In this document: positions 1-64,000 of the stretch, piece by piece
How positions within the stretch are numbered: position 1 is the first letter of the stretch
Layout: every line of letters begins with the position of its first letter
Source of the DNA: an uncultured Myxococcales bacterium
Lineage (GTDB): Bacteria > Myxococcota_A > UBA9042 > DTJE01
Direction: 5' to 3'
NCBI GenBank assembly: GCA_937975765.1
Contig: CALJUR010000081.1
Location: 1,706 to 65,705 of the forward strand
Length of the DNA: 64,000 nucleotides
Position numbers and translations under genes: made by a program
The notes under the pieces: model-generated
Seen by the model: only the letters and a program-made list of their open reading frames with translations
Database searches by the model: none
What the model was told of the DNA's origin: nothing

Positions 1-409
1 GGATCGCCCGGAACGACTCGTCGGTGTCGCCGGGCTCGGATCCCTGGTGCGCGCGGGCCACCTCGACCGCGAAGTCGCCGTTCGCCTCGCGGCGCAGGGT
101 GCGCCGGTCGCGCAGCGTGACGGGCCCCTCGGGGCGGGCCACGGTGACCCGCGTCTCGGCGGTGGCCAGGTACGCGGCGCGGTCGCCGACCAGGGCGTCG
201 ACGGGGGCAGTCGGATCGGCCACGGGCTGCGGGGGAGATGAAGGCCCGCGACCGCACGCCAGCGCGGGCAACGCCACCGCGATCGCCAGGACGACCCGCA
301 CCCGGCGCAACCGGGACCGGACCGCGCCGGTCGCGCGGGCCTTCGCGACGGCGCGCGTCGGCGATGCGCGCCCGCCTGGCCTTCGAGGTGCGGGAAAACG
401 CGCCACCAT
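1..409 (-). CDS. Partial CDS (5' part only, runs off the window start): lipoprotein-like N-terminus
   Basis: Hand translation of the minus strand from 409 down to 1 is open throughout. It gives MVARFPAPRR...RRVRVVLAIAVALPALACGRG, a signal peptide with an LAC lipobox. The ATG overlaps the fmt stop as TGATG. The high-GC background lowers confidence, and the start could be internal. Confidence 0.35.
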   Translation of the reverse strand, partial: MVARFPAPRRPGGRASPTRAVAKARATGAVRSRLRRVRVVLAIAVALPALACGRGPSSPPQPVADPTAPVDALVGDRAAYLATAETRVTVARPEGPVTLRDRRTLRREANGDFAVEVARAHQGSEPGDTDESFRAI

Positions 410-1392
410 CACCCTCCCGTCGCGGGGCTGGCCTCGGGCCCCGGGCCCAGCACGTCCCCGACGGACAGCCGGCGGCCCGCGGCGGCCTCGCGCGCCGTCA
501 TGCGGCGCGACCCGGCGGGCTGCAGGTCCCGGAGGAGAACGGCCCCGTCGCCCGTGCGGACCTTCGCCCCTTCCGCATCGACCGAAAGGACCGTCCCGGG
601 CGCGGCCCCGGATGCGTCCGGCACCGCCTGCGCGAACGGGAACACCCGCAGGCGCAGATCCTTCGCGCCGTAGGTGTAGGCGCCAGGCCACGGCTCGACG
701 CCGCGAACCCGGTCGGCCACCTCGCGGGACGTGCGCGCCCAGTCGATGCGTCCATCCTCCTTCTTCAGCGGGGGCGCCAGCGTGGCCAGCGCCTCGTCCT
801 GCGGCACAGCCGTCATCGTCCCGTCCACGACGCCTTCCAGCGCCTGCAGCAGCAGGGCCGGACCCATCGCGGCCAGCCGGTCGTAGACCGTCGCCGCGGT
901 GTCGTCCGGCGCGATCGGCGTCGCCCCCTTCAGCAGCATCGGGCCGGTGTCCAGGCCCGGGTCCATGCGCATGATCGTCACGCCGGTCCGGGGGTCGCCG
1001 CGGATCACCGACCACTGCACCGGCGCGGCCCCGCGCCAGCGCGGCAGCAGCGACCCGTGCACGTTGATGCATCCGAACCGCGGCAGGTCCAGCACCTCGG
1101 GCGGCAGGATGCGGCCGTACGCCGCCACCACGACCAGGTCGGGGCGGGCCTGCGCGATCGCGCCCTGCACCTCGGGCGTCCGCAGCGTCTTCGGCTGCAG
1201 CAGCGGCAGGCCCAGCGCCGACGCCAGTTTCTTCACGGGGGTCTCGGACACCTCCAGGCCGCGGCCCGACGGCTTGTCGGCCCGGGTCACGACCAGCGGC
1301 AGCGCGAAGCCCGCGTCGGCCAGCGCCTGCAGCGACGGCACCGCGAACGACGCGGACCCCATGAAGACGATGCGAAGGGACGACGGGGTCAC
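409..1392 (-). CDS. fmt: Methionyl-tRNA formyltransferase
   Basis: 327-aa translation with typical Fmt features: N-terminal formyltransferase core (VFMGSASFAVPSL, INVHGSLLPRWRGAAP) and the C-terminal Fmt domain. It lies immediately downstream of def, as in the classic def-fmt arrangement. Confidence 0.9.
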   Translation of the reverse strand: MTPSSLRIVFMGSASFAVPSLQALADAGFALPLVVTRADKPSGRGLEVSETPVKKLASALGLPLLQPKTLRTPEVQGAIAQARPDLVVVAAYGRILPPEVLDLPRFGCINVHGSLLPRWRGAAPVQWSVIRGDPRTGVTIMRMDPGLDTGPMLLKGATPIAPDDTAATVYDRLAAMGPALLLQALEGVVDGTMTAVPQDEALATLAPPLKKEDGRIDWARTSREVADRVRGVEPWPGAYTYGAKDLRLRVFPFAQAVPDASGAAPGTVLSVDAEGAKVRTGDGAVLLRDLQPAGSRRMTAREAAAGRRLSVGDVLGPGPEASPATGG

Positions 1393-1413
1393 GGGCGCCT
1401 CCGGGCGATGGGG

Positions 1414-1935
1414 TCACTCCCCGCGGCGCATGCGGTCGTAGTCGCGCAGGGCGATGCGGCGGCGGACGAGGCCGACGCGGTCGACGAAGACGGTGCCGTC
1501 CACGTGGTCGATCTCGTGCTGGAAGCAGACGGCCAGCAGGCCGTGGCAGTCGCGCGTCTGCAGGGTCCCGTTCTCGTCCAGGTACTCGACCGTGACGTGC
1601 TCGGCCCGCTGGACGTCGACCTCCAGGCCGGGGAACGACAGGCAGCCCTCGGTCATCACGACCTTGCCCTCCCGCGCCGTGATGCGCGGGTTGACGGCCA
1701 GGATCAGGCCGCTGCCGGGCTGGCCCTCCTCCTCGGAAGGCACGTCCAGCGTGACCATGCGGCGGGAGATGCCCACCTGCGGGGCGGCCAGGCCGATGCC
1801 GTTGCCGCGGTACATCGTCTCGGCCATGTCGTTCAGCAGCCGGCGGACCTCGTCGTCCACCGCCTCGACCGGGTCGGCCTTGCGGCGCAGAACCTCGTCC
1901 GGCCACGTCCGGATCGGAAGAACCGCCATCGTCAT
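1414..1935 (-). CDS. def: Peptide deformylase
   Basis: Def motifs GIGLAAPQ, EGCLS and QHEIDH are present. The start was trimmed to MTMAVLPI by residue count. A GGAAGGGGG Shine-Dalgarno sits upstream. The listed ORF extends further 5' with a Gly/Arg-rich artefactual N-terminus. Confidence 0.9.
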   Translation of the reverse strand: MTMAVLPIRTWPDEVLRRKADPVEAVDDEVRRLLNDMAETMYRGNGIGLAAPQVGISRRMVTLDVPSEEEGQPGSGLILAVNPRITAREGKVVMTEGCLSFPGLEVDVQRAEHVTVEYLDENGTLQTRDCHGLLAVCFQHEIDHVDGTVFVDRVGLVRRRIALRDYDRMRRGE

Positions 1936-2288
1936 CCCCCTTCCGCGGGCAGCAGCGCCCGCCGGTACGCCAGCCTCAGGTCCGGGTCCGACAGCACCGT
2001 GAAGGCGTCCTCGGCCACCCGAGCCGCCTCCTCCAGCACCGCGGACGCCCCGGCATCGCCGGCCACCTCCGCCCGCAGCGCGTCGATTTCCCGCGCCACG
2101 GCCCGCCACGCCTCCCGGACCTCGGTCGTGGTGGCGTCCCGGGCCAGCCCCAGGCACTCGAAATAGGTGCCATTCCACGCGGCATCCCGCAACCGGACCA
2201 GCGCGGCCGGCAGCGGGGGTGCCTCGAACGGCCGGATCCGGGCGGTCCCGCGACGCGCCGGCGCGGCCCCCTTCACGCGACCTTCCAT
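1932..2288 (-). CDS. Small J-domain-like (DnaJ-like) protein lacking the canonical HPD motif
   Basis: The C-terminal 118 aa of the long artefactual ORF 1932..3635 shows a J-domain-like pattern (YFECLGL...VREAWRAVAREIDAL...AFTVLSDPDLRLAYRR). Its stop overlaps the def start as ATGA. Its start overlaps the cysS end by about 16 nt. Confidence 0.4.
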   Translation of the reverse strand: MEGRVKGAAPARRGTARIRPFEAPPLPAALVRLRDAAWNGTYFECLGLARDATTTEVREAWRAVAREIDALRAEVAGDAGASAVLEEAARVAEDAFTVLSDPDLRLAYRRALLPAEGG

Positions 2289-3718
2289 CGCGTCCCCTCG
2301 GGCCCGTCCATCAGGACGATGCCCATGCCGGACAACTCGGCCCGCAGCGCGTCGGCCTTCGCGAAGTCCTTCGCGGCCCGCGCGGCGATGCGGTCGGCCA
2401 CCAGCGCCTCGATCCGCGCCCGGTCCAGGCCGTTGCGGGCCAGCTTGCGGTCGCGGATCCCGGACAGCACCTCGGCCGGGTCCCGCTGGCACAGCCCCAG
2501 CACCTTCCCCAGGTCCGCCAGCATCTCCAGCGCCGTGGCCACCGCCTCGGCCTTCTGGGTGCCCTTGCCCTTCATCGTCAGCGCGTCGTTCAGGCGCCGC
2601 GCCGCGTCGGCCACCAGCGCCAGCCCCGCGGCCGAGTTGAAGTCGTCGTCCATCGCCGCGACGAATTTCTCCTTCGCGGCCTCGACCTCGACGGGGTTCG
2701 AGTCGCACGGCGTCCGTTCCAGCAGCGCCCGCGCCGCCTGCACGGTCTCGTACAGGTACTCGACCCGGTTCTCGGCCTCGGACACGGCCCCGTCGGTGAA
2801 GTTGATGGGGCTGCGGTAGTGCGTGGTCAACAGGAAGTACCGCAGCGACTCGGGGTGGAACCGGGCGGTGACCTCCTGGATCGTGAAGAAGTTGCCCAGC
2901 GACTTGGACATCTTCTCGGAATCGACGTTGACGAAGCCGTTGTGCATCCAGGTGCGCACGAACTCCTTGCCGGTCGCGGCCCAGGACTGGGCGCGCTCGT
3001 TCTCGTGGTGCGGGAAGACCAGGTCCATGCCGCCGCCGTGCAGGTCGAAGACCTCGCCCAGGTACTGCGACGACATGGCGCTGCACTCGATGTGCCAGCC
3101 GGGCCGGCCCGAACCCCACGGGCTGTCCCACGCGGGCTCGCCGGGCTTCGCCGCCTTCCACAGCGCGAAGTCCATCGGGTGGCGCTTGCCCGGCTCGGAC
3201 GGGTCGACGCGGTCGGAGGCGCCGGCCTGCATGTCGTCCAGCTTGCGCCCGGACAGTTGCAGGTAGCCGGGGAACGACGAGATGTCGAAGTAGACGTCGC
3301 CGCCCGCCACGTACGCGTGCCCGCGATCCACGATCGACTGCACCATCGCGAGGATCTGCGGCATGTGGTCCGTGACGCGCGGCTCGACGTCGGCGCGCGC
3401 CACGCCCAGCGCGTCCATGTCCTCGTGGAACGCCTCGATGTTGCGCGTCGTCAACTCGGTCACCGGCACGCCGGCCTCGTTCGACCGCCGGATGATCTTG
3501 TCGTCCACGTCCGTGAAGTTGCGGACGTAGGTGACCTCGTAGCCGCGCCAGCGCAGGTACCGGAGGATCACGTCGAAGGCCACGTAAGCCCGCGCGTGCC
3601 CGATGTGGCAGCGGTCGTACACGGTCACGCCGCACACGTACATCCCCACCTTGCCGGGCTGGATCGTCTCGAAGGGTTCCTTCGCGCGGGTGAACGTGTT
3701 GAAGACCTTCAGGCTCAC
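2273..3718 (-). CDS. cysS: Cysteine--tRNA ligase
   Basis: 481-aa class-I aminoacyl-tRNA synthetase. It carries the HIGH motif (CHIGHARAY), KMSKS, and zinc/cysteine-binding residues typical of CysS. Confidence 0.93.
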   Translation of the reverse strand: MSLKVFNTFTRAKEPFETIQPGKVGMYVCGVTVYDRCHIGHARAYVAFDVILRYLRWRGYEVTYVRNFTDVDDKIIRRSNEAGVPVTELTTRNIEAFHEDMDALGVARADVEPRVTDHMPQILAMVQSIVDRGHAYVAGGDVYFDISSFPGYLQLSGRKLDDMQAGASDRVDPSEPGKRHPMDFALWKAAKPGEPAWDSPWGSGRPGWHIECSAMSSQYLGEVFDLHGGGMDLVFPHHENERAQSWAATGKEFVRTWMHNGFVNVDSEKMSKSLGNFFTIQEVTARFHPESLRYFLLTTHYRSPINFTDGAVSEAENRVEYLYETVQAARALLERTPCDSNPVEVEAAKEKFVAAMDDDFNSAAGLALVADAARRLNDALTMKGKGTQKAEAVATALEMLADLGKVLGLCQRDPAEVLSGIRDRKLARNGLDRARIEALVADRIAARAAKDFAKADALRAELSGMGIVLMDGPEGTRWKVA

Positions 3719-3792
3719 GGGGTTTCCTCGCCTTCGCGGACGGGCGGAAACCTACCGGTTGCGCGGGGATCTGTCAATCGGACGGGCGGCCC

Positions 3793-5274
3793 TTGCGCGA
3801 TCGTGAAACCGCGTCCATCATCCCGCGCATGGACTTCGCGAAACACGGTTCGCTGGTCGCGGCGCTGCTTTACGTGGTGGCGGTCGGAACGCTGCTGGCC
3901 GGGCAGTCCCCGGTCGTGCCGCAGCCGGTCCTGAACAGCCTGGAATTGCGGCCCTTGCTGCTGCTGGGGCGGATGATCGAGCCCCCGGAAGCCCCCGCGG
4001 CCGGGCCGGCCGAGGCGGACCCGCCGGCGTCCCCGTGGGTCCCGGCCGGTGAGGGGGTGCTGCCGGGCCGCTCCGACCCGCAGGCCGGCGAGTGGGAGGA
4101 ACTGTCCCTCATGCTGCGTGCGGGCCTGGAGTCCGTGGCGCACCGGCCCCTGGCCACCCGCGAGGACCCGTTGCGGGCGGCCGCCGTCGCCGCCGGCCTG
4201 GGCGCGCGCCACCTGGTGCCGCCGTATGCCGGGCCCCTGGCCGCCGAAGACCCCGCGGCCGCCGCGCTGGTCCGCTGGGCGTTCGATCCCGCCTCGCCGG
4301 CCTCCGACGCGGACCTGGCCGCACTGCGCGATGCGGGCCTGCCACCTCCCCTGGGCGACATGGCCGTCGCGGCGGTGGCGCAGGCCGCCGGGCGGACCGA
4401 CGACGCCGCCACCGCCCGGGCCGGCTGGATCGCGGCCGCCGACGAGGTGCGCCAGTGGGCCTCCCTGGCGACGATCGTCTTCGCGGCCGCGCTGGTCGTC
4501 GGGACGGTGCTGTGGTTCCGGATGCGGCGGCTGCAGTGGGAGGCGATGGCGGCGCTGCGCCTCCGGCCCACCGTCGATTCGCTGCTGCCGGTCGCACGGG
4601 TGCTGGCGTACTTCATGGCCGTCTACCTGACGGTGGGGGTGTTCGGGCCGGACCTGCTGGCCGGCCTGGAGATCCCGGGCGGCGTGGCCGGGATGGCCAC
4701 GCTGCTGTACCTGGTCAACGCGGTGGCGGGGATCGCCCTGGTGCTGGCGACGGGCCGCTCCGCCGCCGGCGAGCCGGCCGCCGACCTGCTGGGGCTGCGG
4801 ACGATGGGGCCCTCGCGCGCCCCGGCCGGCGCGGCCTGGGGCGTGGCCGGGTGGTGCATGCTGGTGCCGGCCGTCCTGTCGGCGACCTTCTTCGCGGCGA
4901 CCGTGCTGGGCATCGGCGGGAACCCGTTCGACAACCCCGTCGCGATGCTGCTGGCGATGGACCCCTCGCCCGACGTGGTCGCGCTGCTGCTGTTCTCGAC
5001 GGTGGTCCTGGCGCCGCTGTTCGAGGAGATGCTGTTCCGCGGCTTCCTGCACGGGCGCCTGCGCCGGCACTTCACGCCGTACGGGGCCGCGGCTCTCTCG
5101 GGCCTGCTGTTCGCGATCGCGCACCTGTCCGTGTCGAACCTGCTGCCCCTGTGGGCGCTGGGGTTCGCGCTGGGGATCCTGTACGACCGCACCCGGACGC
5201 TGTGGGCCCCGATGGTCGCGCATGCCCTGTGGAACCTGGGTACCGCCGGGGTCCTGCTGACCCTCTTCTCCTGA
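3793..5274 (+). CDS. CPBP family intramembrane glutamic endopeptidase (CAAX protease/Abi-like)
   Basis: Multi-pass membrane protein with CPBP motifs EEMLFRG, FAIAHL and HALWN in its C-terminal third. The alternative start M at 3829 is also possible. Confidence 0.75.
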   Translation: MRDRETASIIPRMDFAKHGSLVAALLYVVAVGTLLAGQSPVVPQPVLNSLELRPLLLLGRMIEPPEAPAAGPAEADPPASPWVPAGEGVLPGRSDPQAGEWEELSLMLRAGLESVAHRPLATREDPLRAAAVAAGLGARHLVPPYAGPLAAEDPAAAALVRWAFDPASPASDADLAALRDAGLPPPLGDMAVAAVAQAAGRTDDAATARAGWIAAADEVRQWASLATIVFAAALVVGTVLWFRMRRLQWEAMAALRLRPTVDSLLPVARVLAYFMAVYLTVGVFGPDLLAGLEIPGGVAGMATLLYLVNAVAGIALVLATGRSAAGEPAADLLGLRTMGPSRAPAGAAWGVAGWCMLVPAVLSATFFAATVLGIGGNPFDNPVAMLLAMDPSPDVVALLLFSTVVLAPLFEEMLFRGFLHGRLRRHFTPYGAAALSGLLFAIAHLSVSNLLPLWALGFALGILYDRTRTLWAPMVAHALWNLGTAGVLLTLFS

Positions 5275-5430
5275 CGTTTCCGGCCTTGGGCCTTCCCCGC
5301 GCCCCGCCACCGGATACCCTGCATTTTCGCGGGGATTTTTCCCGCCCCATTGACGATCCCCCCGTCCGCCCCCATCGTGAAGGACGCGAACAAAAGCGTG
5401 CGTTCTCCGGACGCGAAGGGAGGTGGATCC

Positions 5431-7116
5431 ATGGACCCGCGCCCCTGGCACAAGTTCTACACGGAAGGCATCCCCCTGGACGTGGTGGACGAGTCGCTGG
5501 CCCTGCCGCAACTGCTGGATCGGACGGCGGCGCGGTGGCCGGACCGGGTGGCCACGATCTTCGAGGGGGGCAAGGTCACCTACGCGCAGTTGAAGGACGG
5601 CGCGGACCGGCTGGCGACGGCGCTGGTGGCCCTGGGGATCCAGCCCGGCGACCGGGTCGCGATCCAGTTGCCGAACCTGCCGCAGGCGGTCATCGCCTAC
5701 TACGGCGTCCTGCGCGCGGGCGCGGTCGCGGTGATGACCAACCCCCTGTACGTGTCCCGCGAACTCGAGCACCACTTCAACGACTCGGGGGTCAAGGCCG
5801 CGATCCTGCTGGACGCCTTCTGGGTGAAGACCGTCCGGGACCTGCGCCCCCAGTTGAAGACGCTGCAGCACGTGATCCTGACGAAGCTGGTGGACTGGCT
5901 GCCCTTCCCGAAGAACAAGCTGTTCCCGCTGGTGGGCAAGAAGACCGGCCTGGTCGTGGGCGTGGACCCGACCGACAAGGTGCTGTGGCTGAAGGACCTG
6001 CTGAAGCAGCACCCGGCGAACCCGCCGGAAATCGCCTGGAACCCCGACGTGCTGGCGAACCTGCAGTACACCGGCGGCACGACGGGCGTGTCGAAGGGGG
6101 CGATGCTGACCCACCGCAACCTGGCCGTGAACGTGTTCCAGACGGCGGCGTGGTTCACGGGCATGGTGCCGGGCGGCGAGATCAGCCTGGCGGCGCTGCC
6201 GTTCTTCCACGTGTTCGGGCTGACCGTGTGCATGAACCTGTCGGTCGCGTACGGCGCGACGCAGGTGCTGGTGCCGAACCCGCGGGACATCCCCAAGCTG
6301 GTCAAGCTGATCGCGAAGCACCGGCCGACGCTGTTCCCGGCGGTTCCGGCGATGTTCAACGCGATCAACCAGTTCCCGGGAATCGACAAGCTGGACATCT
6401 CGTCGATCAAGGGTTGCTTCAGCGGGTCGGCGCCGCTGCCGCTGGAGGTGCTGGAGCGGTTCGAGAAGTTGACCGGCGGGAAGATCACGGAGGGCTTCGG
6501 GATGACCGAGTCCTCGCCCGTCACGCACGCGAACCCGCTGTACGGCGTGCGCAAGCCGGGCTCGATCGGCATCCCGCTGCCGTCCACCGACGCGCGCATC
6601 GTGGACCTGGAGCAGGGCGTCCGGGACCTGCCGGTCAACGAGGACGGCGAACTGCTGCTGCGCGGGCCGCAGGTGATGACCGGCTACTGGGGCCGGGACG
6701 ACGAGACGGCGATCACGATCCGGGACGGGTGGCTGTATTCCGGCGACATCGTGCGGATGGACGAGGACGGCTACTTCTACATCGTGGGCCGGAAGAAGGA
6801 CATGATCATCGCGGGCGGCTTCAACATCTACCCGCGCGAGATCGACGAGATCCTGTACGAGAACCCCAAGGTCCTGGAGGCCGCGGCGGTCGGCGTGCCC
6901 GACGAGCGGCGCGGCGAGACCGTGAAGGCGTTCGTGGTGCTGCGGCCCGGCGAGACGGCGACCGAGGAGGAGATCATCGCCTACTGCCGGGACCGGATGG
7001 CGCCGTACAAGGTCCCCCGCAGCGTGGAATTCCGGACCGATCTTCCGAAATCCACGATCGGCAAGGTGCTGCGCCGGGTCCTGCGGGACGAGGAACTGTC
7101 GAAGACGAAGGGGTGA
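5431..7116 (+). CDS. AMP-dependent synthetase/ligase (long-chain fatty-acid--CoA ligase-like)
   Basis: AMP-binding motif YTGGTTGVSKGAMLTHRN, and the TEGFGMTE and GWLYSGD...GYFYIVGRKKD motifs. The start was trimmed to MDPRPWHKFY. Confidence 0.85.
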   Translation: MDPRPWHKFYTEGIPLDVVDESLALPQLLDRTAARWPDRVATIFEGGKVTYAQLKDGADRLATALVALGIQPGDRVAIQLPNLPQAVIAYYGVLRAGAVAVMTNPLYVSRELEHHFNDSGVKAAILLDAFWVKTVRDLRPQLKTLQHVILTKLVDWLPFPKNKLFPLVGKKTGLVVGVDPTDKVLWLKDLLKQHPANPPEIAWNPDVLANLQYTGGTTGVSKGAMLTHRNLAVNVFQTAAWFTGMVPGGEISLAALPFFHVFGLTVCMNLSVAYGATQVLVPNPRDIPKLVKLIAKHRPTLFPAVPAMFNAINQFPGIDKLDISSIKGCFSGSAPLPLEVLERFEKLTGGKITEGFGMTESSPVTHANPLYGVRKPGSIGIPLPSTDARIVDLEQGVRDLPVNEDGELLLRGPQVMTGYWGRDDETAITIRDGWLYSGDIVRMDEDGYFYIVGRKKDMIIAGGFNIYPREIDEILYENPKVLEAAAVGVPDERRGETVKAFVVLRPGETATEEEIIAYCRDRMAPYKVPRSVEFRTDLPKSTIGKVLRRVLRDEELSKTKG

Positions 7117-7158
7117 TCGCCCTTGCGGCCTTCGCGTTCCCCGGGGCAGGATCGGCGG

Positions 7159-7713
7159 ATGGACGCGAAGTGCCACAGCCTGCCGTGCACGGGGATCGCC
7201 GCCGACGGGTCGGTGGTTCGCCTGCGCGAACTGGACGGCGGCGACGGCCCTCGGCTGGTCGAACTGTTCGGGTGCCTCAGCCCGGAAAGCATCTACAACC
7301 GGTTCCTGGCCCCCATCGCGCGCCTGGACGAGGCCCAGGTGATGACCCTGACGCACACGGACCCGGCGACCGAGCGGACGGTCGCGGCCTTCCTGGAGGT
7401 GGGCCGCAGGGAGCGCCTGGTCGGCGTGGGACGGTTCCGGCGGGTGTCCGAGGACGCAGCCGAGGTCGCGATCGTGGTGGGCGACCCGTGGCAGCGGCAG
7501 GGCATCGGCCGGATGATCGTGCGGGCGATGGGCGTGGCGGCGAGGGAGTTCGGCCTGAAGTGGTTCGACGCGACGATCGACCCCTGCAACGTGCGCCTGC
7601 TGCGGTTCGCCGAGTCGTGCGGGTTCCGCGGGACGCTGCAGTACCGGGAAGGGCTGCTGCGGATGCGGACCCCGGTCGCCGAGGATCTCACGACGTCCGC
7701 GCGACCACCATGA
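7159..7713 (+). CDS. GNAT family N-acetyltransferase
   Basis: An acetyl-CoA binding-like segment (VVGDPWQRQGIGRMIV) sits in a protein of about 185 aa. The start is uncertain: 7123 or 7159. Confidence 0.55.
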   Translation: MDAKCHSLPCTGIAADGSVVRLRELDGGDGPRLVELFGCLSPESIYNRFLAPIARLDEAQVMTLTHTDPATERTVAAFLEVGRRERLVGVGRFRRVSEDAAEVAIVVGDPWQRQGIGRMIVRAMGVAAREFGLKWFDATIDPCNVRLLRFAESCGFRGTLQYREGLLRMRTPVAEDLTTSARPP

Positions 7714-8104
7714 TGCACGCGTGGTGGACGACCTGCGGGAACCGCGTCCGGGCCAGTTCCAGCACCTCGTCGTCGAACGACCCGTCCTGCAGCCAGACCG
7801 CCTCGACCGACGCGGGGTCCAGCCGTTCCAGCACCTGCCGGGTCACCGGCGGCGGCGTGACGAAGTTGACCACGTGGACGGGCCCGGGCACCGACGCCGG
7901 GTCCGGGAAGGCCGGCAGGCCCTCGATCGAGGTGGCCTTCGGGTTCACGGGCAGGACGGCGTAGCCCTGGGACGACAGGTTCCGGACGATGATGTTCCCG
8001 TACTTGGACGGGTCCACGGAGGCGCCGACCACCGCGATGCGGGTGGCGGGCGACTTGTCGCGAAGGCGGTCCCGTACCGCCTGGGGCAGGGTCGATGGCT
8101 GCAT
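7688..8104 (-). CDS. CoA-binding domain protein (YccU-like)
   Basis: 138-aa translation with IAVVGASVDPSKYGNIIVRNL...GYAVLPVNP, typical of the CoA-binding family. The start was set by residue count and an ATG was confirmed there. Confidence 0.6.
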   Translation of the reverse strand: MQPSTLPQAVRDRLRDKSPATRIAVVGASVDPSKYGNIIVRNLSSQGYAVLPVNPKATSIEGLPAFPDPASVPGPVHVVNFVTPPPVTRQVLERLDPASVEAVWLQDGSFDDEVLELARTRFPQVVHHACIMVVARTS

Positions 8105-8228
8105 GGCGGGCTCCCGCGTTAGGCCGTCGTCCACGATGGGGCCCCGGCGGCCGGATGGCAAGAGGGTTTGAACCGGGCCGCCGGAACGCTTATCCTTCCG
8201 CAGGATTCCAGGACCGGGGAGAAGACCG

Positions 8229-10166
8229 ATGCGACGCGGCGAGACGGGGTGGTTGGCGTGCCTCCTGGTACCGTTCCTGGGGGTCGTGGCGTGCGGCCCG
8301 GGCGGCGGCGGGACGGCGGACGACCTGCCGATCGCCTTCGGGGACCTGGCACCGGCGGACCCCGGCACCGGGAGCGATCCGGGAACCGCCGGGGACGACC
8401 GCCGGGACCCGGGCGCGGAGGCGCAAGGCGACCTCCCTTTGCCGGACGTCGGCGACCCCGGATCCTTCGACCCGGGCGAGGAGGCGGGGGAACTGCCGGA
8501 CCCTGGAATCCCCGACACCCCGCCGGTCGACCCGGGCACCCCGGACCCGGGCACCGGCGACCCCGGCGGCGATGCGGAGGGCTGCGGAACGGGGCCCGCG
8601 TGCGGCGCCGGGACGGTCTGCATCGACGGGACGTGCGACACCTGCCGGTTTCACTTCGCGTGCGGTCCCGAATGCGTCAGTTGCGTCGGCACCGCGACGC
8701 CGCTGTGCCTCGAGGGGACCTGCGTCCGGTGCCGGGTGACGTCGGACTGCGGCGCCGGGTTCTGGTGCCGGACCGACACGCACGCCTGCGAGCCGTGCGG
8801 CGACGCGGACCCCCTGCACTGCGGGCCGGACTGCGCCGCCTGCCCGGCCGACCGGCCGTCCTGCCAGGGCGGGGAGTGCCGGTGCACCGCGGACTCCTGC
8901 GGCGACCTGTCCTGCGTGGGCGGGGAGTGCCGGGCCTGCACCACCGACGACGCCTGCGGGCCGGACTGCACGACGTGCACCGGCACCGCCACGCCCTTCT
9001 GCCTGTCGGGAGCCTGCGTCGGGTGCCGCTCGGACCTGGACTGCACGAACGGATCCTGGTGCCGGCCCGACACGCACGCCTGCGAGCCGTGCGGCGCCGC
9101 GGACCCCCTGCACTGCGGGCCGGCCTGCACCGCCTGCCCGGCCGACCGCCCGTCCTGCGAGGGCGGCGACTGCCGGTGCACCCCGACCTCCTGCGGCGGC
9201 CTGTACTGCATCGACGGCGACTGCCGAGGGTGCGACACCGACGACGCCTGCGGGCCCGCGTGCAGTCCGTGCCCCGCCGGGACGCCGCACTGCGCATCGG
9301 GCCTGTGCGTGGAATGCCGGGGACCCCTGGACTGCGCCGCCGGGAACTGGTGCGACGGCGGGACGTGCCGGCCGTGCAGTCCGGACGACCCGCAACACTG
9401 CGGCGCGTCGTGCACCGCCTGCGGCGGGACCACGCCCGGCTGCCGGGACGGCGCCTGCGTCTGCCAGGAGGGCTCGTGCGGGACGGGCATGCGCTGCGTG
9501 TCCGGCGGCTGCCAGGCCTGCGACGTGCCGGAGGCGTGCGGTCCGGCGTGCGTGCCGTGCGGGACGGGTGCCCCGTTCTGCGTGTCGGGTGCCTGCCGCG
9601 AATGCCGCACGATGGCCGACTGCCCGTCCACCTCGGTGTGCAGCCCGGCGGGCGCGTGCGTCGACTGCACCGGCACGCTGGGATGCGCCGACGACCGGAC
9701 GCCCTCGGCGAAGACGTGCGCCACCGCGAAGGTCCTGGGCCGGACCCCGACGGCCGCCGGCGTGGTGGTCACCGGCAACACCACCGACCAGGGCAACGAC
9801 GACAACCTGCCGTCCCTCTTCGGGCCGGACTGCTGGGACGGCCAGGTCGACCAGATGTACCGCGTGTACGTGCGCGCGGGCGACCGGCTGGACGTGACCG
9901 CCACGCCGCTGGAAACCGACTACCAGATGTCCCTGAAACTGTACCGGGGAACCGCCTGCGACGAGCAGTGGGAGACCGACCTGGTCGCCTGCCAGTGGAA
10001 GGGCGGGGACGCGAAGCCGCAGGCGGCATCCTACACCGCCACCGAGGCCGGGTGGATCACGATCGTCGTGGACGGGGCGTCGGCATTCACGGAGGAGGCC
10101 GACTGGGGCGCCTACCGGCTGGACGCGAAACTGGCCTGCACCGACGCCGCCTGCTGCTGCCGCTGA
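8229..10166 (+). CDS. Secreted cysteine-rich repeat lipoprotein
   Basis: Signal peptide with lipobox (LGVVACG). It is followed by a Pro/Asp/Gly-rich linker and then many CxxC/CGPxC repeat units. The C-terminal domain is non-repetitive. Confidence 0.7.
   Translation: MRRGETGWLACLLVPFLGVVACGPGGGGTADDLPIAFGDLAPADPGTGSDPGTAGDDRRDPGAEAQGDLPLPDVGDPGSFDPGEEAGELPDPGIPDTPPVDPGTPDPGTGDPGGDAEGCGTGPACGAGTVCIDGTCDTCRFHFACGPECVSCVGTATPLCLEGTCVRCRVTSDCGAGFWCRTDTHACEPCGDADPLHCGPDCAACPADRPSCQGGECRCTADSCGDLSCVGGECRACTTDDACGPDCTTCTGTATPFCLSGACVGCRSDLDCTNGSWCRPDTHACEPCGAADPLHCGPACTACPADRPSCEGGDCRCTPTSCGGLYCIDGDCRGCDTDDACGPACSPCPAGTPHCASGLCVECRGPLDCAAGNWCDGGTCRPCSPDDPQHCGASCTACGGTTPGCRDGACVCQEGSCGTGMRCVSGGCQACDVPEACGPACVPCGTGAPFCVSGACRECRTMADCPSTSVCSPAGACVDCTGTLGCADDRTPSAKTCATAKVLGRTPTAAGVVVTGNTTDQGNDDNLPSLFGPDCWDGQVDQMYRVYVRAGDRLDVTATPLETDYQMSLKLYRGTACDEQWETDLVACQWKGGDAKPQAASYTATEAGWITIVVDGASAFTEEADWGAYRLDAKLACTDAACCCR
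8760..9350 (+). repeat. Intragenic tandem duplication; two near-identical copies of about 294 nt (coordinates approximate)
   Basis: Nucleotide stretches around 8760-8890 and 9054-9185 are nearly identical (ccggaccgacacgcacgcctgcgagccgtgcggcgacgcggaccccctgcactgcgggccgg... versus ...ccggcccgacacgcacgcctgcgagccgtgcggcgccgcggaccccctgcactgcgggccgg...). They encode the repeated peptide WCRxDTHACEPCGxADPLHCGPxCxACPADRPSC. Confidence 0.55.
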
Positions 10167-10188
10167 GAAGGGACCGGTCCGCGGGCGA

Positions 10189-11775
10189 TCACTCCGGGGC
10201 CATCTCGGAGGGCCGCAGCACGATCAGGCGCACCAGGCCCTTGGGCGACCCGTCGCGGAACCGCAGGGCCTGGGCCGATTCGAAGATCGCGGGGCTGGCC
10301 AGCGCGGTCGGGTCCACCTGGGCGGCCAGGGTCCCCAGCAGGCTGGCCAGCAGGCCCACGGACACCGTCGGGGACGCGGTCAGCCACGCCGAGCGCTGGC
10401 CTTCCCTGCCGACCACGTCCAGCACGGCCCGGTAGACATCGCGCAGGTCCGCGCGCCGCGGACCCTCCACCTCGCTGCTGGTCAGGAATTCGACCGTCCT
10501 GCCGCCCCCGACCCCGCCGATCGCCAGGTGGAAGGGGGTCAGCACCAGGTCCAGCGCCGGCGGGTCCTTCCGGAAGCGGTCGCGCGCGCCCCACGGGTCC
10601 ACCAGCGGACGGATCGAGTAGCGGTAGTTCAGGGGCAGGAACTCGGGAGTCCGGGCCCCGCTGGGCAGCAGGGCCAGCAGCGGCAGGGCGTCGGACTCGG
10701 CCAGGCAGGCTTCCAGGATCTCCATCAGGTCCGAGTAGCTGGCCGAGCGGTCGGCCGCGATCGGAATGAACTTGCGACGCTGGTATTCCACCGCCGGGCG
10801 CTTCTCCCAGGCGAAGTGCAGCGCCGTCGTCAGGTTCTCCAGCGTGTGGCTGCGCCGCATGTCGTACAGGACCTCGGCCACCGGGTCGGGGAGCTGGCGG
10901 GCGCCGGGTTTCAGGACGGGCTGGTCGATGATCTGCAGGCGTCCCGCGGACAGCACCAGCGCCCAGGGCGGCGTGAACATCAGCCCGTAGCCGCGTCCCG
11001 GCGGCAGCATCGCCCCCGCCAGTTCGCCCGACGACAGCCCGGGCATCGGCAGGGGCAGCGGGTGCCGCGCCAGTTCGGCCGCGCGGTCGCAGGACCCCCT
11101 CACCTCCTGCACGGTGCCGGCGCCCTTCGGGCACCGTTCCAGCAGTTCCTCCAGTTGCACCCGGGCAAAGGCCAGGATCTCGGCGTCCTCGGCGTCCTGC
11201 GGCAGCCGGCACCCCAGCAGCAACTGGGCCGCCGCCGCGTTCGACTGCACCCGGTACGGGTCCACCGACGCCACGATCTGGGCCACGGTGGACAGCCGCT
11301 GCAGCAGGGCCAGGTCCGCGAACCGCCCGCCCCGGTTCTCCACCGTCTCCAGCCCCTGCAGCCGCTCGCAGGAGGGCTGGCGCATCGTCGCCAGCACCGT
11401 CCGGGCGTCCTCGACCCCGGCCGCGCGCGACCCCAGCGACTCCAGCGACCGCGCCTCCTCGTCCAGCAGGGCCGGCGCCCGCTCGGGTTCCAGGCCGGCC
11501 TCGGCCAGGAAGGCCCGGTCGGCGTCGGGGAACGCCATCAGGGCCGCCATGGACCGGTGCAGCGCCTTCATCCGGACCTCGACGCCGTCCGCGGAATCGC
11601 GGCGCTCGCGGTCCAGCGAGCGGAGTTCCGCGATGGCCTTCGCGCACCGCGACCGGTCCTCGCAACTCGCCAGCGCCTTCCCGATCCGGTCCAGCGACTC
11701 GTCCCGGCCGCACCCCGCGGTCGCCAGGACCGCCACCCCGATCCCCACCGACACCCAACGCCGCAAACGGCTCAT
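10189..11775 (-). CDS. Hypothetical lipoprotein
   Basis: N-terminus MSRLRRWVSVGIGVAVLATAGC is a type II signal peptide with lipobox. 528 aa with no recognised catalytic motifs. Confidence 0.6.
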   Translation of the reverse strand: MSRLRRWVSVGIGVAVLATAGCGRDESLDRIGKALASCEDRSRCAKAIAELRSLDRERRDSADGVEVRMKALHRSMAALMAFPDADRAFLAEAGLEPERAPALLDEEARSLESLGSRAAGVEDARTVLATMRQPSCERLQGLETVENRGGRFADLALLQRLSTVAQIVASVDPYRVQSNAAAAQLLLGCRLPQDAEDAEILAFARVQLEELLERCPKGAGTVQEVRGSCDRAAELARHPLPLPMPGLSSGELAGAMLPPGRGYGLMFTPPWALVLSAGRLQIIDQPVLKPGARQLPDPVAEVLYDMRRSHTLENLTTALHFAWEKRPAVEYQRRKFIPIAADRSASYSDLMEILEACLAESDALPLLALLPSGARTPEFLPLNYRYSIRPLVDPWGARDRFRKDPPALDLVLTPFHLAIGGVGGGRTVEFLTSSEVEGPRRADLRDVYRAVLDVVGREGQRSAWLTASPTVSVGLLASLLGTLAAQVDPTALASPAIFESAQALRFRDGSPKGLVRLIVLRPSEMAPE

Positions 11776-11834
11776 CCGCCCTCCTGCCCGGCCCGCCGGT
11801 CCGTCTTTGCCTCGCGCGCCGGACGGATGATACC

Positions 11835-13004
11835 ATGCGGCACGGGCCGGAAGCGCCCCCGGAACCAGGCATCCGGCCGGGCTCCACGCGCCGGAGGAGA
11901 CCCGTGGACGCAGCGTCCCCGGTCAAGGTCGTCCTGTCGGACCTGCACATGGGCACGGGCGAACGCCCGGGGCGCGTGAACCCCTTCGAGGACTTCCATT
12001 TCGACCAGCGCCTGGCCGACCTGATCCAGCACCACGCGACGGGGCCGCTGGCCGGCACCGAGGTCGAACTGATCCTGAACGGCGACATCCTGGACCTGCT
12101 GAAGGTGCCGGTCCGCGGGCACTTCGTGACCGAGATCGACGAGACGGCGGCCGTCGACAAGGTGCGGCGCTGCCTGCTGGGCCACCCCGCGGTCTTCGAC
12201 GCGATGGCCGGCTTCGTGCAGGTCCCCGGCCACGCCGTGACCTGGCTGCCCGGCAACCACGACCCGGAAGTGGCCTTCCCCCGCGTGCAGGCCCTGCTGC
12301 GGGCGCGACTGGGGTTGCCCGACGGCGACCCGCGGCTGCGGTTCGTGCTGGACGAGTTCCTGCGGCTGCCCCGCGGCGTCGTGGTCACCCACGGCCACCT
12401 GTTCGAGTCGATCAACCGCATCGAGGCGGGGCGCGCGTTCGTGGAAGCCCCCGACGGGCGGCGCCTGCTGAACCTGCCGTTCGGCAGCCGCTTCTTCACG
12501 GAGGTGCTGGCGCCGGTCAAGGCCGAGCAGCCGCTGATCGACCTGGTGCACCCGCTGTCGTCGATGGTGCTGTGGGGGCTGGTGTTCGACCTGCGGTTCA
12601 CGCTGCGGCTGCTGGCCAGCATGGCGCGCTGGCTGCTGGCGACCCGGCTGCGCCCCCGGGCCCGGGAGGAGGGCGTGCTGCGGACGCTACAGGTCCTGGT
12701 GGACGAGATCGCCCTGTTCACCGGCATGGACCGGCGCGCCACGGCCCACCTGCAGGACGCGCCCGACATGTCCGCGCTGATCGTCGGCCACAGCCACTTC
12801 CCGATGATCCGGCGCCTGCCCCGCAACAAGGTGTACGTGAACACGGGGACCTGGGTCCGCATGGTCAGCCTGGACATCCGGGACCTGGGCACCCGCCTGG
12901 ACCCCACCTTCGCACGGGTCGAGTACCGCCCCGTGGGCCCGCCCGCCGTGTCGCTGCTGCGCTGGAACGGCCGCCAGCGGGAGACGGAGGAGGTCGTGGC
13001 CTGA
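11835..13004 (+). CDS. Calcineurin-like metallophosphoesterase
   Basis: Metallophosphoesterase signature blocks: LSDLHMG, GDILD, GNHD, THGH and GHSH. Confidence 0.7.
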   Translation: MRHGPEAPPEPGIRPGSTRRRRPVDAASPVKVVLSDLHMGTGERPGRVNPFEDFHFDQRLADLIQHHATGPLAGTEVELILNGDILDLLKVPVRGHFVTEIDETAAVDKVRRCLLGHPAVFDAMAGFVQVPGHAVTWLPGNHDPEVAFPRVQALLRARLGLPDGDPRLRFVLDEFLRLPRGVVVTHGHLFESINRIEAGRAFVEAPDGRRLLNLPFGSRFFTEVLAPVKAEQPLIDLVHPLSSMVLWGLVFDLRFTLRLLASMARWLLATRLRPRAREEGVLRTLQVLVDEIALFTGMDRRATAHLQDAPDMSALIVGHSHFPMIRRLPRNKVYVNTGTWVRMVSLDIRDLGTRLDPTFARVEYRPVGPPAVSLLRWNGRQRETEEVVA

Positions 13005-13026
13005 CCCCCGAGACTGGAGGAACGAC

Positions 13027-14082
13027 GTGACGATGCGGATGCGAGCCCCGGGACTGCCCTTCCTCCCGGCCCTGCTGGCCTGTGCCGTGCTGGCCGCCTG
13101 CGACGCGGGCGACGACGGCGCCCCGGACGCGGCCGGGGACGTCCTGCCCGGCGACGTCCTGCCGGGCGACGACGCGACCCCCGAGGCGCGGGGCGGGGGC
13201 GGGACCTTCCCCGAGGGCGCCACCGAGGCCCAGATCCTCGCCCTGGAGGAGGTGAACCGCCACCGGATCGCGTCGGGGCTGGCCCCCGTGGACGAGGACG
13301 AGGCCCTGAACCGCGCCGCGCAGGCGCACGCCTCCTTCATCGTCTCCAACTGCGCGAACTACGGCCGCACCGGCCTCAGCCCGCACGAGGAGGACGCCTC
13401 GTGGCCGGGCTTCACCGGAGAGGATCTCGGGGACCGCGCGACCGCCGCGGGGTTCAAGCCGGACGGCTTCGGGGGCGGGCTGGGCGAGGTCATCGCCTTC
13501 CACGACGCCCCCGCGCGGGCCGTCCCCGGCTGGATCCGCACGCTGTACCACCGGCTGCCGCTGCTGGACCCGCAGACCCGCCGGATCGGCTACGGCGGCG
13601 ACACCAGCGGGGCCCTCTGCCTGCTGTCGCAGTACTCGAACGCCGACGTGATCGACACGTTCCTGGCGCCCTGGCAGGACGACGCCGTCGTGCTGTACCC
13701 GCCCGACGGGGGCCGGCGGATCCCGACGTCCTTCGACGGGCTGGAGTCGCCCGAGCCGGTGCGCCCCCCGAAGGCCCAGCCCTGGCCGTCGGGGACGATC
13801 ATCACCGTCCAGTTCGGGCACCCCCTCGCGTTCTCCGTGACCGGCCACCGCCTGCTGCGGGCCGGCACCACCGACGTGCCGCACCTGGTCGTGGCGTCCG
13901 TCGGCGACGAGGCGGCCGGCGTGGTCCGGGACCCGAACCTGGACGACCCCCGCACCCTGGCCCTGTACGCGCACGACCGGCTGGCGGCCGGCACCGACTA
14001 CACGGTCGTGCTGGACCTGGTGCGCAACGGCGCGCCGCTGCACCTGGAGTGGTCGTTCAAGACGGACTACAAGCAGGACTGA
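13027..14082 (+). CDS. CAP/SCP (cysteine-rich secretory protein) domain lipoprotein
   Basis: Lipoprotein signal (LLACAVLAACD). CAP-domain-like core (HRIASGLAPV...AQAHASFIV...GEVIAFHD). Confidence 0.6.
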   Translation: MTMRMRAPGLPFLPALLACAVLAACDAGDDGAPDAAGDVLPGDVLPGDDATPEARGGGGTFPEGATEAQILALEEVNRHRIASGLAPVDEDEALNRAAQAHASFIVSNCANYGRTGLSPHEEDASWPGFTGEDLGDRATAAGFKPDGFGGGLGEVIAFHDAPARAVPGWIRTLYHRLPLLDPQTRRIGYGGDTSGALCLLSQYSNADVIDTFLAPWQDDAVVLYPPDGGRRIPTSFDGLESPEPVRPPKAQPWPSGTIITVQFGHPLAFSVTGHRLLRAGTTDVPHLVVASVGDEAAGVVRDPNLDDPRTLALYAHDRLAAGTDYTVVLDLVRNGAPLHLEWSFKTDYKQD

Positions 14083-14119
14083 TGGGGGGCGCGGCGGCCG
14101 GCGACCCGGGGGCCGGCGC

Positions 14120-15178
14120 CTACAGGCAGTCGTACTGCGGGGGGGTCGCCTCCGCGTTCCACTTGCATTCCAGCGGCGGGACCACCTGGTTGCAGTAGTA
14201 GGTCTTCAGGATGCCCCGGTCGCAGAAGACCAGCGTGTACAGGTCCATGCACTGGCCCGTGGCGGTGACGCCGCCGCACTCCTCGCCGCACTGGCCGCCC
14301 TCCGAGCACACCAGGTCCCCCTCGCAGGTGCCGCAGGTCCCGCCTCCGGGGCAGCCGTCCGGGCCGCACTGCTTGCCCGTGCACTGAGGCACGCACACCT
14401 CGGGCTTGCGGCACATGAACTTCTGGGCGTTGTTGTCGTACCCGCAGACGTAACCGTTGGCCGTGTCGCAGACCTCCTTCTTCAGCACGCCGCCCTCGCA
14501 CCACTGGCGCTCGTTGCCGACGCACTGGCCGATCTCGGTCACGTCGTGGCAGGACGTGTCCTCGGTGCACTGGCCGTCCTTCGTGCAGACGAAGCCGTCC
14601 TCGCACGTCCCGCAGTAGTCGCCGCAGCCGTCCGGCCCGCACACCTTGCCGTCGCACTGCTTCACGCAGGACTTCAGCACGCACGTGAACGTGGGCGAAC
14701 ACTCCTCGTTCTCGGCGCAGCCCGGGGGGCAGTCGCCGCCGCAGCCGTCGGACCCGCAGACCTTCCCGTCGCACTTCTTCTCGCAGTACGGCTTGCAGAT
14801 GCCGGTGTCCGGGATGCAGATCTCCCCGTACTCGCAGAAGCCGCAGACGCCATCGCAGCCGTCCGAGCCGCACTCGCGGCCCTCGCAGTCGGGCACGCAG
14901 GGGACCTCGACCTTCGCCTCCTCCTGCGCGTCCTCGGCCCCGTCCCCGGCGGGGTCCGTCCCCTCGTCGACCAGGACCTCCTCGGCCATCGACTCGTCCC
15001 GGCCCCCGACCTCCTCGGTCGCCGCCTCGCTGCCGTAGTCCGTCACCACGACGGGGACGTCGCCCGGGTCCGTGGCCTCCGCGCCGTCCACCGGGACGTC
15101 CGCGGGAGGATTGCCGTCGCCGCCGCAGGACGCGACCGTCGCCGCCGCCAGGACCACCCCGATCCACCGCAAGGTCAC
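14120..15178 (-). CDS. Cys-rich (EGF-like/CxxC repeat) lipoprotein; GTG start
   Basis: The listed ORF 14120..15712 begins with an implausible N-terminus. An in-frame GTG (VTLRWIGVVLAAATVASCGG), preceded by GGGAGG, gives a lipoprotein signal. The body is repeated C-rich modules (CDGKVCGxDGCGxxCG). Confidence 0.55.
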   Translation of the reverse strand: MTLRWIGVVLAAATVASCGGDGNPPADVPVDGAEATDPGDVPVVVTDYGSEAATEEVGGRDESMAEEVLVDEGTDPAGDGAEDAQEEAKVEVPCVPDCEGRECGSDGCDGVCGFCEYGEICIPDTGICKPYCEKKCDGKVCGSDGCGGDCPPGCAENEECSPTFTCVLKSCVKQCDGKVCGPDGCGDYCGTCEDGFVCTKDGQCTEDTSCHDVTEIGQCVGNERQWCEGGVLKKEVCDTANGYVCGYDNNAQKFMCRKPEVCVPQCTGKQCGPDGCPGGGTCGTCEGDLVCSEGGQCGEECGGVTATGQCMDLYTLVFCDRGILKTYYCNQVVPPLECKWNAEATPPQYDCL

Positions 15179-15332
15179 GCCGCACCTCCCGTTCCGGTCC
15201 TCCCCCGCACCGCCGTAGGACCCGACCTGTTCACGACCGGGTCCCTGCCTTGCAGCCGGGGAAGCACGCCCGTAGAATTCTAGCGACCGTCCCTTGCTGC
15301 CGCAAGAAAGGCCGTCCTCCGGAGGTCGCCCG

Positions 15333-18300
15333 ATGAAGCCGTTTCCCGCAGGAGTCCTGGTCCTGGCATCCCTGCTGGCCGCGTGTGGCGGCGGGTCGCA
15401 CCCGGCCACCGACACGGGCGCCGACGACCTCGGGCAGGACACCGCGCCCCCCGTCCCGTCGATCGACACGGTCCTGTCCACGACCACGGTGAAGGCGGGC
15501 CAGGAAGTGGCCGTCACCTGCGTCGGGCACGGGTTCGCCCAGGACCAGGCGGAACTGGTCGTCCGGCTGGCGTCGCAGGGGATCCCCACGGGCGGGCCGT
15601 CCGGCGGCGAGGACGCGACCGTGGGCGAGGACCCGTACGTCGGGCCGGACGAGACGCCGGACCTGGCGCTGCCCGAGGGCGTGACCCGGGAAGGCATGGT
15701 CCTGAAGTTCACCCGCGTCGAGGTCTACACCGTCGCCTGCTGGGCCCCGGACACCCGCATGCTGGACAAGTCGCCCGCCCGCGTCGTGGTCCGCCCGGCC
15801 ACCGCCGCGACCGTCGAGACGTCCGTGACGCCCACCGACATCAAGGCCGGCGAGACCGTCACGGTCACCTGCACGGGCGTGGACATCTACGGCAACCCGC
15901 TGGAGTCCCAGATGGTCCCCGGCGTGTCGCCCCCGGCCGGCGTGACGATCCAGGGCATGCTGGTGCAACTGACCAAGGTCGGCACCTACCAGGTCGCGTG
16001 CGGCGTGAAGGACACCGCCATCCTGGACCCGACGCCGGTCACGGTCACGGTCTCGCCGAACCTGCCCAAGCGCATCGTGACCACCGTGACCCCCGACACG
16101 TTCGAGGCCGGCGGGTCGGCCGCGCTGTCCTGCAAGGCGCTGGACTACTACGACAACCCGGTGACCAACCTGCCGATGTCGGTGCAGAAGCCCGATGCGC
16201 TGGCGCTGGATCGCCTGACCCTGTCCGGCACGCTGGCCGGCCTGTACGTGGTCAAGTGCGTGCCCGAGACCAGCGAGTGGAAGTACTTCACGCTGGTGCC
16301 GGCGTCGGTGACGGTGACGCCCGGCCCGCCGGTGACGCTGCTGCTGAACCCGGTGCCGCGCAAGCCCTTCTACGGGAAGAACGAGACGCTGACCGTCACG
16401 GCCGAGGCCCGGGACGCTTACGGAAACCTGGTCCCCGAGGCGATGGTGCAGGCCCCGGTCGAGATCGACCCGCCGCAGGGGATCACCCCGGTGACCGGCA
16501 AGGAGACCCGGGTGTTCCAGTTGAAGGAGGAGGGCGTCTACCGGATGACCTTCCGGCTGGCCGGTTTCCCGACGGTCTACGCCACGCTGGACGTGACGGT
16601 CGAGGGCAGCGGCCCGCTGCTGTCCATCGAGAGCCCCGAGCGCGGCGACTCGTTCACGGACAAGCCGTCCGTGAACCTGATGGGCTCGGTCAACGACGAC
16701 GAGTCCGGCGTCCAGTGCGTCTGGTACAAGCTGAACCGGCTGGACATGGACGACCCGTGCCCGGTCCCGCAGCCGCCCCCCGAGGGCCAGACGTGCTGGA
16801 TCGACTCCACGCACTGCTGGACGCTGATGCGCCTGCAGGCCGGCACCTTCTCGACCGTGCTGAACCACCTGAACCAGGGCGTCAACGTCGTCACCGTCGC
16901 AGCCATCAACAATGCGGGCTCGCTGGTGACCACGTCGCGCGCGTTCCAGTACTCGCGCGTCTTCTACCCGCCGCCCTCCCGGAACGCGGCCCTGGCCGTG
17001 GTCCACGACGGGGTGCTGGCGTTCCTGTCCCGGTTCTTCATCGACGACGGCGACCACGCGGTGCCGCCGAACCCGGACGACCTGGCCACGATCCTGGAGA
17101 TGGTGGTGTCGTCCCTGAACCTGTCGGCGCTGCTGCCGAACCCGCTGGCCGAGGCGGGCCCCTACAAGGTCACGATCCCGTCCATCACCTACGGCAAGCC
17201 GCAGTTCAACCTGTACCTGTACGACGGCGAGACGGCCAATGACCCCGGCGGCATCCACCTGGTGATGAGCATCCCCAACGTGAAGGTCGACATCGCGGCG
17301 ATCGGGCGCTGCGACTTCATCATCGACTGGTGCCCGGACGTGACCGGCGACGTGTCGTTCTCCCAGTTGCGGGCCATCTCGGACATCGACGTCGGCATGG
17401 ACGCGTCGGGCCAGGTGGTGGCCACGATGAAGAACATCCAGGTGGACCTGGGCGGCATGCAGGTCCACATCGACGGGCTGCTGGGGACGCTGCTGGACGG
17501 GATCATCAACCTGCTGCTGGACGCCTTCCGGCAGACGCTGACCGACACGCTGGAAACGCAGGTCGCGTCGCTGGTCAACGAGACGCTGACCAACGCACTG
17601 AAGCAGCTGGACATCGACCAGTCGCTGGAGATCCCGTCGCTGCTGGGCAACCCGCCCAAGGCCATCCGCCTGCGGGTCAAGCCGTCGAACCTGAAGGTGC
17701 GTACGGAGGGCATCGACGTCGCGATGGACGGGACCATCTCGGCCATCAAGGGCGTGCTGCACGAGCCGCTGGGATCGATCGGGCGCGCGAACTGCAACCT
17801 GTTCCCGTACGACGCCGACCGGACGGGGTTCGACCTGCCGTGGGACGAGGAGGTCGTGCTGGGCGCGTTCGACGACCTGCTGAACCAGGCGCTGTACGCG
17901 GTGTGGTACGCCGGCACGCTGAACCTGACGATCACGCAGGCCGACCTGGGCGACTTCGAGTCCCCGATCGACCTCCGGGACCTGAAGGTCACGCTGGACT
18001 TCTACCTGCCGCCGATCCTGACCGACTGCAGCGACAAGCGGCAGTTGCAGGCCCAGGTGGGCGACCTGTACGCATGGGTGGACGTGATCCTGCTGGACAA
18101 CCCGCTGCAACTGGGCGCCTTCGTGAACGCCACGGCGACCGCGTCGCTGTACCTGACCCCCGGCGAGACGGGCAAGACCGCGGTGGCGGTGCGGCTGGAC
18201 GACATCGACATGCTGGACCTCGAGGTCGTCAGCATCAACGAGGACTTCCCGCTGACCGCGGACGACCTGATGACGATGCTGAAGGGCCAGGTGCTGGACG

Positions 18301-18485
18301 AGGCCCTGAAGGGCGTGAAGGGCAAGGAACTGTTCGCGTTCGAGATCCCGTCGATCGACATGTCCGGCCTCAGCCCGATGCTGCCGCCGGACCTGACGCT
18401 GGACATCCACCTCACCGACCTGTCGCGGGACCGCGGCCACACCGTGGTCAAGGGCCTGCTGGGCCAGCCCGCCCCGACGCCCTGA
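15333..18485 (+). CDS. Large secreted lipoprotein with repeated Ig-like/beta-sandwich modules
   Basis: Start MKPFPAGVLVLASLLAACGG (lipobox). The first roughly 400 aa contain repeated units of about 100 aa (VTVTCxG...YxVACxxxD). The start was trimmed from the listed 15294. Confidence 0.65.
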   Translation: MKPFPAGVLVLASLLAACGGGSHPATDTGADDLGQDTAPPVPSIDTVLSTTTVKAGQEVAVTCVGHGFAQDQAELVVRLASQGIPTGGPSGGEDATVGEDPYVGPDETPDLALPEGVTREGMVLKFTRVEVYTVACWAPDTRMLDKSPARVVVRPATAATVETSVTPTDIKAGETVTVTCTGVDIYGNPLESQMVPGVSPPAGVTIQGMLVQLTKVGTYQVACGVKDTAILDPTPVTVTVSPNLPKRIVTTVTPDTFEAGGSAALSCKALDYYDNPVTNLPMSVQKPDALALDRLTLSGTLAGLYVVKCVPETSEWKYFTLVPASVTVTPGPPVTLLLNPVPRKPFYGKNETLTVTAEARDAYGNLVPEAMVQAPVEIDPPQGITPVTGKETRVFQLKEEGVYRMTFRLAGFPTVYATLDVTVEGSGPLLSIESPERGDSFTDKPSVNLMGSVNDDESGVQCVWYKLNRLDMDDPCPVPQPPPEGQTCWIDSTHCWTLMRLQAGTFSTVLNHLNQGVNVVTVAAINNAGSLVTTSRAFQYSRVFYPPPSRNAALAVVHDGVLAFLSRFFIDDGDHAVPPNPDDLATILEMVVSSLNLSALLPNPLAEAGPYKVTIPSITYGKPQFNLYLYDGETANDPGGIHLVMSIPNVKVDIAAIGRCDFIIDWCPDVTGDVSFSQLRAISDIDVGMDASGQVVATMKNIQVDLGGMQVHIDGLLGTLLDGIINLLLDAFRQTLTDTLETQVASLVNETLTNALKQLDIDQSLEIPSLLGNPPKAIRLRVKPSNLKVRTEGIDVAMDGTISAIKGVLHEPLGSIGRANCNLFPYDADRTGFDLPWDEEVVLGAFDDLLNQALYAVWYAGTLNLTITQADLGDFESPIDLRDLKVTLDFYLPPILTDCSDKRQLQAQVGDLYAWVDVILLDNPLQLGAFVNATATASLYLTPGETGKTAVAVRLDDIDMLDLEVVSINEDFPLTADDLMTMLKGQVLDEALKGVKGKELFAFEIPSIDMSGLSPMLPPDLTLDIHLTDLSRDRGHTVVKGLLGQPAPTP

Positions 18486-18697
18486 CAACCCGACCCCCGA
18501 CAACCCGACCCCCGACGTCCCGACACCCCAACGCCCGACAACCCGACAACCCGACGCCCTGACGCCCTGACACCCCGACTCCCGACAACCCGACAACCCG
18601 ACGCCCGACACCCCGACAACCCGACGCCCCGACTCCCGACACCCTGACAACCCGACGCCCGACACCCCGACACCCCGACGCCTCCTTGCCCCTGTAG
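18486..18697. repeat. Tandem array of about 28 imperfect 7-8 nt units, CCCGAC(A/G/T)(A/C)
   Basis: Seen directly: ...acaacccgacccccgacaacccgacccccgacgtcccgacaccccaacgcccgacaacccgacaacccgacgccctgacgccctgacaccccgactcccgacaacccgacaacccgacgcccgacaccccgacaacccgacgccccgactcccgacaccctgacaacccgacgcccgacaccccgacaccccgacgcc. It starts right at the stop codon of the 15333..18485 gene. Confidence 0.85.
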
Positions 18698-18719
18698 GGC
18701 GGGGCCCCCGCGCCCCGCC
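18698..18719. terminator. GC-rich hairpin (8-bp stem GGCGGGGC/GCCCCGCC, 6-nt loop) between convergent genes; no U-tract
   Basis: Seen in sequence right after the heptamer array. It lacks a T-run on either strand, so function as an intrinsic terminator is doubtful. Confidence 0.25.
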
Positions 18720-18823
18720 TTCCTGGCCTTTGCGATCGTCGTCTGCCTCACCGGGAAACGCCGGGCAGGGGACGGAGCCCCCCTGCAGATCGGCCCCTTG
18801 CGAAGCGGGGGTGTCCGGGATTC

Positions 18824-21490
18824 CTAGTGGAACTGGATGCCGTCGATCAGGACCGCGGTGTCGTAGATCGAATCGCCCCGGTCCGTGGCGTAGAACTTCA
18901 GCGTCACCGGCACCGGCGAGTCGCCCACCATCGCGCTGACGTCGTAGGTGGCCTTCTGCCAGTCGCCCTTCTGGGTCTTCGGATCCCCCTTTGCAACGTC
19001 CAGGTCGGTCGTGCCCGTGACCCAGACCCCGGTCTGGACATTCGGGTCCAGGTTCTGGTCGAACTTGACGTCCGCCTTCACCAGCCCGACCTCCTTGGCC
19101 CCGCAGTCGGACGCCACGCAGGGGGTGCACACGTCGTCCTTGTCGCAGACCTGCTTCCAGTTGCCTTCCGGGTCCAGGCACTGCTTGTCGCAGTCGTCCT
19201 GGATGCACAGGTCGTCGACGGCCAGGCTGATGACCGGGTAGGACACCAGGGCCTGGTTGGTCAGCGACGCCTGGAAGGAGTCCTGGAAGGCGGTCCCGCA
19301 GAACTCCCGGAACTCCTCCGAGTAGAACTTCCACCAGAAGGTCAACCGCGTGGTGCCGGGGAAGACGCAGAACTTCTGCTCCAGCGAGCCCACCTTGTCG
19401 GTGTAGCCCAGGCCGGTCGAGACGATGCCCATGAACTTCCCCTCGACGGGCTTGGTGACGCCTAGCTGGGGGACGACGCGGCCGTCACCGGACCGGGTCC
19501 AGGCCGTGATGTCGCCGGTCTCGAACCCGTCGTTCAGGATGCCCGAATCCGACACCGACAACCCCTTGGCCCCGAACATCCGGAAGTACGTTCCCGGGTG
19601 CGCCGGGTCTTCGGCGCCGACCCCGTAGGCGCGGCCCGCGGTCATCCCCTGCTTCATCATCCCGTCGAAGAAGCCGCGGGCCTGCCGGGCGGCGAAGGAC
19701 GACGACACCACGCCCGAGAACCCCGCGATGGCCTTGGCGCCGGCCGCGAACAGCGTGGCCGCCAGCGTGCCGTTGTAGAGGGTGCGGCAGGCCCCCAGGT
19801 AGACGAGGCTGTCGGGGAAGGGCTGGCCGGCCACGTGGAAGTCCAGGAAGGCCGGCGTCACGCCCCAGGTCCGGTCGCCCAGCACGGCGCGCCCGGTCAT
19901 CACGTCCACCTGCGTGGCGTCATAGCAGGTGCCCTGGGCGGGAGTGTCCCCGTCCTTGGGCACCGTCACGATCCACTCCATCCCGCTGGGGCAGTCGTCG
20001 GCGGTGTCGTATGCCCCGGACGCATCCAGCAGGTTGCCGCAGGTCACCGTCTCGCCGGTCCACAGCACCTCCTGGCCGCCCGGGTGGTGCCACCCCATCG
20101 CCTTCTTGATGTCGGCGTCCAGGCCGTGGAAGTAGATCTCGGCATGCGTGGCCAGCGCGACGATGCCGAAGTTCGAGAATTCCCGGAACCGTTGCAGGTT
20201 CGCGGCCTTGCCATTGTATGGGGCGGCCCGGAACGCCGGGCAGGACAGCAGCGCGATGGTGTTCGCGACGTCCAGCGTCTCGTCGTCCGCCCCGAACTCG
20301 TCGGAGAAGGGCGACAACAGCAGGGTGTCCTTCGACCGGACCGGGACGCTGACGGTCGCCGCCGACGAGACCGACCCCAGGGCCGGATCCCCGCCCGCGC
20401 CGTCCCCGGACCCGCCCCGCAGGCCGTCGCGGCCGGTGTTGACCGCCCCCAGCACGCCGTCGCCGAATCGGACCCACACGCCCAGCGCGTCGGCCGGGTC
20501 CGAGACCTGCGCCACGGCGGCATCGGCCTGCAGCACCGCCACCGCCGCCTGGCGGGACTTCGACCGCAGGCCGGTGGTGGCCAGGGTCGCGAAGTACGCC
20601 TCCCGTGCATCGATCAGCGTCTTCTGGTGCGCCGCGCAGGCCTGCGTCGTCAGTCGCGGCACGCAGTCGAACCGGGCCGGCGCGGACAGCGCGAAGTAGG
20701 CCTGGCCGTTCGCGTCGGTCACGGACACCGCGCCGCGGAAGTACATCGGTCCGGCCTGGTCGCACGCGATCTGCACCCGGATCGTGTACACGCCGTCCGT
20801 GGGGATCTCGTCGCCCGAGGTCAGCGTGATCCCGTCGTCCAGCATGGTCCCCTGGTCCTTCACCAGGGCGCCCTCGGCATCGACCTGGCGCAGGACCACC
20901 TTGCCCGACGACACCGAGCCGAACGGCCCCAGCGCCAGCGTCGCCAGCACCTTCTGGGACTGGCCCACGAACATCGCCGGCGGCCGCATCTGCAGCGCGT
21001 TCGGCAGCATGAAGCCGGGGTTGGACGTGACGACGACGCTGTCGGTGACGGTTCCCTCCTCGCCGGTCGCCGCGACCTTGACCAGGTTGTCGCCCGGGGC
21101 CAGGGTGATGCTGTCCGACTGCCAGAAGGGCGAACCCTCGCTGATTGCCAGCGAGCCGGAGGCGGTCCCGGCCGTCCAGGTCAGCGACGTGAACTTCCCG
21201 AAGACCACGCCCGACAGGGAGACTACCGAACCCGCGGTGGTGGCGTGCCCGCTGCCCGAGGGCTCCGTGATGCGGATCAGCAGTTCGGAGGAGGGATACT
21301 CGCTGGCGCCGGGCGGGAGCCCGGTGTCCTCCTCGATGATCTCGACGGGAAGGTCGCCGGCGGCATCGCCGATCGCATCCGTCGTCCCGAAATCGTACTG
21401 GCTGGAGGAATCGCCCGACCCGCCGCCGCCGTCGCAACCCGCGACCGCCAGGACCGCCGCCACCGCCACAAGGAACCGACCGGCGTGCAT
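18824..21490 (-). CDS. Large secreted lipoprotein (hypothetical)
   Basis: Start MHAGRFLVAVAAVLAVAGCDGG (lipobox). 888 aa with a Cys-containing C-terminal region. The listed start at 21505 adds 5 aa. Confidence 0.65.
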   Translation of the reverse strand: MHAGRFLVAVAAVLAVAGCDGGGGSGDSSSQYDFGTTDAIGDAAGDLPVEIIEEDTGLPPGASEYPSSELLIRITEPSGSGHATTAGSVVSLSGVVFGKFTSLTWTAGTASGSLAISEGSPFWQSDSITLAPGDNLVKVAATGEEGTVTDSVVVTSNPGFMLPNALQMRPPAMFVGQSQKVLATLALGPFGSVSSGKVVLRQVDAEGALVKDQGTMLDDGITLTSGDEIPTDGVYTIRVQIACDQAGPMYFRGAVSVTDANGQAYFALSAPARFDCVPRLTTQACAAHQKTLIDAREAYFATLATTGLRSKSRQAAVAVLQADAAVAQVSDPADALGVWVRFGDGVLGAVNTGRDGLRGGSGDGAGGDPALGSVSSAATVSVPVRSKDTLLLSPFSDEFGADDETLDVANTIALLSCPAFRAAPYNGKAANLQRFREFSNFGIVALATHAEIYFHGLDADIKKAMGWHHPGGQEVLWTGETVTCGNLLDASGAYDTADDCPSGMEWIVTVPKDGDTPAQGTCYDATQVDVMTGRAVLGDRTWGVTPAFLDFHVAGQPFPDSLVYLGACRTLYNGTLAATLFAAGAKAIAGFSGVVSSSFAARQARGFFDGMMKQGMTAGRAYGVGAEDPAHPGTYFRMFGAKGLSVSDSGILNDGFETGDITAWTRSGDGRVVPQLGVTKPVEGKFMGIVSTGLGYTDKVGSLEQKFCVFPGTTRLTFWWKFYSEEFREFCGTAFQDSFQASLTNQALVSYPVISLAVDDLCIQDDCDKQCLDPEGNWKQVCDKDDVCTPCVASDCGAKEVGLVKADVKFDQNLDPNVQTGVWVTGTTDLDVAKGDPKTQKGDWQKATYDVSAMVGDSPVPVTLKFYATDRGDSIYDTAVLIDGIQFH

Positions 21491-21571
21491 TGCGCACCCC
21501 CACAAGCGTCGGAGGATTATATCGGATGGACGCCCGCGGATGCGAGCCGGGCCGCAGGTTCCGCGGCAGAA

Positions 21572-23737
21572 CTACTTCACGTCGACCACGTGGGAAGTCG
21601 TCCGGCCCTTCTCGACCGTGACGTTCAGGTTCCTGGACGCGACCTGGTTCTTCAGGACGAACACCTGGTTGCCAACCGGCACCTCGAACGAGCGCAGGGG
21701 GGTGGTGCCCACCTTGCGCCCCTTCCAGTAGACGTCGGCCCAGGGCCGGGCGTTGATTGTCACGTAGCCCGTGTCCGCCGGGGTGGCCGGGGCGGGCTTG
21801 TCCGGGGCCGCCGCCTTTTCCAGGTGCACCGTCACCGTCTGCGTCGCCTGCGCGACCTTCACCGTCTGCCGGAACGCCTTCCGTCCCGGGGCGGTCGCGG
21901 TGATCTCGACCTCGTCGCCGACCCGCGCCAGGCCCTCGACGCGCCCCTGCCCGCCGGGCGTCGCGGCCGGCTTCCCGTTCACCAGGACCTTCGCGGTCGC
22001 CGGGTCGACGGACAGGGCCAGCACGGCGGCCTCGGGCGCCTTGGCGACCACCGGAGGCGTCTCCGTCTTCGGGGGCGTCTCCGGGGGAGCCTGCGGGGGC
22101 GCCTGCGGGGGCGTCTCGACCTTGGGAGGAGTGGCCGGCGTCTCCGGGGTGGCCGCCTCGGCCGCCTGCGGAGCGGAGGTGCGACCCGCCGGCGCCTCCT
22201 CCCCCTGGCCGCCGAACACCATCACCCCGGCGAACCCCAGCGCGGCCAGTCCGACCAGCACCATCGCCGCCACCAGCGCCTTCTTGCGGCCGGATCCGGC
22301 CGGCGCGCGGCGCAGTTCGGAAGGCGTTCCCCCGGCGGCCGGGACCTCCACGACCTCCGGGGCGGCAGCCTTCGCGGGCTTCGCCCGGGCCAGGACGGTC
22401 TCCACCTCGTCCGCCGGCAGCGGCAGCGTGATGTTCTTCCCCTCGCGATGGGGCGTCACCTGCGGGGCCGATGCCGACGTCCCCCGCGCCGGGGTCGCGC
22501 CCGCGGCGGTCCCCTTCACCGGCGTCGCGCCCGCGGCGGTCCCGCGGGCCGGGGTCCCCTGGAACGCGGCCAGGTCGGCCTGCGGCGACGAGGTTCCGGC
22601 CGACGGCGTCAGCGTGGCCGAGCCCTCCTTCTCCAGGTAGGTCTCCAGTTCCTTCTGCAGCGTCCCGACCGGCAGCGTCTTCGGCGCCTGCGGAGGACGC
22701 GGGAGCGCCTGCGGGGCCTGGTCCTCGGGCAGCATCACCGTGCCCGAGTCGGGCTGCGGCGGCGGCGCGACCGGGACCGAGGTCCCGGTGTCGGCGTGCA
22801 CCGGCAGTTCGTCGGAGAACAGGTCGGTCATGTACGGCGCGACCGCGACCTCGTCCAGGCCCTGCGCGGTCCGGAACTCGAAGTTCCGCAGTTCCTTCTC
22901 CAGCGAGGCCATGTCCGGGAACCGGGCGTCCCGGTCCTTCGCCAGGCCCTTCAGCAGGATCGCGTCCAGTTCGGGCGGGACGTCGGGATTCAGCGAGGAC
23001 GGCGGCGGCACCTCGTGCGACAACACGTTGTTCAGGATCTCGAAGTCGGTCTCGCCGTCGAACAGCTTCCGCCCGGTCAGCATCTCCCAGCCGATCGCGC
23101 ACAGCGCGAACATGTCCGATCGGCCGTCCAGCGGCTTGCCGCGCGCCTGTTCCGGGGACATGTACGAGCACTTGCCCTTCACGGTGCCGGCGCGCGTCTT
23201 CGTGGACCGCGCCGCCGCCTTGGCGATGCCGAAGTCCAGGATCTTCGCCTCGCCGCCGAAGGCGATCAGGATGTTGTGCGGGCTGACGTCCCGGTGGACG
23301 ATGTTCAGCGGCAGGCCGTCGTCCCCGCGGGCCACGTGGGCGTGCTTCAGGCCGGCCGCGATGTCCGCCACGACGTGCATGGCCTTCAGCGGCGCGATAC
23401 GGTCGCCGGTCTTCAGGCCCCGGTCCAGGACCTTGCGCAGGTCCCGGCCGTCGACGTACTCCATCGCGATGTAGTACGAGTCCTCGCACTTGTCGAAGTC
23501 GAAGATCTGGACGATGTTCGGGTGGTGCAGCCGCGCCGCGATCCGCGCCTCGTCGATGAACATCGTGACGAAGGCCTCGTCCTCGGAATAGGACGGCAGG
23601 ATCCGCTTGATCACGACGTCGCGCTGGAAGCCTTCCGCGCCGCGGGACTTCGCCAGGAAGATCTCGGCCATGCCCCCCACGGCCAGCTTGCGCATCAGGA
23701 GGTACTTGCCGAAAGGCTGGGGGAGGGTGGGGGCCAT
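21572..23737 (-). CDS. Serine/threonine protein kinase with C-terminal PEGA domain
   Basis: Hanks kinase subdomains are present (VIKRIL lysine region, HRDVSPHNIL catalytic loop, DFGIAK, SYMSPEQ). A Pro-rich linker, a TM segment (LVAAMVLVGLAALGFAGVMVF) and a C-terminal PEGA-like beta domain follow. Confidence 0.85.
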   Translation of the reverse strand: MAPTLPQPFGKYLLMRKLAVGGMAEIFLAKSRGAEGFQRDVVIKRILPSYSEDEAFVTMFIDEARIAARLHHPNIVQIFDFDKCEDSYYIAMEYVDGRDLRKVLDRGLKTGDRIAPLKAMHVVADIAAGLKHAHVARGDDGLPLNIVHRDVSPHNILIAFGGEAKILDFGIAKAAARSTKTRAGTVKGKCSYMSPEQARGKPLDGRSDMFALCAIGWEMLTGRKLFDGETDFEILNNVLSHEVPPPSSLNPDVPPELDAILLKGLAKDRDARFPDMASLEKELRNFEFRTAQGLDEVAVAPYMTDLFSDELPVHADTGTSVPVAPPPQPDSGTVMLPEDQAPQALPRPPQAPKTLPVGTLQKELETYLEKEGSATLTPSAGTSSPQADLAAFQGTPARGTAAGATPVKGTAAGATPARGTSASAPQVTPHREGKNITLPLPADEVETVLARAKPAKAAAPEVVEVPAAGGTPSELRRAPAGSGRKKALVAAMVLVGLAALGFAGVMVFGGQGEEAPAGRTSAPQAAEAATPETPATPPKVETPPQAPPQAPPETPPKTETPPVVAKAPEAAVLALSVDPATAKVLVNGKPAATPGGQGRVEGLARVGDEVEITATAPGRKAFRQTVKVAQATQTVTVHLEKAAAPDKPAPATPADTGYVTINARPWADVYWKGRKVGTTPLRSFEVPVGNQVFVLKNQVASRNLNVTVEKGRTTSHVVDVK

Positions 23738-23806
23738 TCCTCTTCTCGCGCGAGCCGCGCGTAGTATAGCACCATCGGCAGGTTCATCGAGTTCCGGTTC
23801 GACGGT

Positions 23807-25825
23807 TCAGCGGGTGCGACGGGTTCCCGGCCCCGCGCGGGAAGGCGCGGGAGCCGCCGGGGAACGGGGCTTCGGCGGCGCGTAGGCCGGGGGAGGGGTC
23901 GAGGAACCCGACGACCCGGAGGACGATCCGCTGCCGAAGGAGGATCGGGACGGCACGTAGGTGCGCGACGGGGACTCCTGGCGAGGAGCCTCGCGTCGCG
24001 TCGCGGGCTCGGGAGCACGGGTCTCGGTCCGCGGGACCGCCCGAGACGGCTGCACCTGCCGCGGCTGCACCTGCTGGGGACGGACCTGCTGCGGCTGGTA
24101 CGAGCGCTCGGGGGCGACCGTCCGCTGGCGGACCTCGGGCACCTCCCGGGGCGCGGTGCGCTGCCAGGTCGGCTGGTAGCTGGACGGCTCGGGGGTTCCC
24201 CGGTCCACGTCCACTGTCCGCCGAGGCTCCACCTCCCGGCCGCGGACCTCGGGCACCTCCCGCGGCGCCGTGCGCTGCCAGGCCGGCTGGGCCTGCGTCC
24301 GCCCGGGCGACGCCTGCCCGCGGTCCACCGACCGGTCCGGCACCGCCTGGGACGGACGCAGGTTCTCCGCCGGGGCGCGGATGCCCGTCCCCGAGCGGGG
24401 CCGGGGCGCCCAGGTCTCCACCTTCGTCCGGTCCTCGCCGCGAATCACCGGCGCCGGCGCGACGCCCCGCCCGGGCCGGACCGCTTCGCCCTGCGCATCC
24501 AGGCGCGCCTGCGGCCGGGCGATCGGCACCCGCACGCCCGGGACGCCATCCGCCTTCGCCGGGGCCAGCGTGTTCCGGACCTTCTCGCCAATCCCCCGGT
24601 AGGACGCCGGCGCCTGGAACACCGGCTTCACCGGCGCGAAGCCGCTGCGCTGCATCGAGCCGACGGGGGCGCTGACCGGCTTCATCGGGGTCTCCCGGGC
24701 CAGCACGCCGGTCTTCCCCGCGATGAACTGCCGCGACGCCGGGAGGCTGCTCCCGCCGCCGGGCAGGGCGCCCACCTGGCCGGCCCGCACCGCGCCGTTC
24801 AGGTTCCGCTCGACCTCGGACCGGTCCACGATGCGGACCCGCGCCATGTCGTGCTCGCGGACGACGGCCCGCCCGGACCGGCGGTCCTCCCCGGCCCGCG
24901 GCGGGGGACCGGCGTGCGCGGCCATGAAGTCGTTGTAGGCCACGCAGGTGGCGCCTGGATGCGAACGCCGTCCCGGGTAGTCGCCGACCCGGCGGCCCGC
25001 CCAGTAGCCCATCCAGTAGCCGTCGTCCCAGCCGTCCGCGTACCCGTGCCGGTAGCCGTGCGACCAGGCGCCGTCGTAGGGCCACCAGCCGATCCAGCCG
25101 TCCCCGAAGAAGAACGACACGACCGCCGCCCGCCACATCCAGCCCGGGTCCGGCATCCACACCCACCCGTACACGCCGTGATGGCGCCAGTGGCCGTAGT
25201 GGTCCGTGATCTCGCCCCAGGGGTCGTACGAGTACCAGGTCCAGCCGTGCCGGGTCCAGTACCAGTAGCCGTGCTGGTACGGGACCCAGTCATCCTCGTA
25301 GGCGTAGGGCACGAACACCCGGTCGCCGCCGACGGTGGTCCACCAGCCGTAGCCGCCCAGCCCGTAGTCCGAGCCGTCCCGCCACCGATCCGACCGCCCC
25401 TCGTTGATCACCTCGACGCGGTCGATGCCGGACAGGTACTTCGAGTGGACGCGGATCTGGAACCGGTGCGGGGCGTCGCGGGGCACGTAGAAATTGACGC
25501 CGTAGTCCGTCGCCTCGAAGTTCGAGCCCGCGCGGCAGTCCTGCTCGGGGTCGCAGGTGTCCCCGGGGACGTCGTCCGCCGTCCACACGAAGTCCTCGAC
25601 CGGCCGGTAGGCGTACTCGACGCGCCCTCCGTCCGTCCATACCTCGTCCGCGACCAGCGAGATCACCTGCCCCGGCCACACCTGCACCGGCTCGCCGCCC
25701 CGGTCGCCCAGCATCCGGCCGTCGATCGAGATGATGCGGACGGACTGCGCGAACGCCGGAACCGCGATCAGCAAGGCCGCCGACGCGAACACCACCGGCA
25801 ATGCCACCTTCCAGCCCCTGTTCAT
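23807..25825 (-). CDS. Secreted protein with Trp/Tyr/Gly/His-rich low-complexity core
   Basis: Signal peptide (ALPVVFASAALLIAVPAFAQS). A region of about 150 aa is extremely rich in W, Y, G and H (GYWYWTRHGWTWYSYDPWG...GWIGWWPYDGAWSHGYRHGY). The C-terminal tail is Pro/Arg-rich with a duplicated motif QPTWQRTAPREVPEVR. Confidence 0.6.
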   Translation of the reverse strand: MNRGWKVALPVVFASAALLIAVPAFAQSVRIISIDGRMLGDRGGEPVQVWPGQVISLVADEVWTDGGRVEYAYRPVEDFVWTADDVPGDTCDPEQDCRAGSNFEATDYGVNFYVPRDAPHRFQIRVHSKYLSGIDRVEVINEGRSDRWRDGSDYGLGGYGWWTTVGGDRVFVPYAYEDDWVPYQHGYWYWTRHGWTWYSYDPWGEITDHYGHWRHHGVYGWVWMPDPGWMWRAAVVSFFFGDGWIGWWPYDGAWSHGYRHGYADGWDDGYWMGYWAGRRVGDYPGRRSHPGATCVAYNDFMAAHAGPPPRAGEDRRSGRAVVREHDMARVRIVDRSEVERNLNGAVRAGQVGALPGGGSSLPASRQFIAGKTGVLARETPMKPVSAPVGSMQRSGFAPVKPVFQAPASYRGIGEKVRNTLAPAKADGVPGVRVPIARPQARLDAQGEAVRPGRGVAPAPVIRGEDRTKVETWAPRPRSGTGIRAPAENLRPSQAVPDRSVDRGQASPGRTQAQPAWQRTAPREVPEVRGREVEPRRTVDVDRGTPEPSSYQPTWQRTAPREVPEVRQRTVAPERSYQPQQVRPQQVQPRQVQPSRAVPRTETRAPEPATRREAPRQESPSRTYVPSRSSFGSGSSSGSSGSSTPPPAYAPPKPRSPAAPAPSRAGPGTRRTR

Positions 25826-26021
25826 CGGACACCTCCCGCCTGGAGGAAAGCCGGGGCGTTCGACGAGGATCGCCCCGGAGTATTCCGGCCTCCGGGAAAC
25901 ATTATCCCCCGATTCCGGAACCGGCGCTTCGGGCCGGCATCGCCCCCCTTCCGGGCGGGGGTCCGGTTGACACGCAAGCCCCGGATGCGGTAGCGTTCGC
26001 CGGTTTTTTCAAGGGCTGCCG

Positions 26022-27317
26022 GTGCAGCGCTGCGACGTCGTCATCCTGGGGGCCGGCCTGTCGGGCATGTCCACCGCCCTGTACCGGGGAGGCGACTACC
26101 TCGTGATCGAGCGCGAGGGCCGCCCCGGCGGCCTGACCCGCACCGAGGACATCGACGGGTTCCTGTTCAACCACACCGGCCACTGGCTGCACCTGCGCGA
26201 CGACCGCATCAAGGCCCTGGTGGCCGACCTGCTGCCCGGCGGCATGGTCACGGTGCAGCGCCGCGCGGCAATCTACAGCAACCGGGTCTTCACGCGATTC
26301 CCCTTCCAGGGCAACCTGCACGGGCTGCCGCCCGAGGTGCTGCGGGAGTGCCTGCAAGGCGCCGTGGCCGCGGCCGTGCGGCGGGCATCCGGCAGTGCGC
26401 CGAGACTGAAGAACTTCCTGGAGTACACGAACTTCCACTTCGGCGAGGGGATCGCCCGGCACTTCATGGTCCCCTACAACACGAAACTGTGGGGCGTGTC
26501 GCCGGCCGAGGTCACGGCCGAGTGGACGCAGCGCTTCGTGCCGATGCCCGACATCGCGCAGATCGTGGACGGCGCGCTGGGGATGTCGCGCGAGGCGATG
26601 GGTTACAACGCGTCGTTCCTGTACCCGGCCGAGGGCGGCATCGAGACGCTGGCCCGCGCGTTGTACGGGCGGCTGGACCCGGCGCGATTCGTGTTCAACA
26701 CGCGGCCCCGCCGGATCTCCACGAAGGGGAAGTGGGTCGAGTTCGGCGACGAGCGGATCGCCTACGAGCACCTGGTCTCGACGATCGCGCTGCCCGACCT
26801 GGTGGCGCTGGACGTCGACGCGTCCCCGGCGGAACGGCAGGCCGCGCGGCGGCTGCGGTGCTCGGTGCTGCGGTACGTGAACGTGGGCCTGGACGTCGAG
26901 ACCCCGCTGGACGGCCTGCACTGGATCTACCTGCCCGAGGCGCGGTTCCCGTTCTACCGGGTCGGGTCGGCCACCAACGCGGTGCGCGCCCTGTCCCCGG
27001 CCGGGACCTCCTCGCTGTACGTGGAACTGGCGAACGACCAGGCCGCGCCGGAGGGCGAGGTGGTTAGGGCGCTGGCGGAATTCCTGAAGGATATCGGGAC
27101 GATCCGGAACGACGCCCAGTTGCGGTTCGCGGCCTTCCGCACGCACCCCTACGGATACGTAATCTTTGACAGGCACTGCGCGCGGTCCCGCGACCTGCTG
27201 CTGTCCGGGTACGCGGCCCGGCAGGTGCGGTCGATCGGGCGCTACGGGGCCTGGACCTACAACTCGATGGAGGACGCGATCCTGGACGGCCTGAAGGCCG
27301 CGGAATCGCTGGGCTGA
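26022..27317 (+). CDS. FAD-dependent oxidoreductase (amine-oxidase/protoporphyrinogen-oxidase-like fold)
   Basis: N-terminal dinucleotide-binding motif VVILGAGLSGMS...E(X)GRPGG. Its length and layout fit the flavin amine-oxidase superfamily. Confidence 0.65.
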   Translation: MQRCDVVILGAGLSGMSTALYRGGDYLVIEREGRPGGLTRTEDIDGFLFNHTGHWLHLRDDRIKALVADLLPGGMVTVQRRAAIYSNRVFTRFPFQGNLHGLPPEVLRECLQGAVAAAVRRASGSAPRLKNFLEYTNFHFGEGIARHFMVPYNTKLWGVSPAEVTAEWTQRFVPMPDIAQIVDGALGMSREAMGYNASFLYPAEGGIETLARALYGRLDPARFVFNTRPRRISTKGKWVEFGDERIAYEHLVSTIALPDLVALDVDASPAERQAARRLRCSVLRYVNVGLDVETPLDGLHWIYLPEARFPFYRVGSATNAVRALSPAGTSSLYVELANDQAAPEGEVVRALAEFLKDIGTIRNDAQLRFAAFRTHPYGYVIFDRHCARSRDLLLSGYAARQVRSIGRYGAWTYNSMEDAILDGLKAAESLG

Positions 27318-27345
27318 AGCCGCCGTCCGGCGGCGCGCAGGGAGC

Positions 27346-28083
27346 ATGATGGGCGAGGACAGCACGGGCACCCCGACCTACAACGTCAGCATCGTCATCC
27401 CGGTCTACAACGAGGAGGGGCTGCTGGCGACGGCGGTCCACGACCTGACGACCCGGCTGCAGGAGATCCCGCTGTCCTGCGAGGTCATCCTGTCGGAGAA
27501 CGGCAGCAAGGACCGGACCCGCGAGATCGCGCTGGAACTGGCTTCCCGCATCCGCAACGTGCGCGTGCTGCACACCGACGAGCCGAACTACGGGCGCGCG
27601 CTGCGGCGCGGCATCGAGGAGGCCCACGGCGCGCTGGTGATGTGCGACGAGATCGACATCTGCGACGTGGACTTCTACAAGGCCGCGCTGGAGATCCTGA
27701 TGGCCGAGCAGGCCGACATGGTGGTCGGCAGCAAGCGGCACCCGGCCGCCCGGGACGCCAGGCCCTTCCTGCGCCGGTTCGCGACGCGGGTGCTGAACCT
27801 GATGCTGCGGGTCATCGTGGGCTTCAAGGGAACGGACACGCACGGCCTGAAGGCGTTCCGGCGCGAACCGGTGCTGCCGGTCGTGCGGTCGTGCATCGTC
27901 GAGAAGGACCTGTTCGCCAGCGAACTGGTGATCCGGGCCGAGCGGGCGGTGCGCGTGGTCGAGGTGCCGGTGCGCATCATGGAGAAGCGCCCGCCGTCGA
28001 TCAACCTGTTCAAGCGCGTGCCCAACGTGCTGCGCAACCTGTGGCGACTGTTCCTGGTGATCCGCCTGGGCCGCCCGGCCTGA
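27346..28083 (+). CDS. Family 2 glycosyltransferase (polyprenyl-phosphate sugar transferase-like, DPM1/ArnC-like)
   Basis: VSIVIPVYNEE, a DxD-like CDEID, and SKR...G motifs are typical of GT2 enzymes of the Dpm1/ArnC type. Confidence 0.8.
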   Translation: MMGEDSTGTPTYNVSIVIPVYNEEGLLATAVHDLTTRLQEIPLSCEVILSENGSKDRTREIALELASRIRNVRVLHTDEPNYGRALRRGIEEAHGALVMCDEIDICDVDFYKAALEILMAEQADMVVGSKRHPAARDARPFLRRFATRVLNLMLRVIVGFKGTDTHGLKAFRREPVLPVVRSCIVEKDLFASELVIRAERAVRVVEVPVRIMEKRPPSINLFKRVPNVLRNLWRLFLVIRLGRPA

Positions 28084-28097
28084 GGCCGCGGAGGACC

Positions 28098-28982
28098 ATG
28101 CCCGACGCGCTGCTGTCGCTGTCCATCGACCTCGACGACCTGCGCTTCTACCGCGGCATCCACGCGCTGCCCCCCGAGGAGGACCGGCCGACGATCTTCG
28201 AGGCCGCCGTCCCGCGCTTCCTGGCCCTGTGCGAGCGGCTGGGGATGCGCGCGACCCTGTTCACCATCTCGGACGACCTGCGGTGGCCGGAGGCGGTGGC
28301 GGCGCTGCGGCAGGCGGTGGCCGCCGGGCACGAGGTCGGCAGCCACAGCGCGTCGCACTTCTACGACCTGTCCCGCCGCCCCCGGGACGTCCTCGACGCC
28401 GAGTTGGCCGGTTCACGGAAGGCCTTGCAGGACGCCCTGGGCGCCCCGGTGATCGGCTTCCGCGGGCCCGGGTACAACCTGACCGACGGACTGCTGGCAG
28501 CGCTGCACCGCGCGGGGTTCGCGTACGACACGTCGATCCTGCCGGCCCCGGCCTACTGGGCGGCCCGCGCCGCGGTCATCGCCTGGATGCGGCTGACCGG
28601 GAGGCGCAGTTCGTCCATCCCGGGGCGCGCGCGCGACTTCTTCCGGGGCCGGGCCCCGTTCGCGTGGGGACCCGCGGCGGGCGGGCTGAAGGAATACCCG
28701 ATCACGGCGTGCGGCATCGGCCGGCTGCCCCTGATCGGCACGACGATGGCGAAGGACGGGCTGCTGTCCCGCCACCTGGTGCGCCGGGCCTGCACCCTGC
28801 CCTTCGTGCACATCGAGTTCCACGCGCTGGACTTCCTGGACATCGGGATCGACGGGCTGGACCCGCGCCTTCAGATCGAGCCCGCCCTGCGCATCCCGCT
28901 GGACGACCGCCAGCAGACCTTCGAGGCCGCCCTGCGGCGCCTGGCGGGCAGCCACCGGCCGGTCCTTCTGCGGGACCTGTAG
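28098..28982 (+). CDS. Polysaccharide deacetylase (CE4 family)
   Basis: CE4-like motifs TISDD, HEVGSHSASH and LDTSI. The start ATG at 28098 has GGAGGA upstream. The listed ORF 27642.. is in a different upstream extension. Confidence 0.7.
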   Translation: MPDALLSLSIDLDDLRFYRGIHALPPEEDRPTIFEAAVPRFLALCERLGMRATLFTISDDLRWPEAVAALRQAVAAGHEVGSHSASHFYDLSRRPRDVLDAELAGSRKALQDALGAPVIGFRGPGYNLTDGLLAALHRAGFAYDTSILPAPAYWAARAAVIAWMRLTGRRSSSIPGRARDFFRGRAPFAWGPAAGGLKEYPITACGIGRLPLIGTTMAKDGLLSRHLVRRACTLPFVHIEFHALDFLDIGIDGLDPRLQIEPALRIPLDDRQQTFEAALRRLAGSHRPVLLRDL

Positions 28983-29069
28983 CCCGGATCGGCTCCCGCT
29001 GCCGGCCGTTGCATCGGGCCCTTCCTGTGGTACAACAGCCGTTCGGTTCCGCACGGGTGGAGAGGGACA

Positions 29070-31021
29070 TGCCGACGGACTTCGAGTTGCTGGCCGCGAT
29101 GCGGGGCGCGATGCACCCGCTGTCGCCCGGGTCCAGCGGCGGCTCGCACACCGAGGTCAAGGCGTTCGACCCGGCCGCGCTGGCCGAGGTGCTGGGCGAC
29201 CTGGCCGGCGCGAACGGTGCCCCGGTGGAGCCGGCCCGGGCCCTGGGGAGGCGGATCGCGAAGCGCTTCCTGGTCAAGGTCGGCAACATCTCGCGGTACG
29301 TGATCAAGTTGAAGGACGGGCGCGAATCGGTGATCCGGCGCCCCCTGACCTCGGAGGCCTTCGGGCCGACCGGGTACAACCTGGCGCCGACGCTGGACAA
29401 GGTGTTCGTGGACGCCCGGGAGGCGGTGCGCGAGATCCCCTACCTGGGCAGCGGGGAGGCCTCCCGGCAGTTCGCGCCGGACGTGCTGGAGTCGGCGCGT
29501 CGCGTGGTTTCCGGTCGTGGCGGGCCGGTCGGCGCGGACTCGACGTTCCTGGTCACGGAGGGCCAGGAGGGGCGGAGGAAGCACGACGCGTACGGGATCC
29601 TGTGCGACGACCCCTACTTCCCCCACGAGGTGAAGGATTTCGCGGCGCTGACGCGGTTCCAGGCCTACGTGCGCGAGCACCCCATGGACGTCGCGACGAC
29701 CGAGCGGCTGAGGATGTTCTTCGACGCCTCGATGACGGTCGGGGCCCGGGACGTCCTGCGCTTCCTGGAGGGCTCCCGGCACCCGGACCTGGGCTGGAAG
29801 GCCGCCGAGACCGTCCTGAAGTCGTGCTTCGCGACCCACGGGCACGAGAACTTCCTGCCGCCCGAGATCAACTACTACACGCACTCGATCGAGATGGACG
29901 CCGCGACGGCCCGCGCGATGGACCGGTCCAATCGGCGGACGGCCGCCGCCTTCGCGCGGTGGATGGTGGAGAGGCTGCCCTTCGCGTGGACCGCGGGCGT
30001 GCCGGACGCGGAACTGGAGGACGTGGCGGCCGGGATCCTGGCCCTGCATTTCGACTACCCGCTGTTCGAGGTGGAGCCCTACTCCGGCCTGCTGACGGCC
30101 ACGTCGATGCGCCTGGCCCTGCGCCTGGCCGTCGGCACCGCGCTGCACCTGAGCGGGCTGGAGGTTCCCGAACGCCGCAACCCGTTGACGCCCTCGCTGG
30201 CGGAGCGGTCGCGGGAAGTCGCGGCCTTCCTGGCCCGGCTGACCGGCGACCAGCGCTCGGGGGCGTGCAACGAGATCAACGGGATGCTGTGGGAGGTGGC
30301 CCTGCGCGGCGGGGTGCCGACGCCGGAGGGCACGGTGCTGGCGTACCACCGGCTGGACCGGACGTTCTACTCGTTCCAGGAGAAGGCCCAGCACGCGCTG
30401 GAGGGCCGGGGCCGCGTGCAGGACCTTCTGACGCTGGAGGACATGGTCTCGCCGCGCGGCGAGGAGGTGCTGGCGCGCCACCCGGAACTTCCCCGGCAAC
30501 TGGTGGTCTTCTTCACGCTGGTGTACCGGTACTTCCTGGAGACCGGCCACGTGCCGGACCTGCGGCCCGACGACGCGGGCATGGACCTGTTCGTGCGGGG
30601 CATCTGGGGCTACAAGACCCGCAACGTGCTGGTGGTGACGGGGACCGCGCCGGACGGACGGCCGATCAGCGCCGTCCGCTTCGTCGACAACAAGGACCAG
30701 TTCAAGCAGTACCGGCGCTGGGAGGACCGCGAGAAACCGCTGGGCCTGGTCAAGTACGGGCTGCGGATGGTCGCACCGCTGGTCCAGCCCGCGATGGAGC
30801 GGTCCATCGGGATGTACGTGGGCCGGGTCGCGAAGGCGGAAGGCGTGAAGGGGAACGGCGTGCCGGACGTGCCCGAGGCGCTGTCCCGGGCGACCCGCGA
30901 GGTGATGCGGACGGGCGTCGACGCGGCGCTGTCGCATACCGAGGCGTTCCTGCACGACGTCATCGACGACACCGCGGACGGGATCGAGCGCGCCCTGCAT
31001 GCCCTGCCGTGGCGCCGCTGA
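29070..31021 (+). CDS. Hypothetical cytoplasmic protein (about 650 aa), no recognised domain
   Basis: ATG at 29070 is preceded by GGAGAGGG. Long ORF with no signal peptide. It lies inside the glycan-modification-like cluster. No recognisable motif was found. Confidence 0.5.
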
Positions 31022-31046
31022 CGGGTGCAGCCGGATCGTCGCGCAT

Positions 31047-31075
31047 TTGGCGGGGTGCGCGTGGTCGGCTACAAT
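31047..31075 (+). promoter_or_regulatory. Sigma70-like promoter candidate (TTGGCG-17-TACAAT)
   Basis: Seen in sequence about 25 nt upstream of the GGAGGGG Shine-Dalgarno and the ATG at 31101. Confidence 0.35.
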
Positions 31076-31100
31076 GTTCCAGGACACGGAGGGGAACGCG

Positions 31101-31325
31101 ATGCGCAAGTTGTTCGCCATGCTGACGGTGGGGGTCGTGGCCGGGGGCCTGTTCCTCGCGGGATGCTCCGATGGATTCCCGGACTCCGCGCCCCCGTCGG
31201 GCAACCTGAAGATCAACAACGGCGCCACGAACAAGGCCGCCTTCAACAACCCGAACAAGGGCCAGTACACGTTCCCGGACGCCCATCTCACGGACGTCGA
31301 GGAAGACGGGGCCGAGGAGCCTTGA
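31101..31325 (+). CDS. Small lipoprotein (74 aa)
   Basis: MRKLFAMLTVGVVAGGLFLAGCSDG (lipobox). Strong Shine-Dalgarno and candidate promoter upstream. Confidence 0.5.
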   Translation: MRKLFAMLTVGVVAGGLFLAGCSDGFPDSAPPSGNLKINNGATNKAAFNNPNKGQYTFPDAHLTDVEEDGAEEP

Positions 31326-31384
31326 TCCCCGGGGGTCGCCTGGCCGGTCCCGTTCCGCCCCCGCCCGACGCGGAGAAGGCCCCG

Positions 31385-32029
31385 ATGGCCCGATGCCGAA
31401 CCTCCGTCCTGCTGCGACTGGCACTGCTGGCGTCCGCTCTCGTCGCCGCCGCGACCGGGTGCCGTTCCAGGGAGCCGGACCAGAACACCCCGTCGGGAAC
31501 CTACGCCGCGTACCGCGAGGCCCGTGAACGCGGGGACTTCCAGGCCATCTACGACCTGCTGGTCACGCAGGTGCGGGAACAGATCGCCGTGATCCACCGG
31601 AACGTCCGGGAGGCGTCCCGGCTGATCGAGACGGGGTACCCGGTCGCGATGAAGGCGCAGGCCCTGGCGGACCTGGGCCCGGAGCCCGTCCGCAACGCGG
31701 CTACCCCCGCCGCGTACTACGCGGAACTGTGCCGCATCAGCGAGGCCAACCAGGATGTCTCCCTGTCCATGGCGGCACGCTGGTCCGCCGAGGTGAAGAC
31801 GATCCGCGAGGACCCGCCGGGGTCCGGCAAGTACGTGGTCAGCCCCATGTCCGGGGCCGTGGTGGAATTGTTCCGCGAGGAGGACGGCAGGGTGCACATG
31901 GTCCCGGCCCGCAAGGACCTGTCCCTGATCGGCCGCGAATACACCCGTTCGTTCGAGCGCCTGGAGGCCGTCCGGGAGGGCATCAAGACCTTCCGCTCGC
32001 CGGACTCCAGGACCGCCCCGACACCGTGA
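31385..32029 (+). CDS. Lipoprotein (hypothetical)
   Basis: MARCRTSVLLRLALLASALVAAATGCRS lipobox signal. The listed ORF was trimmed from 31025. Confidence 0.5.
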   Translation: MARCRTSVLLRLALLASALVAAATGCRSREPDQNTPSGTYAAYREARERGDFQAIYDLLVTQVREQIAVIHRNVREASRLIETGYPVAMKAQALADLGPEPVRNAATPAAYYAELCRISEANQDVSLSMAARWSAEVKTIREDPPGSGKYVVSPMSGAVVELFREEDGRVHMVPARKDLSLIGREYTRSFERLEAVREGIKTFRSPDSRTAPTP

Positions 32030-32066
32030 GGTCCCCCTGGAAGCGCGTTCTCGCCCGAGTGGTTCC

Positions 32067-32948
32067 ATGGTGCGGTCCTGCGTCGTGCTGTCCTGCGCCG
32101 TGCTGGTCGCCGCAGGCTGCGCCGGCCCGTCCCGGGCGGTGAAGCAGCCGCCCCGGGAGACGCTGCCCGAGTGGGAGACGCCCCCGATCCCCGAGTCGAT
32201 GCGGCCGGCGGCCCCGGTCGAGCCCCAGCCCGCCCCGGCACGGCCGGCAACCAAGGGACTCGTCGAGGCCCAGGCCCTGGAGGAGGACGACCCGTCCGTG
32301 CGGGTGCTGTCGTTCGTGACGCCAGGCGGCCGGCCCGTCACGCTGCGCTACAAGCAGAGGGCCAGTTCGGTCGGCAAGCCGAACCGCGGGCACCTGGAGA
32401 ACGGCCGGTGCATTCCCGAAAAGGGGCCGGGGTACGTGCACCGGGGGCAGGCCTCGTGCGGGACCGAGGAGACCGTGATGCTGGTGCAGTTCGCCCTGGG
32501 AGAACTGCTGCGCGAGCACCCCGACACCGTGCCCGTCGTGATCGGCGCACTGTCGATGCCCGCCGGGGGTCGGCTGAGCCCGCACAAGTCCCACCGCAGC
32601 GGGCGCGACATCGATTTCGGGTTCTTCCGCCGGGGCAACGTCCCGATGCGGACCTTCGAGAACCTCGCGCCAGACCAGATCGACTTCGACAAGTCGTGGA
32701 TGCTGATGGCGAACCTGATCGCCACCGGCCGCGTGCAGAACATCTACGTCAACTATTCGCTGCAGCCGCGGCTGATGCAGGCCGCCCGGAACATGGGCTA
32801 CGACGATGCGCAACTGTCGTGGCTGTTCGAGTACCCGCGCGGGCGCAGGTCCCGCACCGGCGTGGTGCGGCACGCCAAGGGCCACACGCGGCACTTCCAC
32901 GTGCGGTTCGTTTGCCCGGCGGGGGACGGGAACTGCAGCGAGTGGTAG
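32067..32948 (+). CDS. Penicillin-insensitive murein endopeptidase-like lipoprotein (MepA/peptidase M74-like)
   Basis: Lipobox VLVAAGCAG. The block SHRSGRDIDFGF plus HFHVRF resembles the metal-binding H-x-S-H-x-x-G-x-D and HxH motifs of MepA-type LAS peptidases. Confidence 0.65.
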   Translation: MVRSCVVLSCAVLVAAGCAGPSRAVKQPPRETLPEWETPPIPESMRPAAPVEPQPAPARPATKGLVEAQALEEDDPSVRVLSFVTPGGRPVTLRYKQRASSVGKPNRGHLENGRCIPEKGPGYVHRGQASCGTEETVMLVQFALGELLREHPDTVPVVIGALSMPAGGRLSPHKSHRSGRDIDFGFFRRGNVPMRTFENLAPDQIDFDKSWMLMANLIATGRVQNIYVNYSLQPRLMQAARNMGYDDAQLSWLFEYPRGRRSRTGVVRHAKGHTRHFHVRFVCPAGDGNCSEW

Positions 32949-33010
32949 GTGGACCAGGAGGCGGGGGACGGGGCCCCACTTGTACGATGGCGGGGGACGG
33001 GGCCCCCGCC

Positions 33011-34861
33011 CTACTTCTTCAGTTCGGATAGGCGCTTCTGCACGTTCCTGACCTGGAAGGCGTTCAGCACCAGCACCAGGTCCCGGAAGCCCGGGACGCC
33101 CGAGACGATGGCGTAGGGGTCGCCGTCCTTCTTCTCGGCGAAGACCTTCAGCACCCGCCGGCTGCCGTCCGAGAGGCCCACCGAGAGGGTCAGTTCGGGC
33201 CGCCCCGAAGCCGCCTTGCGGGCCGCCGCATCCGTCGCGATCGCCTTGGCCGAGAAGCCCGCCAGCGTGCCGATCAGCGTGCCGACCGTCTCGACCTTCA
33301 GGTCGTTGGTCGCCTGCGGCTTCGTCGCCCGCCACGCCTTGTCCGGCGATTTCGCGCCCGGCACGAACTCCAGCACCACCGTCTCGTCCGGGTGCGCGAT
33401 CTCGATGCTCTGCACCTGCGCCAGGTCGAAGTCGAAGAAGGTCTTCTCGCGCAGGTCGTCCGGCCCCTTGCGGATCCGCGCCAGCGCCCAGGCCGGCAGC
33501 GTCGCCAGGTCCGGGGCCCCGTCCATCGAGACGAACCGCGTGCCGGCCCCCTTCTCGGCCCCCACCCTCAACTGGTGCCGGCGGCCGTCCCTGGTCGCCA
33601 CGGACAGCGTCATGACGGGCCGGTCCAGCCCCGCCTGCACCCCCGCCTGCTGCGACGGCGGCAGGAACGCGTCCGCCTTCAGGTTCTCGATCTCGGTCAG
33701 CAGCGACTCCACCGGCGACCGCCCCAGCGGCAGTCCCTTCGGGGTCAGCGCCTTGAACCCGTTGCCCTCCCTTTCGAACGACACCTTCCGCTCGCCGTCC
33801 ACCAGGTCCACGGCCAGGATGGCGTCCCGGGTGGTCCCGAACAGCCTCCGGTCCCGCAGGTCGCCGGAATGCTTGCGAACCTGATCCGCGACGTACTTCG
33901 CGACCTTCACGTAGCCGGTCGCGCCCTCCACGGCCAGGTAGGCCGCGTCGTCCTTCGGGGCGCCGGCCCGCATCGCGACCGCACGCCCGTCCTCCAGCAC
34001 CAGGCGCAGCGAGTATGCGTCGTCCCCCAGGGCCACGCCCGCGGGCAGCGCGTCCAGGTACTCCTGGGCGTAGATCCCGGCCACTGCCGACAGGAACGCC
34101 TGCACGTCCCCTGCCGCCAGGCCTTCCGGGGCCTCGAAGCGCCAGGACCGCTCCTTGCGCGACGCATCGCCCTCCTTCGCGGCTGGCGGTTCCCCCGCCA
34201 CCAGCCGGATGTCCCGGTCGATCGCGTCGGGCGCGGCCGGGTCCCGGATCTCGATCCGGGTCACGTCCGCCACGTCGAACGCGAACACCTTCCGGTCGCG
34301 CAGCCCCTTCACGCCCCCCTCGAACGGGCGCCGCAGGTCGCGGCCCAGCACGCGCCACACGCGGTCGAGGCCCCCGACCCTCACGAAGCTGTCGGTCTCG
34401 GCGCTGCCGCCCTTCTCCGGCTTCGGCGCCACGCCGATGTCCAGCACCGTCGTCGCGCCCTCCGGCCGGTGGAACGTGACCCGCACGCGCCGGGCGTCGT
34501 CCAGCCCGAACGCCTCCAGGTCCGCCGCCTTCGGCGAGGACGACACCACGGAGACCAGGTCCTCGCGCAGCAGTTCCACGATCTGACGGACCTTGTACTT
34601 GTCGGGCCGGGCCCCCTCGGGCGGCGTCATCGACCAGGACTTGTCGGCACCGCGGACCAGCGTCGCCACCTGGCCGCCGGTCTCGACCTCGATCCGGTCG
34701 AACGGCGCGTCCTCCTCCGCCTTCTCGGACTTCCCGCCCGGCGCCCATCCCGGCAGCCGCAGTTCAACGTGCCCGCCGCCCGACGGCCAGAACGCGATCG
34801 CCAGCACCAGCACCGCCAGCCCGCCGAAGGCCAGCAGCAGGAATCGGCTCTTCCGGTTCAT
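33011..34861 (-). CDS. DUF4340-type periplasmic protein associated with Gld-like ABC systems
   Basis: N-terminal TM anchor MNRKSRFLLLAFGGLAVLVLAIAF. Last gene of the ABC operon. Repeated beta-rich modules. Confidence 0.65.
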   Translation of the reverse strand: MNRKSRFLLLAFGGLAVLVLAIAFWPSGGGHVELRLPGWAPGGKSEKAEEDAPFDRIEVETGGQVATLVRGADKSWSMTPPEGARPDKYKVRQIVELLREDLVSVVSSSPKAADLEAFGLDDARRVRVTFHRPEGATTVLDIGVAPKPEKGGSAETDSFVRVGGLDRVWRVLGRDLRRPFEGGVKGLRDRKVFAFDVADVTRIEIRDPAAPDAIDRDIRLVAGEPPAAKEGDASRKERSWRFEAPEGLAAGDVQAFLSAVAGIYAQEYLDALPAGVALGDDAYSLRLVLEDGRAVAMRAGAPKDDAAYLAVEGATGYVKVAKYVADQVRKHSGDLRDRRLFGTTRDAILAVDLVDGERKVSFEREGNGFKALTPKGLPLGRSPVESLLTEIENLKADAFLPPSQQAGVQAGLDRPVMTLSVATRDGRRHQLRVGAEKGAGTRFVSMDGAPDLATLPAWALARIRKGPDDLREKTFFDFDLAQVQSIEIAHPDETVVLEFVPGAKSPDKAWRATKPQATNDLKVETVGTLIGTLAGFSAKAIATDAAARKAASGRPELTLSVGLSDGSRRVLKVFAEKKDGDPYAIVSGVPGFRDLVLVLNAFQVRNVQKRLSELKK

Positions 34862-34862
34862 G

Positions 34863-37205
34863 TCACGACCTCCGCCGCCGCGAGACCAGCCGCAGCACGC
34901 CGGCCAGCGCGAGCAGCAGCGGCAGGCCGACGATGAAGGAGACCTGCAGCACCGTTCGCACCGGGCCCGACACCGCCTGGATCGGGCGCTTGACGTACCC
35001 CTTGGAACGGATGTCGACCAGGGCCTCGTTCTGGATGCCCCAGTCCAGGCAGTTGAACAGGAAGTCCAGGTTCGCCTGCACCACTGGCGACAACTGGGTC
35101 AGCCGCAACTGCCAGTTCTGGAAGTTCGCGATGTAGTCCCTCAACTGCAGGAAGAAGTCCGCCTTGCCCGAGGTCAACTGGTTCATGTTGAACCCGTCGA
35201 ACACCTTGCCGGTGGACAGGTTCTCCAGGCCCAGGTTGGACCCGACGACCAGCAGCCGGCCGTTGCCGCTCGCCACGAAGGGCCGGTCCGTCCCCTTCTT
35301 GCCCTCGGCCCGCGGCGGCACCGCCTTGCCCTCGAAGAACGACGGGAACTCGCCCTTGATCGCCACCGCCACGGCCTTCGGCCCGTTGGGCGCCATCGTC
35401 GACAACTGCCGCAGCAGGTACGGCGGCGACAGCTCGACGGATTCGGTGGACGCGGTGGCCTCCTTCGAGGTCCGGATCAGCTCGACCACCTGCCGGTTCG
35501 GGTCGTTGCGGGCCGCATCCGTGACCGCCAGCGTCGAGGCGTAGGGCAGCGTCACGGCCGACAGGCGCTTGACCAGCACGTGGCTGCGGTCCAGGTCGGT
35601 GAACGTCGGCAGCAGCGGGAACGGGAACTGGCGCTGGCTCTGCAGCGTGTACTGCCCCTGCTTCTGCAGTTGCAGGATCGTGATGTCCGCGAAGTCCTTC
35701 TTCTCGACGACGATGTCCCGGTTCGGCTGCACGCCGTAGTGCGCCAGCATCGCGTCCAGGTTCGTCGGGTAGGCCTCGCGGTGCAGGTCGTCCACCGTCA
35801 TGTCCGCCGGGTCCATGCTGTCGCCGCCCTTCTTGAAGTTGTAGACCGCGACGTCCCAGGTGTTCAGGAACACGATGACCGACCGGCCCGACAGCAGGAA
35901 CTGGTCGATCAGGTACTGGTCGCGATCGGACAGCGGCTTCTGGGGGCCGTACACCACCAGCACCTCGACGTCGTCCGGAATGTCGTCGCCCGGGTCGATG
36001 CGCTTGACGGTCAGGCCCTTGCGGGTGAACAGGCCGCGGCGGATCTGCTCGTTGACGGTGTTGATCTGGTCCTCGATGGCCTTGGCCTGGCCCGCGAACT
36101 GCTGCACCAGCGGGTTGTTCTGGCCCAGCATCTGCAGGATCTCGGGGCGCAGCAGGGGCGTCGAGTCGGCGAACGGGCAGAACTCGCGGTGCCCGCAAAG
36201 GAACCCGATCGACTTGCGCCCGGGGGAATTCACCAGGGTCTCGCCGTCGCGGGCCAGCAGGTCGTACAGCTGCCGCAGGCGTTCGATCACCGCCGGCAGG
36301 TCCTTGCCGTCGCCCTGCGGGTCCGCCAGTTGCCGGCCGGCCTCGTCCACCATCTGCACGTAGGCGCGCGCCGTCTGGGCCAGCTGGTCCAGGTACTCGT
36401 TGCGGTCCTTCAGCACGGCCAGCTTGGCCACCTCGCCCGCCACCGCGTCGCACGTCTTCTTGAACTCGACCATGTCGGCACGCAGGTTCGACACCAGGTC
36501 GCCGCCGCCCACCAGGGCCGACAGGCCGCCCGCACCGCCGTCCTCCTTCCTGTCGTAGGAGTCCAGCTTCTCGTCGCAGGCCTTTGCCGCCGCGGTGACG
36601 GCCGCGCCCGCGTCCAGCAGGTCGCGCATGCCGGCGGACTGCTGGTACTTCTCCTTCAGGCGCAGCAGGATCTTCGTGATCTCGAACTCGAAGTACTCGG
36701 GCTCCAGCGCCAGCGGGTAGACCTCCATCTGGTTGCGGTACTGGAAGGTCGCGCCCAGGGCGTACTTGCGGAACTCCAGCCGGCCGCCCTCGACCGCCGC
36801 CTCCTTGCCCGTGAACAGTTCCAGCCGCGCCTTCTCGGCCTTGCCCTCCACGTCGTCCGTCACCCGGGTGACGCGCAGGTTGCCGCCGCTGTATGACTGG
36901 TACTCCGCCAGCTTGTCCAGGAACTCGCGGGCCACGCCGCGGATGTCGCGCTGGCGCCCGAAGCCCAGGTCCAGCGATCCGGGCAGGTCCGCCGACACGA
37001 ACACCTGCACGTCCACCTGTTCCAGGTCGCCGGCCGCCTGCCGGCTGACGTCGGACAGCGTGTACTGCCGGTTCTGCGTCAGGTCCGCGCGGCCGAACGC
37101 CCACACGCCCAGCACGTTGACCAGCACCAGGATGCCCAGCACCGACCCCGTCACCACCCACGCGTTGGTCCGCGCGGAACGACCGCTCTTCGTCTGCGTC
37201 GCCAT
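34863..37205 (-). CDS. GldG-like ABC-transport accessory protein (ABC-type uncharacterised transport system)
   Basis: N-terminal TM helix and a large periplasmic region with the conserved Gldg-family middle block (VLVVYGPQKPLSDRDQYLIDQFLLSGRSVIVFL). Its stop is adjacent to the next gene start (34861/34863). Confidence 0.7.
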   Translation of the reverse strand: MATQTKSGRSARTNAWVVTGSVLGILVLVNVLGVWAFGRADLTQNRQYTLSDVSRQAAGDLEQVDVQVFVSADLPGSLDLGFGRQRDIRGVAREFLDKLAEYQSYSGGNLRVTRVTDDVEGKAEKARLELFTGKEAAVEGGRLEFRKYALGATFQYRNQMEVYPLALEPEYFEFEITKILLRLKEKYQQSAGMRDLLDAGAAVTAAAKACDEKLDSYDRKEDGGAGGLSALVGGGDLVSNLRADMVEFKKTCDAVAGEVAKLAVLKDRNEYLDQLAQTARAYVQMVDEAGRQLADPQGDGKDLPAVIERLRQLYDLLARDGETLVNSPGRKSIGFLCGHREFCPFADSTPLLRPEILQMLGQNNPLVQQFAGQAKAIEDQINTVNEQIRRGLFTRKGLTVKRIDPGDDIPDDVEVLVVYGPQKPLSDRDQYLIDQFLLSGRSVIVFLNTWDVAVYNFKKGGDSMDPADMTVDDLHREAYPTNLDAMLAHYGVQPNRDIVVEKKDFADITILQLQKQGQYTLQSQRQFPFPLLPTFTDLDRSHVLVKRLSAVTLPYASTLAVTDAARNDPNRQVVELIRTSKEATASTESVELSPPYLLRQLSTMAPNGPKAVAVAIKGEFPSFFEGKAVPPRAEGKKGTDRPFVASGNGRLLVVGSNLGLENLSTGKVFDGFNMNQLTSGKADFFLQLRDYIANFQNWQLRLTQLSPVVQANLDFLFNCLDWGIQNEALVDIRSKGYVKRPIQAVSGPVRTVLQVSFIVGLPLLLALAGVLRLVSRRRRS

Positions 37206-37214
37206 CGTCGCCTC

Positions 37215-37952
37215 CTACCGCCACTTCCGGGACTCGAGGGAGTGGCTGGCCAGCGCCACCGCGCCCACGATCACCGTCAGGAAGAACACGACGTCCCGGG
37301 TGTCGATCACTCCGCGCGCGATCGACCGGAAGTGCGCGTTGAACGACATCAGGTTCGCGGCCTCCATCTGCCGCAGGCCGACCGCCTCGGGCAGCCGGTC
37401 CACGAACGTGAAGGCCGCGCAGATCAGGATGGCCACCAGGAAGGCCGTGATCTGGCTGCCCGTCCAGGCCGACGCCAGCAGGCCGACCGCCAGGTAGGCG
37501 GCGCCGACCAGCAGCACGCCGAAGTAGCCGCCCACGATCGGGCCCGGGTCCGGGTTGCCCAGCACCGCGACCAGCAACGGGTAGGCCAGCGTCAGGCCGG
37601 TGGCGATCCCCAGGAAGCCCAACGCGCCCAGGAACTTGCCGGCGACCACCTCGGTCTCGGTGACCGGCAGCGTCAGCAGCAGTTCCAGGGTGCCCATTCG
37701 GCGCTCCTCGGCCAGCAGCCGCATCGAGATGGCCGGCAGGATGATCGTGAACAGGAAGACCATCCACTCGAACAGGGGGCGCAGGGTCGCCTCCCGGGCC
37801 TCGAAGAAGTCGTCCTTGGGCAGCAGGAAGGGGATCTCGAAGAAGAAGGTCACCCCCAGCAGGACCAGGAACACCGCGATCGCGATGTAGGCCACGGGCG
37901 ACCCGAAGTACGCGAAGAACTCCCGCCTCGCGATGGTCAGCACGTTGCGCAT
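37215..37952 (-). CDS. ABC-2 type transporter permease (GldF-like)
   Basis: Six predicted TM helices and the typical ABC-2 permease architecture. It sits immediately downstream of the ATPase. Confidence 0.8.
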   Translation of the reverse strand: MRNVLTIARREFFAYFGSPVAYIAIAVFLVLLGVTFFFEIPFLLPKDDFFEAREATLRPLFEWMVFLFTIILPAISMRLLAEERRMGTLELLLTLPVTETEVVAGKFLGALGFLGIATGLTLAYPLLVAVLGNPDPGPIVGGYFGVLLVGAAYLAVGLLASAWTGSQITAFLVAILICAAFTFVDRLPEAVGLRQMEAANLMSFNAHFRSIARGVIDTRDVVFFLTVIVGAVALASHSLESRKWR

Positions 37953-37962
37953 TTCCGCCTCC

Positions 37963-38901
37963 TCACGACTGCGTCAGGCGCTGGAAGATCGTCTCCAGGT
38001 CCAGGCGCTCGCGGCGCAGTTCCAGCAGCGCCCATCCCGACTTCACGGCCAGGTCGAAGATCGCCGGCCGCAGGTCCGCGTCGCCGGTCGCCTCGACTCG
38101 CAGGGGCTCGCCAGCCGCGCCGGGCCGGTCCGCGGGCAGCACGGACTTCACTCCGGGCAGCCGCGCCAGCAGGTCGGCCGGGGGCCGGGCGCCCTCCCGG
38201 ACGTCCACCTCGACCAGGAAGTTGTTGTTCCCGCCGTGGGCCGCGCTGATCGACCCGGGCGTGCCGTTGGCCACCAGCCGCCCCCGGTGGATCAGCAGGA
38301 TGCGGTTGCAGGTGGCGGTGACCTCGGGCAGGTTGTGCGTGGACAGGATGACGGTCCGGTCCTTGCCCAGGTCCTTGATCAGCGCCCGGATCTCCACGAT
38401 CTGGTTCGGGTCCAGGCCGGAGGTCGGCTCGTCCAGGATCAGGATCTCCGGGTCGTGGATCATCGCCTGCGCCAGGCCGGTACGCTGCCGGTAGCCCTTG
38501 GACAGCGTGCCGATCTCCTGGTCCAGCACGTTCACGATGCCGACCCGCAAGGCCACGTCGTTCAGGCGCCGCGCGATGTCCGCCTTCGTGATGCCGCGCA
38601 CGCCCGCCACGAACGCCAGGTACTCCCGGACGGTCATGTCCGGGTAGACCGGCGCGTTCTCGGGCAGGTAGCCGATGCGCCGGCGGACCTCGACGCCGTC
38701 CTCGACCACGTCCTTGCCGTCCACGGTCACCGAACCGGAGGTCGCGGCGATGAAGCCTGTGACGATCTTCATGCACGTGGTCTTCCCGGCGCCGTTCGGC
38801 CCCAGGAAGCCCACGACCTCGCCGCGCTGGACGGAGAACGACACCCCGCCCAGGGCACGGATCGGACCGTAGTCCTTCACCAGGTTCTGGACTTCGATCA
38901 T
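37963..38901 (-). CDS. ABC transporter ATP-binding protein (GldA-like)
   Basis: Walker A GPNGAGKTT, ABC signature LSKGYRQR, Walker B ILILDEP and the H-loop. Confidence 0.9.
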   Translation of the reverse strand: MIEVQNLVKDYGPIRALGGVSFSVQRGEVVGFLGPNGAGKTTCMKIVTGFIAATSGSVTVDGKDVVEDGVEVRRRIGYLPENAPVYPDMTVREYLAFVAGVRGITKADIARRLNDVALRVGIVNVLDQEIGTLSKGYRQRTGLAQAMIHDPEILILDEPTSGLDPNQIVEIRALIKDLGKDRTVILSTHNLPEVTATCNRILLIHRGRLVANGTPGSISAAHGGNNNFLVEVDVREGARPPADLLARLPGVKSVLPADRPGAAGEPLRVEATGDADLRPAIFDLAVKSGWALLELRRERLDLETIFQRLTQS

Positions 38902-39189
38902 GGATGACTCCTCATGCTTTCGCGCGCCAACGAGCGCCGAACGAACACCGAGGGGCGGAGATTATTCCTCGCGCGCGCGGAGATCAAGCGTTCCTCCCCG
39001 CCCCGACAAATAGGGACAGCCTCCAATTTCCGGGGTGTTTGCTGGATCCGGATATCCGCAATACCCGCTGGTTGCGTCCGCATCGACGGCGACCTGCCCC
39101 GGGTTTCCAGGCACCGGGAAAAGGGAGGCTGGCCCCGTTTCCCCAGACCGGGACAGGCGGCCCCCTTGCAGGGCGCCCGGGACGGCCTC

Positions 39190-39234
39190 TTGACCCCGGG
39201 GCGATTCCGACTAGACTGACACGTCATTCTAGTC
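39190..39234 (+). promoter_or_regulatory. Candidate sigma70-like promoter (TTGACC-16-TAGACT) overlapped by a 26-bp imperfect palindrome, GACTAGActgacacgtcatTCTAGTC; possible TetR operator
   Basis: Seen in sequence about 55 nt upstream of the activase ATG (39290). The palindrome has outer 7-bp perfect arms. Confidence 0.3.
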
Positions 39235-39289
39235 ATGCGCCGCCGTCCGGTGGGCGGCCGGCCGCGCATGCCTCCAGGAGGACCACAGC

Positions 39290-42200
39290 ATGGGCGATGC
39301 CCGTTTCATCGGTTTCGACGTGGGAGCGGAGTACCTGAAGGCGGCCGAGATCCGGATCGGCGACGGGGGGGCCCGGTGCGGGAGGACCTGGGAGGCCGAT
39401 CACGGCAAGGACCCGGCCGGGGCGATCGCACGGCTGCTGCCGCAACTGGAATGGGAGGAGGTCGCGGCGGCCGGCGTGACGGGCCGCATGGCGCCGGCGC
39501 TGGACCTTCCGCGCATCCCGCTGAAGGCGGTGCTGGCAGCGGGCCTTCAACTGCTGCATCCGGGGCAGGCCGACATGACCGTCGTGTCCATCGGCGCCCA
39601 GGGGTTCTTCGTGGCCGAGGTCGTGGGCGGACATGTGCGCAGCCTGCGCGAGAACTCGCGATGTTCGCAGGGCACCGGCAACTTCCTGCGCCAGCTGGTG
39701 GAGCGCTTCGGGCTGTCCGTCGCGGAGGCGGACCGGCTGTGCGAGGGCATCGCCGAGCCCTGCCCGCTGTCGGGCCGCTGCCCGGTGATCCTGAAGACCG
39801 ACATGACCCACCTGGCGAACCGGGGCGAGGGACGCGACCGCATCCTGGCCGGCCTGTACGACGCGGTGTGCGAGAACGTGCAGACGCTGGTCCGCTGGCA
39901 GGAGTCGCCGCGGGCGCTGCTGCTGCTGGGCGGGGTCGCCCGATCCGCCCGGATCCGCGACCACTTCGCCCGGCAGGCGCACCTGCACGGGCTTCGGATG
40001 GTCGGGGCCAGGGACGGCCAGGACGCGTTCCTGCCGGCCTTCGGCGCCGCGGTGATGGCCCGGCACGAGGGAAGCGCCGTGGCGGCCGACCGGCTCCTGG
40101 CCCCGCGGCCTCCGCGCGCCTTCGAGACGTTCCCGGGGCTGGCGGAGTCGCTGCCGCAGGTCCTCCGGATGAAGGCGGAGGTCCGGCCCGACGACGACCG
40201 GCCGCACGACGTGGTGGTGGGGTTCGACATCGGCAGCACCGGGTCGAAGGCCCTGGCGCTGGACCTGCAGTCCCGGCAGCCGGTCTGGCAGGCGTGGCGC
40301 AGGACGATGGGGGACCCGGTGGGCGCGGCGCGCGGCCTGGTGTCCACGTTCCTGGACGAGACCGCGGGCCGGCACCGGGTGATGGGCGTGGCGGCGACGG
40401 GGTCGGGACGCGAGATCGTCGGGTCGCTGCTGGCCGCCTGCTTCGACCCGTCGCGGGTGTTCGTGCTGAACGAGATCGCCGCGCACGCCGAGGGGGCGCT
40501 GCACCACGACTCCGAGGTGGACACGATCTTCGAGATCGGCGGGCAGGACGCGAAGTACATCCGGCTGGACCACGGCCGCATCACCGACGCGGCGATGAAC
40601 GAGGCGTGCAGCGCGGGCACCGGCTCGTTCATCGAGGAGCAGGGGAACCGGTTCGAGGGGGCCGGGGACGTCGCGGCGATCGCGCGCGCGGCCCTGCATG
40701 CCGGGCACGGGGTGTCACTGGGCCAGCACTGCTCGGTGTTCATGGCCGAACTGATCGACCAGGCGGTCGCGGCGGGCCAGCCCCGGGACGCGATCCTGGC
40801 CGGCCTGTTCGACTCGGTCGTGCAGAACTACGTCAAGCGGGTCAAGGGGACGCGGTCGATCGGGCGGCGCATCTTCTGCCAGGGGATGCCCTTCCAGTCG
40901 GACGCCCTGGCGGCGGCGGTGGCGCGTCACACGGGCCGGACGGTGGTCGTTCCGCCGGACCCGGGGACGGTCGGGGCGCTGGGGATCGCGCTGCTGGCCC
41001 TGAAGGAGGGCGTGCAGGACGGCGCGCCGCTGGCCCTGGACCGGCTGCTGCAGGCCCGCGTGGAATCCCGCGACACCTTCGTCTGCCCGTCTACGCAAGG
41101 GTGCGGCGGCGCGGGCAACCGCTGCCGGATCGACCGGCTGGACGTCGCGCTGCCGGACGCGAAGCGGCGGTTCACGTGGGGCGGCAACTGCTCGATGTAC
41201 GACCGCGGGACGCGCCGGCGCCGGCTTCCGGACGGCGCCCCGGACCCGTTCGCGCAGCGCGAGGCGGCGGTCCGGCAGGTGCTGGACGGGCTGGACGGGG
41301 AGCCCGGACGGCCGGTCGTCGCGATGACGGACGAGTTCGCACTGAAGGGGCTGATCCCGTTCTTCGCGACGTTCGCGAACCGGCTGGGCTTCGACGTGCG
41401 GGTACACCGGGGCGGCGACCGGGAGGACCTGAAGCGCGGCATCGAGCAGGCGAACGTACCGTGGTGCGCCCCGATGCAACTGTTCCACGGGGTGGTGCGC
41501 GGCATGCTGGACGCCCGCCCGGACGTGCTGCTGGTCCCGATGATCATCGACCTGCCGCACCATGGGGACGAGCCGTACTCGGTGACCTGCCCCATCGTGC
41601 AGGCGGCGCCGGGCGTGATCCGCGAGGCCTTCTTCCGGGAGGCGCGGCTGACCCGGCTGGTGGCGCCGGTGATCCGGATGGCGTCGGCGGGGCTGGACGC
41701 CGACGATTTCCGGGGGTCCTGCCGGGAACTGGCCGCCGAACTGGGCCGGCCGGAGCGCTGGGAGGCCGCGTACCGGACCGCGCGCGAGGCCCAGCGGCGG
41801 TTCGACGAGGCGTGCCGGGAGATCGGGCGGCAGGCGCTGGCCTTCGCGCGGGAGAAGGGCGTGGTGCCGGTGGTCGTGCAGGGGCGCGCGTACACGATCC
41901 ACAACGACGTGCTGAACTCGAACGTGCCGGCGCTGCTGCGGAAGCAGGGGGCGCTGGGGATCCCGGTGGACTGCCTGCCGGTGCCGGACCAAGTCCCGGT
42001 CTTCCACGACATCTACTGGCACTATGCCCAGGCGAACCTGCGCGCGTCGCATCACGTCCGCCGCACCGAGGGGGTGTACAGCGTCTTCTGCAGCAACTAC
42101 GCGTGCGGGCCGGACAGCTTCAACCTGCACTTCCACGCCTACGCGATGGAGAACAAGCCGCACGTCGTGATCGAGACGGACGGCCACTCCGGAGACGCCG

Positions 42201-43717
42201 GGACGGCCACGCGCATCGAGGCCTTCCTGCACTGCGTGGAGGCCGACCTGAAGGTGCCGGCCGCCGAGCGCAGGCGGCGACGCGTGAACCGCTTCCGTGC
42301 GCTGGAGCAGGAGAAGCAGGACCTGGCGGAGACGCGCCGGCGGGGCGACGTGCTGCTGATCAACCCGATGGGGGTGGGCGCGCCGGCGACCGCGGCGATG
42401 CTGCGGTCCGAGGGCATGAAGGCCGAGGTGCTGCCGCTGCCGGACCGCGAGGCGCTGGAACTGGGCCGGCGCTACACGTCGGGCAAGGAGTGTCTGCCGA
42501 TGACCATCACGCTGGGCAGCGTGCTGCAGCGCCTGCAGCGCGAACGCGACACGGACGAGACGTTCGCGCTGCTGATGCCCACGGCCGGCGGGCCCTGCCG
42601 GTTCGGCGCCTACAACCTGCTGCACAAGATCGCCTTCGAGCAGGCGGGCTGGAAGGACCGGATCCGCATCGTGTCGCCGGACGACAACGACTACTTCGCC
42701 GGCCTGCCGGCAGACTTCCAGTTGCGGCTGTGGTTCGCGATGGTGGGGGCGGACCTGCTGCTGGCGGCGCTGCATCACGTGCGCCCGGTCGAGAAGGAGA
42801 AGGGGGCGGCCGACCAGGTCTTCCGGCGCCGCTACGCCGAGCTGATCCGGCTGCTGGAGCGGCCCCGGGCCGGCAACTTGGCGCGCACCCTGCGGGAGGC
42901 GGGGCGCGGCATGTACGGCATCCGCGACGTCGTGCGGGGGGCGGCGCGCGAACTGGCCGCGCTGGCGGACCGGACCCGCGACGTGCCGACCGTGGCCGTC
43001 GTGGGCGAGATCTACGTGCGGCTGGACCCGTTCGCGAACGACTTCGTCGTCGAGCGGCTGGAGAAGGCCGGGGTACGGGCACGGCTGGCCCCCTTCAACG
43101 AGTGGATCGAGTACACGGCCTGGACACGCAAGTACCGGATGCGGCACGACCGGCTGGTCGCGGGCGAGACGCCCCTGGAGATCCACGTATCCGCGGCGCT
43201 CCAGGAGGCGGCGCTGGACCACCTGTACGACGAGGTGGCCGGCGTGCTGGGCTGGCCCCGCCGCACGCGCGTCCCGGAGGCCGTTCACGCGGGGCGCCGG
43301 TACGTGTCCGAGGACCTGCTGGGAGAGGCGATCCTGACGGTCGGGGGCCCGATCCACGAGTACGTGCAGGGGGAGATCGACGGCGTGGTCAGCGTGGGCC
43401 CCCTGGAGTGCATGCCGAACAAGATCGCCGAGTCCCACTTCCTGCACGCCGCCCAGGACACGGGACTGCCGTCGCTGACGCTGGCGCTGAACGGCGACCC
43501 GCTGGACGACCGCTCGATCGAGGACTTCGTCTTCGAGGTCCGCGAGCGGGCGGCGCGGCGACGGAAGTCCCTGGCGCGGATGCGTCCCCCGCGCCTGGCC
43601 GACCTGCGGCGCGCTGCCGGGTCGATGCTGGTCCGCAAGGTGCTGTCGTGGGTCCCGGCGCTGCCGCCCGCGCCGCCGCCCGACCGATCGCGGGTCGACC
43701 GGCGCAAGACGGCTTGA
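39290..43717 (+). CDS. Double BadF/BcrA/HgdC-type ATPase (CoA-substrate-specific enzyme activase) fused to a 2-hydroxyacyl-CoA-dehydratase-like domain
   Basis: Two actin-like ATPase modules each carry the activase cluster-ligand motif C-S-x-G-T-G (ENSRCSQGTGNF and NEACSAGTGSF) and GFDVGAEY / GFDIGSTGSK phosphate loops. A C-terminal region of about 850 aa has conserved Cys residues. The alternative-frame ORF 39235..43821 lacks motifs. Confidence 0.8.
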   Translation: MGDARFIGFDVGAEYLKAAEIRIGDGGARCGRTWEADHGKDPAGAIARLLPQLEWEEVAAAGVTGRMAPALDLPRIPLKAVLAAGLQLLHPGQADMTVVSIGAQGFFVAEVVGGHVRSLRENSRCSQGTGNFLRQLVERFGLSVAEADRLCEGIAEPCPLSGRCPVILKTDMTHLANRGEGRDRILAGLYDAVCENVQTLVRWQESPRALLLLGGVARSARIRDHFARQAHLHGLRMVGARDGQDAFLPAFGAAVMARHEGSAVAADRLLAPRPPRAFETFPGLAESLPQVLRMKAEVRPDDDRPHDVVVGFDIGSTGSKALALDLQSRQPVWQAWRRTMGDPVGAARGLVSTFLDETAGRHRVMGVAATGSGREIVGSLLAACFDPSRVFVLNEIAAHAEGALHHDSEVDTIFEIGGQDAKYIRLDHGRITDAAMNEACSAGTGSFIEEQGNRFEGAGDVAAIARAALHAGHGVSLGQHCSVFMAELIDQAVAAGQPRDAILAGLFDSVVQNYVKRVKGTRSIGRRIFCQGMPFQSDALAAAVARHTGRTVVVPPDPGTVGALGIALLALKEGVQDGAPLALDRLLQARVESRDTFVCPSTQGCGGAGNRCRIDRLDVALPDAKRRFTWGGNCSMYDRGTRRRRLPDGAPDPFAQREAAVRQVLDGLDGEPGRPVVAMTDEFALKGLIPFFATFANRLGFDVRVHRGGDREDLKRGIEQANVPWCAPMQLFHGVVRGMLDARPDVLLVPMIIDLPHHGDEPYSVTCPIVQAAPGVIREAFFREARLTRLVAPVIRMASAGLDADDFRGSCRELAAELGRPERWEAAYRTAREAQRRFDEACREIGRQALAFAREKGVVPVVVQGRAYTIHNDVLNSNVPALLRKQGALGIPVDCLPVPDQVPVFHDIYWHYAQANLRASHHVRRTEGVYSVFCSNYACGPDSFNLHFHAYAMENKPHVVIETDGHSGDAGTATRIEAFLHCVEADLKVPAAERRRRRVNRFRALEQEKQDLAETRRRGDVLLINPMGVGAPATAAMLRSEGMKAEVLPLPDREALELGRRYTSGKECLPMTITLGSVLQRLQRERDTDETFALLMPTAGGPCRFGAYNLLHKIAFEQAGWKDRIRIVSPDDNDYFAGLPADFQLRLWFAMVGADLLLAALHHVRPVEKEKGAADQVFRRRYAELIRLLERPRAGNLARTLREAGRGMYGIRDVVRGAARELAALADRTRDVPTVAVVGEIYVRLDPFANDFVVERLEKAGVRARLAPFNEWIEYTAWTRKYRMRHDRLVAGETPLEIHVSAALQEAALDHLYDEVAGVLGWPRRTRVPEAVHAGRRYVSEDLLGEAILTVGGPIHEYVQGEIDGVVSVGPLECMPNKIAESHFLHAAQDTGLPSLTLALNGDPLDDRSIEDFVFEVRERAARRRKSLARMRPPRLADLRRAAGSMLVRKVLSWVPALPPAPPPDRSRVDRRKTA

Positions 43718-43766
43718 CGTCCGCCCGTCAACCGCGGTACGGACGGATCCGGCGGAGGCAGAGACC

Positions 43767-44381
43767 GTGGCCGGGGTCAGCAGGGCGGATCGTCGCGAAC
43801 AGATCATCGAGGCCGCCCTGACCGTCTTCGCGGACAAGGGCTACCACCCGGCCGGCGTGGCCGACATCATCCAGCAGACCGGCATCGCCCGCGGCACGTT
43901 CTACCTGTACTTCACGGGGAAGCGGGCGGTGTTCGATGCGGTGCTGGACGAGATCTTCCTGCGAATCCTGGAACAGTTGCACCCGGTGAAGGTGCCCGAC
44001 CCCTGGGACGAGCAGGTGGTGATCGACCAGGTGCGCGGCAACGCCCAGCGGCTGGCGCGCCTGATGCTGGCCAACCCCCGCAGCGTGCGGGTGCTGTTCG
44101 GCGAGGCGGCGGGACTGGACCGCGAGGCCAGTGCGCGGCTGTCGGGGTTCTACGACCGGCTGGGCCACTGGGTGGGCGAGTCGCTGCAGGAGGGCATCCG
44201 GCTGGGGATCGTGCGGCCCTGCGACACGCTGGTGACGGCGCACGCCCTGATCGGCGCGCTGCGCGGCATGCTGTGGGCCTGGGCCGTCGGGCTGGTGCCG
44301 CTGGACGAGGCCACCCTGGTCGAGGAGACGCTGCGGCTGACCCGCGAGGGCGTGCTGCGGACCCGCGACCGCCCCGCCTAA
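43767..44381 (+). CDS. TetR/AcrR family transcriptional regulator (GTG start)
   Basis: N-terminal HTH EQIIEAALTVFADKGYHPAGVADIIQQTGIARGTFYLYF. It lies 50 nt downstream of the activase gene on the same strand. Confidence 0.8.
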   Translation: MAGVSRADRREQIIEAALTVFADKGYHPAGVADIIQQTGIARGTFYLYFTGKRAVFDAVLDEIFLRILEQLHPVKVPDPWDEQVVIDQVRGNAQRLARLMLANPRSVRVLFGEAAGLDREASARLSGFYDRLGHWVGESLQEGIRLGIVRPCDTLVTAHALIGALRGMLWAWAVGLVPLDEATLVEETLRLTREGVLRTRDRPA

Positions 44382-44526
44382 TTCAGGCGTAATTCAGGGA
44401 CAGTCACCATTATTGTTAAGACATCCCATTGGATTTGTTCATAAACACCCAAGTCGGACAATACTATCTTATAAAATCCATATGTTAGCCTACGAATAAT
44501 GGTGACTGTCCCTGAATTCCTGAATT
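44380..44526. repeat. AT-rich 147-bp element bounded by 32-35 bp inverted repeats (perfect 23-bp core), each arm ending in tandem AATTCAGG octamers; MITE-like element or an unusual long-stem hairpin
   Basis: Seen directly. The left arm is aattcaggcgtaattcagggacagtcaccattatt (44380-44414). The right arm is aataatggtgactgtccctgaattcctgaatt (44495-44526). An 80-nt loop of visibly low GC sits between them. The element begins 1 nt inside the TetR stop codon and ends 24 nt before the stop of the convergent porin gene. Confidence 0.6.
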
Positions 44527-44550
44527 GTGAGCTGCGCCTGAACCGGGGGG

Positions 44551-45780
44551 TCAGAAGAACAACTGGGCCTGGGTGGTGAAGCACTTGATCCAGGGCGCGG
44601 AGGCCAGGTTGCCGGTCTTCTGCGCGCCGAACTCCGTCTTGACGTTGACCGCCGCGTTGCGGATCCAGAAGTTCAGCCCGCCCTTCACCACCAGGAGGTC
44701 GCGGTCCTCCTGCCGGCCGCGGAACCAGTCCACCGAGAACACCGGCTCGAAGAAGGACCACCGGTAGCCCACCTCGCCCAGCAGCCCGATGCCGGAATTG
44801 CGCGACGGGACGACGCGGCGGGTCCCGTCCCCGTCGTACTTCAGCTCGTTGCCGTGGTCGTACCAGAAAAGGCCCATCATCGCGACGACCTCGTGGTCCT
44901 TGTCCGGGCCGAACGGCACGTCCACGAACACGTCCGCGGAGACCCCCACCGCGTCCCGGACGGTGCCCTTCCTTGCGACCGCCCTCGCGCCGTCCAGGTC
45001 GGACGGGGCGTCCATCACGGCGTCGTGCTGGTAGTCGAAGCCCGCTCCGATCGACAGCGTGGGCGACCTGCCGAACGTGATGCCCTTCGCGAAGAACTCC
45101 GTCTCGGTGCCCAGGATGCTGTAGCGCAGGTGGCCCGCGAACCGCGGCCAGTCCTCGGGGTTCGAGGTCAGCACGGCCTTCCCGGCGGCGTCCTTCAGGA
45201 CCTCGTCCTTCGCGTCCTTCTGCAACGCGGTCTTCTGGGTCCCGTTGAAGACGCCCAGCCGGTACTGCAGCCTGCGGTTCGCAACGTACCCGCGCAACTG
45301 GATACCCAGGTCGCGCAGGTTCTTGTTGGACCCCTCCGGGAGGCGCAGCAGCCCCAGGTGAAAGTCCAGGCCGTTCAGGCCCGGCGCACTCTGGTGGCCG
45401 TGCCGGGCGAAGGGCAGCAGCATCATGCCGGCATCAACCATGAACTCGTCCACGACCTTGAAGGTCACGAACGCGTCGGAAATGATCATCGCGGCGCTCC
45501 AGTCGCCCCCCTTGCCCCAGTTCGGCTGCTCGGTGTCCACGAAGAACGAGATCCCCTTCCAGACGTCGCCCCACAGCAGCATCCGCACGCGCCGCAGGTA
45601 GAAATCCTTGCTCCAGGCGGTTCCGTCGGGCGCGCCCTTCTCCTGGAACTGGGCCTGGAACTGGATCAGGGCCGCCACGTTCAGGTTCGTGTGCTCGCCC
45701 AGGTCGAACTTCCAGGCGAAGGCGGGCGACGAGGCCAGCAGGATCGCCGCGACCGCCACGATGCGGGAGAACCGGTGCAT
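44551..45780 (-). CDS. Outer-membrane beta-barrel porin-like protein
   Basis: The listed 1039-aa ORF is mostly artefact. The in-frame ATG at 45780 gives MHRFSRIVAVAAILLASSPAFA (signal peptide) and a 409-aa protein with alternating amphipathic beta-strands. It ends in aromatic residues (..QAQLFF), typical of OM barrels. GGAG Shine-Dalgarno upstream. Confidence 0.6.
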   Translation of the reverse strand: MHRFSRIVAVAAILLASSPAFAWKFDLGEHTNLNVAALIQFQAQFQEKGAPDGTAWSKDFYLRRVRMLLWGDVWKGISFFVDTEQPNWGKGGDWSAAMIISDAFVTFKVVDEFMVDAGMMLLPFARHGHQSAPGLNGLDFHLGLLRLPEGSNKNLRDLGIQLRGYVANRRLQYRLGVFNGTQKTALQKDAKDEVLKDAAGKAVLTSNPEDWPRFAGHLRYSILGTETEFFAKGITFGRSPTLSIGAGFDYQHDAVMDAPSDLDGARAVARKGTVRDAVGVSADVFVDVPFGPDKDHEVVAMMGLFWYDHGNELKYDGDGTRRVVPSRNSGIGLLGEVGYRWSFFEPVFSVDWFRGRQEDRDLLVVKGGLNFWIRNAAVNVKTEFGAQKTGNLASAPWIKCFTTQAQLFF

Positions 45781-45900
45781 CCGCGACTCCGGGTTCCGGG
45801 GTGGCCGAAGGATACGGCAAGGCGCGCCGCGTTGACAAAGCGGGATCCGTGCGCTCGAATCGAGCCTCCCGACGGACCGGAGGCCCCCATCCGCCGCCCC

Positions 45901-47085
45901 GTGACGCTCCCGGACCCGACGCGGCTGCTGCCGGTGGCCGCGCTGGCCTGCCTGCTGGCGGCGCGATCCCTTCAGGGGGTGCCGTCCGGCCTGCTGTTCG
46001 GGACCGGCCTGCTGCTGCTGGCGGCGTGGCCCGGGGCGCGGCTGGCATCGATGCGGCGGCGCGGGACGATGGCGCCGGGGCGCGAGAACCGCGCGCTGCT
46101 GGTCGCGGTGACGGTTCCGGCGGCGCTGGCCGTGCTGGTGGCGGCCGTGGCGATCCGCGCCCCGGGCGAGCGCAGCGGGTCGCACGTCGTCGAGGACATC
46201 GGCTTCGACCCGGTGCTGGGTCACGGCCCGCTGCCGGTCCCGGGCACCGACCCTTCGACCACCGTGGGCGAGCGCCGGCACGTCCCGGACCCGTCGCGCG
46301 ACCCGGCCCTCCTGCTGGGCGACTCGGTGCTGTTCGGCTGGGGGCTGCCCGACGAGCAGACCGCGGCCCGGTTCCTGGACGGGCGGCTGCCCGGGCTGCA
46401 GGTGCTGAACGCGTCGGTGTCCGGCTACTCCCCCGAACAGTACCTGCTGTACCTGGACGAGATCCTGCGCCGCCCCGGCATGCGCCCGCGCATCGTGGTG
46501 CTGGGCCTGTACGCGGGCAACGACTACCACTCCTGCGGCACCTCCAACTGGCGGGGCCACAGCAAGCCCGTGTACGAGGTGCGGGACGGCGGCATCGCCC
46601 CGTGGCGCTCGGTGACACCCGCCTGGAACTGCGTGGACCTGATGGGCGGCAGCCTGCTGATGAAACCCTTCTGGCGATGGAAGGAAGGTGCCGAAGCCTT
46701 CGTGAACGCCGCGTGCGGCAACCGGGTCCTTCGGGAACCCGAGCACGAGCAGGTGGTGCGGGGGCTGCTGCGGGCGATCCGGGACCGCGCGGAGAAGTCC
46801 GGCACGCGGCTGCTGGTGCTGCTGCTTCCGGACCGGAACGACCTGGACGACCGCGCCACCGAGTACCGGCGGACCCTGTCCCGGCACGACCTGCTGGCCC
46901 GCATCCTGCGCGAGGAGGGGCTGGACGCGGTGGCGTTCGCGGACACCCTGCGGGAACCCGGTCGCGACCTGGACGAGTTGTTCCTGCCCGGGGACGCCGC
47001 GCACTACGCGCCTACCGGCCAGCGCCTGCTGGCCGACGTGCTGGAACGCGAGATCCGGCGCCGGCTGGAGGGCGAGCCGCGTTGA
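45901..47085 (+). CDS. SGNH/GDSL-type hydrolase, membrane-anchored
   Basis: N-terminal hydrophobic segments, then LLLGDSVLFGWG (GDS(L) block) and later DxxH-like catalytic residues. The start is uncertain: GTG 45901, or ATG 46051/46069. Confidence 0.55.
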   Translation: MTLPDPTRLLPVAALACLLAARSLQGVPSGLLFGTGLLLLAAWPGARLASMRRRGTMAPGRENRALLVAVTVPAALAVLVAAVAIRAPGERSGSHVVEDIGFDPVLGHGPLPVPGTDPSTTVGERRHVPDPSRDPALLLGDSVLFGWGLPDEQTAARFLDGRLPGLQVLNASVSGYSPEQYLLYLDEILRRPGMRPRIVVLGLYAGNDYHSCGTSNWRGHSKPVYEVRDGGIAPWRSVTPAWNCVDLMGGSLLMKPFWRWKEGAEAFVNAACGNRVLREPEHEQVVRGLLRAIRDRAEKSGTRLLVLLLPDRNDLDDRATEYRRTLSRHDLLARILREEGLDAVAFADTLREPGRDLDELFLPGDAAHYAPTGQRLLADVLEREIRRRLEGEPR

Positions 47086-47119
47086 CAAGGGCCGCCCGGC
47101 GCGGCATACCGGGGTCATC

Positions 47120-47767
47120 ATGCTGTCGATACCGGAAGGGATGCGGGTGATCGGGCTGACGGGGGGCATCGGGGCGGGCAAGTCCGTCGTGGCGCAGGCC
47201 TGGCGCGCGATGGGGATCCCGGTGATCGACGCGGACGAGGTGTCCCGCGACCAGGCGCGGCCCGGCGGGGCGGCCTTCGCGGCGGTGGTGGCGGAGTTCG
47301 GGCCGGGCATCCTGGGCCCGGACGGCGCGATCGACCGGGCGGCGCTGGCCGCGATCGTGTTCGCGGACCCGGAGCGGCGCCGCCGGCTGGAGGCGCTGAC
47401 GCACGGGGAGGTGCTGGCCGAGGCGGGCCGCCGGCTGTCCGCGATGGCGCAGGCCGGCTGCCGGCTGGCGGTCGTCGAGGCGGCGCTGCTGATCGAGACC
47501 GGGCTGGACCGGGACCTGGATGGCCTGGTCGCGGTGATCGCCCCGGAGGCCGACCGGATCCGCCGCGTGGCCGCACGGGACGGCGCGGACGAGGCCGCGG
47601 TGCGCGCGCGCATGGCCGCGCAGGTCGACGACGACCGGCGACGGGCCGCGGCCACCGCGATCCTCGACAACGACGGGGACCTGGATGCCCTGGTGGCGAA
47701 GGCCCGATCCGTCGCGATCGATCTCGTGCTTGCGGGTCGTGACGACGTGCGGCGGCCCCCTGCGTGA
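47120..47767 (+). CDS. coaE: Dephospho-CoA kinase
   Basis: VIGLTGGIGAGKS P-loop at the N-terminus and a length of about 200 aa. The start may be 47141 (MRVIGL). Confidence 0.8.
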   Translation: MLSIPEGMRVIGLTGGIGAGKSVVAQAWRAMGIPVIDADEVSRDQARPGGAAFAAVVAEFGPGILGPDGAIDRAALAAIVFADPERRRRLEALTHGEVLAEAGRRLSAMAQAGCRLAVVEAALLIETGLDRDLDGLVAVIAPEADRIRRVAARDGADEAAVRARMAAQVDDDRRRAAATAILDNDGDLDALVAKARSVAIDLVLAGRDDVRRPPA

Positions 47768-47796
47768 CGGGGGACGCCCGGGACGGCCCCGGGGGC

Positions 47797-48084
47797 CTAC
47801 TTCTTCCGGGAGACGTTGATCGTCTGGCGCAGGCCCAGGCCGGCCTTGAAGAAGGGCAGGCGCTTCGGCGGGACGGTGACCTTCTCGCCCGTCTTCGGGT
47901 TCCGGCCCTCGTAGCCCTCGTAGTCCTTGACCGTGAAGTTGCCGAAGTTGCGGATCTCGATCCGCTCGCCGCGCTTCATCGCGTCGATCATCTGCTCGAA
48001 AACGGCGTTCACGACGATGGCGGCGCGGTCCAGGGTGATCTCGCTGCGCTTCGCAACCGCCTCGATCAGTTCCGACTTCGTCAT
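47797..48084 (-). CDS. HU/IHF family nucleoid-associated DNA-binding protein
   Basis: 95 aa: MTKSELIEAVAKR...RNFGNFTVKD...GRNPKTGEKVTVP...PFFKAG, the canonical HU/IHF fold signature. Confidence 0.85.
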   Translation of the reverse strand: MTKSELIEAVAKRSEITLDRAAIVVNAVFEQMIDAMKRGERIEIRNFGNFTVKDYEGYEGRNPKTGEKVTVPPKRLPFFKAGLGLRQTINVSRKK

Positions 48085-48220
48085 GGGAAATCCTCCGGTT
48101 CCTCAAACGAGTCGGAATGATAACCATATCTGCCGGCGGGTCAAGATTGAATTTTTCCGGCCCGTCTGCTATCCCGGGTCCGGTCCCGCGATCCCATCCC
48201 TTGTCACGGAGCATGCGATC

Positions 48221-49558
48221 ATGTCCCGATCGTTCTCGCTTTCGCTGCACCGGTTCGGTGCCGACGTGATGGCCGCCGTGGCCTCCCGGGTTGCCGACGT
48301 GACGTTCCAGGCCCGGCGCCTGAAGGCCGACGCGAACGGCGTCGCCGCGTTCCTGCAAGTCCCCGACGATGACGCGAACGCCCGCGCGGTGGCCGACCGG
48401 GTCGCCGCGCTGCCGGCCCGCTTCCGCAAGGTGCTGGTGCTGGGCATCGGCGGATCCGCCCTGGGCGCCCAGGCGGCGCTGGACGCCCTGAAGCCGCTGC
48501 GGCCCGCCGGCGGCCGCGAGGTGCGCATCCTGGCGAACCTGGACCCCGTTTCCATCGCCGACGCGATGGCGTGGTTCGACCCGGCCGACACCCTGCTGAA
48601 CCCCGTCACCAAGTCCGGCACCACCGTCGAGACGCTGACCCAGTTCGCGCTGTTCGCGGACCGCATCCGGGCGGCGCGCGGCGAGGCCGGCCTGAAGGAA
48701 GGCGTCGTCGTCACCACCGACCCCCAGAAGGGCGCGCTGCGGCGCGTCGCCCGCCGGCTGGACTGCCCGTCCCTGGAGGTCCCCCCCCGCGTCGGCGGCC
48801 GCTTCAGCGTGCTGACCCCGGTGGGCCTGTTCCCGATCGCCTGTGCGGGCCACGACGTGACCGCGATGCGTACCGGCGCCCGCGAGGTGATCGCGGCCTT
48901 CACGGACGGTGACGCGGCCGCGCACCCGTCCGTGCTGGCCGCGGCGGCGCAGGTCGAGTGGATGCGGCGCGGCGCGGCCGTGCGCGTGCTGTGGGCATAC
49001 TGCGACCGGTTCGCCGCGATGGGCGACTGGTTCTCCCAGTTGTGGGGCGAGTCGCTGGGCAAGCCGAAGGACGACGGTGCCGTCGGGTCCCAGCCGGTCC
49101 GCGCGATCGGTTCCACCGACCAGCACTCGCTGCTGCAGTTGTTCATGGAGGGCCCCCGCGACAAGACGCTGACCTTCGTGACCGTCGGCGGCCCGCGCCC
49201 CGCGATGCCCGTGCCGGACCTGTCCGCCCTGGACCCGGACTTCGCCGAGTTCGCGCACCACGACGCGGCCGAGGTCTTCGACGCGCTGCGCTGCGGCACG
49301 ATGGCGGGGCTGGTCGAGGCGGGCCGGCCCGTGGCCCACCTGCACGTGCCGGTGCTGGACGAGGCCGCCGTGGGCGCGCTGTTCGCCCACTTCGAGATCG
49401 AGACGGCGCTGGCCGGCTACCTGCTGGGGATCGACCCGTTCGACCAGCCCGGCGTCGAGGCCGGCAAGAAGTTCGCCCATGGCCTCCTGGGCCGCCCCGG
49501 CATGGAGGCCTACGGCACGGCGGCGCGGCGGATCCTGGGCACGGAGGACGCGCAATGA
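48221..49558 (+). CDS. pgi: Glucose-6-phosphate isomerase (short bacterial/archaeal-type PGI)
   Basis: SIS-domain blocks (VLGIGGSALG, TKSGTTVETL, VGGRFSVLT) and a C-terminal catalytic region. The start was trimmed to MSRSFS by residue count. Confidence 0.8.
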   Translation: MSRSFSLSLHRFGADVMAAVASRVADVTFQARRLKADANGVAAFLQVPDDDANARAVADRVAALPARFRKVLVLGIGGSALGAQAALDALKPLRPAGGREVRILANLDPVSIADAMAWFDPADTLLNPVTKSGTTVETLTQFALFADRIRAARGEAGLKEGVVVTTDPQKGALRRVARRLDCPSLEVPPRVGGRFSVLTPVGLFPIACAGHDVTAMRTGAREVIAAFTDGDAAAHPSVLAAAAQVEWMRRGAAVRVLWAYCDRFAAMGDWFSQLWGESLGKPKDDGAVGSQPVRAIGSTDQHSLLQLFMEGPRDKTLTFVTVGGPRPAMPVPDLSALDPDFAEFAHHDAAEVFDALRCGTMAGLVEAGRPVAHLHVPVLDEAAVGALFAHFEIETALAGYLLGIDPFDQPGVEAGKKFAHGLLGRPGMEAYGTAARRILGTEDAQ

Positions 49559-50331
49559 CCGGCTGCCACCGCGAGATCGAGCACCGCTACGGCGACCGCG
49601 TGCACGTGCTGGACGACCCGTACATGCGGACGCTGCTGGCCGAGCTGTGCATGCCCGCGACCGTGCAGCCCCGCCTGAACTGGCTGCTGCAGTCGCTGTA
49701 TGACGGGCTGCTGCGCGCCTGCATCAACGACCTGTTCCCGCGCAAGGTGCGGTCGGTGCGCACCCGGATGGGCGCCGAGTACCGCGCCGAGATGCTGGAC
49801 CCGACCACCGAGGTGGTCAGTGTCGACATCGCGCGGGCCGGCATCAAGCCTTCGCTGGTGTGCTTCGAACTGCTGTCCACGGTGCTGGACCCGGCCGGGG
49901 TGCGGCAGGACCACGTGATCATGAACCGCACCACCAACGAGGCGGGGCAGGTCACCGGCGCGGCCATCTCGGGCACCAAGGTCGGCGGGCCCACGGAGGG
50001 CCGGATCCTGCTGTTCCCGGACCCGATGGGCGCCACCGGGTCGTCGCTGGTCGAGGTGGTCCACTGGTACAAGGCGAACGGCGAGGGCCGGCCGGCGCGC
50101 TGGATCAGCCTGAACCTGATCGTGACGCCCGAGTTCCTGCGCAAGGTCCAGGCCGACGCGCCGGAACTGGAGATCTACTGCTGGCGCGTGGACCGCGGGC
50201 TGTCGCCGGCGGACGTGCTGGCGAAGGCTCCGGGCGAGGCGTGGGACCGCGAGCGCGGCCTGGACGACCACCACTACATCGTGCCGGGCGCCGGCGGGCT
50301 GGGCGAGGTGCTGAACAACGCGCTGCGGTGA
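49555..50331 (+). CDS. upp: Uracil phosphoribosyltransferase
   Basis: UPRTase motifs (HxxI...LLFPDPMGATGSS..., C-terminal YIVPGAGGLGE). Its start ATG overlaps the pgi stop as ATGA. Confidence 0.8.
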   Translation: MTGCHREIEHRYGDRVHVLDDPYMRTLLAELCMPATVQPRLNWLLQSLYDGLLRACINDLFPRKVRSVRTRMGAEYRAEMLDPTTEVVSVDIARAGIKPSLVCFELLSTVLDPAGVRQDHVIMNRTTNEAGQVTGAAISGTKVGGPTEGRILLFPDPMGATGSSLVEVVHWYKANGEGRPARWISLNLIVTPEFLRKVQADAPELEIYCWRVDRGLSPADVLAKAPGEAWDRERGLDDHHYIVPGAGGLGEVLNNALR

Positions 50332-50353
50332 CGCGCGGCGGCGGGAGGGTCCC

Positions 50354-50899
50354 ATGAACGGCGCCGAGAAGTTCGAGATCCTGATCTCCGAACGGGAACT
50401 GCAGGAGCGCATCCGGGAGATGGGCGCGCAGATCACGCGCGACTACCCCGAAGGCGACCTGGTCGTCGTCGGCGTGCTGAAGGGCGCGGTCGTCTTCCTG
50501 TCGGACCTGGTGCGGCAGATCGACCTGCCGCTGTCGCTGGACTTCATGGGCCTGTCGTCCTACGGCGACGCGACCACCTCCAGCGGTGTCGTGCAGATCA
50601 CGCAGGACCTGTCCAAGCCCATCCTGGGCAAGCACGTGCTGGTGGTCGAGGACATCGTGGACACCGGCCTGACGCTGGCCTTCCTGCGCGAGAACTTCCT
50701 GGCGCGCCAGCCGAAGTCCGTCCGGATCTGCACGCTGCTGCACAAGCCGTCGAACACGGTCAAGCACGTGCCGCTGGACTACGTGGGATTCACCATCGAG
50801 AACCGGTTCGTGGTCGGCTACGGGCTGGACTACGAGCAGAAGTACCGCAACCTGCCCTACATCGGGTTCCTGCCGCCTAGTGCGTCGGCGGCAGGATGA
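50354..50899 (+). CDS. hpt: Hypoxanthine-guanine phosphoribosyltransferase
   Basis: PRPP-binding motif VLVVEDIVDTGLT and N-terminal GVLKGAVVFLSDL. 181 aa. Confidence 0.85.
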   Translation: MNGAEKFEILISERELQERIREMGAQITRDYPEGDLVVVGVLKGAVVFLSDLVRQIDLPLSLDFMGLSSYGDATTSSGVVQITQDLSKPILGKHVLVVEDIVDTGLTLAFLRENFLARQPKSVRICTLLHKPSNTVKHVPLDYVGFTIENRFVVGYGLDYEQKYRNLPYIGFLPPSASAAG

Positions 50900-51536
50900 C
50901 CACGCGCGGGCCCTCGGGCAGCGCGTCCTTCGCGAACGCCAGCGGCGACGCCGCGTCCTGAATCGGCCACCCCCGCCGCCGCACCACCGCCAGGAAGTCG
51001 TCGATCGGCTGCAGCGCCAGTTTCACCGTCGGCCACAGGTAGTGCATCGGCACCACGACCCGCGGGCGCAGCGCCTCGACCGTCCGCGCGGCCTCCTCGG
51101 GCCCCACCGTGAACGTCCCGCCCACCGGCAGCAGCAGCACGTCCACCGGCGCCAGCGCCTGCGCCTCCTCCGGCCGCGGCACGCGCCCCAGGTCGCCGGG
51201 ATGGACGATCGACACGCCGTCGATCGCGAACCGGAAGCCCGTCACGAAGCCCCTTTTCGCGCCTTCCACCTCGTCGTGCGGCAGTTTCACTCCGCGGAAT
51301 TCGATCCCGCGCGCCGTGGCGGTGGCCCGGACCACGTCCGGGTTCCCGAACGCCGGGTCCAGGTGGAAGTGGTCCAGGTGATCGTGGGTGGACACGACGA
51401 CGTCCACGGGTTCGGTGAAGGCGCGCAGGCCCATCCGGCCCTGGAACGCCCCGGGCTGGTACGGGTCCAGCAGGATCCGCGGTCCCGCGTCGCCTTCCAC
51501 CAGGAAGCACGCGTGTCCGATGCAGGTCAGTCGCAC
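50877..51536 (-). CDS. MBL-fold metallo-hydrolase
   Basis: HxHxDH motif (STHDHLDHFHLD) and downstream His/Asp ligands. It overlaps the hpt 3' end convergently by about 23 nt. Confidence 0.7.
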   Translation of the reverse strand: MRLTCIGHACFLVEGDAGPRILLDPYQPGAFQGRMGLRAFTEPVDVVVSTHDHLDHFHLDPAFGNPDVVRATATARGIEFRGVKLPHDEVEGAKRGFVTGFRFAIDGVSIVHPGDLGRVPRPEEAQALAPVDVLLLPVGGTFTVGPEEAARTVEALRPRVVVPMHYLWPTVKLALQPIDDFLAVVRRRGWPIQDAASPLAFAKDALPEGPRVVILPPTH

Positions 51537-51570
51537 GGGTCACCTCCGCGTCGGGAAGGGCCTGCGGGGC

Positions 51571-53889
51571 CTACGGGGCCGGCATCACCCGCACCCGCAC
51601 CTCGCCGGGAACCTCCTGGCCCTGCAGCACCTCCGACCAGTGCCACGCCATCAGCATCGCACCTCCGGGCCCGCTCGTCGCGTCCAGGCTGCCGACGAAG
51701 CCTTCCGACGCGCCCTGGACCGGGACCGGGGTGCCGACCGACCCGGGTTCGCCGGTCGTCGTCAGCAGGCGCAGGACCACGGCCGACGGGTTGCCGAACG
51801 ACTCCCCCAGCACGAAGGTGGTCAGGAACGCGAAGCCCGTCCCGAACGGAAGGAACGCCTGGGCCATCGGGTACGGGACGTCCAGCAGCCGGCCCGCCTC
51901 GACGGTGGACTGCGCCAGGCACCACGACTGCCCGGTCGGCTCGCCCGCTCCGTCCAGCCGGAACGACGTCACGTCGAGCCCCGGGGATTCGCCCACCGTG
52001 ACCGACCGCAACACCGCGGCCAGGTAGGTGCCGTCTCCTGCCGGCACGCAGGCCGGCGCGATGCGATGGTCCTGCTCGAATTCCGCCAGATCCTGGGCGG
52101 GCCACAACTTCCCGTCGGCCCGCTGGTACACGACCCGGGGGTGGGTCCGGCGGGATGCCCGCTGGACCAGCGTCAACAGCGCGCCGCCTCCCTCCGGGCA
52201 GACCTGGCCCAGCCGGGCGGAGTCCAGCCCCGACGGGTCGCCGGCCACGATCACGGTCGCGGACGCCAGCAACTGGTCGGTGGCCGTGGCCACCCAGGAC
52301 GATCGGACCTCCCCGTAGACCCAGGAGTCCACCGTGTAGAGCAACTGCCACGCCACCAGCGCGGCGCCCTCGATCGCCCCGATGTCCAGGCGTTCGCCGA
52401 AGGCAGCCTCCCCGGGCAGCGAACCGGGGATCGCCGACGCGGACAGCGTCGCACCGGTCCAGTCCAGCAGGCGCAACTGGACCGCGTCGATGGACTGGAA
52501 GGCCAGCACGAACCGCCCCTGCCCCAGCGAGGCCAGCGCGGGACGGAAATGCCCCGACGCGGCAGGCACGGCCTCGGGCACGACCTGCACCGGTCCCAGC
52601 GTCCCATGGGTGCCCAAAGGGCGCACCTGCAGCACCGGCGCACCCTCGACGGACTCCTCCCAGGCGATCAGGCCGGAGCCGCCCCACTCCCACCAGGCGA
52701 CCACCGGGGCCTGGCCTGCCGTCGAGAGGGTCGCCAGCGCCCACCGGCAGGCGAGGCACAGCGGCGTCGTGTCCATGCCCGGGTCGCACTGTTCGCCGGC
52801 TTCCTGCAGGCCGTTGCCACAGCAGTCGGGCAGCACCCGGTGTTCGCAGCCGCCGTCCGCGGGCCGGCAGGAATCCGCGGTGCACGGGTTCCCGTCGTCG
52901 CAGTCCACCGCGGGCCCCAGGGCCAGGCAGATCCCGGAACGGCAGCCGTCCGGCCCGTTGCACAGGTCGCCGTCGTCGCACGCCGTGTCCTCGGGCAGGT
53001 TCGTGGCCACGCACCCCCCGGGCTCGACGCAGGAGGCCGTCCGGCAGGACCCCGGGTCGCAGGCCACGGGGGCACCCAGGCACTCGCCGGCCAGGCACGC
53101 GTCCGATCCCGTGCAGGCCAGCCCGTCGTCGCACGCCTCCCCTTCGCGGATCGGGCGCGCCGCGCACCGGCCGCTGGCCGGGTCGCAGACGTGCTCGCGG
53201 CAGGCCTCGGCGCCCGGGCATTCCACGTCGTCGTACCGGCAGGTCCCGTCCTCGCACCGGGGATGGACGCGGCACAGGTCCTGCGAGGCCGGGCAGGGGC
53301 GGGCGCCGGTGCACTCGCAGGCGTCGTTCGCCAGCACGCACTGGCCGTCCCGGCACTCGTCGGCGGTGCACGCCAGGCCATCGGCGTCGCAGGCCGTTTC
53401 ATCGGGCCGGGGCTGGTACTCGCACCGGCCGGTGGACTCGTTGCAGCCCTGGCCGACCAGGCAGGGCATCGCGGCACACTCCTTGCGGGCATAGCTGCAC
53501 CGCCCCTGCAGGCAGGTTCCGGCCCCCGCGGCGCACGCGTCGTCGGGGGTGCAGGGGTCGCCTTCCGCGCGGCCCGCGCACCACAGCGCCAGGCGCTCGA
53601 TGCAGCCGGCACCCAGCATCGACTCCGGCAGGCACTCGTGGCCGTCCGGGCACCGGTCGGTCCGCGGGACGTGCTCGCAGCGTCGCACGCCGTTGACGGA
53701 CAGGCCGCAGATGTCCTCGGTGCAGTCGATGCCGTCGGTGCAGTCCGCATCCCGCAGGCACTGGTCCTGGGCCGGGGTCAGGTCGGCGTTGTTGCCGCCA
53801 CCGCACGCCGCCACCGCCAGCGGGACCAGGAGCGGCAGCAGGAAGGGGACCCGGGCAATCCCTCGCGGGAACGATCGATTCGCGGGCAC
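51571..53889 (-). CDS. Cysteine-rich repeat lipoprotein (myxobacterial-type disulfide repeats)
   Basis: Lipobox LAVAACGG. Many CDDGNPCT / CDDGLACT / DCCGNGxxExGExCD repeat units are followed by a large beta-rich C-terminal domain. It is paralogous to the upstream gene. Confidence 0.7.
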   Translation of the reverse strand: MPANRSFPRGIARVPFLLPLLVPLAVAACGGGNNADLTPAQDQCLRDADCTDGIDCTEDICGLSVNGVRRCEHVPRTDRCPDGHECLPESMLGAGCIERLALWCAGRAEGDPCTPDDACAAGAGTCLQGRCSYARKECAAMPCLVGQGCNESTGRCEYQPRPDETACDADGLACTADECRDGQCVLANDACECTGARPCPASQDLCRVHPRCEDGTCRYDDVECPGAEACREHVCDPASGRCAARPIREGEACDDGLACTGSDACLAGECLGAPVACDPGSCRTASCVEPGGCVATNLPEDTACDDGDLCNGPDGCRSGICLALGPAVDCDDGNPCTADSCRPADGGCEHRVLPDCCGNGLQEAGEQCDPGMDTTPLCLACRWALATLSTAGQAPVVAWWEWGGSGLIAWEESVEGAPVLQVRPLGTHGTLGPVQVVPEAVPAASGHFRPALASLGQGRFVLAFQSIDAVQLRLLDWTGATLSASAIPGSLPGEAAFGERLDIGAIEGAALVAWQLLYTVDSWVYGEVRSSWVATATDQLLASATVIVAGDPSGLDSARLGQVCPEGGGALLTLVQRASRRTHPRVVYQRADGKLWPAQDLAEFEQDHRIAPACVPAGDGTYLAAVLRSVTVGESPGLDVTSFRLDGAGEPTGQSWCLAQSTVEAGRLLDVPYPMAQAFLPFGTGFAFLTTFVLGESFGNPSAVVLRLLTTTGEPGSVGTPVPVQGASEGFVGSLDATSGPGGAMLMAWHWSEVLQGQEVPGEVRVRVMPAP

Positions 53890-53899
53890 GGCGACCTCC

Positions 53900-56800
53900 T
53901 CAGGGGCACCAGGCAGTGGCGCCGGGCACGGTCACGTAGCCGGAAGGTCCGAAGCCGACGCAGACGGCCGGCCGGTCGGGGTGGCTGCAGTCCACGGCAC
54001 CGGCCGGGCAGGCCGGCGAGACCAGCGCCAGGTAGATGCCCGAGTCCCGCAGGTCCGTCCCGTCGTACCACGCCACGGCCGCCCAGTAGGGGTCCAGCCG
54101 CGCGACCGCCGGCGATGCGGACCCCTTCTCGACCGTCGGGGAGACCACCAGGTCGGCCCCGGGGACGCCGGCGGCATCCAGCGGGGTCAGCAGCACCCGG
54201 GTGTCGGTCGCGGCTACTCCCACCGAGGCCAGCAGGGCCCGGTCGTCGAACGCGACGAGGTCGGGCGCGTAGCGTCGCAGCCAGGTCGTCGCCGGGAAGG
54301 TCGCCTCGCCGGCCGACTGCAGGTCCGCCGCCACCCGGGTGCCGCCGCGCAGCACGCCGGCGTCCCGCTCGGCCACCCAGGCGACGCGATCCGTGCCGAC
54401 GGGTGCCAGGGCCAGGTCGCGCAGCGCGTCCCCGCCGGTGTCCGCCTGCACCTCGTCGCCCGCGGGCTTCCCGTCGACATCCAGCCGCCGCAGCATCACA
54501 CGGTGGACCGGGCCCTCCTGTTCCGAGATCCACGCCGCCACGCCCCCGTTGCCGACCGATGCCAGCTTCGGACGCCGCTGGATCCCCGCGGTGTCCTGGT
54601 TGAGGAGGGTGCCGGTGGGGTCGAAGGTGGGGGTGTCGTTCAGGATTTGCCACCCACCAATCGCGATGTCCAACGGAGAAGAACCATCGATAGAGAATGA
54701 CCAAGAGATAAGACCATTCCCATCGAGTGTTTCCGACAACGATGGTTCGAATCGATCCTCCTGATAGATTCCGACAGACGAGGTGAGAACTGACAGAGCA
54801 GACTTCGTCCCGTCGTCGTTTTTAGTCAGAGCAAGAACTTGCCGTTTTGTCCCCCCGAAGGACACCATCGACCCAGGCTCATCTCTTCTCGAAGCAATGG
54901 AGATAGCAAAACGCCCCTCCTGAGTTTCAAGGCTTTCTGCGGAGACTTTCTCCCAATCACGAACCTCAAGATCGACACCAAGTCCGCCACAAAGAACATC
55001 TAGTTGTTTCTTCGCCGCAAGATGAAGTCCGGATCTTCCGGCATTGGAAGATGCAACGATCTCGCTGTACCCCTTCCCCGCCGCGACCAGCACCGGGCCC
55101 AGCGGGGCACAACCGCTGCGCGCCCACAGGTAGAGGTCCAGGGTCGCCACGACCCCGCCCGCCGCGACCCGCACGGCCAGGTCCACCGGGTCACCGTCCC
55201 CCAGCCACGACCACGCCATCCGGGTCCGGCCGTCCACGACCCGGCACTCGTCCGGCGACACCACGAGTTCGCCCCGGTACAGTTTCACCGCGTCGCAGGC
55301 CGAGGCGCCCGCATCCAGGACCAGCAGCGCCAGGCCCGAAGGCACCCGCCGCCCCGGGATCCGGAAGGACGCTCCCGGCTCCCCTTCCGCGGGCCCCGCG
55401 CCCGCCTCCCCGCGCATCCCCTTCCCGCCGCTCCACCGGAATCCCGGCACCGCCCCGCCCGTCCGCAGGTCCCACCCCAGCAGCCGCCGCGGCAGCCGCA
55501 GGTCCAGTTCCTGGCACTCGCCGGTCCCCGCCTGGCACCAGGTCGGCCCGCACTCGCCCGCCGACGCCGCGCACCGTCCCTCCGGCTCGCCATCCCAGGC
55601 GCAGGTCCCCGCGTCGCATCGCTCGGCCGTGCAGGGGTCCCCGTCGTCGCAGTCCCCGTCGCCGACGCAGCACCCCGGGGTCCACGCCCCGGGAACGCAA
55701 CTCCCCGCCCGGCAGGCGTCCCCGGCCGTGCACGGGTTGGCGTCCTGGCACGGGGTCGCGTCCAGGTCCCGGTGCCGGCACCCGCCGGTCGCCGGGTCGC
55801 AGTCGTCCTCCGTGCACGGGTTGCCGTCGTCGCAGTCCATCGCCGTCCCGACGCACTGGGCCTGGGCGCTGCACGCGTCCAGCACCGTGCACGGGTCCCC
55901 GTCGTCGCACCCGATCGCGACCCCCAGCGGCGTCCACGCACATCCCGTCGCCGGCACGCAGGTGTCCGACGTGCAGGGGTTCCCGTCGTCGCAGTCCATC
56001 GCCGCCCCGGGCACGCACGCCCCGTTCGCGCACGCGTCCCCGGCGGTGCACAGGTCCCCGTCCTCGCAGGCCGCGCCGTTCGCGGGCGGGTGCCGGCAGG
56101 CCCCCGTCGAGGGATCGCACCGGTCCTCGGTGCACGGGTCGCCATCGACGCATCGCGGCCGGTGCCGGCATTCCCCGTCCAGGCACGTCCCGGCCTCGCT
56201 GCACACCGTCGCGGCCTCGCACTCGGTCCCGTCCGCGCGCGCCTCCTCGCCGCAACGGCCGGTCGCCTCGTCGCAGGTGGCCACCCGGCAGGGGTCGGCC
56301 GGCACCGGGCACTTCGTCAGGCTGCCGCCCGTCACGCACCGCTGGCTGGCCGGGTCGCACGACAGCGGCGGGGCGCAGAGGGTCTTCGGGCCGGGGCAAT
56401 CCTCGTCCTTCCCGCACTCGCACTCGTTGGCGCCCGCCTGGCAGGCCCCGCCCACGCACCGGTCCTTCGTGCACGCATTGGCATCCCGGTCGCAGCCCTC
56501 GCCGTCCGCCAGCGACTCGTACCGGCACTCCCCCGTCGCCTCGTCGCAGCCGCCGGACAGGCATTCCCGGACCGGGCACGCCTTCCGGCGCACGGGCACG
56601 CAGGCACCCGACACGCACGTCCCGCCGCCCTCCGCGCACCGGTCGATCGGCTGGCATGACGCGCCCTCCCGGGCCTCGTCGGCCACGACCCCGCACGTCC
56701 CGTCCAGGCACGTCCGGCGTCCGCAAGGCCCGGGGTCCAGGGCCGCGCAGTCCGCCTCCGTCCGGCAGGACACCGTCACGTCCCCGGGCACGTCGCTCCC

Positions 56801-56920
56801 GTCGCCCGTCCCGTCGCCCGGCCCCGGGTCGGCCGGGTCCCCGGACCCGCCGCATCCCGCCAGCCACACCACCACGCCGATCATCCAAGCCCTGCGCACG
56901 CTTCCCCCCGATGCCTTCAC
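53900..56920 (-). CDS. Giant cysteine-rich repeat lipoprotein (paralog of 51571..53889); GTG start overlapping the upstream stop (GTGA)
   Basis: The listed ORF 53900..58429 has a Gly/Arg-rich artefactual 5' half that overlaps the better-supported BamB-like gene. The in-frame GTG at 56920, preceded by GGAGACGGA, gives MKASGGSVRRAWMIGVVVWLAGCGG (lipobox). Repeats CDDGNPCTxDxC and CDDGDPCT are present. Confidence 0.6.
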   Translation of the reverse strand: MKASGGSVRRAWMIGVVVWLAGCGGSGDPADPGPGDGTGDGSDVPGDVTVSCRTEADCAALDPGPCGRRTCLDGTCGVVADEAREGASCQPIDRCAEGGGTCVSGACVPVRRKACPVRECLSGGCDEATGECRYESLADGEGCDRDANACTKDRCVGGACQAGANECECGKDEDCPGPKTLCAPPLSCDPASQRCVTGGSLTKCPVPADPCRVATCDEATGRCGEEARADGTECEAATVCSEAGTCLDGECRHRPRCVDGDPCTEDRCDPSTGACRHPPANGAACEDGDLCTAGDACANGACVPGAAMDCDDGNPCTSDTCVPATGCAWTPLGVAIGCDDGDPCTVLDACSAQAQCVGTAMDCDDGNPCTEDDCDPATGGCRHRDLDATPCQDANPCTAGDACRAGSCVPGAWTPGCCVGDGDCDDGDPCTAERCDAGTCAWDGEPEGRCAASAGECGPTWCQAGTGECQELDLRLPRRLLGWDLRTGGAVPGFRWSGGKGMRGEAGAGPAEGEPGASFRIPGRRVPSGLALLVLDAGASACDAVKLYRGELVVSPDECRVVDGRTRMAWSWLGDGDPVDLAVRVAAGGVVATLDLYLWARSGCAPLGPVLVAAGKGYSEIVASSNAGRSGLHLAAKKQLDVLCGGLGVDLEVRDWEKVSAESLETQEGRFAISIASRRDEPGSMVSFGGTKRQVLALTKNDDGTKSALSVLTSSVGIYQEDRFEPSLSETLDGNGLISWSFSIDGSSPLDIAIGGWQILNDTPTFDPTGTLLNQDTAGIQRRPKLASVGNGGVAAWISEQEGPVHRVMLRRLDVDGKPAGDEVQADTGGDALRDLALAPVGTDRVAWVAERDAGVLRGGTRVAADLQSAGEATFPATTWLRRYAPDLVAFDDRALLASVGVAATDTRVLLTPLDAAGVPGADLVVSPTVEKGSASPAVARLDPYWAAVAWYDGTDLRDSGIYLALVSPACPAGAVDCSHPDRPAVCVGFGPSGYVTVPGATAWCP
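54640..55065 (-). other. In-frame compositionally anomalous (low-GC, A/T third-position) segment inside the 53900..56920 lipoprotein gene
   Basis: Visibly AT-rich run, e.g. atcgatagagaatgaccaagagataagaccattcccatcgagtgtttccgacaacgatggttcgaatcg. The reading frame is preserved, encoding ...SEIVASSNAGRSGLHLAAKKQLDVLCGGLGVDLEVRDWEKVSAESLETQEGRFAISIASRR...ISWSFSIDGSSPLDIAIGGWQILNDTP... Codon usage switches to NNA/NNT there. Boundaries are approximate. Confidence 0.7.
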
Positions 56921-58329
56921 TCCGTCTCCCCCGCCGTCGCCTGGGCCGTCTGCCCCGTCCCGTACACGTCGGACCCGCCCCGGGCGAAGCGCCCGGCGAG
57001 GTCGTCCGGGAACTGCCACGCCACCAGGTGCCCCGACTGCGTCGCCATCCACAGGTTCCGCCCGGCCAGCAGCGGCGTCCCCGCGATCGCCACGGGCACC
57101 GTGAACGACAGCCCCTCCGTGAACGCCACCGCCCCGGCCGCGTCCGTCCGCAGCAGCGACGCCACCTTCCGCCCGTCTGAAGCGATCGCAGCAACGCGCG
57201 GCGCCGCTCCCAGGAACGGGTACGCCGTCCCGGCCGCCATGCCCAGGTCGCCGCGCCCCACCAACGAGCCGCGGTCGAACAGGTCCCGCACTACCGCGAC
57301 CTCCCCGGATTCCAGCACCGCCACCACCGCCCCGGACGCGTCCGCCAGCAGCCCGCCGGCGACCTTCCCGTCCAGCGGCGTCGTCCACTCGGTCGTGAAC
57401 GTCGCGCCCTTCTCGGTCATCGCCGCCAGCCGGCCGTCCTCCATCGCCACGAACACCCGCCCATCCACCTCGACGGGAGGCGCCGCGGGACGCGCCGGCA
57501 GCATCGCCACCGCGACCGGCCCGGACGGGTTCGCCCCGATTCGCACCGCGTGCAGCGTCCCGTCCCTCCACAGCACGTACAGGCGCAGCCCGCCGGCCGA
57601 CACCACGGGCGGGAAGGCGTCGTCCTCCCCCGCCGTCACCGGGGCCGCCGTGAAGACGCTGGCCGTGCGCGACTTCTCGTCGAACAGCACGACCTTGCCG
57701 GAGACCGTCGGCCAGCCCGCCACGCCGAAGTCCAGGTCGCGGCGTCCGGAGGTCGCTATCCCCCCCACGGGCGTATCGGACGGGATCGCGTCGATCTGTA
57801 CCCCCGTCAACGCATCCCTTCGTACCACCCCCCCGGAGTGCGCCACGTACACGTGGACGCCCCGGCTGACCGTCGGCGCCAGCACGGTCGCCGCCGAACC
57901 GACCTCGACCGCCTCCTCCAGCCGACCCGCCGGGTCCACCCTGCGCAGCACCAGCGTCGAGGCCCCGCCCGCGTCCACGGTGCGGCACGCCACGAAGACC
58001 CCGCCGTCCGCGTCCGCCACCGGCCCGGCCGGGTCGCGGCACTCGAGGTCGTGGTCCGCCACCAGGCAGTCGGTGTCGGCCGACCGGTCGCCCTCCACCA
58101 CCGCGCAGCAGCCGTCCCCGGCCACCGGCAGCGCCCCGTCGCAGCGGCCCGACTTGAAGCAGTAGCCGTCCTCGCAGGCGGTGTAGCCCTGCCCGGCGGG
58201 ACAGTCCGCCAGGGTCCGGCACTTCGGCGCCTGGACGTCGTCGTAGCACGCCGCCAGCAGCGGCACGGCCAGCGCCAGAAGTCCGCACGGGAACCGGCGC
58301 GACGGGGGGCATCGAGGGGGGGGAGACAT
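56917..58329 (-). CDS. PQQ-like beta-propeller repeat lipoprotein (BamB-like)
   Basis: Start MSPPPRCPPSRRFPCGLLALAVPLLAACYDD (lipobox). The N-terminus has a C-rich knot. The body has repeated motifs of about 40 aa (..GxVVAV..GEVAVV.., ..GRVFVAMEDGRLAA..) typical of PQQ/BamB propellers. Confidence 0.6.
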   Translation of the reverse strand: MSPPPRCPPSRRFPCGLLALAVPLLAACYDDVQAPKCRTLADCPAGQGYTACEDGYCFKSGRCDGALPVAGDGCCAVVEGDRSADTDCLVADHDLECRDPAGPVADADGGVFVACRTVDAGGASTLVLRRVDPAGRLEEAVEVGSAATVLAPTVSRGVHVYVAHSGGVVRRDALTGVQIDAIPSDTPVGGIATSGRRDLDFGVAGWPTVSGKVVLFDEKSRTASVFTAAPVTAGEDDAFPPVVSAGGLRLYVLWRDGTLHAVRIGANPSGPVAVAMLPARPAAPPVEVDGRVFVAMEDGRLAAMTEKGATFTTEWTTPLDGKVAGGLLADASGAVVAVLESGEVAVVRDLFDRGSLVGRGDLGMAAGTAYPFLGAAPRVAAIASDGRKVASLLRTDAAGAVAFTEGLSFTVPVAIAGTPLLAGRNLWMATQSGHLVAWQFPDDLAGRFARGGSDVYGTGQTAQATAGETE

Positions 58330-58438
58330 CGGGTTCACCTTGTCCTGCCAGGGTTCGGGAGCCCTTCGATGGTAGGTGTCCGAAGGGGACGGGGTCAAGG
58401 AAACGACGGCCGGATACCGCGCGAGGCACCCTGACGGG

Positions 58439-59224
58439 TCAGCGCCCGCCGCCCTCGGTACGGGACGGGTCGCGGGCCGGGATGGTGTTGAACCAGGATT
58501 GCAGGAAGGCGCGCAGCGGGTCGATCTCCTTGCCGTACAGGTAGGACGGGCCCAGCGACGGCCGCCCCTTCTCGTCCGTCAGCCCCGCCGACGGCGCCAT
58601 GTCCCCGCGCAGCACCTCGCGGTTCCCCTCGTCCGGCTTGCTGCGCCACATGGCCCGGCGCGCGCGCTGTTCGGCCTGCCACTGCGACTGCAGCCGCAGC
58701 AGGTCGTCCAGGTCCGCGGGCAGCGACGGCGCCATCGCCCGCAGCAGCCGCACCGTGGCCTCGGCATCCGCGGTGGCCCGGTGGGCGGTGTCCATCGTGA
58801 CGCCGAAGTGCCGCACCGCCTCCTCCAGCCGGTGCCGGTTCCCCGGCATCAGCCCGCGCGCGAACACCAGCACGTCCACGACGTGGCACTTCGGCAGTTC
58901 CAGGCCCACCCGCCGCAGTTCCGCCTGCAGCAGCGGCAGGTCGTAGCCCAGCACGTTGTACCCGACGACGACCTGCCCCTGGATGCGCTGCACGATCCCG
59001 GCGGCGAAGTGCGCGAACGTCGGTCTTCCCTTCAGGTCCGCGTCCGTCACGCCGGTCTTCTCCAGCGACGCCTCGGACAGCGGCCGCGTCGGGTCCATCA
59101 TCTCGCAGAACGGGTCCGTGACCGTGTCGCCCTGGAACGTCACCACGGCAATCTCGAAGATCCGGTCCTCGGTCACCGACAGGCCGGTCGTCTCCGTGTC
59201 CAGCCCGACCAGCGGCAGTTCCAT
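58439..59224 (-). CDS. DEDD-family 3'-5' exonuclease (DnaQ/epsilon-like)
   Basis: Exo I motif GLDTETTGL, Exo II VGYNVLGYDLPLL, Exo III HRATADAEAT. The start was trimmed to MELPLVGLD with GGAGG upstream. The listed ORF extends to 59449. Confidence 0.7.
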   Translation of the reverse strand: MELPLVGLDTETTGLSVTEDRIFEIAVVTFQGDTVTDPFCEMMDPTRPLSEASLEKTGVTDADLKGRPTFAHFAAGIVQRIQGQVVVGYNVLGYDLPLLQAELRRVGLELPKCHVVDVLVFARGLMPGNRHRLEEAVRHFGVTMDTAHRATADAEATVRLLRAMAPSLPADLDDLLRLQSQWQAEQRARRAMWRSKPDEGNREVLRGDMAPSAGLTDEKGRPSLGPSYLYGKEIDPLRAFLQSWFNTIPARDPSRTEGGGR

Positions 59225-59508
59225 CCACTGTGCCACGATGCCTCCTGTGCCGGCGCGCGCCCCTTCGACGCGCCCCTGGACGCGCCCCTGGACGCGCCCC
59301 GGATCCCTCGCCACCGCCTTGTTGACGTTCCGGCGATGACATCCTATTCTAGTTCGTGCCGGATCGGACGGCGCCCGCCGGATCGGTCCGGACCCCTTCA
59401 GGGTTCCTGTTCCCCCAGCCGGTGGGGGAGACCAATCCGCCCGTTTCAACGCCCGCTCTCTCCCGCCGGCTCACTCCACCCTGGGGTCCCCGGGGGTACG
59501 CAGGCGCA

Positions 59509-60879
59509 TCAGGCCGGCCTGAACGTGGACATGAAGTGGCGCAGCACCGGCGCCTCGTAGTCGAATTCCAGCCCGCGGATCTCGTTGCGCCGCCGGAACA
59601 CCTCGACCACGACCTCGACCAGGTACTCGATGTGGCTCTGGGTGTAGACGCGCCGGGGGATCGCCAGCCGCACCAGTTCGTTCGGTGCGCCGATGAACCG
59701 GCCGTCGTCGCCCCAGCGCCCGAACATCACCGACCCGATCTCGCAGCACCGCACGCCGCCCTCGACGTACAGGGCCGCCACCAGCGCCTGGCCGGGGAAG
59801 TTCTGGGCCGGGACGTCCGGCAGGAACCGCCTGGCGTCGATGTAGATCGCGTGGCCACCCGGCGGTTCGAAGATCGGCACGCCCGCCTCGATCAGCCGTT
59901 CCCCCAGGAACGCGACGCTGCGGATCCGGTACCGCATGTAGTCCGGGTCCAGCACCTCGTCCAGGCCCTGGGCCATCGCCTCCAGGTCGCGCCCGGCCAG
60001 GCCGCCGTAAGTCGGGAAGCCCTCGGTCAGGATCAGCAGGCTGCGGCACTTCAGCGCCAGGTCGTCGTCCTGCAGCGCCAGGAAGCCGCCGATGTTGACC
60101 AGCGCGTCCTTCTTGGCGGACATCAGCACGCCCTGGCACAGCGAGAACGCCTCCACCGCGATCTCGCGCAGCGACTTGTCCCGGTAGCCCTCCTCGCGCT
60201 GCTGCACGAACCACGCGTTCTCGGCGAAGCGGGCCGCGTCGATGTACATCGGCAGGCCGTGCCGGTCGCACACCGCCTTCACGGCCTTCAGGTTGGCCAT
60301 CGACACGGGCTGTCCGCCGGTGGCGTTGTTGGTGATGGTCATCATCACGCAGGGGATGCGGGCCGGGCCGACCTTCTCGATCAGCCGTTCCAGCGCGGCC
60401 ACGTCCATGTCGCCCTTGAACGGGGCCTGGGTGACCGGGTCGGTGTTGCGCGGATCCATCAGGTCCACGGCCTCGGCGCCGCCGTGCTCGATGTTGGCCC
60501 GGGTCGTGTCGAAATGGGTGTTCGACGGGATCACCTTGCCGGGCCCGCCGATCACCGAGAAGAGGATGCGCTCGGCGGCGCGGCCCTGGTGCGTTGGGAT
60601 GATATGCCTCAACCCGGTGAGGCTTTTCACCACGCTCTCGAAGCGGTGGAACGACCGGGCGCCCGCGTACGACTCGTCGCCGCGCATCATGGCTGCCCAC
60701 TGCTCGGAGGACATGGCCGAGGTGCCCGAATCCGTCAGCAGGTCGATCAGCACGTCCTCCGCCGGGATCTTGAACGGGTTGTAGCCGGCCTGCTCCAGGA
60801 TGGCCTGGCGCTGCTCGCGCGTGGTCATCTTGATGGGCTCGACCATCTTGATCTTGAAAGGCTCGATAATCGTTCGCAT
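59509..60879 (-). CDS. Beta-eliminating lyase of the tryptophanase / tyrosine phenol-lyase family (PLP-dependent)
   Basis: 456 aa with LLTDSGTSAMS, IPTHQGRAAE, the PLP-lysine region (VLMSAKKDALVNIGGFL), TEGFPTYGGLAGRD and C-terminal LEFDYEAPVLRHF. It has the shorter TPL-like length in the HQGR...DL region. Specificity (Trp vs Tyr) cannot be decided by eye. ATG confirmed with a GGAGG Shine-Dalgarno. Confidence 0.85.
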   Translation of the reverse strand: MRTIIEPFKIKMVEPIKMTTREQRQAILEQAGYNPFKIPAEDVLIDLLTDSGTSAMSSEQWAAMMRGDESYAGARSFHRFESVVKSLTGLRHIIPTHQGRAAERILFSVIGGPGKVIPSNTHFDTTRANIEHGGAEAVDLMDPRNTDPVTQAPFKGDMDVAALERLIEKVGPARIPCVMMTITNNATGGQPVSMANLKAVKAVCDRHGLPMYIDAARFAENAWFVQQREEGYRDKSLREIAVEAFSLCQGVLMSAKKDALVNIGGFLALQDDDLALKCRSLLILTEGFPTYGGLAGRDLEAMAQGLDEVLDPDYMRYRIRSVAFLGERLIEAGVPIFEPPGGHAIYIDARRFLPDVPAQNFPGQALVAALYVEGGVRCCEIGSVMFGRWGDDGRFIGAPNELVRLAIPRRVYTQSHIEYLVEVVVEVFRRRNEIRGLEFDYEAPVLRHFMSTFRPA

Positions 60880-61084
60880 GCCGCCTCCACTGGGAACGGG
60901 TCGTCGATCCAACGTGCGGACTCTATCGCCCCGGCCGCCGCCTGACAACACCTCGTTGCACGGCCCCGGGGCTTCCTTCCGAAGCGCCTGGCGGCCGGGT
61001 TCTCCGGGAATCTTGCTGCACTGCGTCAATCTGGCATGACCGTTGCTTCGGATCCGGGCAGGTGGCTCCTTGCATGGAGTATCG

Positions 61085-61774
61085 ATGAACACCAGCCAGC
61101 GATTCCATCGTGTGCCTCTCTTCGAAGGCTTGACGGACGCGCAGTTGCTGCACCTGGAGGACGTCGGGACCGAGGTCGCCTTCACCCGCGGCGAGGACCT
61201 GTTCCGCCAGGGCGATCCGGCCGACGCGCTGCACGTGGTGCTGCGCGGCCGCGTCAAGCAGGTGCGCCACGCGACGTCGGGCTCGTCCACGATCCTGGAC
61301 GTGCTGTCGGTGGGCGACGACCTCGACATCGCCAGCGTGGTCGACGGCCGGCTGCACTCGACCTCCGCCCGCGCGCTGTCCGACGGCACGACCTGGCGGC
61401 TGCCGACCGTGGCATTCCGTCGCCTGCTGGGCGAGTGGCCGCAACTGGCCGGCAACCTGCTGCGCCTGCTGGCCGTCCGGCAGCGGGAACTGGTCGAGGA
61501 CCTGTCCGCCCTGGCCGTGCTGAACGTGGAAGGCCGGCTGTGCCGCACGATGGCGGACCTGTGCCGCCGGTACGGGATCCTGGGCGACTGCCGCGGCGTG
61601 ATCCTGGACCTGGCGCTGACGCGGCAGGACCTGGCGGACCTGACCGGCACCACGCTGGAGACCGCGATCCGGGCGCTGAACCGGCTGCGGGGCCACGGCC
61701 TGGTCACCTGGGAGGGCCGCCGCTTCTTCGTGCCGGACATGAAGGCGCTGGAAGGGGTCATCGCCGCCGCTTGA
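61085..61774 (+). CDS. Crp/Fnr family transcriptional regulator
   Basis: N-terminal cNMP-binding-like beta-roll (LFEGLTDAQLLHLEDVG...GEDLFRQGDPADALHVVLRGRVK). C-terminal HTH (ALTRQDLADLTGTTLETAIRALNRL). The start may be 61043. Confidence 0.75.
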   Translation: MNTSQRFHRVPLFEGLTDAQLLHLEDVGTEVAFTRGEDLFRQGDPADALHVVLRGRVKQVRHATSGSSTILDVLSVGDDLDIASVVDGRLHSTSARALSDGTTWRLPTVAFRRLLGEWPQLAGNLLRLLAVRQRELVEDLSALAVLNVEGRLCRTMADLCRRYGILGDCRGVILDLALTRQDLADLTGTTLETAIRALNRLRGHGLVTWEGRRFFVPDMKALEGVIAAA

Positions 61775-61979
61775 GGGCGTACGCCGCCATCGCCCGGCCC
61801 GGACCCGGCACCGCATTCCCGGCACCTGGCGGCGCCGTTTCCCCGCGCGACCCGCACGGCCTTCCTTGCACCCGGCCCGCCGGCCAACGCGGGGCGTTCC
61901 CACGGCTTGCGATTCCTGCACGGCACTGGGATGATCCGATGCGTATGCCACAGCCCGGTCCCCGGCACGAGGTGAGGCC

Positions 61980-64000
61980 ATGATCGCGCCCGAACCCTCC
62001 CGACCGCACGTCCCGATCAAGCAGCCGCACGGCCTGTCCGTGCGCGCGAGGTGGCTGCGAGACTACTTCTTCGAGGGCGTGAAGCGGCCCTGGCGGAACG
62101 AGTTCCAGTGCTTCACGACGGGCACGCCGTGGGACGTGGTCTACGACGAACTGACGTACTACATCGTCCCGGAGACCTACGCGTTCTTCCAGCCGTTCCG
62201 GTCGTCGGCGCTGCAGGCGGCGAGGCCGGTGCCGGTGCCGGCGGACTTCTGGCTGTGGAGCCTGCCCGAGCGACGTGCCTGGTTCACCCGCGAGGTCCTG
62301 GTGGAGCACCTGCCGCACGAGGTCCTGCCGGGCGACCTGGTCGCGGGGGCGCGGTTCAACGTGCTGGCGTCCCGCTGCTGGACCCGCAGCGAGGTGCGGC
62401 GCCGGGACCGGCACGTGATGGGTCCGCACGGGACGCGGGCGGCGGTGAAGGAGTTCCACGACCGGGGGTACGGCAACGCGGGGGCCACCAGCGGGCACCT
62501 GATCGCGGACTACGCACGGGTGGTGCGGGAGGGATTCAAGGGGATCGACGAGGACCTGCGGGCGCGGCTGGAGGCGATGCCGGCGCACGAGCGGCTGGGC
62601 CGGAAGGGCGCGCAGTTGCGGGCGATGCGGACGGCCTGCACGATGCCCCGGGAACTGGCCAAGCGGTACGCCACGGCATGCCGGGAGGCGGCCCGACGGG
62701 AGACGGACCCCGAACGGCAGGACGAGCTGCAGCGCATGGCGACGAACCTGGACCGGGTGCCGTGGGAGCCGGCGACGAACTTCTGGGAGGCCCTCCAGGC
62801 GGTCTGGATGGCCCACATGCTGGTGATGAGCGACGAGAACTACCCGGGGGCGGGGGTGTCGTTCGGGCGGATGGACCAGTACCTGTGGCCGTACTGGCAG
62901 CAGTCGATCGCGAACGGCATGGCGCGCGAGTTCGGCAAGGAACTGCTGCGGTGCTTCTGGGTGCACTGCAACACGGTCTACGACGCCATGATCCAGGTGG
63001 GCGGGAACCAGGGCATCACGGCGGGGTTCGGCCAGTTGATCACGCTGTCGGGGATGGGCGCGGACGGCACGGACGCGACGAACGACCTGACCTGGGCGTT
63101 CCTGGAGGTCATCGACGAGATGACCCCGATCCTCGAGCCCAAGCCGAACGTGCGGCTGCACCGGGGGTCGCCGCAGGCGCTGCTGGACCGCGTGGTGGAC
63201 ATGGTGGCGGACAGCCAGGGCGCGCCGTTCCTGCTGAACTTCGACGAGCGGTCGATGGCGGGGATGATGCGGGAGGCGGAGCGCGCGGGCGTGCAGGACC
63301 TCATCCACGCGGGCAACGTGTGGGACTACGCCTCGGTGGGGTGCCTGGAGAACACGATGGTCGGCAACGACCGGTCGGGCACCGTGGACGTGAACCTGAA
63401 CCTGCTGAAGGCGGTGGAACTGGCGCTGACGGGCGGCTGGGACCTGGGCGTGGCGGCGGACGCCATCACGGGGACGCCGTACCCGAGGCGGCGGGAAGGC
63501 CCGGACACGGGCGACGCGACGCGGTTCGCGACGTTCGAGCAGTTCTTCGAGGCGTACGCGCGGCAGACGCGCTACCTGGTGCGGCGCGCGGCGGACCTGT
63601 ACGAGCGCAGCGAGGCGATCCGGGCGGAGTTCTGCCCGACGCCGTACGTGTCGTGCCTGGTGAGGGGGTGCGCCGAGAAGGGCCTGGACGTCACGCAGGG
63701 CGGGGCCGAGCTGTCGTTCGTGACGGTGGAAGGCGTCACGTTCGCGACGACGGTGGACTCGCTGCTGGCGGTGAAGGACCTGGTGTTCGACGCGAAGAAG
63801 TGCGGGATGGCCGAACTGGTGCAGGCGCTGCGCGACAACTGGGAGGGGCACGAGCGGCTGCAGGCGTGGGCCAGGAACCGGTCGCCGAAGTACGGCCGGG
63901 ACGACGACGAGGCCGACGCGATGGCGCGGCGGGTGATGGACCTGTGGACCGACGAGGTGTGGCGGCACCGGACCCGGAGCACTGGGCGGCGGTTCCGGCC
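61980..64000 (+). CDS. Glycyl-radical enzyme (PFL-like superfamily), 3'-truncated at window end
   Basis: ATG at 61980 with a GAGGTGAGG Shine-Dalgarno. The translation shows the PFL-like N-terminal domain and the active-site Cys loop (DYASVGCLENTMVGN). The window ends before the C-terminal glycyl-radical motif. Confidence 0.8.
   Translation, partial: MIAPEPSRPHVPIKQPHGLSVRARWLRDYFFEGVKRPWRNEFQCFTTGTPWDVVYDELTYYIVPETYAFFQPFRSSALQAARPVPVPADFWLWSLPERRAWFTREVLVEHLPHEVLPGDLVAGARFNVLASRCWTRSEVRRRDRHVMGPHGTRAAVKEFHDRGYGNAGATSGHLIADYARVVREGFKGIDEDLRARLEAMPAHERLGRKGAQLRAMRTACTMPRELAKRYATACREAARRETDPERQDELQRMATNLDRVPWEPATNFWEALQAVWMAHMLVMSDENYPGAGVSFGRMDQYLWPYWQQSIANGMAREFGKELLRCFWVHCNTVYDAMIQVGGNQGITAGFGQLITLSGMGADGTDATNDLTWAFLEVIDEMTPILEPKPNVRLHRGSPQALLDRVVDMVADSQGAPFLLNFDERSMAGMMREAERAGVQDLIHAGNVWDYASVGCLENTMVGNDRSGTVDVNLNLLKAVELALTGGWDLGVAADAITGTPYPRRREGPDTGDATRFATFEQFFEAYARQTRYLVRRAADLYERSEAIRAEFCPTPYVSCLVRGCAEKGLDVTQGGAELSFVTVEGVTFATTVDSLLAVKDLVFDAKKCGMAELVQALRDNWEGHERLQAWARNRSPKYGRDDDEADAMARRVMDLWTDEVWRHRTRSTGRRFR

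Follow-up and report, generated by a model that had tools for sequence, protein, structure and literature searches.

Within the 64-kb stretch of DNA analyzed here (hereafter, the window), which comes from an uncultured Myxococcales bacterium, a gene for a TetR-family regulator and a gene for an outer-membrane porin converge on a short, AT-rich palindrome. The two genes and the parts of the palindrome are arranged as follows, with all coordinates referring to the window:

43767–44381, plus strand: TetR-family regulator (PF00440 TetR_N, 8.9e-15)
44380–44390, plus strand: outer partial duplication of the 5' end of the arm, AATTCAGGcgt, read from the sequence
44391–44414, plus strand: left arm, AATTCAGGGACAGTCACCATTATT, an inward-pointing, family-conserved 24-nt unit, type B 'REP/TIR'
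44415–44494, no strand: spacer, or hairpin loop, 80 nt, AT-rich (GC 0.36), not conserved among family members
44495–44518, minus strand: right arm, the same 24-nt unit, inward-pointing, an inverted repeat of the left arm
44519–44526, minus strand: right outer duplication, CCTGAATT, which pairs with 44380–44387
44527–44550, no strand: leftover intergenic DNA, GTGAGCTGCGCCTGAACCGGGGGG, between the element and the porin stop
44551–45780, minus strand: convergent outer-membrane porin, 409 aa, a Porin_O_P relative ending in ...AQLFF (gene called in L001)

The two arms were identified by a repeat search as a perfect inverted repeat of 24 nt, 100% complementary, with 80 nt between them. Pairing reaches 44380–44526, giving a stem of 32–35 nt with a 3-nt bulge or indel, of which the outer duplications contribute 8 bp. 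The left side, from 44380, reads AATTCAGGcgtAATTCAGG and the right side, up to 44526, reads CCTGAATTCCTGAATT, both with an outer AATTCAGG copy. An earlier description of this DNA, made from the letters without database searches (the sequence-only reading), had proposed an AT-rich element of 147 bp with inverted arms of 32–35 bp between convergent genes, a stem extended past a 3-nt indel and an AT-rich loop of 80 nt, and the arms, the extended pairing and the base composition all bear this out; the perfect stem that it described is also real, at 24 nt instead of the 23 bp claimed. Its placement of the element exactly between the TetR stop and the 3' end of the porin gene holds on the TetR side, where the two overlap by 2 nt (the stop codon TAA occupies 44379–44381, and the outer duplication provides its last two bases), but not on the other side, where the porin stop lies 24 nt further on. 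Homologues of the porin contain the domain PF07396 and bear the name 'porin [Myxococcota bacterium]'.

The GC content of the element is 0.34–0.40, compared with 0.717 for the window, in which the only other AT-rich island of such kind is a weaker one at 54659–54739. The arm is present at only two places in the window, and shuffled sequences (n = 100) give an expectation of 0 even with up to three mismatches allowed. A core-like match at 39013 (3 mismatches in 15) was dismissed as being at chance level, with about 1.6 such matches expected per window. Each arm is also weakly pseudo-palindromic (GGGAC-A-GTCaCC). Library or assembly errors can create long perfect palindromes, for example through a hairpin-induced misjoin, but five independent assemblies (an NCBI MAG, two from ENA and two from Logan), obtained from different runs with different pipelines, agree on the region at every base, and the same architecture recurs in many other contigs, making a chimeric or assembly artefact vanishingly improbable.

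As single-stranded DNA, the element folds at −34.9 kcal/mol (z = −8.8). Folding of the RNA on both strands, which had been recommended in the sequence-only reading, produces a strong hairpin either way (−57.2 and −63.2 kcal/mol for the two strands). A single type B arm, by contrast with the doublet, has a minimum free energy (MFE) of 0 kcal/mol, and that of the type A variant is no lower than −1.8 to −2.0 kcal/mol. There are no terminator-like sites in 44200–44700 (0 found); the stem of 24–32 bp encloses an 80-nt loop and is not accompanied by a T-run, in agreement with the earlier remark that no U-tract adjoins it. The best Rfam match of the element was mgtC_leader, which scored 16.4 bits (gathering score 48; E = 2.8), and five related loci yielded only generic hairpin matches in Rfam.

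A search for sigma-70-like promoters in the element found none on either strand; the tataaaat-like box noticed earlier in the loop exists as a string, but has no matching −35 element and does not qualify as a promoter. These results bear on the possibility that the arms are paired operators or the ends of an invertible DNA switch, bound by a site-specific recombinase or by a regulator such as the adjacent TetR protein, with a promoter in the spacer. The TATAAAAT string in the spacer, the weak pseudo-palindrome of the arms, as in dimer-binding sites, and the neighbouring TetR gene would all suit such a device. However, there is no promoter-like site on either strand, a promoter located between the 3' ends of both genes would yield antisense RNA only, the arms occur beside many unrelated genes with neither a TetR nor a recombinase gene as neighbour, and the sole protein consistently linked to the arms is the Y1 transposase described below, so that a switch or operator is extremely unlikely.

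The sequence-only reading also recommended looking for dispersed copies, and the arm is indeed not single-copy: it was found in identical form at at least 12 further unrelated non-RAYT loci, on metagenome contigs with a GC content of 0.67–0.73, nine of these loci coming from one sample, Ga0116157. These copies belong to metagenome contigs of related organisms and not demonstrably to the source genome, of which the sequence read, 64 kb in the window plus 8.7 kb surrounding the RAYT gene, contains one doublet and three RAYT-flanking units. Taken together, 25 arms (14 loci) give the consensus cAATTCAGGGACAGTCACCATTATT, which the window arm matches; a conserved AAC lies 7–8 nt inside the arm. Doublets are present in L026, L029, L046, L050, L054 and L066, and the other loci carry singlets; tandem clusters of the unit were detected in L052 and in the right flank of L070. 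Family copies usually lie 0–25 nt past a stop codon. Two scans of metagenomes with the 18-mer returned 63 loci, about 20 of which were treated as chance matches (no family-like flank, often inside genes). Two scans of viral contigs, one for the hairpin pattern and one for the 18-mer, produced no match, and a full-text search of the literature for the core 12-mer retrieved human primer sequences only.

When copies at dispersed loci are compared, conservation ends precisely at the boundary of the 24-nt arm. The outer AATTCAGG copy, present here, has a similar counterpart only in L054 (AAATTCAG twice) and falls outside the family consensus, which includes the inner AATTCA alone; the tandem AATTCAGG copies pointed out previously are present, but the idea that they are transposase-binding sub-repeats finds no support as a feature of the family. 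The identity of the spacer to those of other type B doublets, compared in both orientations, is at the level of shuffled sequences. Spacer length is 78–80 nt in five of the seven type B doublets, and a second subtype has spacers of 51–53 nt. L019 and L023, which represent a sister type, have the arms in common as well as a spacer of 90% identity, with unrelated flanks, a pattern that reflects movement as a unit in that type. Doublet spacers are AT-richer than the host.

The genome (MAG GCA_036844845.1) has a transposase gene beside the same repeat on a different contig, DAIUFA010000008.1. This gene, found at one locus (L070, 4001–4690), encodes P0002, a 229-aa Y1/HUH transposase (Pfam Y1_Tnp, PF01797), and is bracketed by inward-pointing units at 3888–3905 (plus strand) and 4697–4745 (minus strand): the upstream unit, GGGGACAGTCACCATTATT, lies 114 nt 5' of the gene, and two tandem inverted copies begin 7 nt past its stop. 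The window arm differs from these RAYT-flanking repeats by one base. The orthologue in L062, 85% identical to P0002, is recognized by the NCBIfam equivalog 'REP-associated tyrosine transposase' (REP_Tyr_transpos) with 81.1 bits against a cut-off of 80. The sole PDB match is 4ER8, the E. coli TnpA-REP, with which the HUH motif (NHSHVI / EHMHCI) and the catalytic tyrosine (RYVELNPV / DYIYINPV) are aligned.

The metagenome search with the 18-mer recovered three complete RAYT genes bracketed by arms (L062, L038 and L052), along with fragments (L018/L037), and a Y1/HUH transposase is the only gene found between such arms at four independent loci, including the source genome. Exact inverted repeats of 18–26 nt surround the transposase gene in L070, L062, L052, L083 and L081. 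The 18-nt core is identical beside transposases that are 43–58% identical to each other, and the same core is present in MAGs whose labels cover several phyla. Between L070 and L062, which comes from another sample, the RAYT locus is collinear at 90% nucleotide identity, which suggests a single-copy gene with a stable position, in agreement with the published description of RAYTs (PMC5581495). A GTAG is present 11 nt beyond the left of the RAYT-flanking units only.

The search for empty sites, another check proposed at the outset, identified an orthologous gene pair without the element. In L076, a TetR gene and a porin gene (proteins 73% and 71% identical, respectively, to those of the window) are again convergent, with stop codons 19 nt apart and no hairpin. 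The TetR protein ends in …RTRDRPA* in the window versus …TTRRE* in element-free L076, and the leftover DNA at 44527–44550 resembles the whole 19-nt gap of L076 together with the TGA stop, GTGACTTCTGCGGGGCTCAGGCC, a putative correspondence. Comparison of the two loci points to L076 as an empty site, although at about 72% protein identity it represents a distant relative, in whose lineage a deletion is conceivable. Several other candidates for empty sites were rejected, namely P0125 and L072/P0127, in which a further gene (Metallophos and PilZ, respectively) separates porin and TetR, and L073–L075, which have a different neighbour gene. A single-copy sequence with the same letters at orthologous loci, the outcome that the sequence-only reading had named as speaking for a conserved RNA or terminator, is not what was found: the arms are present at many loci and the L076 site is empty.

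The hairpin might have evolved in place, in the host, as a bidirectional terminator, an mRNA-stabilizing structure or a small RNA gene, its resemblance to sequences elsewhere being incidental. The position between convergent genes, the very stable RNA hairpin on both strands and the usual location of family copies 0–25 nt after stop codons are in line with this scenario. On the other side, the orthologous pair in L076, with its 19-nt gap, lacks a hairpin, the identical 24-nt arm occurs beside unrelated genes and around a transposase gene, no U-tract, terminator consensus or Rfam family was detected, and the loop sequence is not conserved. We consider this scenario very unlikely, and the proposals of a strong terminator or a structured small RNA find no support as the primary identity of the element, given the lack of an Rfam match and of a U-tract and the absence from the orthologous site. 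A terminator-like effect as a by-product is likely, and it is plausible that the 3' ends of both mRNAs are affected secondarily.

The first proposal of that reading, a non-autonomous miniature mobile element, fares well in its general form, with dispersed arms, an empty site and arms around a transposase gene, but not in its specific form of a miniature inverted-repeat transposable element (MITE), given the HUH enzyme, the lack of a target-site duplication and the interior that is not shared. A classical MITE would be a deletion derivative of an insertion sequence with a DDE transposase that binds the 24–35-bp terminal inverted repeats (TIRs), with their AATTCAGG sub-repeats, in double-stranded DNA and generates a target-site duplication. 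The long perfect terminal inverted repeats, the length of 147 bp, the AT-rich interior, the intergenic position and the orthologous site without the element speak for such an origin. However, the borders, where a target-site duplication had been suggested as a check, show none at either candidate boundary: the flanks are cgccccgcct on the left and gtgagctgcg on the right, with no direct repeat at the outer boundary (gcct/AATT…AATT/gtga) nor at the inner one (ttcaggcgt/…/cctgaattg). Moreover, a Y1/HUH transposase is the only gene between such arms at the four independent loci, the interior differs between copies, when those of a MITE would usually have it in common, the outer AATTCAGG copy falls outside the consensus, and BLASTN of the 171-bp region against plasmid and phage collections produced no match. 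Bacterial MITEs (Correia/NEMIS, RUP, ERIC and Nezha) are similar in size, TIRs, intergenic location, co-transcription with neighbours and strong RNA hairpins, but differ in being mobilized by DDE enzymes and in having target-site duplications and a conserved interior, none of the three being seen here. With no target-site duplication, cognate DDE transposase or conserved interior, the element is not a classical MITE, and a DDE-derived origin is highly improbable.

The architecture matches more closely that of REPINs, which consist of two inverted REPs and a less conserved spacer, form hairpins and share their repeat with the DNA adjoining a RAYT gene (PMC3116915). As in the REPIN/RAYT system (Bertels & Rainey 2011, PLoS Genet 7:e1002132, PMC3116915; Nunvar et al. 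2010, PMC2817692), there are two inverted units of about 24 nt with a less conserved spacer, a long hairpin in single-stranded DNA or RNA, an extragenic position and no target-site duplication, doublets accompanied by decayed singlets, and a unit that flanks a single, syntenically stable RAYT gene. The differences are that the single unit is non-folding here (MFE 0), that the arm consensus has no GTAG, that AT-rich units reside in a 72% GC genome and that the spacers are unrelated, a condition more extreme than published, the populations in Pseudomonas genomes being near-identical 'quasispecies'. The arm fails two features of classical REPs because it has neither a fold of its own nor a GTAG tag, and it is not a classical REP.

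A closer fit is provided by the 'TIR dimers' that accompany TIR-associated tyrosine transposases, since the arm, through its GGGGACAG, fits their GGGGWSAS motif. TIRtrons (Di Nocera, De Gregorio & Rocco 2013, BMC Genomics 14:522, PMC3733652) are RAYT-like genes with long GGGGWSAS TIRs, which are also dispersed as singles, dimers and clusters. The resemblance of these TIRtron/TIRYT systems to the present set extends to a RAYT-like Y1/HUH gene enclosed in long TIRs instead of GTAG-tagged palindromic REPs, to the GGGGWSAS motif, represented by GGGGACAG in the TIRs of L070, L062 and L083, to the occurrence of the same TIR elsewhere as singles, dimers and clusters, to a longer protein (229 aa for P0002 versus 165 aa for the E. 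coli RAYT, TnpA-REP) and to the occurrence of relatives in Acidobacteriota and groups like it. At the motif, the dispersed arms of type B read AGGGACAG, with one base relaxed. The published examples come from cultured Acidobacteria, Stenotrophomonas and others, whereas the host here is uncultured, high-GC and probably a member of Myxococcota, and a fixed dimer spacer length and a cross-phylum 18-nt core are absent from the passages of that paper considered here. The likeness to TIRYTs is one of motif and architecture.

Insertion sequences of the IS200/IS605 family (IS608, ISDra2), which move by single-strand 'peel-and-paste', have a homologous Y1/HUH domain (PF01797), no target-site duplication and, as the presumed mechanism, recognition of DNA structure at the ends. 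They differ in having dissimilar sub-terminal hairpins at their ends, where the doublet has one unit in inverted copies, and in being multicopy and carrying their own transposase, whereas here the transposase gene is at a fixed locus and the miniature doublets alone are dispersed. Additional candidates for the identity of the element were discarded: a tRNA 3' end or attachment site (there is no tRNA, and what lies upstream varies by locus), a Tn7-, IS21- or Mu-like end with a TGT terminus and sub-terminal repeats (the orientation is wrong, the 'ends' facing outward into the genes), an integron attC site (no R'/R'' boxes), a dif/Xer site (vague resemblance only), a Tn3-type 38-bp inverted repeat (the GGGG start is the only shared part) and DNA-uptake sequence pairs (the arm is too sparse for these and goes with a transposase).

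Because the arm flanks the RAYT gene of the same genome, recurs at other loci and is missing together with its partner from the L076 site, the element is very likely a REPIN-like, non-autonomous mobile doublet of the RAYT/TIRYT repeat of this genome, in which two AATTCAGGGACAGTCACCATTATT units of 24 nt face each other across the 80-nt spacer. Such a doublet would probably be mobilized in trans by the RAYT P0002. By analogy with IS200/IS605 elements and the E. coli TnpA-REP, P0002 would recognize the units on single-stranded DNA, for instance at replication forks, where the doublet would form a long hairpin, cut via its HUH/Tyr active site, and move or copy the doublet to a new site without a target-site duplication. 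At the present locus, the doublet would have landed at, or just before, the TetR stop codon, expanding the convergent gap from 19 nt to 169 nt and supplying a new TAA stop to the TetR gene. Both convergent transcripts would then have at their 3' ends a hairpin of −57 to −63 kcal/mol, which probably blocks 3' exonucleases or read-through as a side effect and, because it begins at the stop codon, may dampen termination of TetR translation. The unrelated spacers count against whole doublets having been recently copied within one genome, which would be expected to leave similar spacers.

In the reading of the element as a REPIN-like doublet, the palindrome that stands out by its AT content from a 72% GC genome would be debris of mobile DNA with a known type of driver and not a new RNA or regulatory device, and the TetR stop codon and the last residues of the protein would have been remodelled through an insertion. 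Work on REPINs and RAYTs has mostly dealt with Gammaproteobacteria; added here is a set from an uncultured high-GC organism that comprises the transposase, its flanking repeats, a dispersed doublet and an empty site, and that is tied to the little-studied 'TIRYT' branch, for which the conserved 18-mer offers a simple metagenome probe. Spacers of fixed length and free sequence represent a testable constraint on substrate recognition by the enzyme. In this reading, the element belongs to an established class of small mobile DNA in bacteria, with two oddities left, namely the spacer length maintained without sequence conservation and the arm core conserved across phyla.

A further, rather doubtful interpretation is that the GGGGACAGTCACC repeat and its transposases constitute a distinct and very widespread REPIN/RAYT clade that works unlike the Pseudomonas and E. 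coli models. The enzyme of such a clade may measure or require a fixed distance between units, for example as a dimer bridging the foot of the long hairpin, and the spacer might either drift to an AT-biased mutational equilibrium over a very long residence or be acquired or rewritten when the doublet forms. The observations that prompt this interpretation are the identity of the core, its presence in several phyla, the non-folding unit, the fixed spacer length and the unrelated, AT-rich spacers.

We identify the AT-rich element between the TetR and porin genes as a mobile-element relic, namely a REPIN-like doublet of terminal inverted repeats (TIRs) of the known RAYT/TIRYT kind (REP-associated and TIR-associated tyrosine transposases), newly documented in this lineage. 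The observed basis is the family of its arm, the physical link of that arm to a transposase gene in the same genome, an empty site and the fold of the element. A repeat finder and reading of positions 44100-44800 delimited a perfect inverted repeat of 24 nt, whose arms, AATTCAGGGACAGTCACCATTATT at 44391-44414 and its complement at 44495-44518, enclose an 80-nt spacer. A second AATTCAGG lies outside each arm, after a CGT gap on the left and contiguously on the right, so that the stem can be extended to 44380-44526 with a 3-nt bulge; the extension across an indel proposed in the sequence-only reading therefore stands, and its 23-bp perfect stem is corrected to 24 nt. With a GC content of 0.34-0.40, against 0.717 window-wide, the element is, as had been noted, an AT-rich island in GC-rich DNA. 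As single-stranded DNA, it folds at -34.9 kcal/mol (z = -8.8), and RNA folding of both strands, a check proposed earlier, gave -57.2 and -63.2 kcal/mol. An assembly artefact is excluded because the region is base-identical in five independent assemblies (NCBI MAG GCA_036844845.1, two from ENA and two from Logan). A second, weaker low-GC stretch at 54640-54860 (GC about 0.46 at 54659-54739) is without a palindrome or a nearby tRNA.

The element is flanked by two genes:

43767-44381, TetR ORF (Pfam TetR_N), with a TAA stop that shares two bases with the element
44551-45780, porin gene convergent with TetR (409 aa, C-terminus ...AQLFF, Porin_O_P family according to its homologues), with its stop 24 nt from the element

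Thus, of the exact fit between the TetR stop and the porin 3' end that had been described, the 2-nt TetR overlap holds and the porin abutment does not. Orthologous neighbourhoods were reached through porin homologues, and it is the names of these homologues that make a Myxococcota origin probable. In the relative L076, with porin and TetR 71% and 73% identical to those of the window, the convergent stops are 19 nt apart (1316-1334), against 169 nt in the window (44382-44550). The L076 sequence GTGACTTCTGCGGGGCTCAGG, which includes the TGA stop, is similar to GTGAGCTGCGCCTGAACC directly right of the window element, and this resemblance suggests that the element inserted at the ancestral stop, or immediately ahead of it, and now provides the TAA, the exact junction being beyond reconstruction at such divergence. 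The contents of this junction are a Metallophos gene on the contig encoding protein P0125, a PilZ-domain gene in L072 (5484-6725), nothing but 19 nt in L076 and the hairpin in the window; with other genes between porin and TetR in two relatives, the junction is variable. In L072, with a porin 68% identical, GGGGACAGCCCCCGTTTCT-ccag-AAACTGGTGTCTGTCCCC at 5241-5290, a short and diverged doublet of the family, lies 8 nt past the stop of the orthologous porin gene. It is either an ancient resident of the porin 3' end, inherited in common, or the product of a separate insertion. Scanning of the window element revealed neither a promoter-like site nor a terminator consensus; this lack of a promoter, and the position at two gene 3' ends, speak against an inverton or operator.

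BLAST of the 171-bp region against plasmid and phage collections returned no match, nor did a scan of viral contigs. Searching for the exact 18-mer GGGACAGTCACCATTATT yielded 12 loci in one-genome-per-species contigs and 51 in metagenome contigs; about 20 of these 63 are chance-like (single sites, often intragenic), and the remaining loci were sorted into subtypes by the bases immediately flanking the core. Subtype B is the exact arm of the window and occurs on contigs of GC 0.67-0.73, among them nine from sample Ga0116157 and several from an activated-sludge assembly:

Inverted doublets: L026, L029, L046, L050, L054, L066
Singlets or decayed pairs: L020/L036, L031, L032, L053, L068

The consensus of 25 subtype B arms is cAATTCAGGGACAGTCACCATTATT, beyond which conservation ends sharply, save for an inner AAC located 7-8 nt inside the arm, past ATTATT. 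Most subtype B units, the RAYT-flanking ones among them, retain this AAC (for example, the right window arm ATTATTcgtaggctAAC in the 44503-44505 region, L026, L029, L046, L062 and L070), with AAGAC instead in the left window arm; we speculate that the AAC may mark where cleavage occurs or serve as a guide. Subtype A (AATAATAGGGACAGTCACCATTATT) comes from contigs of GC 0.55-0.65, and MAGs labelled Gemmatimonadota, Kaiserbacteria, Hydrogenedentota and deltaproteobacteria yielded further arm variants. In the 64-kb window itself, no further arm copies were found with up to 3 mismatches allowed (shuffles expect 0); AAATAGGGACAGCCTCCAAT at 39013-39027 was rejected as flank plus core of a subtype C arm, given 3 mismatches in 15 positions and about 1.6 chance matches expected per window. 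A stop codon precedes seven of eight subtype B doublets by 0-25 nt, in line with a published account that places REPs mostly downstream of coding regions. The identity of a strong terminator or structured small RNA, also put forward previously, and its origin in situ are disfavoured by the dispersal of the arm and the empty site in L076, and by the lack of a U-tract and of a match to any Rfam family. The same dispersal and empty junction run counter to the picture named as adverse to mobility, that is, a single copy with no similar repeats elsewhere and the same sequence in relatives.

The spacer measures 78-80 nt in five of seven subtype B doublets (L026, L029, L046, L054 and window 44415-44494) and 51-53 nt in 8 of the 11 subtype A doublets (L019, L022, L023, L027, L040, L044, L057 and L058), and the spacer sequences show mutual identity at shuffle level and a GC content below that of their host contigs. 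Fixed spacing, free spacer, duplicated arm ends and core conservation could reflect long vertical residence, with arms and spacing selected and the spacer drifting neutrally under AT-biased mutation, or could point to a mechanism unlike the Pseudomonas model. Within the sister subtype, L019 and L023 have the same arms and 90% identical spacers between unrelated flanks, the trace that transposition of a whole doublet would be expected to leave. L019 and L067 are alike on the right flank (84% over 286 nt) and unlike on the left, with spacers of 51 and 4 nt, so that this doublet may lie at a rearrangement breakpoint or have had its spacer replaced. Tandem duplications were recorded as follows:

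Window 44380-44390 and 44519-44526: outer end of both arms, AATTCAGG twice
L054 ~1195-1215: outer end of the arm, AAATTCAG twice
L070 4697-4745: after the RAYT stop, two full units with a 20-nt period
L013 4593-4640 (= L039), Kaiserbacteria MAG: GTTAACGGGGACA three times

The outer AATTCAGG copies, previously taken for subrepeats typical of TIRs, are not shared by the arm family. A DDE-type MITE is disfavoured on this ground and because no DDE parent was found, the interior is unconserved among copies and neither candidate boundary of the window element carries the target-site duplication that had been suggested as a check. The earlier proposal thus survives as a non-autonomous mobile element, given the dispersed arms, the RAYT link in the same genome and the empty site, though hardly as a classical MITE.

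In L062 (subtype B) and L038, arms about 800 nt apart surround an ORF of 229-235 aa, and L052 carries a third arm-associated transposase ORF. The bracketed ORFs match Pfam Y1_Tnp (IS200-like) and the NCBIfam equivalog 'REP-associated tyrosine transposase', the latter at 81.1 bits for L062 and 72.5 bits for L038 (cut-off 80). By protein search, the L062 ORF is 85% identical to P0002, a transposase encoded on DAIUFA010000008.1 (L070) of the window's own MAG, whose sequence was read over the window and over 8.7 kb surrounding the RAYT gene. An inward GGGGACAGTCACCATTATT lies 114 nt upstream of the P0002 gene, and two tandem inward copies start 7 nt past its stop. Compared with solved structures, P0002 had a sole match, 4ER8 (E. 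coli TnpA-REP), with the HUH motif and catalytic tyrosine aligned. Over 2.8 kb, the loci of L062 and L070 align collinearly with 90% nucleotide identity, so the RAYT gene probably holds a fixed chromosomal position in both of these related organisms; domesticated single-copy RAYTs have been described as keeping such a position (PMC5581495). Two fragments apart from each other (L018 1431-1577 and 3660-3827, = L037) match the RAYT over its N-terminal ~50 residues alone, with a single arm nearby at L018 1703, and may be what is left of decayed or duplicated transposase genes. An identical 18-nt core adjoins transposases that share just 43-58% identity and is found in MAGs assigned to several phyla, and the P0002 relative in L083 (58% identity) retains GGGGGACAGTCACCTTTTT. 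Around the relatives in L077 and L081 (51-54% identity), the TIRs are different (GGTGACAGGMTAC; the inverted repeat reads GGTGACAGGATAC, or CTATTTCGGTGACAGGCTACGAAATC with 26 nt repeated exactly), which shows that the repeat changes together with the enzyme from one sub-lineage to another. In many samples, the P0110 gene has a MacB/FtsX gene on one side and urocanase on the other.

By definition, a REPIN comprises two inverted short repeats with a less conserved spacer, forms a hairpin, is extragenic and has its repeat also beside a RAYT (Bertels & Rainey 2011, PMC3116915), and the window element agrees in all four respects. Unlike classical REPs, the lone window arm has no fold of its own (MFE 0 kcal/mol) and no GTAG tag. 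'TIRtrons', as described by Di Nocera et al. (2013, PMC3733652), are RAYT-like genes between long terminal inverted repeats and encode 'TIRYTs'; some of these TIRs have GGGGWSAS in common, and the TIRs also occur dispersed as singles, dimers and clusters. The GGGGACAG of the window arm fits GGGGWSAS, a likeness by motif and architecture. The TIRtron/TIRYT description is closer to the window element than the classical REPIN.

By analogy with the established biochemistry of IS200/IS605 and TnpA-REP, P0002 would recognise the arm units on single-stranded DNA, cleave through its HUH/Tyr centre and move the doublet without target-site duplication. For the host, the window doublet gives both convergent mRNAs a very stable 3'-end hairpin, which could plausibly be a transcript-end barrier or affect TetR termination. 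Upstream of TetR, at 39235/39290-43717, lies a gene for a 1475-aa BcrAD_BadFG + DUF2229 protein (CoA-substrate-specific enzyme activase type). Its position next to TetR is conserved in every relative inspected (L072 and the P0125 contig), which suggests that TetR may regulate it.

Follow-up and report, generated by a model that had tools for sequence, protein, structure and literature searches.

A stretch of 138 codons within a single gene of an uncultured Myxococcales-like lineage differs abruptly in composition from the sequence on either side of it. We conclude that this tract, which belongs to a probable cell-envelope lipoprotein, is probably a hypervariable region with allelic forms comparable to that of flagellin, exchanged by recombination in its flanks and low in GC because it has settled at a local compositional equilibrium. 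The gene lies on the minus strand of the window, by which we mean the whole 64-kb stretch of DNA that was analysed and to which all coordinates refer. A preliminary description of this DNA had taken the segment for a horizontally acquired or recombined cassette in a surface protein; the idea of a swapped variable domain survives in the form of an allelic, sharply bounded and exchangeable region, whereas that of a foreign insert does not.

A low-GC tract within an uninterrupted reading frame

Read from the sequence, the hypervariable region (HVR) spans 54644-55057 on the minus strand (414 nt, 138 codons), close to the 54640-55065 given in the preliminary description, and our profiling bears out both the drop in GC and GC3 reported there and the uninterrupted frame, which is open through the whole tract. 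In 150-nt windows, GC declines from 0.73-0.80 to 0.49-0.58 between ~54650 and ~55060, and in-frame GC3 along the tract codons falls from 0.90-1.00 to 0.30-0.60, with GC1 decreasing as well. The tract as a whole has ~50% GC and a GC3 of 0.45, as compared with ~75% and 0.93 for the flanks (GC1/GC2/GC3 of 0.58/0.48/0.45 versus 0.76-0.79/0.57-0.59/0.93-0.94), and its third-position bases are roughly uniform. Composition changes at the slash in ...GGG TAC AGC GAG ATC / GTT GCA TCT... at the 55057 edge, and at the slash in ...TGG CAA ATC / CTG AAC GAC ACC... at the 54644 edge. Across the 28 other genes of the window, 60-codon GC3 windows average 0.944 (sd 0.062) with a minimum of 0.55; the lowest value for the tract gene is 0.35, and no other gene in the window is as low. 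Two further low-GC spots in the window, at 44382-44535 and 48083-48220, are intergenic and bear no relation to the tract.

The tract forms part of a beta-propeller in a predicted lipoprotein

The gene, its domains and its immediate neighbors are laid out as follows.

53900..56917, minus strand: whole gene, encoding a Cys-rich lipoprotein of ~1005 aa (from the open reading frame and frame-resolved GC3)
56849..56917, minus strand: predicted lipoprotein signal peptide, MKASGGSVRRAWMIGVVVWLAG followed by C, lipobox L-A-G-C (read from translations)
55520..56770, minus strand: Cys-rich repeat stalk of DGNPCT/CxDxxC units of ~53 aa, GC-rich, not hypervariable
55100..55504, minus strand: conserved beta-sandwich-like domain joining stalk to propeller (model residues 1-135)
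54020..55093, minus strand: predicted seven-bladed beta-propeller (model residues 138-495)
54644..55057, minus strand: hypervariable low-GC region, 138 codons (model residues 150-287, roughly blades 1-3)
53903..54019, minus strand: conserved Cys-containing C-terminal tail, ...CPAGAVDC...VCVGFGPSGY...WCP
51571..53889, minus strand: downstream paralogue, 772 aa, Cys-rich with a propeller-like C-terminus
56917..58398, minus strand: upstream gene for a 493-aa probable lipoprotein, conserved in synteny

The frame begins with a GTG at 56917 and ends with the stop codon at 53900-53902; an alternative ATG at 56884 yields the 994-aa product of the public record, where an exact match is found (NCBI GCA_036844845.1, contig DAIUFA010000012.1). 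The longer N-terminus is also called on an independent contig (P0002). Inspection of this end of the protein reveals a sequence that conforms to the lipobox pattern [LVI][ASTVI][GAS]C, and the signal of the orthologue P0154 reads MRQLRVVGLVFWIAG followed by C, ending in ...VFWIAG-C. The product is thus predicted to be, and probably is, a Cys-rich lipoprotein.

The stalk accounts for the sole family found in a Pfam scan of the full protein (Dicty_CTDC, E=4.8e-19, in three stretches). It carries 159-nt direct repeats, and between the orthologous contigs L002 and L004 it aligns without a break at ~92% identity. The all-beta sandwich-like domain that follows is modeled with a pLDDT of 84-96 and has a mean pairwise identity of 62-84% among orthologues. 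At the far end of the protein, nine columns of the tail are invariant or nearly so in 21 family members (C499, G502, C506, V514, C515, G517, Y523, W532 and C533), and the last residues, ...PGATAWCP, lack a hydrophobic or basic tail.

An AlphaFold2 model (me93d1baa3fbb) built from a 21-sequence alignment has an overall pLDDT of 91.7, and of 78-93 inside the HVR; it replaces an earlier prediction from four sequences, in which pLDDT was 47 and the tract went unmodeled. In the model, the C-terminal domain has the arrangement of a seven-bladed beta-propeller, with seven antiparallel sheets of four strands each set about a common central axis. Assigned by strand order, the tract would encode roughly blades 1-3 of the seven and, as modeled, is an integral portion of the propeller fold, the anchor residues of which are conserved among its forms.

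The paralogue immediately downstream is 40% identical to the tract protein over the Cys region (BLASTP), and a weak similarity spans the 3' boundary of the variable region. Its lack of any compositional break, as noted in the preliminary description, is confirmed by a GC3 minimum of 0.87; it contains no hypervariable region, and orthologous copies align without interruption. On the other side, the 493-aa protein shows a very weak, sub-threshold similarity to the NCBIfam BamB model (a score of 19.5 bits, where the cut-off is 285), and the order of this gene and the tract gene is shared by L001, L009 and the P0007 locus.

Orthologues carry a low-GC tract of different sequence at the same position

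All six orthologue contigs that reach the tract contain an in-frame low-GC stretch at the equal position (GC3 0.55-0.64). The same alignment columns are low in the window and in L002, L004, L005, L006, L007 and L009 (GC3 0.45-0.64, versus 0.83-0.94); the fragment L008 is higher, at 0.78, a value obtained over 51 codons only. Even the remote homologues L010 (33% identity) and L011 (28%) display a shorter GC3 dip at the equivalent site. In the five orthologues that span the region, all of which have it, its length is 134-137 codons. This result, together with the predicted place of the tract in the propeller, argues against the in-frame insertion that had been proposed.

Comparison with orthologues had been put forward as a test that could refute a foreign origin, and its outcome is twofold: the tract is equally low in GC in those orthologues, but its sequence there is very different. 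Pairwise amino-acid identity is 24-53% within the tract and 60-100% in the flanks, and the disparity is plain between close strains, for which flanks of 91-100% nucleotide identity enclose tracts that are just 33-40% identical in amino acids and 46-49% in nucleotides. For L002 and L004, the flanks are 91-93% identical in nucleotides and the HVR 49% (33-36% in amino acids); for L005 and L007, the downstream part of the gene is 100% identical and the HVR 48% (39%); and for L005 and L006, the downstream flank is 89% identical and the HVR 46% (36%). Overall, about 50-60% of nucleotide positions are different from one form to another. Reciprocal tblastn searches with full-length forms nonetheless recover one another at E ~1e-7 to 1e-31, with one site per locus; the forms are diverged homologues, each filling one slot. 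Our sample comprises eight to nine alleles, every one from metagenome assemblies, and the eight forms that are mutually 24-53% identical are too few to exclude intermediates.

Because the source is a metagenome-assembled genome, and because the related public contig L003 has an Illumina adapter at its end, we considered whether the tract might be an assembly chimera, contamination or an engineered insert, the first and last of which had also been raised in the preliminary description. This explanation is extremely improbable. The reading frame is uninterrupted, the anchors of the fold are retained and the model has high confidence; unrelated samples, assembled independently, show the same architecture; and the exact 994-aa protein is found on two contigs from two sources. 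Moreover, one form of the orthologue clade was recovered twice, that of L002 (P0001) having been assembled again independently as P0154. From the remote subfamily, five samples yielded a single sequence, with 0 differences in 2817 nt. Two candidates proved uninformative: L003/P0002, which appeared to be a variant cut off 190 bp short of the tract, has the adapter at its contig end, and P0153 is a fragment of the C-terminal part, with an N-terminus that derives from an adapter.

Forms appear to be exchanged by recombination in the flanks

Structural continuity outside the tract contrasts with an abrupt loss of similarity within it. Two segments, of 6.5 kb and 2.3 kb, align collinearly between L002 and L004, and they are separated by a gap of 391 nt, equal in length in both contigs, in which BLASTN returns no hit. 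At the tract edges, GC and identity change together within a few bases, and the 3' switch point shifts by ~25 nt from one strain pair to another, a variation that is expected of general recombination rather than of a fixed site.

Relationships among the contigs are likewise discordant. L007 is 100% identical to L006 from ~position 850 onward, yet identical to L005 from ~340 to 1200, and the HVR of L002 shares more identity with that of L006 (47%) than with that of L004 (33-36%), the opposite of the relationship seen in the flanks. Mosaic blocks of 100% identity adjoin the tract in these metagenome contigs, and HVR relationships are incongruent with those of the flanks. Some of the blocks could be strain chimeras created by assemblers; taken together, the alignments point to recombinational exchange, the ends of which lie in conserved flanking sequence.

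The very sharp boundaries and constant length of the tract would also suit a dedicated diversifier, either gene conversion from silent low-GC cassettes at other sites of the genome, as in pilE/pilS, or targeted mutagenesis by a diversity-generating retroelement, and the three public contigs that terminate within the tract (L005, L007 and L008) could signify heterogeneity within populations. We regard such a system as quite improbable. No second copy of the tract is present in the 64-kb window, as judged by a repeat search of 40-64 kb and by blastn of the whole window with a word size of 7, nor did tblastn with all eight forms find extra copies in the other family loci; the repeat search also detected no repeats bordering the tract. 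About half of all positions differ between forms, beyond template adenines, the predicted fold is a propeller and not a C-type lectin, and the 3' switch point is mobile, as described above.

Low GC as a probable local equilibrium

Having been read as a mark of horizontal acquisition, the composition of the tract bears directly on its origin. Under a model of repeated import, each form would be a recent piece from a homologue of ~50% GC, brought in through conserved flanks and still bearing an un-ameliorated donor signature. Codon usage in the tract does resemble that of a ~50%-GC genome, its phylogeny disagrees with the flanks, and its GC is nearly the same (0.50-0.60) across hosts with 64-72% GC. 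However, we found no donor: searches with the segment by itself yielded no homologue in 5.8 billion protein clusters or, by tblastn, in phage records, and wherever DNA was examined, the contigs of family members are 64-73% GC. Import would, in addition, need recent acquisition of every form in every lineage, and the switch between flank and HVR falls at nearly the same codons even in lineages that are only 51-59% identical in amino acids to the window protein. These findings, along with the low GC of orthologues at the same place, make import an unlikely account.

Third positions at shared amino acids are 21-50% identical between forms; these sites are saturated, so composition reflects the current equilibrium. 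Low GC3 is also regional, being 0.57 at columns in which the amino acid is conserved and 0.55 at variable ones. Since the anomaly occupies the same codons down to 28% identity and the sites are saturated, it most likely records a local evolutionary regime and not ancestry.

The conserved position of the GC dip throughout the family could alternatively denote a function at the nucleic-acid level, in which case the coding sequence might contain, for instance, an internal promoter, a structured RNA or rare codons at which translation pauses. Examination of eight alleles, however, revealed no conserved nucleotide runs of 6 or more in the tract, an Rfam search of the whole window gave no match, no sigma-70-like promoter was found and a single terminator-like site is within chance expectation. 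This explanation, which would leave the exact coincidence of the dip with hypervariable protein sequence unaccounted for, is very improbable.

We favor a scheme in which recombination and composition are linked. An N-terminal lipid anchor would be followed by the long Cys-rich stalk, the beta-sandwich and the seven-bladed propeller, a layout from which surface exposure and a binding role may be surmised. The population would hold a pool of many deeply diverged three-blade forms of equal length with shared fold anchors, with the remainder of the gene showing ordinary divergence only. Forms would pass between strains via homologous recombination, with crossovers beside the HVR, in the conserved DNA bordering it, which would explain why identity rises from ~45% to 91-100% over a few bases. 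The forms may be maintained by selection, either balancing or negative frequency-dependent, that acts on a recognition surface, for which a ligand, phage, predator or kin is the candidate partner. Divergence between forms would be too large for recombination between them; unable to recombine mutually, they would leave the HVR outside the recombination-linked force that keeps GC3 at ~0.9 elsewhere, be it GC-biased gene conversion or selection that efficiently favors codons ending in G or C. Freed of that force, the HVR would drift to an AT-biased mutational equilibrium, such that its low GC would be a local property rather than a foreign signature. That recombination and GC3 are linked in bacteria is reported by 'GC-Content Evolution in Bacterial Genomes: The Biased Gene Conversion Hypothesis Expands' (PMC4450053).

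Relationship to known variable proteins

The closest parallel is flagellin FliC (Hu & Reeves 2020, PMC7018530), in which flanks diverge at a housekeeping level, central forms are extremely divergent with no intermediates observed, forms are swapped by recombination ending in conserved flanks and variation within a form is slight; that work argues that, with no recombination between flagellin forms, slightly deleterious changes accumulate. The tract shows the same combination of ordinary flanks and an extreme center between close strains. Flagellin, however, is a filament subunit, whereas the tract protein is an unrelated lipoprotein with a Cys-rich stalk and a predicted beta-propeller. In addition, the 76 flagellin HVRs of E. 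coli and S. enterica share no sequence blocks (PMC7018530), whereas tract forms are of equal length (134-137 codons) and still recognizably homologous. The GC3 collapse in the tract is also very pronounced (0.93 to ~0.5); the terms 'GC content' and 'G+C' are absent from the main text of PMC7018530.

Within the Myxococcales, the polymorphic kin-recognition receptor TraA (PMC6372800, PMC3820747) is likewise an envelope protein that pairs Cys-rich repeats with one polymorphic domain, the phylogeny of which is incongruent with the remaining protein, an effect attributed to horizontal transfer and recombination (PMC6372800). As would suit the homotypic recognition of TraA, no co-varying hypervariable partner gene lies near the tract gene. 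TraA has a PA14-like variable domain at its N-terminus and MYXO-CTERM at its other end, whereas the order is reversed here, with lipobox, Cys repeats, sandwich and propeller in succession and the variable part in the C-terminal half. A Pfam scan of the full tract protein gave no match to the PA14-like domain (PF07691), and an NCBIfam scan returned 0 families and hence no MYXO-CTERM or TraA model. The tract protein resembles TraA in logic and is not a member of the TraA family. Of the traits of traB, the partner adjacent to TraA that forms an OM beta-barrel with TSP3 repeats and an OmpA domain, OmpA and TSP3 had no match in the two proteins scanned.

Two other systems share individual attributes with the tract. 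Restriction-modification genes, such as mod of Haemophilus and Neisseria (PMC1557822), possess a hypervariable target-recognition region, an in-frame central block with conserved sides and recombinational allelic exchange, but these blocks vary in length (594-750 nt) and predicted structure and belong to cytoplasmic DNA-binding enzymes, whereas the tract is fixed in length and fold and its protein is predicted to be exported. Diversity-generating retroelements also produce localized hypervariability in the ligand-binding domain of an envelope protein, a role that is putative here; the tract differs in having no template repeat, in changes beyond adenine-templated sites, in its much greater length (414 nt) and in its propeller fold.

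Implications

Compositional anomalies like this one are routinely scored as horizontal transfer. In the present case, a call of foreign DNA gives way to a better-supported reading, that of a conserved and hypervariable module, with a putative role in recognition, in a protein family not described before. We advance more tentatively, as a possibility with the balance somewhat against it, the combined proposal that the protein serves uncultured Myxococcota as a new polymorphic receptor in recognition, with specificity set by a swappable three-blade module, and that the HVR exemplifies a collapse of GC3 to ~50%, with third-position bases close to uniform, in a 72%-GC bacterium wherever recombination between alleles is impossible. 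If this were true, the gene would offer a clean intragenic test of whether recombination-linked forces, and not mutation bias, keep bacterial GC high, and escape from recombination would come with its own internal control, as a GC3 of 0.93 stands beside one of 0.45 in the same gene, transcript and expression level. Among uncultured Myxococcales-like bacteria of fresh water, the protein is a candidate for a polymorphic receptor that would recognize kin, phage or prey, and typing of HVR alleles could be used to track strains.

A low-GC tract lies in frame within a Cys-rich lipoprotein gene

Inspection of base composition along the window, whose mean GC is 71.7%, revealed a segment at about 54650-55060 in which GC falls to 0.49-0.58, with values of 0.73-0.80 on both sides. 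In the minus-strand gene frame, GC3 drops from 0.90-1.00 outside the tract to 0.30-0.60 inside it, and GC1 is likewise lower. Read from the sequence, the switches lie at 55057 (upper coordinate; ...GAG ATC / GTT GCA TCT) and 54644 (lower coordinate; ...CAA ATC / CTG AAC GAC ACC), with 138 in-frame codons (414 nt) between them.

53900-56917, minus strand: Cys-rich lipoprotein gene, with a GTG start and lipoprotein signal MKASGGSVRRAWMIGVVVWLAG/C
Its N-terminal 450 residues: Cys-rich repeats (Pfam Dicty_CTDC, E=4.8e-19; 159-nt DNA repeats)
54644-55057, minus strand: the low-GC tract, or hypervariable region (HVR)
51571-53889: adjoining Cys-rich paralogue

In 60-codon windows, GC3 of the 28 other genes of the window averages 0.944 (sd 0.062) with a minimum of 0.55, as against a lowest value of 0.35 in the lipoprotein gene; the dip is real and statistically extreme. 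The preliminary description, which had placed an in-frame low-GC segment at 54640-55065 beside a paralogue lacking any such break, was accurate on each point, GC3 in the paralogue being always at least 0.87, its minimum.

A mechanical ORF of 1509 aa was rejected as the gene extent, since it runs over a separate upstream gene. An identical 994-aa product is recorded from two sources, with a record on a 118-kb contig of MAG GCA_036844845.1 calling the start at an internal ATG (56884). Scans of the C-terminal 534 residues against Pfam and NCBIfam matched no model, and the protein family is uncharacterised.

Orthologues carry the tract in the same columns

The family is rare: when 1.84 billion representatives were searched exhaustively with HMMER, 10 proteins passed E<1e-30, and the count rose to 196 at E<1e-3.

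Related loci for which DNA was recovered
L002: JGI metagenome contig
L004, L005: two lake Myxococcales MAGs
L006: JGI contig
L007: ENA contig
L008: JGI contig
L009: Logan contig
L010: remote homologue, 33% identity
L011-L015: remote homologue, 28% identity

In all six orthologue contigs that reach the region, a low-GC tract occupies the same columns of the alignment, with GC3 of 0.55-0.64 against 0.83-0.94 in the flanks; in L008, a short fragment, GC3 is higher (0.78 over 51 codons). In both remote homologues the dip is shorter, covering about 50-60 codons at a GC3 of roughly 0.45-0.55, and it begins at the equivalent position. Because six orthologue contigs share the tract in this way, both recent acquisition in the source genome, against which the preliminary description had itself named low-GC orthologues as the telling finding, and an assembly chimera are refuted. 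That account was half right: the tract is a swapped variable module, neither a foreign insert nor an artefact.

A further contig, L003 (ENA ERZ724101 NODE_24577), is 100% identical to window positions 55246-57893; its final ~44 nt are Illumina TruSeq adapter (AGATCGGAAGAGCACACGTCTGAACTCCAGTCAC), which creates a false stop codon and the 'truncated' protein P0002. The N-terminus of the related protein P0153, MTGVQTCALPIS, is presumably also an adapter-derived peptide.

The tract is hypervariable and sharply bounded

Across the orthologue alignment, amino-acid identity averaged over pairs is about 0.33 within the tract and about 0.75 outside it, a contrast that is independent of strain relatedness in the three pairs compared.

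Identity of flanks and HVR in three pairs of orthologue loci
L002/L004: flanks 91-93% nt; HVR 49% nt, 36% aa
L005/L006: downstream flank 89% nt, 92% aa; HVR 46% nt, 36% aa
L005/L007: downstream gene part 100% nt; HVR 48% nt, 39% aa

In BLASTN, L002 and L004 match at about 91-92% through 6.5 kb on the upstream side and 2.3 kb on the downstream side, with an unmatched gap of exactly 391 nt in each. Identity changes abruptly, at the point where GC also changes: between L007 and L005 it rises from about 45% to 100% over a few bases at ...AACGTCGCCATCACC. The L002/L004 pair has its 5' switch immediately after ...GAGTTGGCGATG and its 3' switch some 25 nt farther downstream than that of L007/L005.

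The diverged allelic versions, or forms, of the HVR are 134-137 codons long and retain anchor residues (F199, G217, G218, G232, L240, V244, E253, P254, G262, W268, S269, S275, I282). In tblastn searches every form retrieves the others (full-length forms at E ~1e-7 to 1e-31), with matches confined to the single expected site; this mutual detection and the shared anchors led us to reject unrelated inserts. A DGR or silent-cassette conversion is an unlikely source of the forms: the 64 kb contain no second copy of the tract, 7-nt words included, no recovered locus holds an extra one, differences between forms spread beyond particular bases, and the 3' crossover point differs between pairs. Nor is an embedded RNA or promoter likely to account for the tract: an Rfam scan of the window gave no match, a promoter scan no promoter-like site, and the alleles share no conserved run of at least 6 nucleotides within it. 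Contig comparisons from -6.5 kb to +3.3 kb around the gene detected no second hypervariable stretch, and thus no co-varying partner adjoins it, which is consistent with recognition that is homotypic or directed at an external partner such as a phage, prey or predator.

Flanks and HVR have different relationships

From about position 850 on, through 2.8 kb to the end of the contig, L007 shows 100% identity to L006. In the 500 nt adjoining the tract, L007 matches L006 at only 83% and L005 at 100%; its HVR matches neither. Likewise, although L004 is the near-twin of L002, the HVR of L002 is nearest to the L006 and L008 versions. As read from these alignments, HVR relationships contradict flank relationships.

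Downstream of the tract, in L005 (1-3700), L006 (6500-10207) and L007 (1-3681), from three different samples, blocks of 100% identity alternate with blocks of 83-93%. This would imply either that co-circulating strains have recently recombined over tracts a few hundred to a few thousand bases long or that the assemblies are strain chimeras; all mosaic evidence comes from metagenome contigs, and assemblers could have created some of the blocks. That many forms exist is independent of these blocks. Individual sequences change little: a remote-subfamily gene shows 0 differences over 2817 nt in five samples, and the L002 form was assembled again, independently, from another run (P0154). The public contigs L005, L007 and L008 each terminate, at their starts, within the ~400-nt tract, which is at most suggestive of strain heterogeneity or within-sample polymorphism breaking the assembly graph, or of a coverage drop.

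Low GC as a proposed local equilibrium

Tract GC3 is 0.57 at amino-acid-conserved columns and 0.55 at variable ones, with near-uniform third-position bases. Where amino acids are shared, third positions are just 21-50% identical between forms, indicating that these sites are saturated. We infer that their composition reflects the present substitution equilibrium in the tract rather than ancestry, and hence that the force driving flank GC3 to about 0.9 is inactive in the HVR. Hershberg and Petrov, and Hildebrand and colleagues, are said to have found in 2010 that bacterial mutation is AT-biased. Recombination would be the most economical candidate for the absent force: forms that have diverged too far for recombination between them would escape GC-biased gene conversion, or linkage would weaken selection on codon choice. 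Hu & Reeves make such a linkage argument for flagellin HVRs (PMC7018530), and PMC4450053 reports a recombination-GC3 link in bacteria. The main rival to a local equilibrium, repeated import from an unsampled lower-GC pool, is countered by the failure to find a donor when the segment alone was searched against 5.8 billion protein clusters and phage genomes, and by a GC of 64-73% in all family DNA recovered.

The tract maps to about three predicted propeller blades

For the C-terminal part of the protein, an alignment of 4 sequences gave a poor AlphaFold model (pLDDT 47), and 21 family members a confident one (pLDDT 91.7, pTM 0.91; pLDDT 78-93 inside the tract). Model residues 1-135 form a beta-sandwich; the model has 27-28 strands grouped in fours, with a VAAWISEQ-type motif recurring on each blade's second strand. 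By strand order, the HVR (model residues 150-287) runs from the first strand of blade 1 to the third strand of blade 3, so that about three of seven blades would be swappable. This fixed-length three-blade propeller cassette and the unusually clean intragenic GC3 collapse are two features that merit follow-up.

The HVR shows the 'dual-level diversity' pattern of flagellin and that of the TraA variable domain in Myxococcales, and loosely resembles the hypervariable mod region of type III restriction-modification systems. The lipoprotein as TraA itself was rejected, there being no PA14 match and no MYXO-CTERM, and the domain order being reversed. The representative search also found P0031 (479 aa), which has a flagellin C-terminal domain and internal repeats that match the family's propeller-blade region in 4 stretches (E=5e-11); on this similarity, it may be a flagellin with a variable central part built of similar blades.

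Gene neighbourhood and other low-GC spots

The gene order at 50877-59470 is conserved in L001, L009 and the P0007 locus: RNase T-like exonuclease, 470-490-aa probable lipoprotein (its one match, BamB-type, below threshold), hypervariable Cys-rich propeller lipoprotein, one or two Cys-rich paralogues, and metallo-beta-lactamase-fold protein. The cluster may be an operon.

44375-44540: AT-rich intergenic spacer between convergent genes
47797-48102, minus strand: gene for a small HU/IHF-like DNA-binding protein
48083-48220: upstream region common to the HU/IHF-like gene and a divergent gene

The spacer, which has no sequence relation to the low-GC tract, contains a long, near-perfect inverted repeat (aattcagggacagtcaccattatt ... 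aataatggtgactgtccctgaattc) bordered by direct duplications of the 'taattcagg' type; folded as RNA it reaches -59.5 kcal/mol (z = -7.3 against shuffles), and it has the look of either a miniature mobile element of palindromic form or a bidirectional terminator of unusual size. The third low-GC spot of the window, at 48083-48220, is somewhat lower in GC and looks ordinary.
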